This document shows, one piece after another, positions 1 through 64,000 of a DNA stretch of 64,000 bases; the stretch's first letter is position 1, and the number at the start of each line of letters is the position of its first letter. Origin of the DNA: Eledone cirrhosa (taxonomy: Eukaryota). Made by a program: the position numbers and the translations under genes. The stretch is taken from the NCBI GenBank assembly GCA_964016885.1, contig OZ024762.1:17546001-17610000 (forward strand), in the 5' to 3' direction. The notes beneath the pieces are model-generated. The model was not told where the DNA came from and ran no database searches. It saw only the letters and a list, made by a program, of their open reading frames with translations.

Positions 1-330
1 AATTGCAGATGTTTCTGTGAAATCAACTGCTTCCTGGCCTCTTTCAAAGAGATTTCTCAGTCTCTCAGGGTATATTTGCAATGGAGGCAACACAACCTTT
101 CCTTTATTACAACAGTTACAATTTTCATTTCTAAATTTCAAAGCTCCACAGTGATCACAAGAAACATTCATATCACTAATATGAAATTCTTCTACATTTC
201 CATTAATATTAATTGTTGGCCAATTTCTCTTACGACGCTCATTATCCATTCTTCTCTGTCTGAATGTTTTCCATTCTGTTGTTTATTATGTAATTAAATA
301 GCTCTGTACAATACAGAGAGCACTCTTCTT
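1..330 (-). mobile_element. Helitron Rep/helicase N-terminal fragment (partial copy)
   Basis: Same sequence as 11314-11620, encoding CDHCGALKF..NCCNKGKV. Confidence 0.8.
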
Positions 331-559
331 TTCTTTACCTTTTCTATGGAAATACAAGAACAAACATATATATATATATATATATATGTATATAAATAAA
401 CAAGACTGTTATTTCTCCAACCAGTCTATTTACCTTCGATAACTAAATATCAATACACCTATACCATACATACATATACAATATTTGTTTTTGATGCCGT
501 GGTATAGCAGAGATAAGCAAGAAGAGAAAAGAAAATGAAAAGGAGAAAAAAAAAGAAGT

Positions 560-860
560 AAGAAGTCGGGGGAGGGACAGACACTTCACCCCAGTCTAAG
601 TGGTCCCTCAGCCGCAACTCGTGGAAGAAACGTAAAAGCGTTACCTCGGAGCAAGCCCAGAGACACCTGCTACAATAGTCGCCCTTCCTCACGAGGCTCC
701 TGCCGTCTTTCCTCCCGACTTTATGGAGGAAATCAGCAGTACGGGGACCAAGTATGGCAGAGGTCTCAATGGAGTGGAAGAGATGAGTCAGGCCTCGGTA
801 CTATCTTACTCTCCTCTGCATTGCGGGGTGTGGAGCCTAGGATTGTGGCTGTAGCTATAT
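560..860 (-). mobile_element. 3' end of a CRE-like non-LTR retrotransposon (restriction-like endonuclease C-terminus); also ~11865-12165 and ~23115-23415
   Basis: Frameshifted translation AEESK..IETSAILGPRTADFLHKVGR..EPREEGRLL.QVSLALLRGNA. Confidence 0.7.
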
Positions 861-2493
861 TTGAACTTTTATATGAAATTTCAGTTTTATATTTTTCACA
901 TCTTAAAACTTAATCTTAGTCTTTTGCAGCTCATCTTGTTTCATCTCGCAGCACACGATTTGGGAACCACTGCTCTAGAGATAGAAAAAGTATATTTTAT
1001 GCAGGGTTTCCCTGAGACATAAAAACTATTTCAAGAGATCGACATGGGTAGAAAGGTTGAGAAATGCTGCACAATGTTCTTTGGGTTTTGTTCACCTTTA
1101 AATAATCATGTATAAAATATCGGGTGTGCAAGATTTCATGAAAAGGTATAACATTATTTATGCTGATCTTGCAGGGACTAGCTCCAATTGAGAGTTGTAC
1201 CAATTCCCACTAAACTCGAAACTCCTGGACAATATATACATATCTTTATAAGTTCCTGTGTATTGTGTCGCTGTATAATGAAACATAAATATATACCATG
1301 CATGTCAGTCAGATTTGAACTCACTATATTTGGCGTTTTATAGATATAATTTGTTTGTTAAAAGAATTGATTAAATAATAACTAAATAAAATTAATTCTA
1401 CAATCCTGGATAGGGAATGAACTTATAACTTCATAATAGAAACCATCTATTCGAGCAGTATTGCCACCAGGTTACTTACAGAACTTCATTCAAATATAAA
1501 GTATAAAATATATGTCAGACAGTGAGTTCGAATCTAACTGATTAGTTGCCAACCGGTAGGTGATATCGACTAGGTTGGGAAAACTTGGTTAAGTAGCTCC
1601 AGTTATTGCTACGTTAGACATATTCAAGACTTATCGAGACCGAATGGAAGAAAGGTAAAGTTGAAATCAGAGTAAAGAACTGGAAAAATACTGCAAAGAA
1701 TTCTATCGGATGTTCTAACAATTCTACCAAATTACCTTATGTATATAAATTTATATCTGGAGATAAGAAGAAAACTGAAAGAAAGAAAAAAAAAAAAAAA
1801 ATGAAACTTTATATGTAACCCAGGATTGAAACCGAAACCAGGACCTCCACCATCTCTGGTATCACCCACCAGACCACCATGAAAGATACAAAAATCTGCT
1901 TTTTTAATATTTATAAGCCTACTTTCAATATTAAAGTAATTAACATGTGGTGTTGTTCATGCCTTTCTCTATGTTATTGGTAAAAAATAAAGTATTTAAA
2001 CCTCAAATTTTGTTATTCAAATATGCTTGCTTATGTAATTATTAATGTCGCAGAATACACACGCATATATAGATGTGAAAATATTCAGGACCCCAACGGC
2101 TGTGCTATTGCCGTTTCGACATTTATATATATATCTTTTAGTCCTAGGCTCTTTCAGCGCAGAAAGAATTCTCCAATGATCACAACCAGCTAATGGTGCC
2201 CAGTGGAAGCACTTTAGTCTAATTATAACCCCAACGATCACGACTAGCGGCGGCTTTTTCGAGTCTGAGGTTGACTGCCAGATATATATATATATATTGT
2301 TATACTTTGCTAGAATCCCGGAGAACAACAGAAAGATGCTGAGTTCAGAGTTTAAAAAACAATAGAAAGAAGGGCATAAATAAATATATATCAGTGGTTT
2401 AAAACCTTCTCTGCACCATGCCCCACCACGACATTTAAAATATGTTTATGTCCCCCCTTTAATATAAAAACAATCCGAGTCTTGTAAAAGTGT

Positions 2494-3054
2494 TATTACT
2501 GTAATATAAAGTAGAAACCCCTTATTTAAACAAAGCTGCGATGCATCGATGATCAAAACAAACTTCAAAATGTCAACAAACTTCTCGCAGGTGCTGCCAG
2601 ATACACGATAACGTGTATACGAAGTGTAACAGGGAGTTGGGTCGTATTATATCACTTTCAAATTGACCCCTATTATATTCAAATTATCCCCTGTGGGGCG
2701 TGCACCCCACGTTGAGAATCCCTCATAAATAAATATATGTGAGTGTGTTGCTATGACTGCTATTTCTAGCAGGTTTACTGCAGTCCTGTAGACGCACACC
2801 AAAAACCGGAAGTGGCAGCCATTAAAAAACTTTGGCTTAAAATCAGGCAAAAGTTTTTTAACAATTTGCCAAGAAAGATAACTCTTGTCTTACTTAGTCG
2901 CAAAAATCGAGGCAAAAAATTTTGCGGGTGTGCAGTTTGTTTGGTGTAATTGACTGCTATTTCTAGCATATATGGACACTTTAGAAATAGCAGCGAAACA
3001 CGGGAAACATAAGAAAGAAGGACACACACGTATATATATATATAATTATGTATC

Positions 3055-3085
<31 letters not shown>

Positions 3086-3771
3086 GCACAGATATATATA
3101 CATTTAAATATATATATATATATACACGCGCGCACACACCTATACGTAGATATGGGTGTGTGTATAGCTGGTATATATATATATGTATGGGTGAGTGTAT
3201 AGCTGGTATATATATATATATATATATATATAGGTGTGTGTCCTTCTTTCTGCTGTTTTCCGTTTTTCGCTGCTATTTCTAAAGTGTCCATACATGCTAG
3301 AAATAGCAGTTAAATACACCAAACAAACTGCACACCCGCAACATTTTTGCCTCGATTTTTGCGATTAAGTAAGACAAGAGTTATCTTTCTTGGCAAATTG
3401 TTAAAAAACTTTTGCCTGATTTTAAGCCAAAGTTTTTTAATGGCTGCCACTTCCGGTTTTTGTTGTGCGTCTACAGGACTGCAGTAAACCTGCTAGAAAC
3501 AGCAGTCATAGCAACACACTCACATATATTTATATATGAGGGATTCTCAACGTGGGGTGCACGCCCCACAGGGGATAATTTGAATATAATAGGGGTCAAT
3601 TTGAAAGTGATATAATACGACCAAGCTTCCAGATACACTTCGTATACACATGTTATCGTGTATCTGGCAGCACCTAGGAGAAGTTTGTTGACATTTTGAA
3701 GTTTGTTTTGATCATCGATGCATCGCAGCTTTGTTTAAATAAGGGGTTTCTACTTTATATTACAGTAATAA
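2494..3771. mobile_element. Foldback element: ~540-bp inverted arms around a TA-microsatellite spacer
   Basis: 2494-~3030 is the reverse complement of ~3232-3771; the same MPDFKPKFF.. peptide appears on both strands. Confidence 0.9.
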
Positions 3772-3904
3772 ATGTTTTACTTCGTCTACACGTGTTATCG
3801 TGTATCCGGCAGCACCTATGGGCTGTTTGTTTCCATTTTGGTGTTTAATTTGATCATCGCTTCAAAGCAGGTTTGTTTAATTAAAGGTTGCGAGGGGGAT
3901 CACT

Positions 3905-4023
<119 letters not shown>

Positions 4024-4106
4024 CAAAGACACACATATATATACATACACGCAGACATACACCTGTGTGTATGTGTATGTGCGTGTGTGCGTGTCTTTGG
4101 CTGCTC

Positions 4107-4145
<39 letters not shown>

Positions 4146-4255
4146 ATATATACAGACACACACTGTTGTTTCCTGATTTTTAGTGCTGTTTCTAAAGTCT
4201 CTATTAATATATGCTAGAAATAGCAGCCAAGGGAACATTTACGTATATATATGTA

Positions 4256-4650
4256 AGGGCAGTGACACCTGCTGCAACAACCATCCAACCTCGTGGGACT
4301 TCATCCTCAGACGGGCCACAGACACTCCGATGTTGCGGAGGAGCTCGGCTGTAATGGGTCCAAGTAGGCCTGGGGTCTCGACAGCGGCTGGTGCGTAGAA
4401 GAGGCTCCAGGACAAACACCGGAATTTGCTTATTTTATGTTCATCTGCGAGACGGGCAGCGATGCTGGGGTTTGTGGATCTACCTCCTTCGAATGGGAAG
4501 AGGGTGATTCCCTCGGGGTGCTTGCCATCTCCGCGGCCTAGGCCTGCTCGCTCCTGTTGAGATGGAAAGTCAGCTGCGTCTAGGCTTCTTCTCATTATGT
4601 CGTTGAGAGCATTTATGTGGCTCACACACGCGGAGGCCAAGGCGTTGGGC
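4256..4650 (-). mobile_element. CRE-like non-LTR retrotransposon fragment, restriction-like endonuclease domain; also ~15528-15925 and ~27510-27895
   Basis: H.ALNDI.RRSLDAA.FPS..EPAGLGRGDGK.PEGITLFPFEGG..AARLA...P.AVET.G.LGP..AE.L motif series. Confidence 0.8.
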
Positions 4651-5790
4651 TACTCCGATGCGAGTTCACACATCATCAAGAATTTATTTGAATTGAAAGG
4701 TCACTAAACTAATATAGGAGTGTGATTTAAAAATAAGGTAAACAGAAATAGTTACACCGGTAACATAATTACTGTTACACCGGTAGTTCACTAACAAATC
4801 ATTTCACGTTCGTCTCTAACAGGTAATGTTTTAATTTGCTCTCCATGTTTGGGAGTAACTGTAGTTTGGCTTGCTAGGGGTCATACATCTTCATACACAC
4901 ACACATACTATATATATATACATATGCATATATATAATTATATGTAAAGTCAGCTCCGTATTTAGTACAAATGAGGCCTGTTCTAGTTATGAGGCCCCTT
5001 TCTTGGGCTCAGTAGGATGTAGGCTTGTTAAAATAATTCTTTTGGTAGGAAGATGGGCCCTTCTGTGTAGATTCCTTCCTTAATATTTCAGATAGGAGGG
5101 ACCGTTTCTGTTGTCTTCCTTTAGTTGTTCATTCCTTATTTTCAGTAATGTCCTTTCCGACCATAATTATGTCGGCGACGTAAGCATAAGTCTAATTTAT
5201 TCTTTAATGAAGGGTAGATCCTTCGATAGTGGAGGCCCGTGGTCTTACGATCGTATGTGTATTCGATTCCTGGACTGTGTTGTTAGTTGTTTTACTTGAG
5301 CAAAAACTTCATTTCACATAGGTGGGGGGTTAACCCTGCGATCGACTGACATCATGTCCAGGGGGAAGTCATGTACTCTCAGTCCCTTTACGCTACAGGA
5401 ACTGGGACAGGCACCTGCTTGATAAGTCTCCAGGCTTGAGCTGACTTTACACTTTGGAAATCCTTAGATATTCTTCTTGGTGATATATTTGTTAGCTTTG
5501 ACTTTAATTCATCTGTTTACACCACTAATAATTCATAGATAGAAAAACGTTTGTGGCTTTAGTACACCTTTAGGCTTTAATTTCAATTACTGACTACGTC
5601 TAACGAAGTAATAACTGGAGCGACTAAACCAGGGTTTCCTAACCTGGTGATATCAACCACCGGTGGCTGATTTCAACTTGGTCGCTTCGGCCACAAACCC
5701 GGGTACCGCGGCCCACGAAGGAAAGGAAGATAAACAAATATCAGAGGATTGTCCGGCTTCTTCCACTTGGCACCTGTAGCCACCATGACG

Positions 5791-5827
<37 letters not shown>

Positions 5828-5854
5828 CTATCTATCTATCTATATATATATCAT

Positions 5855-8125
5855 CATTTTCATTTTACGTCTGCTTTTCCCTGTTTGCAAGGGTGGGACA
5901 TATATATATATATATATCATCCTCATTATACATCCACTTTTCCCTGCTTATAAGGGTGGGACAGATCCTCTTCAGCGCAGCATCTCTCCTTCACCATCTC
6001 CTCTGAGCTTCAACGATCTGAGGTCAGCTCTCACTACCTCTGCCCATATCTTCCTTGGTCTTCCTCTACTGCATATTCCTCCCACTGGGATTACTTGGCA
6101 CTTCTTCACCCTGCGGTAATCCTGCATACACATCGCATGGCCATATCAACGCAGTCTTTTCTCCCGCACATTGCAGTTTATCCTTCTTATAGAGTATCAC
6201 TCTCAACTCGTCCATACTTGGTCTTTCACTCACATTGACATTGCACATCCAATGGAGCATGCTTGCTTCATTTCTCTTCAGCCTTTGCATATCCTCTGCA
6301 GTTGCTGCCCATGTCTCACTACCATGCAACATTGCAACATTGTGCATCTCACACAGGCATCAAACAACCAACCTTTTGTATGCAGGGAGAAACCCTTCTT
6401 TGTCACCAGAGGAAGCAGCTCCCTAAACGTCTTCCAGCCTGTCCTTATTCTAGATACTATGGCCTCGGAAACCCCCCCCCCCTCTCCCATACTAATCTGA
6501 TCACCTAGGTACTGAAGCTATCTACCACTTTTATAGAACCTACTTGCATTTGAAAAATGTGTCTCAATGCGACTTCTACTGTCAAATTTCCCTGTACATC
6601 TACTGCATACGTAGTTTTCCCTACCTGTTAGTTTGCCTGCTATCCCACTACATCTCGTGTGTACCCAAGATCTGCATTGTGTACATTTTATAGAATGTAT
6701 GCCAATTCCTTTTCTGCATATCGAACATGACCATCAGAGTTTTGTCCTTTTTTCTACTTATCAACACTTTTGTTTTAGCTAGCTTCACTCTCAGTCCTCT
6801 TAAGTCCAACTGCTGTTTCCATAGCCAGAATTTATTCTCTAGCTCCTCTACTGATTCTGCTATAAAAACCAGATTGTCAGTATAGAGAAGTTCCAATGGG
6901 CAGCTAGTCTTAAACTCTTCTGTTATGGCTTGGAGGACTATAATGAACAAGAGCGGGCTGAGGACCGAACTCTGATGGACTCCTCCTTGTATCTGGAATT
7001 CCTCACTAAACTCCATTCCTACCCTCACTTTACAGACAGCACCTCTGTACAAAGCTTGCACTGTCCTCACAAGCCATTCCTCAACACCTAGTTTCCTTAG
7101 GGATCACCAGATGACAGATTGGGGTACACTATCAAAGGCTTTCTCTAGGTCAACAAAAGCTAAGTATAATGGCTTATTCTTCTCAAAGAACCTCTCTTGT
7201 AGTTGTCTCACTAAGAAGAGGGCATCAGTTGTACTTTTCCCAGGCACAAAACCAAACTGCATCTCATCTAGTTTGACTCTTTCTCTAATTAGTTGCTCTA
7301 ATATCCTTTCTGCCACTTTCATAACCTGATCCATCAGTTTTCTGCCTCTATAATTGATCCGCTCCAGAGCATCCCCTTTACCTTTGTAGCAATTTATGAG
7401 AATACTGCTGCACCAGTCTTTGGGTATGACTCCGCCATATATAGCTTGATTGATTATGCTTGCAACCAGTTTAGTACCTACTTCTCCTCATGCCTTCAGC
7501 ATCTCAGCAACTATCCCTGATGGTCCAGCTGCCTTACCATTTTTCCTTTCTTTAATTGCCTCTTTGACCCTATAGTCATCAATCTCAATAGCTGGTCCCT
7601 CTGTTGGGTCAAATGTGGGTAGTTTCTCTCTCTCCCATTCATTCTCCACATTCATCAGCCTCTCATAATGGCATTTCCAGGCCTCCTTTTTCTGATCATT
7701 ATTGACACTGCGTACACCAGCATCATTCCGGACACATTTATCTCCAACAACATCCCGATTTATACTGACACACTGGCTTGCAATGCGGAACACCGCACGT
7801 CTTTGATCTTCCCGTCACAGAACATTGGCAACCCTCCTATTCTCAGCCTCCCTGCGTGCTAAGTACACCTGACGTCTAGCTTCTTTCTTAGCGGCTGTGC
7901 ATCGGTCTCTACTCCCACCATTTATTCAAGTGTTCCATGCTAGTCTTTTGTCTCTAATGGCCTTATCTACCGTGTTGTCCCACCACCAGGTCACTCTCTG
8001 TCTGGTCGGAGCTCTGCTCCAGCCACAAGTGTCTTCAGCAGCCTGCAGTAAGTTGTCACATAAGAAATTCCAGTTATCTATGTCATACGATTCTAAAACA
8101 GCTTCTTTCTCGTCATACACATCTT
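5855..8125 (-). mobile_element. 5'-truncated degenerate RTE-clade LINE (RT pseudogene)
   Basis: KAAGPSGIVAEMLK, QFGFVPGKSTTDA, AFVDLEKAFD, GVHQSSVLSPLLF, LLYTDNLV (decayed YADD), LHGSETW; 3' tail is the complement of ..gcaaacagggaaaagcagacgtaaaatg..(atg)n. Confidence 0.93.
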
Positions 8126-9234
8126 GAAGGGCTTAACCCCTTAGCATTTAAACCAGCTGTAACCGGCCAGAATTCTCTCACCTCTTTCTGTTCAAACCAG
8201 CCCTAATTAACCACTCATACTGATGTTAAAGTATTGTTCTGAAAATAAATAATATCGAAATCTCATAGATTCGATATTATGTGAGATAAAGCCTTTACTG
8301 TGAAAATACAATAGTATATATAGAGTAATGTGAACATCGCCCTCTTTCACTAAACAATGAAACTATATAAAAAGACTAGGAGATAACTCGTGTGGCGCTA
8401 TAGAGAAGAGTGTAAGATTCGAACTAACTGAGCTACGGAATTAAAAGGAAAATCGCGCTTAAAATAAAGTTTATAAACACAAACCAAATTTTATGTGACT
8501 CCATTTTGTTTGTTATTGTTTCTTTCACTGTTTTACTTATTTCTTATTTCTTATTAAATTACACTTAATTAATTCCATTAAATATTTATTCTTGCTCATA
8601 TTAAATTACTGTATCTTTATTCATGTCATTGTTGCAACTTTTATTTCTACATCTTTCATTTATACCGACTGTTACACCGGTCGTATAATTATTTTATAAC
8701 ACCGCTATATTACCTACATGAAAGAGGTAAATATTTATTTCTCTTGTCTTCTTAAATGTATAGAACATGTTTCTTATATATATTCTTAACATAGCTAGGA
8801 CCGTATATTATTTACTAGTCTCTACTCCTAGGACTTTGCTGGTCTCATGTCCCCTCCATCAACACACGCTCGGTAGAAAGCTGGTCTTCGGAGGTAAAGT
8901 GGCCCCGATTACAGGTCTAGTATTGAAGCCTTTCGGCTTGAGCCTTGCTGATGTCGACAGAGTTCCTGTGGTAGTTTTGGTAGCACAGGTGACATTTTAT
9001 TGTGTTTAGGTACCGGCTAGTGCGGACACAGAGAGCACAACCAGGTGGTGAGCTGGCAACGACCAAGTGTAGAGGGCCAGCTTTGAAATTCGAGCGACGG
9101 AGTGAACTACTAAAAGAGGCAGGGTAAGCACCCTTTTGTTCTAAAGGTGGGACTAGAACGGAGGTTGGGTGGTGCTGGGGGTGGGCTAACAGCTAACAGT
9201 TGTAGGAGTGGTGGGGGTTTGGTAGGATTAATTT

Positions 9235-11620
9235 TTACATCTGTCTGTGAACTCTTGAAAAAGCAACATACAATTGTCCAGGGTTAAATACTTGCTCAGG
9301 GAGGAACAGACCCACTTTATCATGTATTTGACCATGGTTCTTGTTGATTGTCATGGCATATGACAGTCTTAATGGAAACTGGGGTCTTTCCAAAGTAAAA
9401 GGGATGTTGGCACCACTGGGAGCTAACTTCAGTCTTGGGATCAAAACACACCTGCCCATCAAAGGACCATAGATATGAGAAGCTTTGATAAAATGTTTAT
9501 GCAGTTCCACTACTTCTAATCTTGTGCCATTACATAATCTGTTCTGGATTGAAATATTCCATAGAAGCATTTTTATTGATCCTGCTTTTAATTGGAGTTT
9601 GTGAGGCGGCATCCCAGAAGGTGTAAGCAAGTTCAGAAGTTCATTTAGCTTGAACCAGGCAGCAAGGGTAGTGTCTCGGTGTCCCTGTATTTCTACTGCA
9701 ACCTGAGCATTGCCTCTTTGAAAGTAAACTCTGTTTGTTCTCCAGGTGTGTGTCTAGTTTGTATACTGTATGTGATGTACCATGAAGCTTAAATTCCGAG
9801 AGACCCGACACTGCTTCTGGCTGAGACACATACCTGCAACAAAGATAGGTTCTTATTTCATCATGGTTGTGTTGGTTCTGAGCCTTATTAGGTAATGCAT
9901 TATTCGTTACTTCTATAGTTGTACAATCATGCCCCATGTAACATATTTAAAGAGGTACTTGACACTTTTTACAGAAGTGCAAGCTTCAACATTAATATGT
10001 GCACAATATTTCTTAAGCAAAAAGGCATTAAATGGCACAACCTTCCTGTTATCTACTGAATGTCATCCAATTTACACTGCAGTTCCTGTACTCTGGGTAT
10101 CCATTTAGGTTCAATAATGTTTCCCTTCTGTAGGTTTATGGATAGTTCTTTTGGAAAAATCCATTTTGTATAAATGGGGAAAAAGGGTTTCCAGAACCAC
10201 ATGACCCGTGGATCATAAACTTTTAATCCTGCTCATGTAGTACTGGATCATCTTCCAATGCAGGTATTTCTGCTGACACGATTCTGTCAATGTCTTCTCA
10301 CTTTCTTATCTTGTCTTCATTTCTTAAGGCTCAGTGTTATCATCTGTTTAGATAATTCATTAAACCATTATACTCATCCACTCACAATTGGGCTTGATTG
10401 TTCCTCAAATATTGAAGCCTGCATCCCTCTACTTTCATATAAGCATCCACTAAATACTGCTAAAATAATTTACCTGCCCTATATATCGCACTAAATCCTC
10501 CTCTATATGCTATACAGTATATGTAATACTCCTGCATTGTCAGTCTATTGCAAACACAGGTCCTGCATTCCTCTCCATGTCACTATGCCACCAAAATTCA
10601 CCATTATGGGTCGGTCATGAATTATGTGGTATTTTCTGAGGAGGATGGTCTTTAGGAAAGATGATAATATCTCTTTGTACAGGTGGTGTGCCCTCAATCC
10701 CCCACAAAACAACAGCTATCATTACTAGTTGGTAAATTATCGCAGCTCATATCTGATCCTCTTTTAAATCTTAATTCACAGTTCTGTACACGACAATTTC
10801 CTCTTCTTGCACTTTGCTGTTTGATGCCATGCATTGTATTGAACACTTCGACATATGGATTACATTCATGCAACACCTCTCTTATCATAGTCATTTTTTG
10901 TGGTGAGCAGTCATTATTTGTTGGCACTAGGGCAGTGGATTGGCAGTATCGGTAGAGCGTCAGACACCATGCTTTGCAGCATAGGGTTATGGCCCATTAC
11001 GTTCTGGGTCCAAATCCCTCCAAGGTTGACTTTGTTTTCATCCTTATGAGGTCCATAAATAAAGTACCAGTAATACACTGGAGTAATTGCTGACCTTGTG
11101 CCAGAAACAATTATTTGGTGGTACTTCCAATCTGTGCTACACAGCTTCATTCCCATCAATAATATATAACTGGCCATATTGTGGTGTATTTTCTGCAGGT
11201 TACAGAGGTGGGGGTGTAGTGATATGTTTGACCCTGAATATGAAAGCTATACGGGCCTCTGCCGGGTGGTAAGGCAAGTTTAACACGAAATGAAGTGAAA
11301 TAAATGTAGTTTTAATTGCAGATGTTTCTGTGAAATCAACTGCTTCCTGGCCTCTTTCAAAGAGATTTCTCAGTCTCTCAGGGTATATTTGTAATGGAGG
11401 CATCACAACCTTTCCTTTATTACAACAGTTACAATTTTCATTTCTAAATTTCAAAGCTCCACAGTGATCACACGAAACATTCATATCACTAATATGAAAT
11501 TCTTCTACATTTCCATTAATATTAATTGTTGGCCAATTTCTCTTACGACGCTCATTATCCATTCTTCTCTGTCTGAATGTTTTCCATTCTGTTGTTTATT
11601 ATGTAATTAAATAGCTCTGT
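9235..11620 (-). mobile_element. Degenerate, internally deleted Helitron (Rep-PIF1 helicase pseudogene)
   Basis: Ordered fragments: CDHCGALKF..CCNKGKV Zn-finger, VLHECNPYV, DEIRTY..RYVS..EA, then PIF1 C-terminus SGMPPHKL..LCNGTRL..QFPLRLSYAMTINK..GQLYVAFSRV; many stops and frameshifts. Confidence 0.92.
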
Positions 11621-13814
11621 ACAATACAGAGAGCGCTCTTCTTTTCTTTACCTTTTCTATGGAAATACAAGAACAAATATATATATATATATGTATATAA
11701 ATAAACAAGACTGTTATTTCTCCAACCTGTCTATTTACCTTCGATAACTAAATATAAATACACCTATACCATACATACATATACAATATTTGTTTTTGAT
11801 GCCGTGGTATAGCAGAGATAAGCAAGAAGAGAAAAGAAAATGAAAAGGAGAAAAAAAAGAAGTAAGAAGTCGGGGGAGGGACAGACACTTCACCCCAGTC
11901 TAAGTGGTCCCTCAGCCGCAACTCGTGGAAGAAATGTAAAAGCGTTACCTCGGAGCAAGGCCAGAGACACCTGCTACAATAGTCGCCCTTCCTCACGAGG
12001 CTCCTGCCGTCTTTCCTCCCGACTTTATGGAGGAAATCAGCAGTACGGGGACCAAGTATGGCAGAGGTCTCAATGGAGTGGAAGAAGTGAGTCAGGCCTC
12101 GGTACTATCTTACTCTCCTCTGCATTGCGGGGTGTGGAGCCCAGGTTTGTGGCTGTAGCTATATTTGAACTTTTATATGAAATTTCAGTTTTATATTTTT
12201 CACATCTTAAAACTTAATCTTAGTCTTTTGCAGCTCATCTTGTTTCATCTCGCAGCACACGATTTGGGAACCACTGCTCTAGAGATAGAAAAAGTATATT
12301 TTATGCAGGGTTTCCCTGAGACATAAAAACTATTTCAAGAGATCGACATGGGTAGAAAGATTGAGAAATGCTGCACAATGTTCTTTGGGTTTTGTTCACC
12401 TTTAAATAATCATGTATAAAATATCGGGTGTGCAAGATTTCATGAAAAGGTATAACATTATTTATGCTGATCTTGCAGGGACTAGCTCCAATTGAGAGTT
12501 GTACCAATTCCCACTAAACTCGAAACTCCTGGACAATATATACATATCTTTATAAGTTCCTGTGTATTGTGTCGCTGTATAATGAAACATAAATATATAC
12601 CATGCATGTCAGTCAGATTTGAACTCACTATATTTGGCGTTTTATAGATATAATTTGTTTGTTAAAAGAATTGATTAAATAATAACTAAATAAAATTAAT
12701 TCTACAATCCTGGATAGGGAATGAACTTATAACTTCATAATAGAAACCATCTATTCGAGCAGTATTGCCACCAGGTTACTTACAGAACTTCATTCAAATA
12801 TAAAGTATAAAATATATGTCAGACAGTGAGTTCGAATCTAACTGATTAGTTGCCAACAGTTTAAATCGCCAACCGGTAGGTGATATCGACTAGGTTGGGA
12901 AAACTTGGTTAAGTAGCTCCAGTTATTGCTACGTTAGACATATTCAAGACTTATCGAGACCGAATGGAAGAAAGGTAAAGTTGAAATCAGAGTAAAGAAC
13001 TGGAAAAATACTGCAAAGAATTCTATCGGATGTTCTAACAATTCTACCAAATTACCTTATGTATATATATTTATATCTGGAGATAAGAAGAAAACTGAAA
13101 GAAAGAAAAAAAAAAAAAATGAAACTTTATATGTAACCCAGGATTGAAACCGAAACCAGGAACTCCACCATCTCTGGTATCACCCACCAGACCACCATGA
13201 AAGATACAAAAATCTGCTTTTTTAATATTTATAAGCCTACTTTCAATATTAAAGTAATTAACATGTGGTGTTGTTCATGCCTTTCTCTATGTTATTGGTA
13301 AAAAATAAAGTATTTAAACCTCAAATTTTGTTATTCAAATATGCTTGCTTATGTAATTATTAATGTCGCAGAATACACACGCATATATAGATGTGAAAAT
13401 ATTCAGGACCCCAACGGCTGTGCAACTGCCGTTTCGACATCTATATATATATCTTTTAGTCCTAGGCTCTTTCAGCGCAGAAAGAATTCTCCAATGATCA
13501 CAACCAGCTAATGGTGCCCAGTGGAAGCACTTTAGTCTAATTATAACCCCAACGATCACGACTAGCGGCGGCTTTTTCGAGTCTGAGGTTGACTGCCAGA
13601 TATATATATATATATATATTGTTATAATTTGCTAGAATCCCGGAGAACAACAGAAAGATGCTGAGTTCAGAGTATAAAAAACAATAGAAAGAAGGGCATA
13701 AATAAATATATATCAGTGGTTTAAAACCTTCTCTGCACCATGTCCCACCACGACATTTAAAATATGTTTATGTCCCCCCTTTAATATAAAAACAATCCGA
13801 GTCTTGTAAAAGTG

Positions 13815-14535
13815 TTATTACTGTAATATAAAGTAGAAACTGTTTATTTAAACAAAGCTGCGATGCAGCGATCATCAAAGCAAACCCCAAAATGTCAACA
13901 AACTTCTCGCAGGTGCTGCCAGATACACGATAACGTGTATACGAAGTGTAACAGGGAGTTGGGTCGTATTATATCACTTTCAAATTGACCCCTATTATAT
14001 TCAAATTATCCCCTGTGGGGCGTGCACCCCACGTTGAGAATCCCTCATAAATAAATATATGTGAGTGTGTTGCTATGACTGCTATTTCTAGCAGGTTTAT
14101 TGCAGTCCTGTAGACGCACACCAAAAACCGGAAGTGGCAGCCATTAAAAAACTTTGGCTTAAAATCAGGCAAAAGTTTTTTAACAATTTGCCAAGAAAGA
14201 TAACTCTTGTCTTACTTAATCGCAAAAATCGAGGCAAAAATTTTGCGGGTGTGCAGTTTGTTTGGTGTATTTGACTGCTTTTTCTAGCATATATGGACAC
14301 TTTAGAAATAGCAGCGAAACACGGAAAACATAAGAAAGAAGGACACACACGTATATATATATATATTTAATTATGTATCTGTATATATATATATATACAT
14401 ATATATATGCACAGATATATATACATTTAAATATTTATATATATATACACGCGCGCACACACACCTATACGTAGATATGGGTGTGTGTATAGCTGGTATA
14501 TATATATATATATATGTATGGGTGAGTGTATAGCT

Positions 14536-14585
<50 letters not shown>

Positions 14586-15107
14586 GGTGTGTGTCCTTCT
14601 TTCTGCTGTTTTCCGTTTTTCGCTGCTATTTCTAAAGTGTCCATACATGCTAGAATTAGCAGTCAAATACACCAAACAAACTGCACACCCGCAAAATTTT
14701 TGCCTCGATTTTTGCGATTAAGTAAGACAAGATTTATCGTTCTTGGCAAATTGTTAAAAAACTTTTGCCTGATTTTAAGCCAAAGTTTTTTAATGGCTGC
14801 CACTTCCGGTTTTTGTTGTGCGTCTACAGGACTGCAGTAAACCTGCTAGAAATAGCAGTCATAGCAACACACTCACATATATTTATTTATGAGGGATTCT
14901 CAACGTGGGGTGCACGCCCCACAGGGGATAATTTGAATATAATGGGGGGGCAAATTGAAAGTGATATAATACGACCAAGCTTCCAGATACACTTCGTATA
15001 CACATGTTATCGTGTATCTGGCAGCACCTACGAGAAGTTTGTTTTGATCATCGCTGCATCGCAGCTTTGTTTAAATAAGGGGTTTCTACTTTATATTACA
15101 GTAATAA
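13815..15107. mobile_element. Foldback element, copy 2
   Basis: Same inverted arms and spacer as 2494-3771. Confidence 0.9.
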
Positions 15108-15246
15108 ATGTTTTACTTCGTCTACACATGTTATCGTGTATCCGGCAGCACCTATGGTCTGTTTGTTTACCGTTTGGTGTTTAATTTGATTATCGCTTCA
15201 TAGCAGGTTTGTTTAATTAAAGGTTGCGAGGGGGATCACTGATATA

Positions 15247-15287
<41 letters not shown>

Positions 15288-15378
15288 CGCAAAGACACAC
15301 ACATATATATACATACACCTGTGTGTATGTGTATGTGCGTGTCTTTGGCTGCTCTCTCTCTCTCTCTATATATATATA

Positions 15379-15411
<33 letters not shown>

Positions 15412-17109
15412 GTGTATATATATACAGACACACACTGTTGTTTCCTGATTTTTAGTGCTGTTTCTAAAGTGTCTATTAATATATGCTAGAAATAGTAGTC
15501 AAGGGAACATTTACGTATATATATGTAAGGGCAGTGACACCTGCTGCAACAACCATCCAACCTCGTGGGACTCCATCCTCGGACGGGCCACAGGCACTCC
15601 GATGTTGCGGAGGAGCTCGGCTGTAATGGGTCCAAGTTGACCTGGGGTCTCGACGGCGGCTGGTGCGTATAGAAGAGGCTCCAGGACAAACACCGGAATT
15701 TGTTTATTTTATGTCCATCTGCGAGACGGGCAGCGATGCTGGGGTTTGTGGATCTACCTCCTTCGAATGGAAAGAGAGTGATTCCCTCGGGGTGCTTGCC
15801 ATCTCCGCGGCCTAGGCCTGCTGGCTCCTGTTGAGATGGAAAGTCAGCTGCGTCTAGGCTTCTTCTCATTATGTCGTTGAGAGTATTTATGTGGCTCACA
15901 CACGCGGAGGCCAAGGCGTTGGGCTACTCCGATGCGAGTTCACTCATCATCAAGAATTTATTTGAATTGAAAGGTCACTAAACTAATATAGGAGTGTGAT
16001 TTAAAAATAAGGTAAACAGAAATAGTTACACCGGTAACATAATTACTGTTACACCGGTAGTTCACTAACAAATCATTTCACGTTCGTCTCTAACAGGTAA
16101 TATTTTAATTTGCTCTCCATGTTTGGGAGTAACTGTAGTTTGGCTTGCTAGGGGTCATACATCTTCATACACATACACACATACATATGCATATATATAA
16201 TTATATGTAAATTCAGCTCCGTATTTAGGACAAATGAGGCCTGTTCTAGTTATGAGGCCCCTTTCTTGGGCTCAGTAGGATGTAGGCTTGTTAAAATAAT
16301 TCTTTCGGTAGGAAGATGGGCCCTTCTGTGTAGATTCCTTCCTTAATATTTCAGATAGGAGGGACCGTTTCTGTTGTCTTACTTTAGTTGTTCATTCCTT
16401 ATTTTCAGTAATGTCCTTTCCGACCATAATTATGTCGGCGACGTAAGCATAAGTCTAATTTATTCTTTAATGAAGGGTAGATCCTTCGATAGTGGAGGCC
16501 CGTGCTCTTACGATCATATGTGTATTCGATTCCTGGACTGTGTTGTTAGTTGTTTTACTTGAGCAAAAACTTCATTTCACATAGGTGGGGGGGGGGGTTA
16601 ACCCTGCGATCGACTGACATCATGTCCAGGGGGAAGTCATGTACTCTCAGTCTCTTTACGCTACAGGAACTGGGACAGGCACCTGCTTGAGCTGACTTGG
16701 AAATCCTTAGAAATCCTTAGATATTCTTCTTGGTGATATATTTGTTAGCTTTGACTTTAATTCATCTGTTTACACCACTAATAATTCATAGATAGAAAAA
16801 CGTTTGTGGCTTTAGTACACCTTTAAGCTTTAATTTCAATTATTGACTATGTCTAACGAAGTAATAACTGGAGCGACTAAACCAGGGTTTCCTAAACTGG
16901 TGATATCAACCACCGGTGGCTGATTTCAACTTGGTCTCTTCGGCCACAAACCCGGGTACCGCGGCCCACGAAGGAAAGGAAGATAAACAAATATCAGAGG
17001 ATTGTCCGGCTTCTTCCACTTGGCACCTGTAGCCACCATCACGTATAAGTATAAATATATATATATATATATACATATCTATCTATCTATCTATCTATAT
17101 ATATATCAT

Positions 17110-19375
17110 CATTTTCATTTTACGTCTGCTTTTTCCTGTTTGCAAGGGTGGGACATATATATATATTATCCTCATTATACATCCACTTTTCCCTGATTAT
17201 AAGGGTGGGACAGATCCTCTTCAGCGCAGCATCTCTCCTTCACCATCTCCTCTGAGCTTCAACGATCTGAGGTCAGGTCTCACTACCTCTGCCCATATCT
17301 TCCTTGGTCTTCCTCTACTGCATATTCCTCCCACTGGGATTACTTGGCACTTCTTCACCCTGCGGTAATCCTGCATACACATCGCATGGCCATATCAACG
17401 CAGTCTTTTCTCCCGCACACTGCAGTTTATCCTTCTTATAGAGTATCACTCTCAACTCGTCCATACTTGGTCTTTCACTCACATTGACATTGCACATCCA
17501 ATGGAGCATGCTTGCTTCATTTCTCTTCAGCCTTCGCATATCCTCTGCAGTTGCTGCCCATGTCTCACTACCATGCAACATTGCAACATTGTTCATCTCA
17601 CACAGGCATCAAACAACCAACCTTTTGTATGCAGGGAGAAACCCTTCTTTGTCACCAGAGGAAGCAGCTCCCTAAACGTCTTCCAGCCTGTCCTTATTCT
17701 AGATACTATGGCCTCGGAACACCCACCCCCCCCTCTCCCATACTAATCTGATCACCTAGGTACTGAAGCTATCTACCACTTTTATAGAACCTACTTGCAT
17801 TTGAAAAATGTGTCTCAATGCGACTTCTACTGTCAAATTTCCCTGTACATCTACTGCATACGTAGTTTTCCCTACCTGTTAGTTTGCCTGCTATCCCACT
17901 ACATCTCGTGTGTACCCAAGATCTGCATTGTGTACATTTTATAGAATGTATGCCAATTCCTTTTCTGCATATCGAACATGGCCATCAGAGTTTTGTCCTT
18001 TTTTCTACTTATCAACACTTTTGTTTTAGCTAGCTTCACTCTCAGTCCTCTTAAGTCCAACTGCTGTTTCCATAGCCAGAATTTATTCTCTAGCTCCTCT
18101 ACTGATTCTGCTATAAAAACCAGATTGTCAGTATAGAGAAGTTCCCATGGGCAGCTAGTCTTAAACTCTTCTGTTATGGCTTGGAGGACTATAATGAACA
18201 AGAGCGGGCTGAGGACCGAACTCTGATGGACTCCTCCTTGTATCTGGAATTCCTCACTAAACTCCATTCCTACCCTCACTTTACAGACAGCACCTCTGTA
18301 CAAAGCTTGCACTGTCCTCACAAGCCATTCCTCAACACCTAGTTTCCTTAGGGATCACCAGATGACAGATTGGGGTACACTATCAAAGGCTTTCTCTAGG
18401 TCAACAAAAGCTAAGTATAATGGCTTATTCTTCTCAAAGAACCTCTCTTGTAGTTGTCTCACTAAGAAGAGGGCATCAGTTGTACTTTTCCCAGGCACAA
18501 AACCAAACTGCATCTCATCTAGTTTGACTCTTTCTCTAATTAGTTGCTCTAATATCCTTTCTGCCACTTTCATAACCTGATCCATCAGTTTTCTGCCTCT
18601 ATAATTGATCCTCTCCAGAGCATCCCCTTTACCTTTGTAGCAATTTATGAGAATACTGCTGCACCAGTCTTTGGGTATGACTCCGCCATATATAGCTTGA
18701 TTGATTATGCTTGCAACCAGTTTAGTACCTACTTCTCCTCATGCCTTCAGCATCTCAGCAACTATCCCTGATGGTCCAGCTGCCTTACCATTTTTCCTTT
18801 CTTTAATTGCCTCTTTGACCCTATAGTCATCAATCTCAATAGCTGGTCCCTCTGTTGGGTCAAATGTGGGTAGTTTCTCTCTCTCCCATTCATTCTCCAC
18901 ATTCATCAGCCTCTCATAATGGCATTTCCAGGCCTCCTTTTTCTGATCATTATTGACACTGCGTACACCAGCATCATTCCGGACACATTTATCTCCAACA
19001 ACATCCCGATTTATACTGACACACTGGCTTGCAATGCGGAACACCGCACGTCTTTGATCTTCCCGTCACAGAACATTGGCAACCCTCCTATTCTCAGCCT
19101 CCCTGCGTGCTAAGTACACCTGACGTCTAGCTTCTTTCTTAGCGGCTGTGCATCGGTCTCTACTCCCACCATTTATCCAAGTGTTCCATGCTAGTCTTTT
19201 GTCTCTAATGGCCTTATCTACCGTGTTGTCCCACCACCAGGTCACTCTCTGTCTGGTCGGAGCTCTGCTCCAGCCACAAGTGTCTTCAGCAGCCTGCAGT
19301 AAGTTGTCACATAAGAAATTCCAGTTATCTATGTCATACGATTCTAAAACGGCTTCTTTCTCATCATACACATCT
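17110..19375 (-). mobile_element. RTE-clade LINE, copy 2
   Basis: Same RT fragments as 5855-8125. Confidence 0.93.
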
Positions 19376-20484
19376 AAAAGGGCTTAACCCCTTAGCATTT
19401 AAACCAGCTGTAACCGGCCAGAATTCTCTCACCTCTTTCTGTTCAAACCAGCCCTAATTAACCACTCATACTGATGTTAAAGTATTGTTCTGAAAATAAA
19501 TAATATCGAAATCTCATAGATTCGATATTATGTGAGATAAAGCCTTTACTGTGAAAATACAATAGTATATATAGAGTAATGTGAACATCGCCCTCTTTCA
19601 CTAAACAGTGAAACTATATAAAAAGACTAGGAGATAACTCGTGTGGCGCTATAGAGAAGAGTGTAAGATTCGAACTAACTGAGCTACGGAATTAAAAGGA
19701 AAATCGCGCTTAAAATAAAGTTTATAAACACAAACCAAATTTTATGTGACTCCATTTTGTTTGTTATTGTTTCTTTCACTGTTTTACTTATTTCTTATTT
19801 CTTATTAAATTACACTTAATTAATTCCATTAAATATTTATTCTTGCTCATATTAAATTACTGTATCTTTATTCATGTCATTGTTGCAACTTTTATTTCTA
19901 CATCTTTCATTTATACCGACTGTTACACCGGTCGTATAATTATTTTATAACACCGCTATATTACCTACATGAAAGAGGTAAATATTTATTTCTCTTGTCT
20001 TCTTAAATGTATAGAACATGTTTCTTATATATATTCTTAACATAGCTAGGACCGTATATTATTTACTAGTCTCTACTCCTAGGACTTTGCTGGTCTCATG
20101 TCCCCTCCATCAACACACTCTCGGTAGAAAGCTGGTCTTCGGAGGTAAAGTGGCCCTGATTACAGGTCTAGTATTGAAGCCTTTCGGCTTGAGCCTTGCT
20201 GATGTCGACAGAGTTCCTGTGGTAGTTTTCGTAGCACAGGTGACATTTTATTGTGTTTAGGTACCGGCTAGTGCGGACACAGAGAGCACAACCAGGTGGT
20301 GAGCTGGCAACGACCAAGTGTAGAGGGCCAGCTTTGAAATTCGAGCGACGGAGTGAACTACTAAAAGAGGCAGGGTAAGCGGCATTGGTTCTAAAGGTGG
20401 GACTAGAACGGAGGTTGGGTGGTGCTGGGGGTGGGCAAACAGCTAACAGTTGTAGGAGTGGTGGGGGTTTGGTAGGATTAATTT

Positions 20485-22870
20485 TTACATCTGTCTGTGA
20501 ACTCTTGAAAAAGCAACATACAATTGTCCAGGGTTAAATACTTGCTCAGGGAGGAACAGACCCACTTTATCATGTATTTGACCATGGTTCTTGTTGATTG
20601 TCATGGCATATGACAGTCTTAATGGAAACTGGGGTCTTTCCAAAGTAAAAGGGATGTTGGCACCACTGGGAGCTAACTTCAGTCTTGGGATCAAAACACA
20701 CCTGCCCATCAAAGGACCATAGATATGAGAAGCTTCGATAAAATGTTTATGCAGTTCCACTACTTCTAATCTTGTGCCATTACATAATCTGTTCTGGATT
20801 GAAATATTCCATAGAAGCATTATTATTGATCCTGCTTTTAATTGGAGTTTGTGAGGCGGCATCCCAGAAGGTGTAAGCAAGTTCAGAAGTTCATTTAGCT
20901 TGAACCAGGCAGCAAGGGTAGTGTCTCGGTGTCCCTGTATTTCTACTGCAACCTGAGCATTGCCTCTTTGAAAGTAAACTCTGTTTGTTCTCCAGGTGTG
21001 TGTCTAGTTTGTATACTGTATGTGATGTACCATGAAGCTTAAATTCCGAGAGACACGACACTGCTTCTGGCTGAGACACATACCTGCAACAAAGATAGGT
21101 TCTTATTTCATCATGGTTGTGTTGGTTCTGAGCCTTATTAGGTAATGCATTATTCGTTACTTCTATAGTTGTACAATCATGCCCCATGTAACATATTTAA
21201 AGAGGTACTTGACACTTTTTACAGAAGGGCAAGCTTCAACATTAATATGTGCACAATATTTCTTAAGCAAAAAGGCATTAAATGGCACAACCTTCCTGTT
21301 ATCTACTGAATGTCATCCAATTTACACTGCAGTTCCTGTACTCTGGGTATCCATTTAGGTTCAATAATGTTTCCCTTCTGTAGGTTTATGGATAGTTCTT
21401 TTGGAAAAATCCATTTTGTATAAATGGGGAAAAAGGGTTTCCAGAACCACATGGCCCGTGGATCATAAACTTTTAAACCTGCTCATGTAGTACTGGATCA
21501 TCTTCCAATGCAGGTATTTCTGCTGACACGATTCTGTCAATGTCTTCTCTGTTTCTTATCTTGCCTTCATTTCTTAAGGCTCAGTGTTATCATCTGTTTA
21601 GATAATTCATTAAACCATTATACTCATCCACTCACAATTGGGCTTGATTGTTCCTCAAATATTGAAGCCTGCATCCCTCTACTTTCATATAGGCATCCAC
21701 TAAATACTGCTAAAATAATTTACCTGCCCTATATATCGCACTAAATCCTCCTCTATATGCTATACAGTATATGTAATACTCCTGCATTGTCAGTCTATTG
21801 CAAACACAGGTCCTGCATTCCTCTCCATGTCACTATGCCACCAAAATTCACCATTATGGGTCGGTCATGAATTATGTGGTATTTTCTGAGGAGGATGGTC
21901 TTTAGGAAAGATGATAATATCTCTTTGTACAGGTGGTGTGCCCTCAATCCCCCACAAAACAACAGCTATCATTACTAGTTGGTAAATTATCGCAGCTCAT
22001 ATCTGATCCTCTTTTAAATCTTAATTCACAGTTCTGTCCACGACAATTTTCTCTTCTTGCACTTTGCTGTTTGATGCCATGCATTGTATTGTACACTTCG
22101 ACATATGGATTACATTCATGCAACACCTCTCTTATCATAGTCATTTTTTGTGGTGAGCAGTCATTATTTGTTGGCACTAGGGCAGTGGATTGGCAGTATC
22201 GGTAGAGCGTCAGACACCATGCTTTGCAGCATAGGGTTATGGCCCATTACGTTCTGGGTCCAAATCCCTCCAAGGTTGACTTTGTTTTCATCCTTATGAG
22301 GTCGATAAATAAAGTACCAGTAATACACTGGAGTAATTGCTGACCTTGTGCCAGAAACAATTATTTGGTGGTACTTCCAATCTGTGCTACACAGCTTCAT
22401 TCCCATCAATAATATATAACTGGCCATATTGTGGTGTATTTTCTGCAGGTTACAGAGGTGGGGGTGTAGTGATATGTTTGACCCTGAATATGAAAGCTAT
22501 ACGGGCCTCTGCCGGGTGGTAAGGCAAGTTTAACACGAAATGAAATGAAATAAATGTAGTTTTAATTGCAGATGTTTCTGTGAAATCAACTGCTTCCTGG
22601 CCTCTTTCAAAGAGATTTCTCAGTCTCTCAGGGTATATTTGTAATGGAGGCATCACAACCTTTCCTTTATTACAACAGTTACAATTTTCATTTCTAAATT
22701 TCAAAGCTCCACAGTGATCACACGAAACATTCATATCACTAATATGAAATTCTTCTACATTTCCATTAATATTAATTGTTGGCCAATTTCTCTTACGACG
22801 CTCATTATCCATTCTTCTCTGTCTGAATGTTTTCCATTCTGTTGTTTATTATGTAATTAAATAGCTCTGT
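20485..22870 (-). mobile_element. Degenerate Helitron, second copy
   Basis: Near-identical peptides to 9235-11620. Confidence 0.92.
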
Positions 22871-24884
22871 ACAATACAGAGAGCACTCTTCTTTTCTTTA
22901 CCTTTTCTATGGAAATACAAGAACAAATATATATATATATATGTATATAAATAAACAAGACTGTTATTTCTCCAACCTGTCTATTTACCTTCGATAACTA
23001 AATATAAATACACCTATACCATACATACATATACAATATTTGTTTTTGATGCCGTGGTATAGCAGAGATAAGCAAGAAGAGAAAAGAAAATGAAAAGGAG
23101 AAAAAAAAGAAGTAAGAAGTCGGGGGAGGGACAGACACTTCACCCCAGTCTAAGTGGTCCCTCAGCCGCAACTCGTGGAAGAAATGTAAAAGCGTTACCT
23201 CGGAGCAAGGCCAGAGACACCTGCTACAATAGTCGCCCTTCCTCACGAGGCTCCTGCCGTCTTTCCTCCCGACTTTATGGAGGAAATCAGCAGTACGGGG
23301 ACCAAGTATGGCAGAGGTCTCAATGGAGTGGAAGAAGTGAGTCAGGCCTCGGTACTATCTTACTCTCCTCTGCATTGCGGGGTGTGGAGCCTAGGTTTGT
23401 GGCTGTAGCTATATTTGAACTTTTATATGAAATTTCAGTTTTATATTTTTCACATCTTAAAACTTAATCTTAGTCTTTTGCAGCTCATCTTGTTTCATCT
23501 CGCAGCACATGATTTGGGAACCACTGCTCTAGAGATAGAAAAAGTATATTTTATGCAGGGTTTCCCTGAGACATAAAAACTATTTCAAGAGATCGACATG
23601 GGTAGAAAGGTTGAGAAATGCTGCACAATGTTCTTTGGTTTTTGTTCACCTTTAAATAATAATGTATAAAATATCGGGTGTGCAAGATTTCATGAAAAGG
23701 TATAACATTATTTATGCTGATCTTGCAGGGACTAGCTCCAATTGAGAGTTGTACCAATTCCCACTAAACTCGAAACTCCTGGACAATATATACATATCTT
23801 TATAAGTTCCTGTGTATTGTGTCGCTGTATAATGAAACATAAATATATACCATGCATGTCAGTCAGATTTGAACTCACTATATTTGGCGTTTTATAGATA
23901 TAATTTGTTTGTTAAAAGAATTGATTAAATAATAACTAAATAAAATTAATTCTACAATCCTGGATAGGGAATGAACTTATAACTTCATAATAGAAACCAT
24001 CTATTCGAGCAGTATTGCCACCAGGTTACTTACAGAACTTCATTCAAATATAAAGTATAAAATATATGCCAGACATAGTGAGTTCGAATCTGACTGATTA
24101 GTTGGTCATTGTCCCAACCAACAGTTTAAATCGCCAACCGGTAGGTGATATCGACTAGGTTGGGAAAACTTGGTTAAGTAGCTCCAGTTATTGCTACGTT
24201 AGACATATTCAAGATTTATCGAGACCGAATGGAAGAAAGGTAAAGTTGAACTCAGAGTAAAGAACTGGAAAAATACTGCAAAGAATTCTATCAGATGTTC
24301 TAACAATTCTACCAAATTACCTTATGTATATATATTTATATCAAAAGAAGAAGAAAACTGAAAGAAAGAAAAAAAAAAAAAGAAAAAAATTGAAACCTTA
24401 TATGTAACTCATGACCAGGATTGAAATCGAAACCAGGACTACCACCATCTCTGGTATCACCCACCAGACCACCATGAAAGATTAAAAAATCTGCTTTTTT
24501 AATATTTATAAGCCTACTTTCAATATTAAAGTAATTAACATGTGGTGTTGTTCATGCCTTTCTCTATGTTATTGGTAAAAAATAAAGTATTTAAACCTCA
24601 AATTTTGTTATTCAAATATGCTTGCTTATGTAATTATTAATGTCGCAGAATACACACACATATATAGATGTGAAAATATTCAGGACCCCAACGACTGTGC
24701 TATTGCCGTTTCGACATCTATATATATATCTTTTAGTCCTAGGCTCTTTCAGCGCAGAAAGAATTCTCCAATGATCACAACCAGCTAATGGTGCCCAGTG
24801 GAAGCACTTTAGTCTAATTATAACCCCAACGATCACGACTAGCGGCGGCTTTTTCGAGTCTGAGGTTGACTGCCAGATATATAC

Positions 24885-25243
24885 AGGGTACCCGACAGTA
24901 ATACAGGGTACCCGACCTCCCATGGGTACATGCTGAAGCATATAAACAATATGCCCCCCCCCCCCCCCCCCCCACCGCAAGGTGGTCGTGGAGGTGCCAC
25001 GGCAAAAAAGCACCCAGCCCACACTGTAAAGTGGACGTGTAGGCGCCACGAAAAAGCACCCAGCACTCACTGTAAATGAGGTTGGTGTTAGGAAGGGCAT
25101 CCAGCTGTAGAAATCAAGCCAGATCAGTTCCTGTATGAGCAAGGCATGGTCAGCCGACCAGACACTGCCCACAACAGGACAACCCGTCTAACCCATGCTA
25201 GCGTGGAAGAACGGACGTAAAACGGTGATGATGATGATGATGA
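24885..25243 (+). mobile_element. RTE-associated short non-autonomous element or SINE body with (atg)n tail
   Basis: Motif aaaaagcacccagc..ggttggtgttaggaagggcatccagctgtagaaa shared with ~33800, ~37740, ~50590 and ~59810; ends cggacgtaaaacggtgatgatg. Confidence 0.75.
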
Positions 25244-25260
25244 TAAATATATATATATAT

Positions 25261-25855
25261 ACCTAGGAGATCAGATTAGCATGGGAGGAGGGTGTTCCGA
25301 GGCCATAGTATCTAGAATAAGGAAGGGTTGGAAGAAGTTTAGTGAGCTGCTTCCTCTGTTGACGTAGAAGGGTTTCTCCCTGCGTACGAAAGGCCGGTTG
25401 TATGATGCCTGTGTGAGGAGCGCGATGCTGCATGGTAGTGAGACATGGGCAGCAACTGCAGAGGATATGCGACGGCTGGAGAGAAATGAGGCAAGCATGC
25501 TCCGTTGGATGTGCGTGAACGACCCAGCATAAATGTGTTGAGAGAGAAACTGCGTCTGAGAGGGATAGAATGTAGTGTACGGGAGAGGAGACTTAGGTGG
25601 TATGGACATGTGATGCGCATGGAGGATGGCCGATGGGTGAAGAAGTGCCAGGAATTGCCAGTTGAAGGAAGACGTGGTAGAGGTAGACCACGAAAAACAT
25701 GGGCGGTGGTGGTGAGAACAGACCTCAGATCATTGAAACTCACGGTGGAAATGACGAGGGACCATGACGAGTGGAGAGATGCTGTGCTGAATAAGACCCG
25801 TCCCACCCTTGCAAGCAGGGAAAAGCGGACGTAAAATGATGATGATTATGATGAT
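25261..25855 (+). mobile_element. RTE LINE 3' fragment, private to copy 3
   Basis: RERRLRWYGHVMRMEDGRWVKKC..VEGRRGRGRPRKTW; (atg)n tail; flanked by TA repeats. Confidence 0.92.
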
Positions 25856-26065
25856 ATATATATATATATTGTTATACTTTGCTAGAATCCCGGAGAACAA
25901 CAGAAAGATGCTGAGTTCAGAGTTTAAAAAACAACAGAAAGAAGGGCATAAATAAATATATATCAGTGGTTTAAAACCTTCTCTGCACCATGCCCCACCT
26001 CGACATTTAAAATATGTTTATGTCCCCCCTTTAATATAAAAACAATCCGAGTCTTGTAAAAGTGC

Positions 26066-27046
26066 TATTACTGTAATATAAAGTAGAAACCCTTTATTTA
26101 AACAAAGCTGCGATGCAGCGATCATCAAAGCAAACCCCCAAATGTCAACAAACTTCTCGCAGGTGCTGCCAGATACACGATAACGTGTATACGAAGTGTA
26201 ACAGGGAGTTGGGTCGTATTATATCACTTTCAAATTGACCCCTATTATATTCAAATTATCCCCTGTGGGGCGTGCACCCCACGTTGAGAATCCCTCATAA
26301 ATAAATATATGTGTGTTGCTATGACTGCTATTTCTAGCAGGTTTACTGCAGTCCTGTAGACGCACACCAAAAACCGGAAGTGGCAGCCATTAAAAAACTT
26401 TGGCTTAAAATCAGGCAAAAGTTTTTAAACAATAGAAAATTTAATGTAAACAAACCAGGGTGTTTTTGCCAAGAAAGATAACTCTTGTCTTACTTAATCG
26501 CAAAAATCGAGACAAAAATTTGTGTGTCCTTCTTTCTGATGTTTCCCGTGTTTCGCTGCTATTTCTAAAGTGTCTATATATGCTAGAAATAGCAGTCAAA
26601 TACACCAAACAAACTGCACACCCGCAAAATTTTTGACTCGATTTTTGCGATTAAGTAAGAGAAGAGTTATCTTTCTTGGCAAATTGTTAAAAAAACTTTT
26701 GCCTGATTTTAAGCCAAAGTTTTTTAATGGCTGCCACTTCCGGTTTTTGGTGTGCGTCTACACGACTGCAGTAAACCTGCTAGAAATAGCAGTCATAGCA
26801 ACACACTCACATAAATTTATTTATGAGGGATTCTCAACGTGGGGTGCACGCCCCACAGGGGATAATTTGAATATAATAGGGGTCAATTTGAAAGTGATAT
26901 AATACGACCAAACTTTCAGATACACATGTTATCGTGTATCTGACAGCACCTACGAGAAGTTTGTTGACATTTTGAAGTTTGTTTTGATCATCGCTGCATC
27001 GCAGCTTTGTTTAAATAAGGGGTTTCTACTTTATATTACAGTAATA
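26066..27046. mobile_element. Foldback element, copy 3, with the spacer and part of the left arm deleted
   Basis: Arms join at ~26520 without the TA spacer. Confidence 0.85.
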
Positions 27047-27186
27047 AAAGTTTTACTTCGACTACACATGTTATCGTGTATCCGGCAGCACCTATGGGCT
27101 GTTTGTTTACATTTTGCTGTTTAATTTGATCATCGCTTCATAGCAGATTTGTTCAATTAAAGGTTGGGGATCACTAATATAAATAA

Positions 27187-27291
<105 letters not shown>

Positions 27292-29052
27292 GAGGACGCA
27301 AAGACACACATATATATACATACACCTATGTGTATGTGCGTGTGTGTGTGTCTTTGGCTGCTCTATCTATATCTCTCTCTCTTTCTCTCTGTGTATATAT
27401 ATACAGACACACACTGTTGTTTCCTGATTTTTAGCTGCTGTTTCTAAAGTGTCTATTAATATATGCTAGAAATAGCAGTCAAGGGAACATTTACGTATAT
27501 ATATATATGTAAGGGCAGTGACACCTGCTGCAACAGGCATCCAACCTCGTGGGACTCCATCCTCAGACGGGCCACAGACACTCCGATCTTGCGGAGGAAC
27601 TCAGCTGTAATGGGTCCAAGTAGGCCTGGGGTCTCGACGGCGGCTGGTGCGTAGAAGAAGCGCCAGGACAAACACCGGAATATGTTTATCTGCGAGACGG
27701 GCAGCGATGCCGAGGTTTGTGGATCTACCTCCTTCGAATGGGAAGAGGGTGATTCCCTTGGGGGGCTTGCCAAATCCGCGGCCTAGGCCTGCTGGCTCCT
27801 GTTGAGATGGAAAGTCAGCTGCGTCTAGGCTTCTTCTCATTATGTCGTTGAGAGCATTTATGTGGCTCACACACGCGGAGGCCAACGCGTTGGGCTACTC
27901 CGATGCGAGTTCACTCATCATCAAGAATTTATTTGAATTGAAAGGTCACTAAACTAATATAGGAGTGTGATTTAAAAATAAGGTAAACAGAAATAGTTAC
28001 TCCGGTAACATAATTACTGTTACACCGGTAGTTCACTAACAAATCATTTCACGTTCGTCTCTAACAGGTAATATTTTAATTTGCTCTTCATGTTGGGGAG
28101 TAACTGTAGTTTGGCTTGCTAGGGGTCATACATCTTCATACACACACACACATACTATATATATATATATACATATGCATATATATAATTATATGTAAAG
28201 TCAGCTCCGTATTTAGGACAAATGAGGCCTGTTCTAGTTATGAGGCCCCTTTCTTGGGCTCAGTAGGATGTAGGCTTGTTAAAATAATTGTTTTGGTAGG
28301 AAGATGGGCCCTTCTGTGTAGATTCCTTCCTTAATATTTCAGATAGGAGGGACCGTTTCTGTTGTCTTCCTTTAGTTGTTCATTCCTTATTTACAGTAAT
28401 GTCCTTTCCGACCATAATTATGTCGGCGACGTAAGCATAAGTCTAATTTATTCTTTAATGAAGGGTAGATCCTTCGATAGTGGAGGCCCGTGGTCTTACG
28501 ATCATATGTGTATTCGATTCCTGGACTGTGTTGTTAGTTGTTTTACTTGAGCAAAAACTTCATTTCACATAGGGGGGGGGGGGGGTTAACCCTGCGATGG
28601 ACTGACATCATGTCCAGGGGGAAGTCATGTACTCTCAGTCCCATTACGCTACAGGAACTGGGACAGGCACCTGCTTGATAAGTCTCCAGGCTTGAGCTGA
28701 CTTTACACTTTGGAAATCCTTAGATATTCTTCTTGGTGATATATTTGTTAGCTTTGACTTTAATTCATCAGTTTACACCACTAATAATTCATAGATAGAA
28801 AAACGTTTGTGGCTTTAGTACACCTTTAAGCTTTAATTTCAATTACGGACTATGTCTAACGAAGTAATAACTGGAGCGACTAAACCAGGCTTTCCTAACC
28901 TGGTGATATCAACCACCGGTGGCTGATTTCAACTTGGTCGCTTCAGCCACAAACCCGGGTACCACGGCCCACGAAGGAAAGGAAGATAAACAAATATCAG
29001 AGGATTGTCCGGCTTCTTCCTCTTGGCACCTGTAGCCACCATGACGTATAAG

Positions 29053-29091
<39 letters not shown>

Positions 29092-29111
29092 CTATCTATC
29101 TATATATATAT

Positions 29112-29661
29112 CATCATTTTCATTTTACGTCTGCTTTTCCCTGTTTGCAAGGGTGGGACATATATATATATATCATCCTCATTATACATCCACTTTTCCC
29201 TGCTTATAAGGGTGGGACAGATCCTCTTCAGCGCAGCATCTCTCCTTCACCATCTCCTCTGAGCTTCAACGATCTGAGGTCAGCTCTCACTACCTCTGCC
29301 CATATCTTCCTTGGTCTTCCTCTACTGCATATTCCTCCCACTGGGATTACTTGGCACTTCTTCACCCTGCGGTAATCCTGCATACGCATCGCATGGCCAT
29401 ACCAACGCAGTCTTTTCTCCCGCACACTGCAGTTTATCCTTCTTATAGTGTTTCACTCTCAACTCGTCCATGCTTGGTCTTTCACGCACATTGACATTGC
29501 ACATCCAATGGAGCATGCTTGCTTCATTTCTCTCCAGCCTTCGCATATCCTCTGCAGTTGCTGCCCATGTCTCACTACCATGCAACATCTGACACAGGTA
29601 TCAAACAACCAACCTTTTGTACGCAGGGAGAAACCCTTCTTTGTCACCAGAGGAAGCAGCT
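29112..29661 (-). mobile_element. RTE-clade LINE 3' end, copy 3 (array boundary)
   Basis: MLHGSETWAATAEDMRRLERNEASML; RLRWYGHAMRM..RGRPRK. Confidence 0.9.
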
Positions 29662-30094
29662 TATATATATATATATGTATGTGTGTGCAATTATATTTGT
29701 CCATCAATTGTGTATACACAGTTTGAGGTTGGACTTTCGTAAAGACCTGAAGATTCATCTGTATTGCTGTACGGGTCTGAGACTAGGACACTGACCAAGA
29801 GATTCACTCAGATGGTGGATGGGTGCTAAATATATATATTTATACAAATTTTTCTTTTCCTGAAGTGTGTAGACATTTTTTTTGTATACACACTTATTGG
29901 CATTAGCTGTCTTGTTTCTTAGAAGAAATGAAAAAGCAAAAGTTTGGTTTATTTCACATGTTCGTCGCTAGATAAGGAAGTTTATTTACATTCCTTTGAA
30001 GATGTCAGTAATATTTTCCTGTGTAGAGAAGGTTTAATTCTGTTTCTTAGTAAAAAAGAGAATCAGAAGTATATATGTAAGAGGGCTGACTGAC

Positions 30095-30213
30095 CAAATG
30101 GAAAGAAACAATGCAGTTATTAGTAAGGAGATTTGAAATTAATGCATGCAAGATTTCACTGTTCTAGCATCACTCCTTCATAGTCAGCCGATGAGTTTTT
30201 CAGTTGACCCTCG
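30095..30213 (-). mobile_element. Mariner-type transposon 5' terminal fragment
   Basis: Reverse complement of the terminus ..ctgaaaa..ggctgactatgaaggagtgatgctaga.. seen upstream of the transposase remnant at 57551. Confidence 0.7.
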
Positions 30214-30644
30214 TTTGTACAGAAGAAGGTTTATATAAGTGTAACTTTATGTGTGTGTCTAGAGAAGATTTAGTTTTGTTTATTAGACAAAGAAAGTATG
30301 TATATATAAATGTAACAGATAGAATGCCTTCATTTCAGCTGTCTGAATTCAAATCCCATCAAGGCCAACTTTGCCTTTCATCCATTCAAGGTTGATAAAA
30401 AAAAGTACCAGTCTAGTACTGGGGTGAATTCTTCCTCTACACTTCTCTAGAAGAAATCCGCTGTATTCAGACCTGGGCTCTGCCAGGTTTTAAAAAGAGC
30501 CCTAGAAACACTGTATGTCAATGCGTTGCCTCTATGACTCCCTTGGGAGTTACGGGTCCATACATATAACTCTCACAGCTTGGAAGTTCTGTATGTAAGT
30601 CTTTAAAAACATTTCATCAGTACACTCAGCTGAGGAGTTAATCC

Positions 30645-33185
30645 TACATATATACATACATATGTATGTATATATACATACATATGTATATATACATACA
30701 TATGTATATATACGTATGTATATATATATACATATGTATGTATATATACATATGTATGTATATATACATATGTATGTATATATACATACATATGTATGTA
30801 TATATACATATGTATGTATACATACATACGTATGTATATATACATACATATGTATATATATATATATATACATATGTATATATATATCTATGTATGTATA
30901 TATACATACATATGTATATATATAATACGTATGTATATATATCTATGTATGTATATATACATACATATGTATATATATACATATGTATGTATATATACAT
31001 ACGTATGTATGTATACATACGTATGTATGTATACATACGTATGTATGTATACATACGTATGTATGTATACATACATATGTATGTATATATACATTCATAT
31101 GTATGTATATATACATACATATGTATATATACATACATTTGTATATATATATACATACGTATATATACATATATACATACATAGATATATATACATACGT
31201 ATTATGTATATATACATATGTATGTATATATACATACATACATATACATACGTATATATACATACATATGTATGTATATATACATACATACGTATATATA
31301 CATACATATGTATATATACATACATAGATATATATACATACGTATTATGTATATACATATGTATGTATATATACATATGTATGTATATATACATACATAC
31401 ATATACATACGTATATATACATACATATGTATGTATATATACATACATACATATGTATGTATATATACATACGTATGTATGTATACATACGTATGTATGT
31501 ATGTATATATACATACGTATGTATATATACATACATACGTATGTATATATACATACATATGTATGTATATATACATACATACGTATCTATACATACATAC
31601 GTATCTATATATGCATACGTATGTATATATACATACGTATGTATGTATACATACATACGTATGTATGCATACATACGTATATACACATACATACGTATGT
31701 ATATATACATACATACGTATGTATACATACTTACGTATGTATATATACATACAAACATATGTATATATATACATACGTATGTATGTATACATACGTATGT
31801 ATGCATACATACGTATGTATATATACATACATATGTATGTATATATATATACATATGTATGTATATATATATACATGTATATATATGCATACATACGTAT
31901 GTATACATACATACGTATGTATATATACATATGTATGTATATATACATATGTATGTATATATATATACATATGTATGTATATATACATACATATGTATAT
32001 ATACATATGTATGTATATATATATATATACATATGTATGTATATATATATACATATGTATGTATATATACATATGTATGTATATATATATAAATATGTAT
32101 GTATATATACATACGTATGAATGTATATATACATACATATGTATACATATATACATATGTCTGTATATATATATACATATGTATGTATATATACATACAT
32201 ATGTATATATATATACATACATATGTATATACATATACATACATATGTATATATATATACATACATATGTATGTATACATACGTATGTATGTATACATAC
32301 GTATGTATATATATATATACATACGTACGTATGTATACATACATACGTATGTATACATACATACGTATGTATGCATACATACGTATGTATACATATTTAC
32401 GTATGTATATATACATACATATGTATACATACGTATGTATGTATATACATACATACAAATGTATATATACGTACGTATGTATGTATATATTCATACATAC
32501 GTATGTATACATACATACATACGTATGTATATATACATACATATGTATGTATATATACATACATATGTATGTATATATATATACATAAGTATGTATATAT
32601 ATATACATAAGTATGTATATATATATACATACGTATGTATATATACGTATGTATGTATGCATACATACGTATGTATATATACATACATACGTATGTATAT
32701 ATATATACATATGTATGTATATATACATACATACGTATGTATGCATACATACGTATGTATGTATGCATACGTATGTATGCATACATACGTATGTATGTAT
32801 GCATACGTATGTATGTATACATACATACGTATGTATATATACATATGTATGTATCTATACATACATATGTATGTATCTATACATATGTATGGATATATAC
32901 ATATGTATGTACATATACATACATATGTATATATACATACATATGTATGTATATATATACACATACATATGTATATATATACACATACGTATGTGTATAT
33001 ATATACATACATATATATATATACACATACGTATGTGTATATATATACATACATATATATGTATATATACATATATATGTATATATATACATACATATGT
33101 ATGTATATATACATACATATGTATGTATATACATATGTATGTATGTATATACATATGTATGTATACATATGTATGTATATATGTA
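30645..33185. repeat. Complex (TAYR)n microsatellite field (TATA/TACA/TATG/TACG), ~2.5 kb
   Basis: Directly visible alternating purine-pyrimidine tract. Confidence 0.97.
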
Positions 33186-34211
33186 AAGATATCTACTTTC
33201 AGTTTACCATAAATTTTCATATTTATCTAATATGCATTCTATGCTCTATGGTTAAGCTTCTACGATAGTAATTATGATAATATCTACATTGTATTTTTTT
33301 AAGTATAGAGTCTCTTTCATCACGCATCTCTTTCATTCCTTTTCTCTCTCTCTATATATATAGCATGGAAAATGAACTTTAAACAATGATGACCCTGTAA
33401 TAAACAGGTGAAACTCCAGAATAACAAGACACACTATTTAGCCTTAATAAAATAAATATATATATATATGTATGTGTGTGTGTATATATATATATATAAA
33501 CAAATAATAACGAGGAAAAATATTTTTTCAGTAGAAAATGCTGAAGAGATTCTTTCAGTGTAATATCAAAACATTTATTTATTTATAAAGTGGATATTTC
33601 CTCATTTAATAATACCGGTTTCAGCATTATATGCTTTTTCAATTGCAGATATGCATAATATAGTTATGTTGCATATTTATACGAATAATAAAAAGGGGAA
33701 GAAAAAAGATTAGTTTTTACATACATATTTAGAGAAGAGAGTTCATATCTCTGTCCATGTTTGTCCTTCTTTCTCTGTTAGTTGGCTGACAGATATATAC
33801 ATATATACAGCCCACACTGTAAAGTGAACGTGTAAAAGATACGGCAAAAAGCACCCAGCCCACACTGTCAATGTGGTTGGCATTAGAAAGGGCATCCAGC
33901 CAGAAACACCCTTATATGAGCGAGACATGGTCACCCAACACAACTTGCCCCAAAATAGGACCCGTCAATCGATGATGATATATATATATATATTACATTC
34001 AAAGTTATAGATGTCATGTTTGAGATAATCTCGAACATTCTATACGAATTGTTTCTTCTTAAAGTTTGATATATCCTATTGTACATTTATATCATTAGAT
34101 ATTTATGTATGTATATATGTCATTCCCTATTTTTATATAAATATAGATAGATATAACTAAATATATATATAGATAGATATAACTAAATATATCTATCTAT
34201 ATATATAACTA

Positions 34212-34244
<33 letters not shown>

Positions 34245-34569
34245 GAGGAGAGTTAGAACTATTGGAAACATGGTGGTACCATTTGATGTTCTCGGTGATC
34301 GTCAGGACTCCACTATTGAAGCTATCGGTATGATAGCAAACTATAATAATATCTACACTCTCCTTTTTTTAAGTATAGAGTTCTTCTCCTCCATCTATAT
34401 ATCTCTCTCTCTTTATACGTACAATGTTTAAATTTTGTACTTGGCTTATATTTGTGTATTATGTGATAATAAAATAATTTTATGTTAAAAAAAAAATTGT
34501 TTTTATTTGTAATGTGCAATGCCAATAATGATAATAATGTTTTGCTTCTTACAAAGGCCACTATATCAT

Positions 34570-35765
34570 CATCATCGTTGTTACATATTTGCATGGGTCG
34601 TTTTCAGCACAGCCTCTCTCCACTCATCGCCTCAGCAATTTGAGATCAGCTCTTGCCATCTCTGTTCACATCTTCCTTGGTCTACCTCTCTTGCAGCTTT
34701 CCTCTACTGGGATTTCTTTAACCAGCAATCATCATCACATTTCTTCTTTCTTGCACACCACTTCATATTCCTCTTAAACCCAGTTTTTCTCTCACATTTA
34801 CATTGCACATCCAACAAAACATGGCTGCTTCATTTCTCTCCAGTCTACATGTGTCTTCTGCAGTCACTGCCCATGTTACACTATCATGTAGCAACACATG
34901 TCTTCTGCAGTCACAGCTCATGTTTCACTACCATGCAGCATCACAGCATTGCATGTCCTCTGCAGTCACTGCACATGTATTCTGCAGTCACAGCTCATGT
35001 TTCACTACCATGCAGCACCACAGCATTGCATGTCCTCTGCAGTCAAAGCCCATGTTTCACTACCATGCAGCACCACAGCATTGCATGTCCTCTGCAGTCA
35101 CAGCCCATGTTTCACTACCATGCAGCATCACAGCATTGCATGTCCTCTGCAGTCACTGCACATGTATTCTGCAGTCACAGCTCATGTTTCACTACCATGC
35201 AGCATCACAGCATTGCATGTCCTCTGCAGTCACTGCACATGTATTCTGCAGTCACAGCTCATGTTTCACTACCATGCAGCACCACAGCATTGCATGTCCT
35301 CTGCAGTCAAAGCCCATGTTTCACTACCATGCAGCATCACAGCATTGCATGTCCTCTGCAGTCAAAGCCCATGTTTCACTACCATGCAGCATCACAGCAT
35401 TGCATGTCCTCTGCAGTCACTGCACATGTATTCTGCAGTCACAGCTCATGTTTCACTACCATGCAGCATCACAGCATTGCATGTCCTCTGCAGTCACTGC
35501 ACATGTATTCTGCAGTCACAGCTCATGTTTCACTACCATGCAGCATCACAGCATTGCATGTCCTCTGCAGTCACAGCCCATGTTTCACTACCATGCAGCA
35601 CCACAGCATTGCATGTCCTCTGCAGTCACAGCCCATGTTTCACTACCATGCAGCATTGCATTTCACACACAGGTGTCATACAGTTGTCTTTTTGTACGTA
35701 GGGAGAAACCTTTTATAATTAACAGTGGAAGTATCTCCCTAAACTTCTTCCATCCTATCCTTATA
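34570..35765 (-). mobile_element. Decayed RTE LINE fragment containing an internal minisatellite
   Basis: Flanks match the RTE 3' region (gggagaaacc.., ccctaaacttcttccatcc, cttcatttctctccag). Confidence 0.8.
34895..35660. repeat. Minisatellite of mixed 55-bp and 22-bp units
   Basis: gtcacagcycatgtttcactaccatgcagcaycacagcattgcatgtcctctgca interspersed with gtcactgcacatgtattctgca. Confidence 0.95.
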
Positions 35766-37299
35766 CATGTCTGTACCAAAGCCGTCTTCTTTCTTGCACA
35801 CCACTTCGTATTTTTCTTCAAGCTCTGTCGTCCATATTACATTACATGTCTGACCAGTTGGCCATGCTATACCTTGCCCATAAAGGGACTGTATTTAGGC
35901 TGAGTTTTTGCTGTTGTTGGAGGCCCTTCCTAATCGCCAAACATGTTTACAGTATCAAACTGGGTGGTCTCATTATGAGACAAGTCTGACCAATTGGCTG
36001 TGCCATAGGGGAACTGTATTTTGGGAGCTGGGTGATCCCATTATATTCTGGCTAGTTGACTGCAGCATACATTGCTCATAATGGGTCAGTGTTTAGGCTG
36101 GGTTTTTACGGCTGCTGGATACCCTTTCTAACAGTAATCACGTTTAGAGGGTGGAACTGTTATGAGACAAGTTGGTTGCACCATACCCTACATGGCGAAA
36201 CCGGAACTGGGCGGTCCTGTTATGAGGCAACATCATACCTTGTTCATATTGGGGACCATGTTTTCATTGGGTTCCTTTCGTAAAAACACATAACTCCATA
36301 TATGGTGTGGGCTATATATATACATACATATATACTCATGTAAAAGTCAAATTTTTTAAGGTTAAACTTTTACATGGATATTACTTTTAAGGGGCTTGTT
36401 ATTTAAGCTAGAATCTAAAGTACCGTATCAGTAGCAGAACCCCAACAGATCTCTAAACTAATAAAAACTAAAACACTATGAATTACAGTAATATTTCCGA
36501 TTCTATGTATCAAAACACGTCTTAGTAAATAACAAAATCCATAAGTAAGGCCGTGAAGCTCTTATGAATATTTACACTTGCTTTTTTTACTTGTATTCAT
36601 CAAACTAATTTAGTGCAATCAGTTTATATCCCATGTTCTACCAAGTGCACAAGAGGTTGTCAGGATTTTTAGACCTGGGAATACAAAATTTAATACTGCA
36701 AATGTGTGTGGTTGTGTTAGTATGTGCCCATATACAGGTGTATGCCAATGTATATGTGCATGGATGTAGGTATATGTATCAGTTTATTTGATCTTTGTTG
36801 ACATCGTTCAGTTTACACTGGGACTGTGACAAAATCATTCTGGATTTTACGTTTGTGTAAAGAGGTATGTAATGTTTTATTTGCCATAAATTCATTCTAA
36901 ACATTCACACAGATATTATTGAGATGCGAAGACACCTTTTTTTTATTTGGAAACGTAAATACATACAGAAAGATGCATTTGTAAATATATATAAACACTC
37001 TTCACTATATGCATTCTTTCTTCTCAGAATAAAAACCACTAGACACATTTATCTATAGCCGTAAATTCATTCTAAACATTTCTAACACACACAACTACAT
37101 GTAACTCTCTTACACACATAAAAGCTACATTTATATATATAAACGTTCTTCACCTACTGTCTTCTAAGAACTAACCGCCCATATTTTAAGAATAACTAAA
37201 ACTTCTCTATATAGGGAAATGCTTTCAAGTTTTTTTTACTTCTGAGAAACAAAACTAAATAATTGTTTCTACTATTGGCACAAGGCCAGCAATTACCGA

Positions 37300-37385
37300 G
37301 TACATTACTGGTACTTTATTTTATCGACCCTGTAAGGATGAAAGGCAAAGTTAACCTCGGCGGGATTTGAACTCAGAATGGCAAG
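37300..37385 (-). mobile_element. SINE fragment with conserved central domain (gcctttcatcc..ggtcgataaaataaagtaccag); relatives at ~30335-30415, 49060-49105, 50280-50345, 60140-60200 and 61375-61420
   Basis: Recurrent motif preceded by a B-box-like gagttcaaatccc. Confidence 0.65.
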
Positions 37386-37429
37386 GGCCGTAACTCTATG
37401 CGTCAGAGCATGGCGTCCAACCCTATCTC

Positions 37430-37968
37430 TCGAACAGCAATGTTACATGGTAGTGAGACCTGGTCGCTGTGTGTAGAAGACTTGCTTAGATTAGAAAGAA
37501 ACAAAGCTTGCAAAGCATAAACGAATTTAGAGAGAGACTGAGCATACGAGCAATCAAATGCTGTGTGCAAAAAGTCGATGGGGGACCTGGGATGAGGTGA
37601 TAAAAGCTGACCTTGCTCCTCTCAAAGGCGACCGTGACCTCTGGTATCACGCAGTAATACAGAAGACCCGACTTCCCACGGGTACAAGCTGAAGCATATA
37701 GATAATATGCCCCCATCCTCTCCCACTGCAAAGTGGTCGTTGAGGAGCCACGACAAAAAAGCACCCTGCCCACACTGTAAATTGGCCGTGTAGTTGCCAC
37801 GGAAAAAAAGCACTCACTGTAAATGCGATTGGTGTTAGGAAGGGCATCCAGCTGTAGAAATCAAGCCAAAATCAGTTCCCTTATAAGCAAGACAAAGTCA
37901 CTCGACCTGGCATTGCCCACAACAGTACAACCCGTGCTAGCGTGGAAGAATGGACGTAAAATGGTGAT
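37430..37968 (+). mobile_element. Fragmented RTE 3' region plus RTE-associated short element
   Basis: atgttacatggtagtgagacctgg (MLHGSETW); ggaagggcatccagctgtagaaa motif; ggacgtaaaatg tail. Confidence 0.75.
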
Positions 37969-38544
37969 ACACGCACACCAACATTTATATATACATAGCT
38001 ATCTCTCCTAACTAAACATTCTCCCTATACACACATTTTTTACATCAAAGTGTCTACAGAGTATATATATGTATATGTGAGATTAGATACTGTATTCTAT
38101 AGAATACAACTTGGAATGACCAAATGAAGAAGAGTGAAATAATAGTCTAGTATTGGGGTCGATTCTTCCTCTAGAGGAAATCCGCTGTATTCAGACCTGG
38201 AGAGGAGATGGGCTCTGCCAGGTTTTAAAAAGTGCTCTAGAAACACTGTAGGGCAATGCGTTGCCTCTATGACTCCCTCGGGAATTACGGGTCCATACAT
38301 ACGGCTTGGAAGTCTTTAAAAACATTTCACATTGCTCCAGTAGTTAGTTAATCCTGTTATAGACCAATGCCCTATCCAGGGAGAGTCTTGTATTCTCAGA
38401 CATTGGTGAGAAGCTTAGAACAGACTTTAACTTATATATATATACGAAATTTAGGTTTAATCAATACATATATCGATGATTGGAATCATGGTCTTAAGAT
38501 TACACAAATCGATGCTAATTATTACATATATTTAGATTTCCCTA

Positions 38545-38765
38545 TACAGAAGACCTGGGATGAGGTGATAAAAGCCGACCTTACCCAATTACACCTCTCA
38601 AAGGCGATGACACACGACCGTGACCTCTGGCGTCACGCAATAATACAGAGTACCCGACCTCCCATGGGTACAAGCTGAACGTGGTGGTGCCAGACACTGC
38701 GCACAACAGGTCAACCCGTCTAACCCATGCTAGCATGGAAGAACGGACGTAAAACTGTGATGATG
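38545..38765 (+). mobile_element. RTE LINE 3' end
   Basis: KTWDEVIKADLTQLHLSKAMTHDRDLWR; tail gcatggaagaacggacgtaaaactgtgatgatg. Confidence 0.8.
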
Positions 38766-39231
38766 AGATCTGTCACCATCTTGAAGTAAGTATATTTACC
38801 TACATATTAATTGTTCTGAATATATGCACCGGTCTTCTACTCTATGGAGCAGAAACGTGACCCCTCACAATGACGATTGATATCTTCGACAGCAGAGCCC
38901 TGAGGACCATCTAAAACATCAGATGGGACCACCACGTTTCCAACAGAGTGCACGCAGTAGCCACACCTTCGTCGAGCAAGAAGAATAGATGTACAAAATA
39001 CTCGAATATAAGGTGTCTTTCTCCCTATCTTATGTCTGAGAAATGGGTAAAAATCCGAACCTTATTTACGTAGAATTTGAAGTTGGCGAAAATCGTCAAA
39101 CTATTGACTCCCTATATAAGTCAACCCCTTTCTACATATTCCCTGGCTTCTATTCGTGTATATCCCGTTATATATGTACAAAATACTAGTAGTTCCTTAA
39201 TAGCTATATATCCCGTTATATTTATATATAT

Positions 39232-39297
39232 AGAAACGGAAAGAAAGCGAGATAACACTTGGAATATGTCGTGTTATCTCGCTTTCTTTCCGTTTCT
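39232..39297. promoter_or_regulatory. Perfect 27-bp inverted repeat with 12-nt loop just upstream of the RNA-cassette TATA box
   Basis: agaaacggaaagaaagcgagataacac / gtgttatctcgctttctttccgtttct; function inferred from position only. Confidence 0.5.
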
Positions 39298-39360
39298 TTT
39301 TTTTTTTAAAAAAGAAAGAAATTTTTAGCTATAAATATGCCTATTTGACTCTGTAGAATT

Positions 39361-39525
39361 GCGGCTTGTGCGTGGCGCTGCACGTAGCGTTTCTGGCTTC
39401 GCTGTCGTACTTCGGTATGGCATGACCACTCGATCGTGTCTGAAGTTCGAATCGTTGCGGGGGTCGGCCGGGACCACAGCAGGCTGGCTTTATGCTGGCC
39501 TGCTCTCCCCCTCGCATGAGTTTTT
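39361..39525 (+). ncRNA. Putative Pol III structured small RNA gene, copy A (family unidentified)
   Basis: TATAAAT at 39330, A-box-like TGGCGCTGCACG at 39373, B box GTTCGAATC at 39445, T5 terminator, GC-rich hairpins including GUCGUAC-UUCG-GUAUGGC. Confidence 0.65.
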
Positions 39526-41719
39526 GCCAAACAATTCGATGAGAGTTATCTCCCCTTGATTTGAATTATTTGCCCTTTGTTTACATTGAACACTACTTCC
39601 GGTTTGTGGAACTCTTCTTCCTTTGTTGTCATTTCTTTTCAGTGTATTGAAGCGGTAACATCATTCTACTTACTCTGGGACTATTAATGATATCGGATTG
39701 GATTTTACGTGTAAAGAGGTATGTATAGTTTTATTTGCCGTATATACACTCACAGGTATTATTGAGACACAAAAATATAATTCACGTTAGAAATATACAT
39801 ACATAGAATTGTTCACTATAAACATTCCTTCTTGTAATGTTTTAGTTGCCATGTCTTTTAAATTTATTCTAAACACTCTTCAGAGAACTAAACCTAATAT
39901 ATACACGTAACTACTTCTTCTAACTAAACATACATGTTACTTTACTATGAAGCATTTGTAAGGAAATATAACCAAGCTTCCTCTCTATACCCATTTTATT
40001 ATCTTCTGTATATAAATCCTATACACACACTCACAGATATATTCTATATACAAGAAGACACCTTTTCACGTAAATACATTGTTTCTTTCCAGAATAAAAC
40101 TTCTGCAGACATATTTATGTATTAGCCGTAAATTTATTCTAAACATTCACTATGAGGAGGAATCTTAAGAACATACGTACATATATATATATATATACAT
40201 ACATTTTTATCTCTAAGAACTAAACCTCCCTAGACATTATATTATCTTGGCAGATACTCATGAGGCACAATATACAATCTTGTTCATACTGGAATAGAAA
40301 CTAAACCTTCTTTAGACTATATACATCTTAATATATAACCTCCACTAAGAAACTAAACCATACAGCTATATTTTATTATCTTTCACATCTAACGAAGCAT
40401 GGTAGCTCCATTCCTCTGCCGTGTATGTAGCTCTTATGGCTCTCAAGACTCTTTACTACTAGCATCCTCACCTGCTTGATAGCTACACCATCCATATATA
40501 AACGTTCTTCACTAGATACAAAACTAAACCTTTATATATACACAACTAACCTATTCTATATTCCTAAGGAACAGCACCAGACCTGGAGACTACTACAAGA
40601 AAGGTAAATAAATTGTGAAATAAAAGAATAAACCAGTCTTTTTCTTTGTTGCTTTATTATCTGTATATATATACCTCTTCACTGTAGGAAGACAACTACC
40701 TTCTGTCACTATATTAGTTTCATATTATATAAATAAATCCCCTCTTACACACACCTATTAGAAACAAGCCATCTCTATATACAGGGAAATAACATCTATG
40801 TAGACTTACTTCTGTCCATAAGAAACTGTATTCTATAGAATACATCTAAAGCGACATTACGTGTGTCTTTTGATATTATACACATGTATGTAGAAACCTG
40901 GAAGTGAACATCATACACATATAAGATAAGTTGCGATCTGTACAGACACATCAATACCTTCTCGCTAGATTCTACACATACCCCTCTTAAGAAACTACTA
41001 TTGTTCTTGTAGTTGTGTATAAGCTTCTCACACTAGAACGTATACATGCTTTCTAAGAAGCAAGAGAGCTAACAGTATCTACAGTAGTGTGTAAATAGAA
41101 AGGAACTGTATTCTATATATTATGTCACACACAAAACTTACTTCATGTCTATAATATACCTTCTTCTCTATATTGGAAGAAGTACCTCCATTATATATAG
41201 ACGCTGTGTTCAATAGAGTAGAGTATGTAGAATTATGTATACACAATTACCTCTTTCTTGAAAGAAAGATACATTGTTCTCTACTAATCTTCATATTGTA
41301 AATTTAGATCTGGGAAGTTACACTTTCCACAATAAAAAATAAAGGTTGATTTCTCTTAATACTTTGTTCTGTAGACACTATATAAATGTAGCTCCAAGTT
41401 AAACCTTGTGTGTATATATGCACTTCTTTCTATAGAATACATATTAATACCCTTATATCTCTAGAGAGAAGGAAATAAACTACTGTATTATATAAATTTA
41501 GCTAAAGAAGTTAATCTTTCTCTCTAGACAGAGATAACTGTATGTATAGGATACTATTACCTCTATAAAATGCAGTATCTAGTAAGAATACATACATATT
41601 AACACCTTTTTATTTTTAAGGCATATGTATATATACTGAAAAGTAGGAGAGAGAGATACACAGTAAGCCTTGTGTGTGTGTATATTATAACTTCTCTATT
41701 ATATATAGAACCACATCTA

Positions 41720-43100
41720 TACACTTACTTCTTTCAAGAATGTTTCTTACTGAACTACAGAATACATACATATTAATACCTTTACTTCTGTATACATACT
41801 GGTAAGTATGAGAGATATATTCTATATATACAGAAAGAGGTAAACTTACTATAGAATACTGTATTATATATAATCTATTCTGTATGTATATATACTTACT
41901 TCTATAGAACAATACACATATTAATACCTTTACTTCTGTATACATACTCGTAAGTATGAGAGAGATATAGAATATATATATTCTATATATACAGAAATAT
42001 CTAAACTTACTATAGAGTACTGTATTATATATAATCTATTCTATATGTATATATACTTACTTCTAAAGAACAATACATATGAATACCTTTACTTCTGTAT
42101 ACATACTGGTAAGTATGAGAGAGATATAGAATATATATTCTATATATACAGAAAGAGGTAAACTTACTATAGAATACTGTATTATATATAATCTATTCTA
42201 TATGTATATATACTTACTTCTATAGAACAATACACATATTAATACCTTTACTTCTGTATACATACTGGTAAGTATGAGAGATATATTCTATATATACAGA
42301 AAGAGGTAAACTTACTATAGAATACTGTATATATACTTACTTCTATAGAACAATACACATATTAATACCTTTACTTCTGTATACATACTGGTAAGTATGA
42401 GAGAGATATAGAATATTTATTCAATATATACAGAAACAGGTAAACTTACTATAGAATACTGTATTATATATAATCTATTCTATATGTATATATACTTACT
42501 TCTATAGAACAATACACATATTAATACCTTTACTTCTGTATACATACTCGTAAGTATGAGAGAGATATAGAATATATATATTCTATATATACAGAAATAT
42601 CTAAACTTACTATAGAATACTGTATTATATATAATCTATTCTATATGTATATATACTTACTTCTAAAGAACAATACATATGAATACCTTTACTTCTGTAT
42701 ACATACTGGTAAGTATGAGAGAGATATAGAATATATATTCTATATATACAGAAAGAGGTAAACTTACTATAGAATACTGTATTATATATAATCTATTCTA
42801 TATGTATATATACTTACTTCTATAGAACAATACACATATTAATACCTTTACTTCTGTATACATACTGATATGTATGAGAGATATAGAATACATATTCTAT
42901 ATATACAGAAAGAGGTAAACTTACTATAGAATACTGTATTATATATAATCTATTCTATATGTATATATACTTACTTATATAGAACAATACACATATTAAT
43001 ACCTTTACTTCTGTATACATACTGATATGTATGAGAGATATAGAATACATATTCTATATATACAGAAAGAGGTAAACTTACTATAGAATACTGTATTCTA
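41720..43100 (+). repeat. ~150-160-bp AT-rich satellite, ~8-9 copies
   Basis: cttctgtatacatact recurs near 41785, 41934, 42092, 42251, 42374, 42533, 42692, 42851 and 43008. Confidence 0.95.
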
Positions 43101-45742
43101 TATATATGTATGTATGTATACATATGCATATATATACATATGCATATATATACATATGTATATATATATATACATATGTATATATATACATACATATGTA
43201 TATACATATACATATGTATATATATACATACATATGTATATACATACATATGTATGTATACATACATATGTATGTATGTATATATACATAGGTATTTATA
43301 CATACATAGATATGTATACGTATGTATGTATACATACGTATGTATATATATACATACGTAAGTATGTATATATATACATACGTAAGTATGTATACATGCA
43401 TACGTGTGTATACATACATACGTATGTATATATATATACACAAGTATGTATATATATATACACATACGTATGCATGTATATATATACATACGTATGTATA
43501 TATACATACGTACGTATGTATATACATACACATGTATGTATATACACACGTATGTATATACACACGTATGTATGTATATATACATACGTATGTACATACA
43601 TGTGTATGTATATACATACGTACTTATGTATAGATACATACGTATGTATATACATACGCATGTATGTATATACATATGTATGTATATACATACGCATGTA
43701 TGTATATACATACGTATGTATATATATACATATGTATATACATACGCATGTATGTATATATACATACGTATGCATGTATACATACATATGTATGTATACA
43801 TGCATACGTATGTATATATACATACATACGTATGTATACATACGTACGTATGTATATATACATACGTATGTATACATACATACGTATGTATTTACATACG
43901 TATGTATTTACATACGCATGTATGTATATATACATATGTATGTATACATACGTATGTATATATACATACATACGTATGTATATATACATACATACGTATG
44001 TATATATATATACATATGTATGTATATATACATACGTATGTATATATACATACGCATGTATGTATATATACATACGTATGTATACATACATACGTATGTA
44101 TACATACATACGTATGCATGTATACATACGTATGTATATACATACGTATGCATGTATACATACGTATGTATGTATATACATACGTATGCATGTATACATA
44201 CATACGTATGTATATACATACATATGTATATATACATACGTATGTATATACACATACATACGTATGTATACACACATACGTATGTATACACACATACGTA
44301 TGTATACACACATACGTATGTATATATACATACGTATGTATACATACATACGTATGTATACATATACATACGTATGTATATATATACATATGTATGTATA
44401 TATACATACGTATGTATACATACATACGTATGTATACATACATATGTATATACATACGTATGTATATACATACGTATGCATGTATACATACATACGTATG
44501 TATATACATACATATGTATATATACATACGTATGTATATACACATACATACGTATGTATATATACATACATATGTATACATACATACGTATGTATACATA
44601 TACATACGTATGTATATATATACATATGTATGTATATATACATACGTATGTATATACATACGCATGTATGTATATACATACGTATGCATGTATACATACG
44701 TATGTATATACATACGTATGCATGTATACATACGTATGTATATACATACATACGTAAGTATGTATATACATACGTATGCATGTATACATACATACGTATG
44801 TATATACATACATATGTATATATACATACGTATGTATATACACATACATACGTATGTATACACACATACGTATGTATATATACATACATACGTATGTATA
44901 TATACATACATATGTATACATACATACGTATGTATACATATACATACGTATGTATATATATACATATGTATGTATATATACATACGTATGTATATACATA
45001 CGCATGTATGTATATATACATACATATGTATATATACATACGTATGTATATACACATACATACGTATGTATACACACATACGTATGTATATATACATACA
45101 TACGTATGTATATATACATACATATGTATACATACATACGTATGTATACATATACATACGTATGTATATATATACATATGTATGTATATATACATACGTA
45201 TGTATATACATACGCATGTATGTATATATACATACGTATGTATATATACATACATACGTATGTATACATACATACGTAAGTATGCATATACATACGTATG
45301 TATATACATACATATGTATATATACATACGTATGTATATACACATACATACGTATGTATACACACATACGTATGTATACACACATACGTATGTATATATA
45401 CATACATACGTATATATATATACATGCATGTATACATACGTATGTATGTATATATACATACGTATGTATATATACGTATGTATACATACATACATATGTA
45501 TGTATATATACATACGTATGTATGCATACATACGTATGTATATACGTACGTATGTATACATGCATACGTATGTATGTATATATATACATATGTATGTATA
45601 CATATGTATGTATGTATATATATACGTATGTATATATATACATACATACGTATATATATATACATACGTATGTATATACATACATATGTATGTATATATA
45701 TATACATATGTATGTATATATACATACATATGTATGTATACA
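43100..45742. repeat. Complex (TAYR)n microsatellite field, ~2.6 kb
   Basis: Directly visible. Confidence 0.97.
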
Positions 45743-47563
45743 TCTTTAATTCCTTAGCTATATTTATATAATACACTAGTCTAGAGATATAAGGGTATTA
45801 ATATGTATGTAGGTTGTTGTCTTTATATCTGTGTAGTGTAACTTCTAAATTTACAATGAAGATATGCTTTATATACACAAAAGTGTCTATATGGTGAGTA
45901 TGCCTGTCTAGAGGAGAACAGGGTATTGATGTATCCTTTAAAGAAAAGGGTAACTGCTTATATATGGTTCTACATACTGTACTCTATTGAACACAACTTC
46001 AATATATAATGGAGGTACTTCTTCCAATATAAAGAAGGTATATTATAGACATGAAGTAAGCTTTGTGTGTCATATTGAATACAGTTTTTCTATATATGTG
46101 TGTATGTAAAGAACACTAAATTTCTTTGTATTTATACAGTTAGCTCTCTTGCTTCTTAGGAAGCATGTACACGTTCTACTATGAGATGCTTATACACAAC
46201 TAGAAGAACAATAGCAGTAGTTTCCTAAGAGACGTATGTGTAGTATCTAGCGAGGATGTATTGATATGTATGTACAGATCAAAACCTCTTATCTTATATA
46301 TGTATGATCACTTCCAGGTTTCTACATACACGTGTATAATATAAAGAGACACACACAATGTGGGTTTAGATATATTCTATAGAATACAGTTTCTAATATA
46401 CAGACATGTCTACATTGATGTTATTTACCTGTATATAGAGATGGCTTGTTTCTAGGAAATAATTTATATAATATGAATCTAGTATACAGTGACAGAAGGT
46501 TTTTGTCTTCCTACAGTGTAAGAGGTGTCTAGTGTGTGTATATATACAGGGAGTAAATAATAAGGGAACAAAGGAAAATACTGGTTTATTCTTTTATTTC
46601 ACAATTTATTTACCTTTCTTCTTGAGATAGGGTTGTAGTAGTCTCCAGGTCTGGTGCTGTTCCTTAGGAATATAAAATAGGTTAGTTGTGTATATAGTGA
46701 AGAACGTTTATATATGGATGATGTAGCTATCAAGCAGGTGAGGATGCTAGAAGTAGTAGTAAGGAGTCTTACGGCAGAGTAATGGAGCTACCATGCTTCG
46801 TTAGATATAAAATATAACTGTATGGTTTAGCTTCTATATTCATATGTCTAGAGAAGGTTTAGTTTCATGTCTATTATTCCAGTATGAACAAGTTTGTATA
46901 TTGCGCCTCATAAGTATCTGTTATGATAGAAGGGAGACCGTTTATATATGAATATAGCTTCATGTGTACGTATGTCCCCAGGATTCTTCCTCTACATGGT
47001 TTAGAATAAATTTACGGCTAATACATAAATATGCCTGAAGTGTTTGTGTATTTACGTGAAAAAGTGTCTTCTTGTATATAGAATATCTGCGTGTGTATTC
47101 AGGTATAAGGTTTATATACAGAAGATAAAATGTGTATAGAGAGGAAGCTTGGTTATATTTCCTTACAAGTATGTATATAGTATCGAGAGAAGATTTAGTT
47201 GTAACATGTTAGAAGAGGTGTGTATATATATATATACAGATCATGGTTAGTTTTGTTTCATAATAGAGGAGGGTAACATGTATGTTTAGTTAGAAGAGGT
47301 AGCTGCGTGTATATATTTAGTTTTGTTTCTTTAAAAGACATGGCAACTTACTTTTGTGTGTGTATATACGGCAAATAAAACTTTACATACCTCTTTACAC
47401 GAACGTAAAATCCAAACCGGTATCGTTAATAGTCCCAGAGTAAATAGAATGATGAGAAATGACAACAAAGTAAGAAGAGTTCCACAAACCGGAAGTAGTT
47501 CAATGTCAACAAAGGGCAAATAATTCCAATTAAGGGGAGATAACTCTCGTCAAATTGTTTGGC

Positions 47564-47728
47564 AAAAACTCATGCGAGGGGGAGAGCAGGCCAGCATAAA
47601 GCCAGCCTGCTGTGGTCCCGGCCGACCCCCGCAACGATTCGAACTTCAGACACGATCGAGTGGTCATGCCATACCGAAGTACAACAGCGAAGCCAGAAGC
47701 GCTACGTGCAGCGCCACGCACAAGCCGC
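47564..47728 (-). ncRNA. Putative Pol III structured small RNA gene, copy B
   Basis: Reverse complement of copy A with two pairing-compatible changes; TATAAGT upstream. Confidence 0.65.
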
Positions 47729-49322
47729 AATTCTACAGAGTCAAATAGGCATACTTATAGCTAACATTTTCCTTCTTTTTTAAAAAAAAAAGAAACGGAA
47801 AGAAAGCAAGATAACACGACATATTCCGAGTGTTATCTCGTTTTCTTTCCGTTTCTCTTTCTATATAAATATAACGGGATATATAGCCATTAAGTAACTG
47901 CTAGTGTTTTGTACATATATAACGGGATATACACGAATAGAAGCCAGGGAATATGTCGTAAAGGGTTGACTTATATAGGGAGTCAATAGTTTGACCATTT
48001 TCGCCAACTTCAAATTCTACGTAAATAAGGTTCGCATTTTTGCCCACTTCTCAGACATAAGATAGGGAGGAGGGTCACCTTATATTCGAGTATTTTGTAC
48101 ATCTATTCTTGTTAGACTAGACCGGCATCATCATGGGTAGAGCCGACCAGGTGCTACTGCGTTGAACGAGACTAAGGCTGCGATGGTCCTCAGGGCACTG
48201 CTGTCAATCGTCTTTGTGAGGGGCCACGTTTCTGCTCCATAGAGGAGAAGACTGATGCATCTTTTCAGAACAATTAATATGTAGGTAACATAGCCTTAGA
48301 GAGATCTGTATTTGTAATAGTTAGTATCGATTTGGGTAATCTTAAGACCATGATTCCAATCATCAATATATGTATTGATTAAACCTAAATATAGTATATA
48401 AAGAAGTGGATTTTAAAATATGCAATGATAGTGTCGAGAGAAGGCTTAGTTAGTTACTTCTAACAATGTACCACTATGAATAAGACAGAAGGCGGTGTAT
48501 GTAGATAGAATGTTTAGTTTTCCTGAGTATGAAGGGGTTTTAGTTATTATTCTTAGTAAAAAGACGGTTATATTATACATTTACGTCTCTAACATTCCTC
48601 CTGTATATGAAGGGTAGTGAAATATATTCTTGTGTCTCAGGAATAACTTACGTGTTTATCGATGAATTTAAGGGACAACTAAAAGATTACATACCTCTTT
48701 AGAAGAATGAAGGTGTATATATAAATGTAGCTTTATATGTGTATATTGATCTAGATAGGAAACGTTTCTTCCAGTGTATGGATTATAGAGGTGAATGCAT
48801 ACACTAAAGAAAGTTAATATATATATCTAAGACTGTATTTTCGAGTGTTTAGCAATGAATTAAAATATACATGGCAAATAAAGCGTTCGTATAGGTAAAT
48901 TAGAGGGTATTTTACCTCAGCTAAAGAACATTTATATATATATAAATCTAGTTTTGTGTGTGTATTTAGGTTTAAATAAAACAATATGTACGTCTCTAGA
49001 ATCTTTCTGTATATAGAATAATTGTTTCTACTTTTGGCACAAGGCCAGCAATTATCCAGTGCATTACTGGTACTTTATTTTATCGACCGCATAAGGATGA
49101 AAGGCATATAGAATAATGTATGTCTGTGAGTGTATATACGGCAAATAAAACATTACATACCTCTCACCATTAGTATAATATCCAGACTGATTCTATCAAA
49201 TTACACGAGTAAATCCAAACGATGTTAACAGTTTAATTCAATAAAGAAGAATGACAACAAACGAGAATAGTTCCAATCAGGGGCAAGTAATTCAAACGAT
49301 AACTCTCGGCGAATTTTTTAGT

Positions 49323-49476
49323 AAAAAAATCAATGCGAGGCGGGGACGCAGGCCAGCATAAAGCCGGGCTGCTGCCGCCGCAACGATTCGATCTTCAGAC
49401 ACATAGAATGGTCATGCCATACCGAAGTACGACAGCGAAGCCCGAAACGTTACGTGCAGCGCCATGCACAGAGCGC
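49323..49476 (-). ncRNA. Putative Pol III structured small RNA gene, copy C (diverged paralog)
   Basis: Mirror of copy D; TATA, A box, B box GATCGAATC, T7 terminator. Confidence 0.6.
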
Positions 49477-50509
49477 AACTCTACTGAGTAAATTAGTCAT
49501 ACTTATAGTTAGAATTTTATTTATTAAAAAAAAATATATATATAGAAACGGAATGAAGACGAGATAACTGAGGGCGTGGAGAAATATCTCTTTCTGAATA
49601 TATATATTTCGTATGGTGAGAGTTGAGATCTCTACCGAATAATTATCAATATTATACTTCGTCTCCGAAATATTTTCAGAAAGAAATTACTTTTTCACGA
49701 CCGTGTTACCTTACTTTCATCCCGTTTCTATATGTAACAAGTTTAAACTACTAGTATTTAATACATATATATATACAGAACAATAAGTATATTTACTTCA
49801 AGATAGTAATGTTTATGTTAATACAGAAAATAAAAAAATGCAAACCATCGATCTTAGTAATTAGTATCAATCACTAATTATCTATTTTGGTAATAAGCAT
49901 CTTAAGACCATGATTTCCTTCATCGATATGTGATTAGACCAAAATTTAGTATAATATATAAAGACTGTTCTCAGCTTATGACCAGTTTGCTTGGTGTTAA
50001 GTGTCTGGGAGTACAAGACTCTCCCTGGATAGTACGCTGGTCTACCACAGGACTAACTCCTCGGCTGTGAGTGCTGGAGCAATGTGATGAATGCAGAACT
50101 TCCAAACTGTGAGAGTTACATGTATGCATGGACCTGCAACTCCTAAGGGAGTCATACAGGCCACACATTGACATACAGTATTTCTAGGGCACTTTTTAAA
50201 ACCTGGCAGACCCATCTCCTCTCCAGGTCTGAATACAGCAGATTTCTTCCAGAGAAACAGAAGAATCAACCTCAATACTAGACTGGTACTTTGTTTTATC
50301 AACCTCAAATGGATGAAAGGCAAAGTTGACCTCAGCAGGATTTTAATTAAGAGAACTGAAGGCATTTTCTGTTACATTCATATATACATACTTACTTTGT
50401 CTAATAAACAAAACATCTTCTCTCTACACACACATAACATATAAAGCTACATTTATATATACCTCTTCTAAGAAATTAAACCTACTCTAGACTTACACAT
50501 AGATACAGT

Positions 50510-50857
50510 TCATCATCATCATCATCATTTCATTTTACGTCCGCTTTTCCCTGCTTGCAAGGGTGGGACGGGAATTGATGCTGGCTTGATTTCTACAGCT
50601 GGATGCCCTTCCTAACACCAACCTCATTTACAGTGAGTGCTGGGTGCTTTTTTGCCGTGGCACCTCCACGACCACTTTGCAGTGGAATTATAGGGACCCC
50701 AGTCCCTATCATCTCATTTCTACAGCTGAGTAAACTGGAGCAATGTGAAATAAAGTGTCTTGCTCAAGGAAACAACACATCACCCAGTCTGAGAATTGAA
50801 CTCACAACCTTTCGATTGCAAGCCCAATGCTCTAACCACTAAGCCATGTGCCTCCAC
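50510..50857 (-). mobile_element. Same tRNA-derived SINE, mirror copy
   Basis: Reverse complement of 59626-59970. Confidence 0.88.
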
Positions 50858-51494
50858 AGTTATATATAAATACTTACCTTGTCAAATAAACACAACTAAA
50901 TCTTCTCTAGTCAGACACACAAAGCTACATTTATATAAACATTCTTCTCTACAAAAGAGGATCAGCTGAAAAGCTCATAGGCTGGCTTTGAAGAAGTGAT
51001 GCTAGAACTGCGAGATATTGTGGTTAGGTTCATTATCATAGGACTTGGTGGAGCAATCAAAATTCACTGCCAACTCATGTACAACTTTATGATGTTCTTG
51101 ATTCATCGGTGAAAAAGAATGACTCTGATAGTTCTGTTTCATGTGAGGAAGACAAAAGGAAACCTTCAGAGTGTGCATTGAGCAATATGGGATATTTCTA
51201 GAATGTAACTAATGCTAACTTGAATCATCCTTGGACATCATCATACATGGTATATATATATAGTGTGTTTAGTACAGTGTAGTTGTAGCTAACTAGGTAT
51301 TTGGTTTTATGAAATGAAAGGGACAAAAAAACAAACTATATATATACACTGATATATGTGTTATAAGCAATCCAATACCACTGTTGGATAGATAGAGTGC
51401 TTAATCCTGCTTACACCAAAGTTTATGGATTAAGGTGGTGCAAACACAACACTTAAATAAAGGAAACAATATGTGGCCATAGTACAGAAAATTC

Positions 51495-51552
<58 letters not shown>

Positions 51553-51556
<4 letters not shown>

Positions 51557-51960
51557 TCGGGCTGGATTCTGTTGAGGGTCTTTGCCACAAGTGACATCAA
51601 TGAGATTCCCCTGTAGTTGTTCATGTTAGAAAGATCTCCCTTCTTTGGTACTGAGATGATGTTAGTGATCAAGGGCAACTTTCTCCAGTGCCTGGTTACA
51701 GAACTCCAGGATGATATCATCAAAATCACACCTCATCATCACTTTTGATGCCTCCCCATGGGTCATGATCTTCTTGGTTCGCTGAAGCCCCTCTCTGGCG
51801 AAGGTCCTGTCTCAATATCCAGTTCCTCAAACAGCTGTCTGATCTCCCTGGTATTCTGGGCTGTCGAAGGTGGCTCTCCTAGTAGGGTCTTAAAATGGTC
51901 CAGCCTCTTCTTATCCCCAGATCTAACTCAAACTACTTCTCTTCCTTCCTGTAATCTCGT
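51553..51960 (-). mobile_element. LINE RT fragment (RTE-like); mirror at ~58522-58929 on +
   Basis: IISVPKKGDLSNMNNYRGISLMSLVAKTLNRI. Confidence 0.85.
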
Positions 51961-52384
51961 TGATCATCATCCAGCTCTCTTTACACTTATATATATATAC
52001 ACTGACCTCCTACAAGGTTACATCTCAAAGGAGGTTTACACCAGTTCTTTTATCCCGAAACTTTTTCAGGAACTGTGGACAAGGAGTTTCTTATGGTTGT
52101 AAGTTTTTTGAAAGGGGAAAAATAACAGAAGGTGATTGTCGTGTGAAGGAGGAAGATTGGTAGAGCAATGGACTCCACAGACACTGGTAAGGGTAACTTA
52201 GAACAGGATGGAAAGGTATCCATGGTGAGTGAAAAACCTAACCATTGTTTCAGCTACAGCAGCAGAGGAGTTAAGTTATGGTGGGTTTGAAGAAAACAGA
52301 GTTGGATGTCTTCAATGTAGTGACTATATAGACCAGAGGCTTTCAACATAACTGATGAGTGTTTCAGTGGAGACCAGCAACCTC

Positions 52385-52595
52385 TGAGGAGCAGGGACTA
52401 CAGTAGTAGAGATAGAATAGGCAGAGGGAACGGCATATTTAGGGGCTGGGGAGAAGCAGAGACCACTGTAGTAGAGGTAGAGAGGGAACAGCATATTTAG
52501 GGTTGGGGAGGAGCAGAGACCATTGTAGTAGAGGTAGAGAGGGAACATCATATTTATGGGCTGGGGAGGAACAGAGACCATTGTAGTAGAGGTAT
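52385..52595. repeat. ~57-bp tandem repeat, ~3.5 copies; mirror at ~57888-58098
   Basis: agagaccaytgtagtagaggtagagagggaaca unit. Confidence 0.85.
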
Positions 52596-54154
52596 AATGT
52601 GCAGAAGGAGGAGAGACAATAATTGTGGACCAGAACCTGTTGAATTGTTGATAAAGCTGGAGTGTCATCCCTTAATGTAGCAACCTTGTCAACATGAATG
52701 TCCTTGGGGGATAAACCCCTTTTCTACACGTACTTGATAATACCACGATGCCAAATGTTGTCCATTTTCAAGAGGTCATTACTAATTACATTTGAAGTCC
52801 TCTTTCAACAGTCAGATGTCAGTTTACTTGGAAAGAAACAATGCAGTTATTATTAATAAGAAGAGTTGAAATTAATTCATGCAAGATTTCCCAGCTCTAG
52901 CATCAGTCCTTCATAGTCAGCCAACCTTCGTACTTCTGCTGGGTCAAGCCCGACGGAGACTGACGTCTTAAACAAGCCCCAACAAATAAGAAAGATTTAG
53001 AAGAGAATATACTAATTACTAGATATTCACACAAAAGTGACATTAGAATTATTGCTGGAAATAGCAGCCAAATATTTATCGCTCGCCACGTTTTAAAATA
53101 ATGAAGGACACATTAGAAGATGTAATTTTAGATAGTCATATATACACATATTTGTCAACGCTGGAATCTCATTGATTCTATATACATAAGTCGGTTCTCA
53201 GAAGACCTATTCAGGTTATGGGAACTGTTTGTCCCCCGTGTAAAAATTTGGCGTATATATATATAAATATATATATATACTTATATATGTCTGTATGCAT
53301 TTTGTTGGCGTTTAAATGGTGAAAATTTCATAAGGTAGCTGTTGTTTACTTTCATCGACAAGTCAGACCTGAGCGATCAAGACATATATTTACATATACA
53401 TAATCAAAAGTAAAAACATTGTTAATATCTTCCTACACAGATAAAATATAAAAGATTGTATTTACATGTGTCACAGCTAATTCACCTCCGTAATTCTTAG
53501 GAAACCTGGCTTCTATTTCTAGCAAGTGGAGCGTAGACGTAGAGACGTGTTGCTGTTGTTTACTTTTATTCACAGGTCTTGAACGAGCAAGACAAGATGA
53601 CCCGACATGTGTGTAATCGATGGTATACCTGCCGTGACCATCCTGTGTTTATATGATTATCAAGGTACTCACATCTACATCGTTGAATGCACCTTTCATT
53701 GTTTTAAAAGGGGTTGTAGAAGACAGAACATCTGAGGGTGAGAGGCCGGAGATCGTCAGTGAGTGGCTTTAAATTAATTAGCCATGATTCTATGAAATAA
53801 AGAAGCGAAATCACTTTGAAGAAAAATAGGAGAACAATAGTAATTATTATGAGGCCGGTGTAGCGATTACATATTGCCCTTTGTTTACATTAACCACTCC
53901 CGACACCATGGTAATTAGATATTCAGATTACAGGGAGGTGTGGGATGGAAGTAATTCTTTTATTTATTTACTTAACAACAAACACGGTGGCAAAGAGTAA
54001 ATTAAAAAAACTCGCCTTTTTATTTTAAAAAAAATCAAGCCTAACCTCTCCCATGATGCATCAGTGCGGCTAAATAAGTCGCAACAATGGGTGCATAAAT
54101 TATTTCGAATTTCTTAGTAATTATTTGTATATACTTACATTGTTTGCATATAAG

Positions 54155-55163
54155 GTAGGCTTAAAAGTTCATAGGCTCACTATGAAAGAGTGATGCTAGG
54201 GCTGTGCAATCTTGCATGTTGAAAAATAAACCTCATTTGGTCATTCCATGAGAGTATCTTGGTCAGCCTATGAAGGAGTGATGCTAGAGCTGTGCAATCT
54301 TGCATGTTGAAAAATAAACCTCATTTGGTCATTCCATGAGAGTATCTTGGTCAGCCTATGAAGGAGTGATGCTAGAGCTGTGCAATCTTGCATGTTGAAA
54401 AATAAACCTCATTTGGTCATTCCATGAGAGTATCTTGGTCAGCCTATGAAGGAGTGATGCTAGAGCTGTGCAATCTTGCATGTTGAAAAATAAACCTCAT
54501 TTGGTCATTCCATGAGAGTATCTTGGTCAGCCTATGAAGGAGTGATGCTAGAGCTGTGAAATCTTGCATGTTGAAAAATAAACCTCATTTGGACATTCCA
54601 TGAGAGTATCTTGGTCAGTCTATGAAGGAGTGATGCTAGAGCTGTGAAATCTTGCATGTTGAAAAATAAACCTCATTTGGTCATTCCATGAGAGTATCTT
54701 GGTCAGCCTATGAAGGAGTGATGCTAGAGCTGTGCAATCTTGCATGTTGAAAAATAAACCTCATTTGGTCATTCCATGAGAGTATCTTGGTCAGCCTATG
54801 AAGGAGTGATGCTAGAGCTGTGAAATCTTGCATGTTGAAAAATAAACGTCATTTGGACATTCCATGAGAGTATCTTGGTCAGTCTATGAAGGAGTGATGC
54901 TAGAGCTGTGAAATCTTGCATGTTGAAAAATAAACCTCATTTGATCATTCCATGAGAGTATCTTGGTCAGCTTATGAAGGAATGATGCTAGGGCTCTGCA
55001 ATCTTGCATGTTGAAAAATAAACCTCATTTGGTCATTCCATGAAAGTATCTTGGTCAGCCTATGAAGGAGTGATGCTAGAGCTGTGAAATCTTGCATGTT
55101 GAAAAATAAACCTCATTTGGTCATTCCATGAGAGTATCTTGTCAGCCTATGAAGGAGTGATGC
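54155..55163 (+). repeat. 88-bp satellite (~11 copies) derived from mariner termini
   Basis: Unit tatgaaggagtgatgctagagctgtgmaatcttgcatgttgaaaaataaacctcatttggtcattccatgagagtatcttggtcagcc; period 54269 to 54357. Confidence 0.95.
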
Positions 55164-55244
55164 TATATATATATATATATATATAGTTATATATACATGT
55201 ATATATATATATACATGTATAAATATATACATGTATATATATAC

Positions 55245-55475
55245 ATGAGAGATTTGCATGACGTGGAGGTGGATGTCCTCAAGAAACATCTCGACACCTT
55301 GTTATCCAGAATCCCGGATGAGCCCACAGCAAGACACGAGGGAAACCTAAGGGCAGCAGCAACAAACTCCCTCTTACACCAGTAGCCAACCTATACAGGC
55401 TGGAGATAAAATGTGTAGCAACAAGGGCGGTGCCCCAGCCTGGCCTCAGCCGGATGGCTGAAACAGGTAAAAGAG
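55245..55475 (+). mobile_element. 3' end of a CR1/L2-group-like LINE
   Basis: [37 protein letters not shown], followed by a 3' UTR and TA tail. Confidence 0.65.
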
Positions 55476-55501
55476 TATATGTGTATATATGGATATATAC
55501 A

Positions 55502-55594
<93 letters not shown>

Positions 55595-55786
55595 GTATAT
55601 CTATATCTATATCTATATATAAATGTATTGTTATACTTTGGGAGGGTCATGTTGCCAATAAGAAACACACGCACCAGTTGCTTTCACTTCAATTTATTAT
55701 ATATTTATAAATTTATAAATTTACAAATTTACAAACTTATAAATTTCTGGTTGGTTGGTTCCACAACCAGATAGTTGTTTATATAT

Positions 55787-55831
55787 AGTCATAGTCCTTT
55801 CGTCACACACTCTGTGACCTCTTCAGTGACT
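55787..55831 (-). ncRNA. Minimal type I hammerhead ribozyme motif, inverted copy
   Basis: Exact reverse complement of 55941-55985. Confidence 0.7.
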
Positions 55832-55940
55832 GGGGATTCCTTTCTTTGTTTCTGTGCCTTTCCTTTCTTCTGCCCTACGCCAAACAAAATGGCGTAGGAC
55901 AGACGAAAGGAAAGGCACAGAAACAAAGAAAGGAATCCCC

Positions 55941-55985
55941 AGTCACTGAAGAGGTCACAGAGTGTGTGACGAAAGGACTATGACT
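55941..55985 (+). ncRNA. Minimal type I hammerhead ribozyme motif
   Basis: AGUCA-CUGAAGA-G-GUCACA(GAGUG)UGUGAC-GAAA-GGAC-UA-UGACU. Confidence 0.7.
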
Positions 55986-57550
55986 ATATATAAACAACTA
56001 TCTGGTTGTGGAACCAACCAACCAACCAACCAGAAATTTATAAGTTTGTAGATTTGTAAATTTATAAATTTATAAATATATAATAAATTGAAGTGAAACA
56101 ATTGGTGCGTGTGTTTCTTATTGGCAACATGACCCCCCCAAAGTATAACAATATCGGTTTCAACACACGATTTCAGATAAAGAATCTTGCTAAACAAATT
56201 CAGAAACGAAATATATATAAATGTATATATATATAATGATGTGTGCACCTATTAAAAATCCACAAAATCCTTTTAATATTGTCGTTTTCGTCCATAGCAA
56301 GTGTTCTTTCGAAATAATTTTTGCACCCATTTTTGCGATTAAGTAAAGACAGAGTTATCGTTCTTGAGATTTCGTCTTGGTGAAATTTAAGGAACTGATG
56401 TCGCTAAAGCGTCAACTTATTTAGCCGCACTGTTGCATCATGGGAGAGGTTAGGCTTGATTTTTTTTAAAATAAAAAGGCGAGTTTTTTTAATTTACTCT
56501 TTGCCACCGTGTTTGTTGTTAAGTAAATAAATAAAAGAATTACTTCCATCCCACACCTCCCTGTAATCTGAATATCGTGTCGGGAGTGGTTAATGTAAAC
56601 AAAGGGCAATATGTAATCGCTACACCGGCCTCATAATAATTACTATTGTTCTCCTATTTTTCTTCAAAGTGATTTCGCTTCTTTATTTCATAGAATCATG
56701 GCTAATTAATTTAAAGCCACTCACTGACGATCTCCGGCCTCTCACCCTCAGATGTTCTGTCTTCTACAACCCCTTTTAAAACAATGAAAGGTGCATTCAA
56801 CGATGTAGATGTGAGTACCTTGATAATCATATAAACACAGGATGGTCACGGCAGGTATACCATCGATTACACACATGTCGGGTCATCTTGTCTTGCTCGT
56901 TCAAGACCTGTGAATAAAAGTAAACAACAGCAACACGTCTCTACGTCTACGCTCCACTTGCTAGAAATAGAAGCCAGGTTTCCTAAGAATTACGGAGGTG
57001 AATTAGCTGTGACACATGTAAATACAATCTTTTATATTTTATCTGTGTAGGAAGATATTAACAATGTTTTTACTTTTGATTATGTATATGTAAATATATG
57101 TCTTGATCGCTCAGGTCTGACTTGTCGATGAAAGTAAACAACAGCTACCTTATGAAATTTTCACCATTTAAACGCCAACAAAATGCATACAGACATATAT
57201 AAGTATATATATATATTTATATATATATACGCCAAATTTTTACACGGGGGACAAACAGTTCCCATAACCTGAATAGGTCTTCTGAGAACCGACTTATGTA
57301 TATAGAATCAATGAGATTCCAGCGTTGACAAATATGTGTATATATGACTATCTAAAATTACATCTTCTAATGTGTCCTTCATTATTTTAAAACGTGGCGA
57401 GCGATAAATATTTGGCTGCTATTTCCAGCAATAATTCTAATGTCACTTTTGTGTGAATATCTAGTAATTAGTATATTCTCTTCTAAATCTTTCTTATTTG
57501 TTGGGGCTTGTTTAAGACGTCAGTCTCCGTCGGGCTTGACCCAGCAGAAG

Positions 57551-57840
57551 TACGAAGGTTGGCTGACTATGAAGGACTGATGCTAGAGCTGGGAAATCTT
57601 GCATGAATTAATTTCAACTCTTCTTATTAATAATAACTGCATTGTTTCTTTCCAAGTAAACTGACATCTGACTGTTGAAAGAGGACTTCAAATGTAATTA
57701 GTAATGACCTCTTGAAAATGGACAACATTTGGCATCGTGGTATTATCAAGTACGTGTAGAAAAGGGGTTTATCCCCCAAGGACATTCATGTTGACAAGGT
57801 TGCTACATTAAGGGATGACACTCCAGCTTTATCAACAATT
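57551..57840 (+). mobile_element. Mariner transposon 5' end with N-terminal transposase remnant; mirror at ~52642-52932 on -
   Basis: From 57718: MDNIWHRGIIKYV*KKG/LSPKDIHVDKVATLRDDTPALST (mariner HTH-like); terminus begins ta|cgaaggttggctga. Confidence 0.8.
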
Positions 57841-58926
57841 CAACAGGTTCTGGTCCACAATTATTGTCTCTCCTCCTTCTGCACATTATACCTCTACTAC
57901 AATGGTCTCTGTTCCTCCCCAGCCCATAAATATGATGTTCCCTCTCTACCTCTACTACAATGGTCTCTGCTCCTCCCCAACCCTAAATATGCTGTTCCCT
58001 CTCTACCTCTACTACAGTGGTCTCTGCTTCTCCCCAGCCCCTAAATATGCCGTTCCCTCTGCCTATTCTATCTCTACTACTGTAGTCCCTGCTCCTCAGA
58101 GGTTGCTGGTCTCCACTGAAACACTCATCAGTTATGTTGAAAGCCTCTGGTCTATATAGTCACTACATTGAAGACATCCAACTCTGTTTTCTTCAAACCC
58201 ACCATAACTTAACTCCTCTGCTGCTGTAGCTGAAACAATGGTTAGGTTTTTCACTCACCATGGATACCTTTCCATCCTGTTCTAAGTTACCCTTACCAGT
58301 GTCTGTGGAGTCCATTGCTCTACCAATCTTCCTCCTTCACACGACAATCACCTTCTGTTATTTTTCCCCTTTCAAAAAACTTACAACCATAAGAAACTCC
58401 TTGTCCACAGTTCCTGAAAAAGTTTCGGGATAAAAGAACTGGTGTAAACCTCCTTTGAGATGTAACCTTGTAGGAGGTCAGTGTATATATATATAAGTGT
58501 AAAGAGAGCTGGATGATGATCAACGAGATTACAGGAAGGAAGAGAAGTAGTTTGAGTTAGATCTGGGGATAAGAAGAGGCTGGACCATTTTAAGACCCTA
58601 CTAGGAGAGCCACCTTCGACAGCCCAGAATACCAGGGAGATCAGACAGCTGTTTGAGGAACTGGATATTGAGACAGGACCTTCGCCAGAGAGGGGCTTCA
58701 GCGAACCAAGAAGATCATGACCCATGGGGAGGCATCAAAAGTGATGATGAGGTGTGATTTTGATGATATCATCCTGGAGTTCTGTAACCAGGCACTGGAG
58801 AAAGTTGCCCTTGATCACTAACATCATCTCAGTACCAAAGAAGGGAGATCTTTCTAACATGAACAACTACAGGGGAATCTCATTGATGTCACTTGTGGCA
58901 AAGACCCTCAACAGAATCCAGCCCGA

Positions 58927-58986
<60 letters not shown>

Positions 58987-59625
58987 GAATTTTCTGTACT
59001 ATGGCCACATATTGTTTCCTTTATTTAAGTGTTGTGTTTGCACCACCTTAATCCATAAACTTTGGTGTAAGCAGGATTAAGCACTCTATCTATCCAACAG
59101 TGGTATTGGATTGCTTATAACACATATATCAGTGTATATATATAGTTTGTTTTTTTGTCCCTTTCATTTCATAAAACCAAATACCTAGTTAGCTACAACT
59201 ACACTGTACTAAACACACTATATATATATACCATGTATGATGATGTCCAAGGATGATTCAAGTTAGCATTAGTTACATTCTAGAAATATCCCATATTGCT
59301 CAATGCACACTCTGAAGGTTTCCTTTTGTCTTCCTCACATGAAACAGAACTATCAGAGTCATTCTTTTTCACCGATGAATCAAGAACATCATAAAGTTGT
59401 ACATGAGTTGGCAGTGAATTTTGATTGCTCCACCAAGTCCTATGATAATGAACCTAACCACAATATCTCGCAGTTCTAGCATCACTTCTTCAAAGCCAGC
59501 CTATGAGCTTTTCAGCTGATCCTCTTTTGTAGAGAAGAATGTTTATATAAATGTAGCTTTGTGTGTCTGACTAGAGAAGATTTAGTTGTGTTTATTTGAC
59601 AAGGTAAGTATTTATATATAACTGT

Positions 59626-59970
59626 GGAGGCACATGGCTTAGTGGTTAGAGCATTGGGCTTGCAATCGAAAGGTTGTGAGTTCAATTCTCAGACTGGGTG
59701 ATGTGTTGTTTCCTTGAGCAAGACACTTTATTTCACATTGCTCCAGTTTACTCAGCTGTAGAAATGAGATGATAGGGACTGGGGTCCCTATAATTCCACT
59801 GCAAAGTGGTCGTGGAGGTGCCACGGCAAAAAAGCACCCAGCACTCACTGTAAATGAGGTTGGTGTTAGGAAGGGCATCCAGCTGTAGAAATCAAGCCAG
59901 CATCAATTCCCGTCCCACCCTTGCAAGCAGGGAAAAGCGGACGTAAAATGAAATGATGATGATGATGATG
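59626..59970 (+). mobile_element. tRNA-derived SINE with CORE-like body and RTE-derived 3' tail
   Basis: A box tggcttagtggttaga, B box gagttcaattc, body ccttgagcaagacactt, tail cccacccttgcaagcagggaaaagcggacgtaaaatg..(atg)n. Confidence 0.88.
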
Positions 59971-61004
59971 AACTGTATCTATGTGTAAGTCTAGAGTAGG
60001 TTTAATTTCTTAGAAGAGGTATATATAAATGTAGCTTTATATGTTATGTGTGTGTAGAGAGAAGATGTTTTGTTTATTAGACAAAGTAAGTATGTATATA
60101 TGAATGTAACAGAAAATGCCTTCAGTTCTCTTAATTAAAATCCTGCTGAGGTCAACTTTGCCTTTCATCCATTTGAGGTTGATAAAACAAAGTACCAGTC
60201 TAGTATTGAGGTTGATTCTTCTGTTTCTCTGGAAGAAATCTGCTGTATTCAGACCTGGAGAGGAGATGGGTCTGCCAGGTTTTAAAAAGTGCCCTAGAAA
60301 TACTGTATGTCAATGTGTGGCCTGTATGACTCCCTTAGGAGTTGCAGGTCCATGCATACATGTAACTCTCACAGTTTGGAAGTTCTGCATTCATCACATT
60401 GCTCCAGCACTCACAGCCGAGGAGTTAGTCCTGTGGTAGACCAGCGTACTATCCAGGGAGAGTCTTGTACTCCCAGACACTTAACACCAAGCAAACTGGT
60501 CATAAGCTGAGAACAGTCTTTATATATTATACTAAATTTTGGTCTAATCACATATCGATGAAGGAAATCATGGTCTTAAGATGCTTATTACCAAAATAGA
60601 TAATTAGTGATTGATACTAATTACTAAGATCGATGGTTTGCATTTTTTTATTTTCTGTATTAACATAAACATTACTATCTTGAAGTAAATATACTTATTG
60701 TTCTGTATATATATATGTATTAAATACTAGTAGTTTAAACTTGTTACATATAGAAACGGGATGAAAGTAAGGTAACACGGTCGTGAAAAAGTAATTTCTT
60801 TCTGAAAATATTTCGGAGACGAAGTATAATATTGATAATTATTCGGTAGAGATCTCAACTCTCACCATACGAAATATATATATTCAGAAAGAGATATTTC
60901 TCCACGCCCTCAGTTATCTCGTCTTCATTCCGTTTCTATATATATATTTTTTTTTAATAAATAAAATTCTAACTATAAGTATGACTAATTTACTCAGTAG
61001 AGTT

Positions 61005-61158
61005 GCGCTCTGTGCATGGCGCTGCACGTAACGTTTCGGGCTTCGCTGTCGTACTTCGGTATGGCATGACCATTCTATGTGTCTGAAGATCGAATCGTTG
61101 CGGCGGCAGCAGCCCGGCTTTATGCTGGCCTGCGTCCCCGCCTCGCATTGATTTTTTT
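61005..61158 (+). ncRNA. Putative Pol III structured small RNA gene, copy D (diverged paralog)
   Basis: TATAAGT at 60974 (31 nt upstream, as in A), same UUCG hairpin, B box GATCGAATC, T7 at 61152-61158. Confidence 0.6.
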
Positions 61159-62604
61159 ACTAAAAAATTCGCCGAGAGTTATCGTTTGAATTACTTGCCC
61201 CTGATTGGAACTATTCTCGTTTGTTGTCATTCTTCTTTATTGAATTAAACTGTTAACATCGTTTGGATTTACTCGTGTAATTTGATAGAATCAGTCTGGA
61301 TATTATACTAATGGTGAGAGGTATGTAATGTTTTATTTGCCGTATATACACTCACAGACATACATTATTCTATATGCCTTTCATCCTTATGCGGTCGATA
61401 AAATAAAGTACCAGTAATGCACTGGATAATTGCTGGCCTTGTGCCAAAAGTAGAAACAATTATTCTATATACAGAAAGATTCTAGAGACGTACATATTGT
61501 TTTATTTAAACCTAAATACACACACAAAACTAGATTTATATATATATAAATGTTCTTTAGCTGAGGTAAAATACCCTCTAATTTACCTATACGAACGCTT
61601 TATTTGCCATGTATATTTTAATTCATTGCTAAACACTCGAAAATACAGTCTTAGATATATATATTAACTTTCTTTAGTGTATGCATTCACCTCTATAATC
61701 CATACACTGGAAGAAACGTTTCCTATCTAGATCAATATACACATATAAAGCTACATTTATATATACACCTTCATTCTTCTAAAGAGGTATGTAATCTTTT
61801 AGTTGTCCCTTAAATTCATCGATAAACACGTAAGTTATTCCTGAGACACAAGAATATATTTCACTACCCTTCATATACAGGAGGAATGTTAGAGACGTAA
61901 ATGTATAATATAACCGTCTTTTTACTAAGAATAATAACTAAAACCCCTTCATACTCAGGAAAACTAAACATTCTATCTACATACACCGCCTTCTGTCTTA
62001 TTCATAGTGGTACATTGTTAGAAGTAACTAACTAAGCCTTCTCTCGACACTATCATTGCATATTTTAAAATCCACTTCTTTATATACTATATTTAGGTTT
62101 AATCAATACATATATTGATGATTGGAATCATGGTCTTAAGATTACCCAAATCGATACTAACTATTACAAATACAGATCTCTCTAAGGCTATGTTACCTAC
62201 ATATTAATTGTTCTGAAAAGATGCATCAGTCTTCTCCTCTATGGAGCAGAAACGTGGCCCCTCACAAAGACGATTGACAGCAGTGCCCTGAGGACCATCG
62301 CAGCCTTAGTCTCGTTCAACGCAGTAGCACCTGGTCGGCTCTACCCATGATGATGCCGGTCTAGTCTAACAAGAATAGATGTACAAAATACTCGAATATA
62401 AGGTGACCCTCCTCCCTATCTTATGTCTGAGAAGTGGGCAAAAATGCGAACCTTATTTACGTAGAATTTGAAGTTGGCGAAAATGGTCAAACTATTGACT
62501 CCCTATATAAGTCAACCCTTTACGACATATTCCCTGGCTTCTATTCGTGTATATCCCGTTATATATGTACAAAACACTAGCAGTTACTTAATGGCTATAT
62601 ATCC

Positions 62605-62804
62605 NNNNNNNNNNNNNNNNNNNNNNNNNNNNNNNNNNNNNNNNNNNNNNNNNNNNNNNNNNNNNNNNNNNNNNNNNNNNNNNNNNNNNNNNNNNNNNNN
62701 NNNNNNNNNNNNNNNNNNNNNNNNNNNNNNNNNNNNNNNNNNNNNNNNNNNNNNNNNNNNNNNNNNNNNNNNNNNNNNNNNNNNNNNNNNNNNNNNNNNN
62801 NNNN
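62605..62804. other. Assembly gap (200 N)
   Basis: Run of N. Confidence 0.99.
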
Positions 62805-63420
62805 TACTATAGAATACTGTATTATATATGTATATATACTTACTTCTATAGAACAATACACATATTAATACCTTTACTTCTGTATACATACTGGTAAGTA
62901 TGAGAGAGATATAGAATATATATTCTATATATACAGAAATATCTAAACTTACTATAGAATACTGTATTATATATAATCTATTCTATATGTATATATACTT
63001 ACTTCTATAGAACAAAACACGTATTAATACCTTTACTTCTGTATACATACTGGTAAGTATGAGAGATATATTCTATATATACAGAAAGAGGTAAACTTAC
63101 TATAGAATACTGTATTATATATAATCTATTCTATATGTATATATGCTTACTTCTATAGAACAATACACATATTAATACCTTTACTTCTGTATACATACTG
63201 GTAAGTATGAGAGAGAGATATATTCTATATATATACAGAAAGAGGTAAACTTACTATAGAATACTGTATTATATATAATCTATTCTATATATACTTCTAT
63301 AGAACAAAACACACATTAATACCTTTACTTCTGTATACATACTGATATGTATGAGAGATATAGAATACATATTCTATATATACAGAAAGAGGTAAACTTA
63401 CTATAGAATCCTGTATTCTA
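62805..63420 (+). repeat. ~150-160-bp satellite, same family and orientation as 41720-43100
   Basis: Same unit sequence. Confidence 0.95.
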
Positions 63421-64000
63421 TATATATACACATATGTATGTATATATATACATATGTATATATATATATACATATGTATGTATACATACGTAGATATACA
63501 TATGTATGTATACATACGTATGTATGTATATATATGTATACATACATAGGTATGTATACATACATACCTATGTAGAAACACATACGTATGTATGTAGAAA
63601 CACATACGTATGTATATATATACATACGTATGTATATATATACATACGTATGTGTATATATACATACGTATGTGTATATATATACATACGTATGTGTATA
63701 CATATACATACGTATGTGTATACATGCATACGTATGGATGTATGTATATATATACATACGTATGTATATATATGTATGTATGTATGTGTACATACATACG
63801 TATGTATATATACATACGTATGTGTATATATATACATACGTATGTATATATATACACATACGTATGTATTTATATACATACGTATGTATGTATGTATACA
63901 TACGTATGTATATATATATACACATACGTATGTATTTATATACATACGTATGTATGTATATATATACATACATATGTATATACATACGTATATATACATA
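63420..64000. repeat. (TAYR)n microsatellite field
   Basis: Directly visible. Confidence 0.97.

Follow-up and report, generated by a model that had tools for sequence, protein, structure and literature searches.

A multicopy family of structured, probably Pol III-transcribed RNA genes in the octopod Eledone cirrhosa

Four gene copies in the window

The window analysed here is a stretch of 64,000 nucleotides on contig C23 (OZ024762.1) of the 3.0 Gb assembly of Eledone cirrhosa. It contains four GC-rich islands, designated copies A-D (Table 1). All four are found at the sites given by the original prediction, and genome-wide pattern counts and fold z-scores place them beyond chance; the positions 47564 and 49323 on the minus strand, which had been quoted for copies B and C, are terminator ends and not starts. 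In all four copies a TATA element is located 31 nt before the G at which the GC-rich part begins, as had been predicted. The B box is found at +84 or +85, and a run of five or seven T follows after 160 nt in type A and after 147 nt in type D. Copy C lies 1.75 kb upstream of copy B on the same strand. Copies C and D are mirror images within an inverted repeat of 99.8% identity, which ends at a 200-N assembly gap (62605), and they are therefore not independent copies. None of the four copies carries a tail or a target-site duplication (TSD) and their flanks are shared, both in agreement with the prediction.

Table 1. Features of the copies and of their surroundings in the window (positions as in the 64,000-nucleotide stretch)
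Feature	Position	Strand	Remarks
Inverted repeat upstream of copy A	39232..39297	.	27-bp perfect arms, 12-nt loop; most other copies have an imperfect form
TATA element of copy A, TATAAATA	39330..39337	+	31 nt before +1
Copy A, type A	39361..39525	+	predicted Pol III transcript of ~160-165 nt; +1 G 39361; T5 39521-39525
A-box-like stretch of copy A	39373..39384	+	not conserved beyond flank rate
Constrained 75-nt core of copy A	39384..39458	+	predicted 17-pair P2 capped by hairpins P3 and P4, three-way junction
B box of copy A, GTTCGAATC	39445..39453	+	within 3' strand of P2; slowest-changing stretch measured
3' hairpin P6 of copy A	39478..39504	+	folds; neutral in old copies; lost from certain amplified subfamilies
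Spacer between convergent copies A and B	41815..45743	.	TA-rich satellite together with a 157-bp array
Copy B, type A	47564..47728	-	+1 47728; T5 47568-47564; TATA 47759-47752; convergent partner of copy A
6.2 kb inverted repeat, 99.8%	47877..62604	.	47877-54079 versus 56415-62604, around an 88-bp array
Copy C, type D	49323..49476	-	+1 49476; GATCGAATC; T7 49329-49323; TATA 49507-49500
Copy D, type D	61005..61158	+	TATA 60974-60981; +1 61005; T7 61152-61158

The palindrome upstream of copy A is perfect in this copy and imperfect in the old copies of the family, and its left arm was seemingly corrected to fit the right arm. Four sequencing runs (two samples of one study) cover the islands, but they cover the spacer and the flanks as well, so that these reads behave as DNA and are uninformative on expression.

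Family size, types and mode of spread

Genome-wide pattern searches gave 105 matches (reversed control 0) and 135 matches (control 6), a pattern for the old type gave 90 (reversed control 0) and a two-motif pattern 178 (control 0). A profile search over the loci obtained from these matches resulted in 225 distinct copies, some fragments included. This number is a lower bound, as the two-motif pattern revealed a few further copies outside of the 225. The four copies and two paralog types of the original prediction thereby become at least 225 copies and three types, the third being older. The young types A and D comprise 92 and 31 copies, respectively, and the old type E comprises 102, with a median identity within the group of 73%. 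Copies of types A and D are found on C22, C23, C25, C8 and two small contigs, those of type E mostly on C20, C15, C21, C23, C13 and C12. On the tree of the copies the chromosome label requires 39 steps compared to a mean of 110 after shuffling, showing that amplification was mainly local. A convergent partner is located within 13 kb, around a satellite, for 82 of the 92 A copies, and in 26 of the 31 cases a D copy is found upstream of an A copy, at a distance of 1.4-1.8 kb.

The upstream promoter stretch is kept in 200 of the 225 copies and both flanks are kept in 186. The outer ends of nine inverted pairs lie between 330 and 2947 nt from the gene and have neither a terminus nor a TSD in common; likewise, homology between copies on different chromosomes has ragged limits, as judged from 135 long-flanked copies. 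The fixed termini and TSD expected of a foldback element or non-autonomous DNA transposon were thus not found. Judged from its sequence, the family has spread by segmental duplication of a core of ~600 bp, and not as a SINE or a TIR transposon does. This bears out the proposal that it was multiplied by DNA duplication; instead of the thousands of copies with tails or TSDs that had been named as the mark of an ordinary SINE, hundreds were found, most of them with the promoter stretch.

Promoter and terminator

A B box fitting GWTCRANNC is present in 196 of the 225 copies, a TATA element in 197 and a run of at least four T in 216; all three are found together in 176 copies, and 49 lack at least one of them. 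The distance between TATA and +1 is 31 in 144 of the 147 copies in which both motifs were matched. Of all stretches measured, the B box changes most slowly. The A-box-like stretch, which in copy A has one mismatch to the A-box consensus, changes at the rate of the flanks and is not conserved, and the same rate holds for the 5' 24 nt of the RNA. Of the layout originally proposed, TATA, B box and T run thus stand and the A box falls. The U6 genes of the same genome have their TATA at about -30, and the octamer-like element upstream of these genes was not seen upstream of the A or D copies. Given the conserved TATA and B box, the unconserved A box and the absence of the octamer, the promoter of the family most likely consists of TATA and B box.

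Predicted fold and selection on base pairing

The islands are predicted to fold more stably than shuffled sequences, with z-scores of -3.12 for type A (1 of 200 shuffles as stable) and -3.35 for type D (0 of 200). In the consensus fold predicted from 27 diverse copies, a long helix P2 is capped by the hairpins P3 and P4. P2 has 15-17 of its 17 pairs in 150 of 193 copies, and 160 of the 193 contain three to five G·U pairs. If P3 or P4 stacked on P2, a hypothetical arrangement, the additional 6-8 pairs would result in a predicted helix of ~24-26 layers. The predicted folds include a terminal stem for most copies of type A (78 of 81) and type D (20 of 21) and for 24 of 64 in type E, and this stem is not constrained. 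Some amplified subfamilies keep the 75-nt core almost alone; at C21:18509815-18512963, three tandem short-form copies spaced 1574 bp apart have kept only the core and the terminator.

Classical covariation was not significant: the score was reached by 91 of 500 shuffles and only one pair shows a double-sided change, from C-G to U-A in the A/D lineage. As the family is young, changes were counted on a tree instead, which was built from 193 distinct copies after 23 of the 225 had been dropped for short flanks or core and nine as identical. These events were counted by parsimony on a tree of paralogs between which gene conversion occurs, and they are thus not fully independent. At the 15 G-C pairs, C>T changes amount to 0.33, close to the level of the flanks, and G>A changes (0.12) and transversions (0.11 each) to about a third of that level; C>T exceeds G>A in 12 of the 15 pairs. 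The flanks are symmetric, with 0.36-0.41 for non-CpG C>T, 0.37-0.38 for G>A and 0.30-0.35 for transversions, which argues against a transcription-linked mutation process as cause of the asymmetry in the pairs. Among Watson-Crick pairs, 107 changes lead to G·U compared to 51 leading to A·C (p=1e-5), and this excess identifies the folding strand as the sense strand. For G·U pairs, pair-keeping transitions occur at a nearly neutral rate and transversions are depleted (9 and 5 compared to 25.6 expected each); as G·U converts to Watson-Crick pairs at near-neutral rates, the wobble identity itself is not clearly selected.

In the old copies, pair-breaking changes are found at 0.29 of the flank rate. 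Resolved by helix, the ratios of pair-keeping and pair-breaking changes in E copies are 0.66/0.35 for P2, 0.71/0.23 for P3 and 1.05/0.23 for P4, and the effect in P2 is also seen outside of the B box and outside of the E search pattern. The P6 hairpin of the same copies, with 1.0/1.01 of expectation, constitutes an internal neutral control. In the young A/D copies, including those of the window, the effect is borderline, with 30 pair-keeping and 39 pair-breaking changes compared to 40.2 and 86.0 expected (p=0.05), and an excess of keeping over breaking is absent for P4. No pairing asymmetry was detected on the tree for the upstream palindrome and flank. In P3 and in the 3' strand of P2, further letters, including two loop U's, are near-invariant beyond what pairing needs. 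Search patterns based on the core inflate its overall conservation, but not the asymmetry between keeping and breaking. By these sequence counts on the modelled fold, purifying selection maintains the sense-strand pairing of the predicted Y-shaped core of 75 nt.

Chimeric copies as fossil evidence of transcription

The promoter stretch is missing in 25 copies, several of which stand alone on large chromosomes. Five of these solo copies, on C1 (L232), C7 (L234), C3 (L204), C4 (L205) and C2 (L268), start at ~+1 to +10; their fusion partners are a full SINE, a SINE tail, a TA repeat or an RTE-like tail. They have the appearance of template-switch chimeras in an invertebrate, two of them with TSDs. 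Six promoterless solo copies were searched for TSDs, and a TSD surrounds the whole unit in two of the six. In the C1 chimera two extra letters precede G+1, from which the copy continues for ~130 nt into a full-length SINE; the TSD around the whole unit is 16 nt long and has one mismatch. The C7 chimera starts at +8, stops after three T of the terminator run and is fused to the native 5' start of a full-length SINE, with a TSD of 10 nt. A 10-nt match at the C4 copy falls inside the following SINE and was not counted as TSD, and none was found for the remaining three. The same search applied to 60 promoter-bearing copies as control reached at least 10 only once.

In the available excerpt of PMC4476161 it is described that TSD-flanked U6-LINE/SINE chimeras arise through template switching, and the C1 and C7 chimeras have the same anatomy as these U6-LINE and U6-SINE chimeras. 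Both are, by their sequence, likely reverse-transcribed copies and thereby fossil evidence of transcription. Their anatomy suggests that RNA of the family was once present in the germline with the predicted ends, and the 5' end predicted for copy A agrees with that of the C1 chimera. Both chimeras derive from E-type genes, so that for the A and D copies of the window transcription is suggested by their intact promoter. The original description as a structured Pol III-type RNA gene thus gains support both from the strand-specific selection on pairing and from two TSD-flanked RNA-SINE chimeras.

Comparison with known RNA classes

As proposed with the original prediction, which had matched the islands to no known RNA, the window was compared with Rfam. 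No strong match was found: at gathering threshold the whole window gives only two tRNA-like SINE heads and nothing on the islands, scans by E-value, run on copy A, an old copy and another four loci, give nothing on the island, and no Rfam miRNA model matches it. ARAGORN reports no tRNA gene over the window. A tRNA or tRNA-derived SINE was rejected, as the island has no tRNA match and typical copies have neither tail nor TSD. The family has an internal B box and occasional retroposition in common with tRNA-derived SINEs, but it keeps its upstream promoter stretch, has no tail, and its retroposed copies are rare SINE chimeras. The 5' end presumably resembles 7SL, and an origin from 7SL was tested on this account and rejected: in comparisons of seven copies with the SRP RNA of the genome 139-287 of 300 shuffles scored as high, and for the 5' ends 176 and 185 of 1000. 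An identity as 7SK or U6 was likewise rejected, as seven copies compared with the genome's own genes did no better than shuffles. A reading of CUGAAGA...GAA as hammerhead-like was dropped, since Rfam gives no match and the motif is not intact in type A or in several copies of type E. Searches of viral contigs and of metagenome contigs with one exact core pattern each, both narrow tests, gave 0 matches.

The genome's own U6, vault, 7SK and SRP genes lie at other sites than the family. At C3:221183987-221251257, a tandem cluster comprises 14 matches that exceed the cut-off of the Rfam vault model, with scores of 34.1-43.3 bits. They fall into two types, one of 87 nt and one of 93 nt, and have T runs and a TATA-like sequence upstream; by these features they are likely the vault RNA genes of this animal. 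In the excerpts available of the literature on vault RNA in octopus and mollusc, no description of these genes was found, and the main text of the giant squid genome paper does not mention vault (PMC6962438). The one 7SK gene that exceeds the cut-off is located at C2:194684573-194684851; its TATA lies at about -30, and it has a T run. U6 and SRP genes are also found in tandem arrays, at C19:31.78-31.84 Mb and C12:42.10-42.13 Mb, and two U6 units (L103, L106) have a SINE-like stretch in place of the promoter upstream of TATA. The family is similar to vault RNA in its TATA-like element, internal boxes and T run and in a B-box region that pairs with an upstream strand, but it is longer, has a three-way junction core and no model score. 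An identity as vault RNA was rejected, there being no RF00006 match and only weak similarity, the best of 14 comparisons being reached by 6 of 300 shuffles. The vault-type comparison of the original prediction is thus confined to the layout, since separate vault genes exist. An assignment to Y RNA was rejected as well, as RF00019 does not match the island and the terminal region is unconstrained; genome-wide, the Y model has 0 matches among 51 scored candidates, by which its absence from the genome is not shown.

VA-I and EBER RNAs are ~160 nt long, similar to the length predicted here. The RUF6 ncRNAs of Plasmodium and the 4.5SH RNA of mouse are likewise Pol III RNAs that are rich in GC, present in many copies and multiplied at the level of DNA; the family differs from these two, as it has no Rfam match to either and no consistent neighbouring gene family. 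The closest genomic analogy is to snaR. According to the available excerpt of PMC3045588, segmental duplications spread snaR as a core duplicon in which ~0.5 kb stem from the parent sequence and the flanks vary; as far as this excerpt goes, both are lineage-restricted, structured Pol III families spread mostly in this way. In contrast to snaR, which derives from Alu/7SL and is ~117 nt long, the Eledone family has no significant similarity to the 7SL of its own genome, carries a TATA at -31 and comprises at least 225 copies on many chromosomes. With VA-I, EBER1 and nc886 it shares an internal Pol III B box, and the wobble-rich helix of ~20-30 layers at a three-helix junction that is described for them (PMC6599070, in excerpt) would have a counterpart in P2 if this helix stacked as considered above. 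It differs from them as a host-chromosomal, multicopy family without Rfam match, and its B box lies in the stem and not in the apical loop as in VA-type RNAs. VA, vault and snaR RNAs have a terminal stem, which in the family is predicted for only 24 of the 64 E copies. By analogy, the family resembles snaR in its genomics and possibly VA/nc886 in function, and is a member of none of these.

Interpretation and alternative explanations

Taken together, the family very probably represents transcribed RNA genes with a selected structure. The lack of an Rfam match, the fold under selection and the two likely reverse-transcribed copies point to a likely new Pol III RNA family. TFIIIB and TFIIIC would use TATA and B box and start at G+1, Pol III would stop in the T run, and the many gene copies would give a high RNA dosage. 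The 17-pair, wobble-rich P2 may stack on P3 or P4, and such a helix would be long enough for a dsRBD protein of the PKR, ADAR, NF90 or Dicer type and shorter than the length that activates PKR. In the available excerpt of PMC6599070 it is stated that VA-I needs at least 20 bp to inhibit PKR, that activation begins from ~33-35 bp, that VA-I, EBER1 and nc886 are wobble-rich and that VA RNAs are Dicer substrates. As the ~24-26 predicted layers fall within the limits given there for VA-I, we tentatively favour, modelled on snaR, VA and nc886, a ligand or decoy for dsRNA-binding proteins, although this mechanism as a whole is more doubtful than not. An extension of it, by which octopods evolved an abundant Pol III RNA from more than 200 genes that titrates ADAR or PKR, as a host counterpart of adenovirus VA RNA tuning A-to-I editing or dsRNA sensing, is speculative and unlikely.

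The same Pol III RNA could instead serve as scaffold for one specific protein that reads the P3 hairpin and the junction, for instance a regulator of translation or splicing in neurons or germline, in line with proposals for snaR, BC1 or 4.5SH RNA. This would account for the near-invariant letters in P3, the 3' strand of P2 and the two loop U's and for the short C21 subfamilies that keep only core and terminator, and it would parallel snaR-A, which is bound to ribosomes and found in brain and testis (PMC3045588, in excerpt). We regard it as possible but doubtful, as neither a partner nor a complementary target emerged from the analysis and part of the core conservation is inflated by the search patterns. 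A precursor from which Dicer or the piRNA pathway cuts small guide RNAs out of the P2 arm is quite unlikely: conservation is highest in the 3' arm of P2 (~22 nt) and VA RNAs provide the precedent of Dicer substrates (PMC6599070, in excerpt), but the conservation of the arm is explained by B box and pairing, P2 is capped by a three-way junction and not by a simple loop, and Rfam miRNA models do not match. A further alternative is a diverged stand-in for the RNA of a known RNP, most plausibly a Y RNA, the partner of Ro60, or a second vault RNA. The Y slot appears open, given the matchless Y model, and the B box pairs with an upstream strand as in the vault layout. This reading is decidedly improbable, as the island matches neither model, vault genes exist separately with only the weak local similarity described above, and the terminal stem is the unconstrained part of the family. 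In Y RNA, it is the terminal stem that carries the Ro60 site.

A further explanation places the selected unit at the level of DNA. It could act as a TFIIIC-binding chromatin element or, within a foldback arm or a non-autonomous DNA transposon, as a single-strand hairpin, with any transcript as by-product. The convergent partners around a satellite, the 27-bp upstream palindrome common to copies and the B box as the best-kept motif are in line with this, and G·T is tolerated in DNA hairpins too. It is nevertheless quite improbable in view of the inverted pairs without shared terminus or TSD, the ragged ends of homology across chromosomes, the absence of a unit-linked transposase ORF among the ORFs listed and the palindrome without pairing asymmetry; furthermore, the retro-chimeras begin at +1 (C1) and end in the T run (C7). 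Finally, the family could be a dead SINE or a GC-rich repeat without function that was multiplied as a passenger of segmental duplications. This would explain that many copies are truncated or decayed, and other RNA genes were also amplified in this genome. The strand-specific depletion of pair-breaking changes, with P6 as neutral control, and the upstream promoter stretch, which a SINE does not keep, largely refute this reading and make it very improbable.

Significance of a probable Pol III RNA family in an octopod

To our knowledge, the set of animal Pol III small RNAs is short, and lineage-specific additions such as snaR, nc886, BC1/BC200 and 4.5SH are known mainly from mammals. The transcribed, structured family favoured here would add an unrelated Pol III family in an octopod, with sequence evidence for a selected structure and fossil evidence of transcription. 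Cephalopods show heavy RNA recoding, the most known from any animal lineage, and if the partner were ADAR or PKR the family would bear on how cephalopods handle abundant dsRNA and editing. No description of the family was found in the excerpts available of the octopus, cephalopod and mollusc RNA and repeat literature, including that of PMC6962438; an entry as unclassified repeat, in Repbase, Dfam or small-RNA supplements, is possible.

Neighbouring genes and other features of the window

A consistent neighbouring gene family was sought in 58 long stretches around family copies and not found. A link to zinc-finger clusters was considered and rejected, as a C2H2 array is present in one of 38 long stretches and a single motif in 20 more. 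A C2H2 array lies 3 kb from one family cluster (L166:1962-3056). An exon of Sina/SIAH RING type is located ~19 kb from another cluster (L333:3102-3515). In the window itself, positions 1-24883 are a tandem duplication with a period of ~11.3 kb and 96.8% identity, in which fragments of an RTE reverse transcriptase and of a Helitron Pif1 are found. Among named homologs, the best for the Pif1 fragment is from Octopus sinensis, with 64% identity, and the very abundant SINE and the other repeats also seem to be of octopus type. The tRNA-like matches, just over the Rfam cut-off, lie at 50785-50848 and 59633-59696, mirrored in the inverted repeat, and are likely SINE heads. Near C23 ~17.645 Mb, ~30 kb past the last copy of the window's cluster, an exon resembles the Pol III subunit Rpc31/POLR3G (L325:5039-5500; Pfam PF11705, E 8e-6, below cut-off); it is the single one among the loci examined and its position near a family cluster is probably a coincidence.

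Follow-up and report, generated by a model that had tools for sequence, protein, structure and literature searches.

A likely Pol III-made, lineage-specific RNA gene family in Eledone cirrhosa with a predicted fold kept between distant copies

Lineage-specific structured RNAs that RNA polymerase III (Pol III) makes are most familiar from mammals (4.5SH, snaR) and viruses (VA), with 4.5SH RNA being derived from B1. Rodent 4.5SH genes have a TATA-like box at -31/-24 beside their type 2 promoter and occur in hundreds of copies, each within a DNA repeat of 4-5 kb (PMC7279448), while great-ape snaR is a Pol III RNA that was spread by segmental duplication with a flanking-DNA core and binds NF90, a dsRNA-binding protein (PMC3045588). 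Here, we analysed a window of 64,000 nucleotides from Eledone cirrhosa (assembly GCA_964016885.1, contig OZ024762.1, positions 17,546,001 to 17,610,000) and found four related copies in it, A and B of type II and C and D of type I (Table 1). Judged from the sequence, they likely represent a lineage-specific, unannotated family without an Rfam model, the product of which is likely made by Pol III.

The family resembles 4.5SH in being lineage-restricted, in combining a type 2 promoter with a TATA box and in having hundreds of genes in kb-scale repeats, Pol III transcription being a prediction here. However, the 4.5SH repeats are arranged in tandem, whereas the cephalopod loci are scattered over at least 13 chromosome-scale contigs and form convergent pairs for the most part. 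A parent RNA for the cephalopod family was not found. With snaR it shares a structured RNA (predicted here) and spread by segmental duplication with a flanking core, but snaR stems from the Alu left monomer and SRP derivation is unsupported for the cephalopod family; an SRP/Alu origin was rejected since 325 and 307 of 1000 shuffles scored as high against the SRP RNA of the genome. The predicted layout is similar to that of VA RNA I/II as given in PMC7589676: the A box lies near or in a terminal stem, the B box in a long arm, a domain follows on the 3' side, the end is a U-run, and two subtypes often stand in tandem. Yet the loci lie on host chromosomes, viral genes were not seen there, the GGGU of copy A lacks an ACCC partner and most type III/IV copies are without a predicted terminal stem, so that VA RNA serves as an analogy only; membership was rejected, with no coding region in the interiors of nine pairs and no ACCC in copy A. 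We regard the family as a member of none of 4.5SH, snaR and VA RNA.

Vault RNA (RF00006) offers further parallels, namely a TATA box near -30, internal boxes, paired ends and clustered paralogs of two types, but is half the length, and a separate vault cluster passes the Rfam cut-off while the family does not. The covariance model gave no match, the genome's own vault RNA showed no consistent homology, and a vault paralog is not supported. Rfam gave no match on the body, neither for the window at the gathering score nor for three subtypes at E 10, if one antisense lncRNA match far below its cut-off is disregarded. ARAGORN found no tRNA genes in the window and the Rfam tRNA matches lie elsewhere, at 50785 and 59633, which argues against a tRNA.

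Other gene clusters of the genome were noticed as well. The vault cluster (C3:221.18-221.25 Mb; L073-L080) has 14 matches over the Rfam cut-off, of two types (87 nt and 93 nt) that frequently stand in tandem, with a TATA box near -30; in protostomes, to our knowledge, the annotation of vault RNAs is poor. A tandem U6 array (C19:31.78-31.84 Mb; L063-L072) holds about 30 genes with a 5' stem-loop unlike that of dispersed U6, and in five of the ten fetched copies a SINE-like piece stands in place of the upstream element. Of 25 SRP RNA genes, 23 are clustered at C12:42.10-42.13 and 42.86 Mb (L081-L092), mostly 1.2-1.5 kb apart. Several hemocyanin genes with about seven units each, which is the octopod pattern, lie at C1:173.74-173.91 Mb and C26:21.93-22.02 Mb (L272-L275), the two on C26 forming an inverted pair; with the best units of PDB 6r83, 4yd9 and 1js8, which we take to be squid or octopus proteins, a hemocyanin frame reached 647-655 bits, versus 502 bits with 3j32, presumably a gastropod protein. 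We read these genes as those of a coleoid cephalopod, likely an octopod.

Table 1 Coordinates of family copies, their elements and the surrounding duplication within the window.
Feature	Position	Strand	Basis or remark
Copy A, type II RNA body (predicted)	39361-39525	+	sequence, fold
Copy A TATA	39330-39337	+	sequence
Copy A B box	39444-39454	+	sequence
Copy A T5	39521-39525	+	sequence
Copy A upstream palindrome	39232-39296		sequence
Copy B, type II	47564-47728	-	tandem, 1.75 kb downstream of C; faces A
Copy C, type I	49323-49476	-	body identical to D
Copy D, predicted RNA body of type I (about 150 nt)	61005-61158	+	+1 inferred from TATA spacing
D TATA box at -31	60974-60981	+	sequence
D A-box-like element at +13	61017-61027	+	6/9 defined consensus positions
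D predicted terminal stem, 5' strand	61009-61015, partner 61145-61151	+	fold, pair probabilities
D predicted long imperfect arm	61018-61108 (61018-61045 with 61084-61108)	+	includes CUUC/GAAG, closes two-hairpin junction
D UUCG hairpin	61048-61065	+	pair probabilities, helix-level test
D B box, type I form, A at consensus T	61087-61097	+	7/10 defined positions
D 3' GC-rich hairpin	61109-61133	+	pair probabilities, helix-level test
D T7 run, predicted Pol III terminator	61152-61158	+	sequence
D upstream palindrome, left arm	60752-60778	.	sequence
D upstream palindrome, right arm	60913-60936	.	region conserved like body between subfamilies
Inverted duplication, 6.2 kb, right arm (carries D)	56415-62604	.	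self-comparison
Inverted duplication, 6.2 kb, left arm (carries C)	47877-54079	.	self-comparison

Fetching from the 3.0 Gb genome yielded at least 188 distinct loci on 15 contigs, a lower bound on copy number, with 89 loci on the contig of the window (C23), 22 on C22, 18 on C13, 15 on C25 and 13 each on C20 and C15. Genome scans gave 103 matches with a 19-mer motif (control 0) and 258 with a B-box 21-mer at up to 3 mismatches (control 5). Besides types I and II, we distinguish group III, consisting of older and longer copies (at 76-90%), and type IV, a young subfamily of 17 copies (at 97-100%) on C13/C15. Neighbouring copies form 55 convergent pairs 2.5-15 kb apart, 7 divergent and 10 same-direction arrangements and 32 tandems under 2.5 kb. 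Most copies share flanks on both sides, the upstream homology ending raggedly without a common terminus, a downstream motif is common to 168 of the 188 loci, and the interiors of nine examined convergent pairs hold satellites and no shared ORF. Shared ragged-ended flanks and the lack of a shared interior ORF point towards spread by DNA duplication, not by retroposition of a small RNA. A terminal-inverted-repeat or Helitron element was rejected for want of common ends and of an internal ORF, and a SINE because flanks are shared on both sides and an A10+ tail occurs in just 2/188 loci; for target-site duplications, a shared end that could serve as anchor was not found.

In the window itself, the arms of the inverted duplication are 99.8% identical and adjoined by an N gap; such a near-perfect palindrome could have formed very recently or could be an artefact of assembly. 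The gap (62605-62804) coincides with the place, about 1.75 kb downstream of D, at which a mirror image of copy B should stand, so that it may conceal a fifth copy. An 88-bp minisatellite (54180-55165) lies close to the centre of the duplication, and positions 1-24883 hold an 11.3 kb tandem duplication (about 97%) with fragments of a Helitron-type Pif1 helicase and a reverse transcriptase. The palindrome upstream of the copies has 27-bp arms, both of which are intact in 101/188 loci, and each arm carries GGAA and GATA-like words; the palindrome is a candidate enhancer. It was rejected as an RNA hairpin, with 17 distinct G-U against 13 A-C mismatches and no clear strand bias.

Beyond this genome, a 151-nt contig of a second organism (another study, run type unknown) matches 47573-47724 of copy B with 6 differences and 1 gap, which would be a weak hint of conservation. 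Sequencing runs X1-X3 cover 30/30 bins like genomic DNA and, as they possibly stem from the very organism of the window, do not count as independent; run X5 covers 5/30 bins, and no weight is given to its missing cover of the flanks. The motif scan of metagenomes gave no match and that of viruses two, extending to at most an 18-nt hairpin match.

The spacing between TATA box and +1 is 31 nt in 152 of the 157 parsed loci; at a U6 locus of the same genome (L061) it is 30 nt. The consensus sequences used were GGTTCRAnYCY for the B box and TRGYnnARBGG at +12 to +22 for the A box, both from PMC7279448. The B-box core reads GTTCGAATC in 115/188 loci and GATCGAATC in 56/188, the two forms together accounting for 171/188; it agrees with the consensus at 8/10 defined positions in type II and 7/10 in type I, and is located at +83/84, later than the usual +54-64. 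An A instead of the consensus T was found in 31/35 type I copies, and many group III copies have the same form. The A box is weak, being in the right position (+13) with 6/9 defined positions. In the common layout the end is a T4-7 run; a T-run of at least four ends 75/76 type II and 33/35 type I copies. An octamer-containing element at about -78 is present in 7/12 U6 loci of the genome; since inspection by eye did not find it upstream of A and D, a type 3 (U6-like) promoter was rejected and the promoter was read as type 2 with a TATA box.

Folding of single copies gave structures more stable than chance for D (z -3.70, 0/200 shuffles as stable) and A (z -2.87, 1/200). In the predicted RNA, two hairpins cap a long imperfect arm and there is also a 3' hairpin; in types I and II, a terminal stem of 5' and 3' ends closes the fold. 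In the long arm, which holds the B box, CGUARCG pairs with CGUUGCG (probability 0.57-0.85), and the B-box strand pairs upstream (P > 0.5) in 96/120 distinct bodies. Pair probabilities of the terminal stem are 0.99-1.0 in type II and 0.65-0.85 in type I; it is predicted in 51/53 type II and 20/24 type I bodies, but only in 5/26 bodies of type III and 2/17 of type IV, and such a low frequency in groups III/IV (7/43 bodies) counts, at the level of the fold model, against a universal fold. On alignment A1 (54/70 distinct type I/II bodies, leaving out copies with larger deletions or rearrangements), none of 500 shuffles equalled the long-arm alternative structure on three measures, whereas on two others, which count pairs or types, it did not stand above them all; the excess is due to one inherited register shift. 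Three 'compensatory' pairs of the terminal stem reported by RNAalifold were likewise discarded as a single register shift inherited by a subtype, and hence one event at most.

A preliminary description of this DNA, made from the letters of copies A-D, had proposed several stems and selection on RNA structure rather than on an ORF; we found it right in kind and partly wrong in detail. The letters quoted for the copies are all present in the sequence, and A and B differ at exactly the two positions named. As the bodies of C and D are one and the same sequence and lie in opposite arms of the inverted duplication, the comparison comprised three sequences of two subtypes. Mean pair probabilities over 29 type II and 25 type I sequences agree with the UUCG hairpin (0.65-0.73 and 0.76-0.80, respectively), with the CUUC/GAAG helix (0.83 and 0.87) and with a 3' hairpin retained in C/D (0.96-1.0 and 0.61-0.89), in which one type I pair is lost, as had been claimed. 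The centrepiece of the argument, a 3' stem UGC-GGSGG/CCSCC-uc-GCA with a double G:C to C:G swap, fared badly: its pair probability is 0.00 in type II and at most 0.03 in type I, and forcing it to form makes the folds of A, B and C/D less stable by 8-11 kcal/mol. It is improbable since UUGC is taken by the long arm and GCA by the terminal stem. The 5-bp core is fully paired in 43 of the 104 parsable copies (19/33 type I, 24/71 type II; 7/111 type I/II copies were unparsable), the supposedly swapped middle pair is G.G, C.A, G.A or A.A in 36/104, and a structure-blind alignment places the 3' G of the stem in an indel common to type I and part of type II. For GCGCUG/UAGCGY, the A/B letter difference exists, but the hairpin itself has a probability of at most 0.12 in type II and 0.00 in type I. 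The 'C-A mismatch in D' is indeed unpaired there, yet it is a trait of type I as a whole (24/25 rows unpaired) and not of D; in the long arm, the same site is a G-U to A-U change (29 G-U, 22 A-U, 3 broken). Taken as a whole, the earlier structure is matched by 472/500 shuffles, which pair as many cells in the 54 aligned bodies.

To compare distant copies, we took the structure from copy A alone and re-placed the substitutions of each distant copy randomly on like bases. The number of broken pairs was 1/45 against a random expectation of 8.6 in L166, 2 against 9.7 in L196, 2/41 against 8.3 in L247, 3 against 9.4 in L174, 6 against 9.8 in L172 and 6 against 12.6 in L212; for type I, it was 2 against 4.6-4.9 (P 0.05-0.06). 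Across four distant copies of groups III/IV, the CUUC/GAAG, UUCG and 3' hairpin helices lost 0-1 of 17-21 pairs, with 3.7-6.4 expected (P 0.001-0.009), MFE-only helices gave a weaker result (P 0.016-0.26), and these copies share ancestry, so that they amount to about two independent comparisons. The two helices unique to the preliminary description broke at or above the chance rate (P 0.82-0.997). The antisense fold was neutral (P 0.24-0.67), indicating that the effect is specific to the sense strand, and the tolerated changes are chiefly G-U wobbles, which are workable only on the strand running from TATA box to terminator. At the sequence level, the predicted fold is kept between distant copies beyond chance.

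The larger alignment, which had been suggested as a check of the proposed stems, yielded no single significant pair in a tree-aware all-pairs test (best E 1.4; 99 rows, 554 substitutions) that was our own G-test/APC script with a parsimony null rather than R-scape, kept 99/120 distinct bodies (21 dropped for gaps) and has low power owing to 2.8 substitutions per column. A compensatory change from U-A to C-G at 43-62 recurs, with 89/89 rows canonical, and one from G-C to A-U at 110-149 is found in two type III copies. Codon periodicity is absent from the substitutions (143/153/165, P 0.45), single-base indels are common and 15/46 type II rows have a net length of -1 relative to A; with neither periodicity nor frame conservation, a protein-coding gene was rejected. 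Selection on RNA structure rather than on an ORF thus holds at the family level, by the helix-level test and the missing codon signal, but neither for the two discarded helices nor for recent type I variants. In comparisons of deep subfamilies, the divergence of the body (0.15-0.22 per site) is hardly below that of the flanks (0.14-0.30 per site).

Types I and II have 89% identical bodies and upstream regions of only 41-65% identity, and they differ in recent history. Type II bodies differ by 2.5-2.9% and their flanks by 5-11% (76 copies; 75 comparisons), a contrast that is weakened because copies were sought by the similarity of their bodies, so that conserved ones are favoured, and because gene conversion could homogenise bodies without selection. 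Type I bodies, in contrast, differ by 3.0% and their well-aligned near flanks by 1.3-2.0% (35 copies). Recent type II variants avoid the breakage of pairs (20 versus 28.5 expected, P 0.005; 9 versus 12.9, P 0.05 on a cleaner alignment), whereas recent type I variants behave neutrally (27 pair-breaking versus 27.3 expected; P 0.41 and 0.52 on two alignments). With no recent constraint seen in type I bodies and variants, D is likely a relaxed or decaying passenger of a I-II cassette whose ancestor was constrained. Chimeras of types I and II exist (L054, L060, L102). Two other type II copies (L116:1397-1560 and L117) carry, in place of the 3' hairpin region, the upstream part of the body once more in inverted orientation.

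We favour, with a probability of roughly 0.6, the reading that the family consists of Pol III RNA genes under birth-and-death evolution that encode a folded non-coding RNA of 150-190 nt acting via dsRNA-binding proteins, D being likely relaxed. TFIIIC would bind the internal boxes and TFIIIB the TATA box, and Pol III would start at about G61005 and stop at the T-run. The transcript would then fold into the long imperfect arm with its two capping hairpins and the 3' hairpin, with the terminal stem in types I and II. Segmental and inverted duplication together with gene conversion would drive birth and death of copies, type II being under constraint and type I being carried along in I-II cassettes. 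The RNA might finally serve as decoy or scaffold for dsRNA-binding proteins, our committed guess and the least supported step, suggested by the VA-RNA-like layout only and rather doubtful. Cephalopods are known for RNA editing and RNA-level regulation. A bolder version, in which octopods evolved an abundant VA-RNA-like Pol III transcript of the host from hundreds of genes in paired cassettes, its long imperfect duplex titrating ADAR, Dicer or Exportin-5 and thereby tuning RNA editing and microRNA output, appears a long shot.

But could the fold serve the element instead of the host? A selfish non-autonomous mobile element, i.e. a Pol III unit whose fold promotes its own copying or local hopping, comparable to SINE source genes or transposons bearing small RNA genes, would account for young chromosome-restricted subfamilies (the 17 copies at 97-100% on C13/C15), numerous decayed or truncated copies, 55 convergent pairs that look like terminal inverted repeats and a body only modestly above its flanks in conservation between subfamilies. 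We nevertheless regard it as unlikely: the upstream homology ends raggedly at many points without a common terminus, the nine convergent-pair interiors have no protein-coding region in common, Helitron pieces match just 3/237 fetched stretches (2 sites), and retroposition of a Pol III RNA cannot give copies that carry the upstream promoter and the downstream flank, with A-tails in 2/188. The B box being the best-kept motif (171/188, in two forms), an upstream palindrome conserved like the body and the existence of chimeric copies would also fit a DNA-level element, with the B box as TFIIIC insulator or organiser site, palindromes and uniformity arising from hairpin repair and gene conversion, and an incidental RNA. 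Such an element would hardly explain why tolerated changes are mostly G-U wobbles on the TATA-to-terminator strand alone, why the antisense fold is neutral and why TATA spacing and terminator are kept, which makes it quite improbable. Least credible to us is that the family diverged very far from a paralog among the known Pol III RNAs (vault, SRP/Alu or the head of a tRNA-derived SINE). The type 2 promoter layout and short words shared with the genome's own vault RNA (reached by 8 and 17 of 1000 shuffles) speak for it, but the bodies of three subtypes have no Rfam match, separate vault and SRP clusters exist in the same genome, and among 30 comparisons of five subfamily copies with vault, SRP, U6 and a local SINE the best reached 5/500, with no target being consistent.

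In titles and abstract openings of the literature on non-coding RNAs and repeats of cephalopods and molluscs, we found no description of the family. Four short motifs are absent from four supplementary text files of a study on octopus microRNAs (PMC9699675), microRNA tables of which may lie outside these files, and 'polymerase III' and 'vault' do not occur in its main text. Unclassified SINEs and unknown repeats are given without sequences in the accessible part of PMC13282606, so a repeat library may already contain the unit without a name for it. Standard surveys likely miss the family, as its RNA would have no tail of the poly(A) signal type and would be too long for microRNA libraries. Under the reading as Pol III RNA genes, the family would be a candidate for a new regulatory RNA in animals that stand out for regulation at the RNA level, and constrained type II beside relaxed type I genes would offer a natural experiment in birth-and-death evolution.
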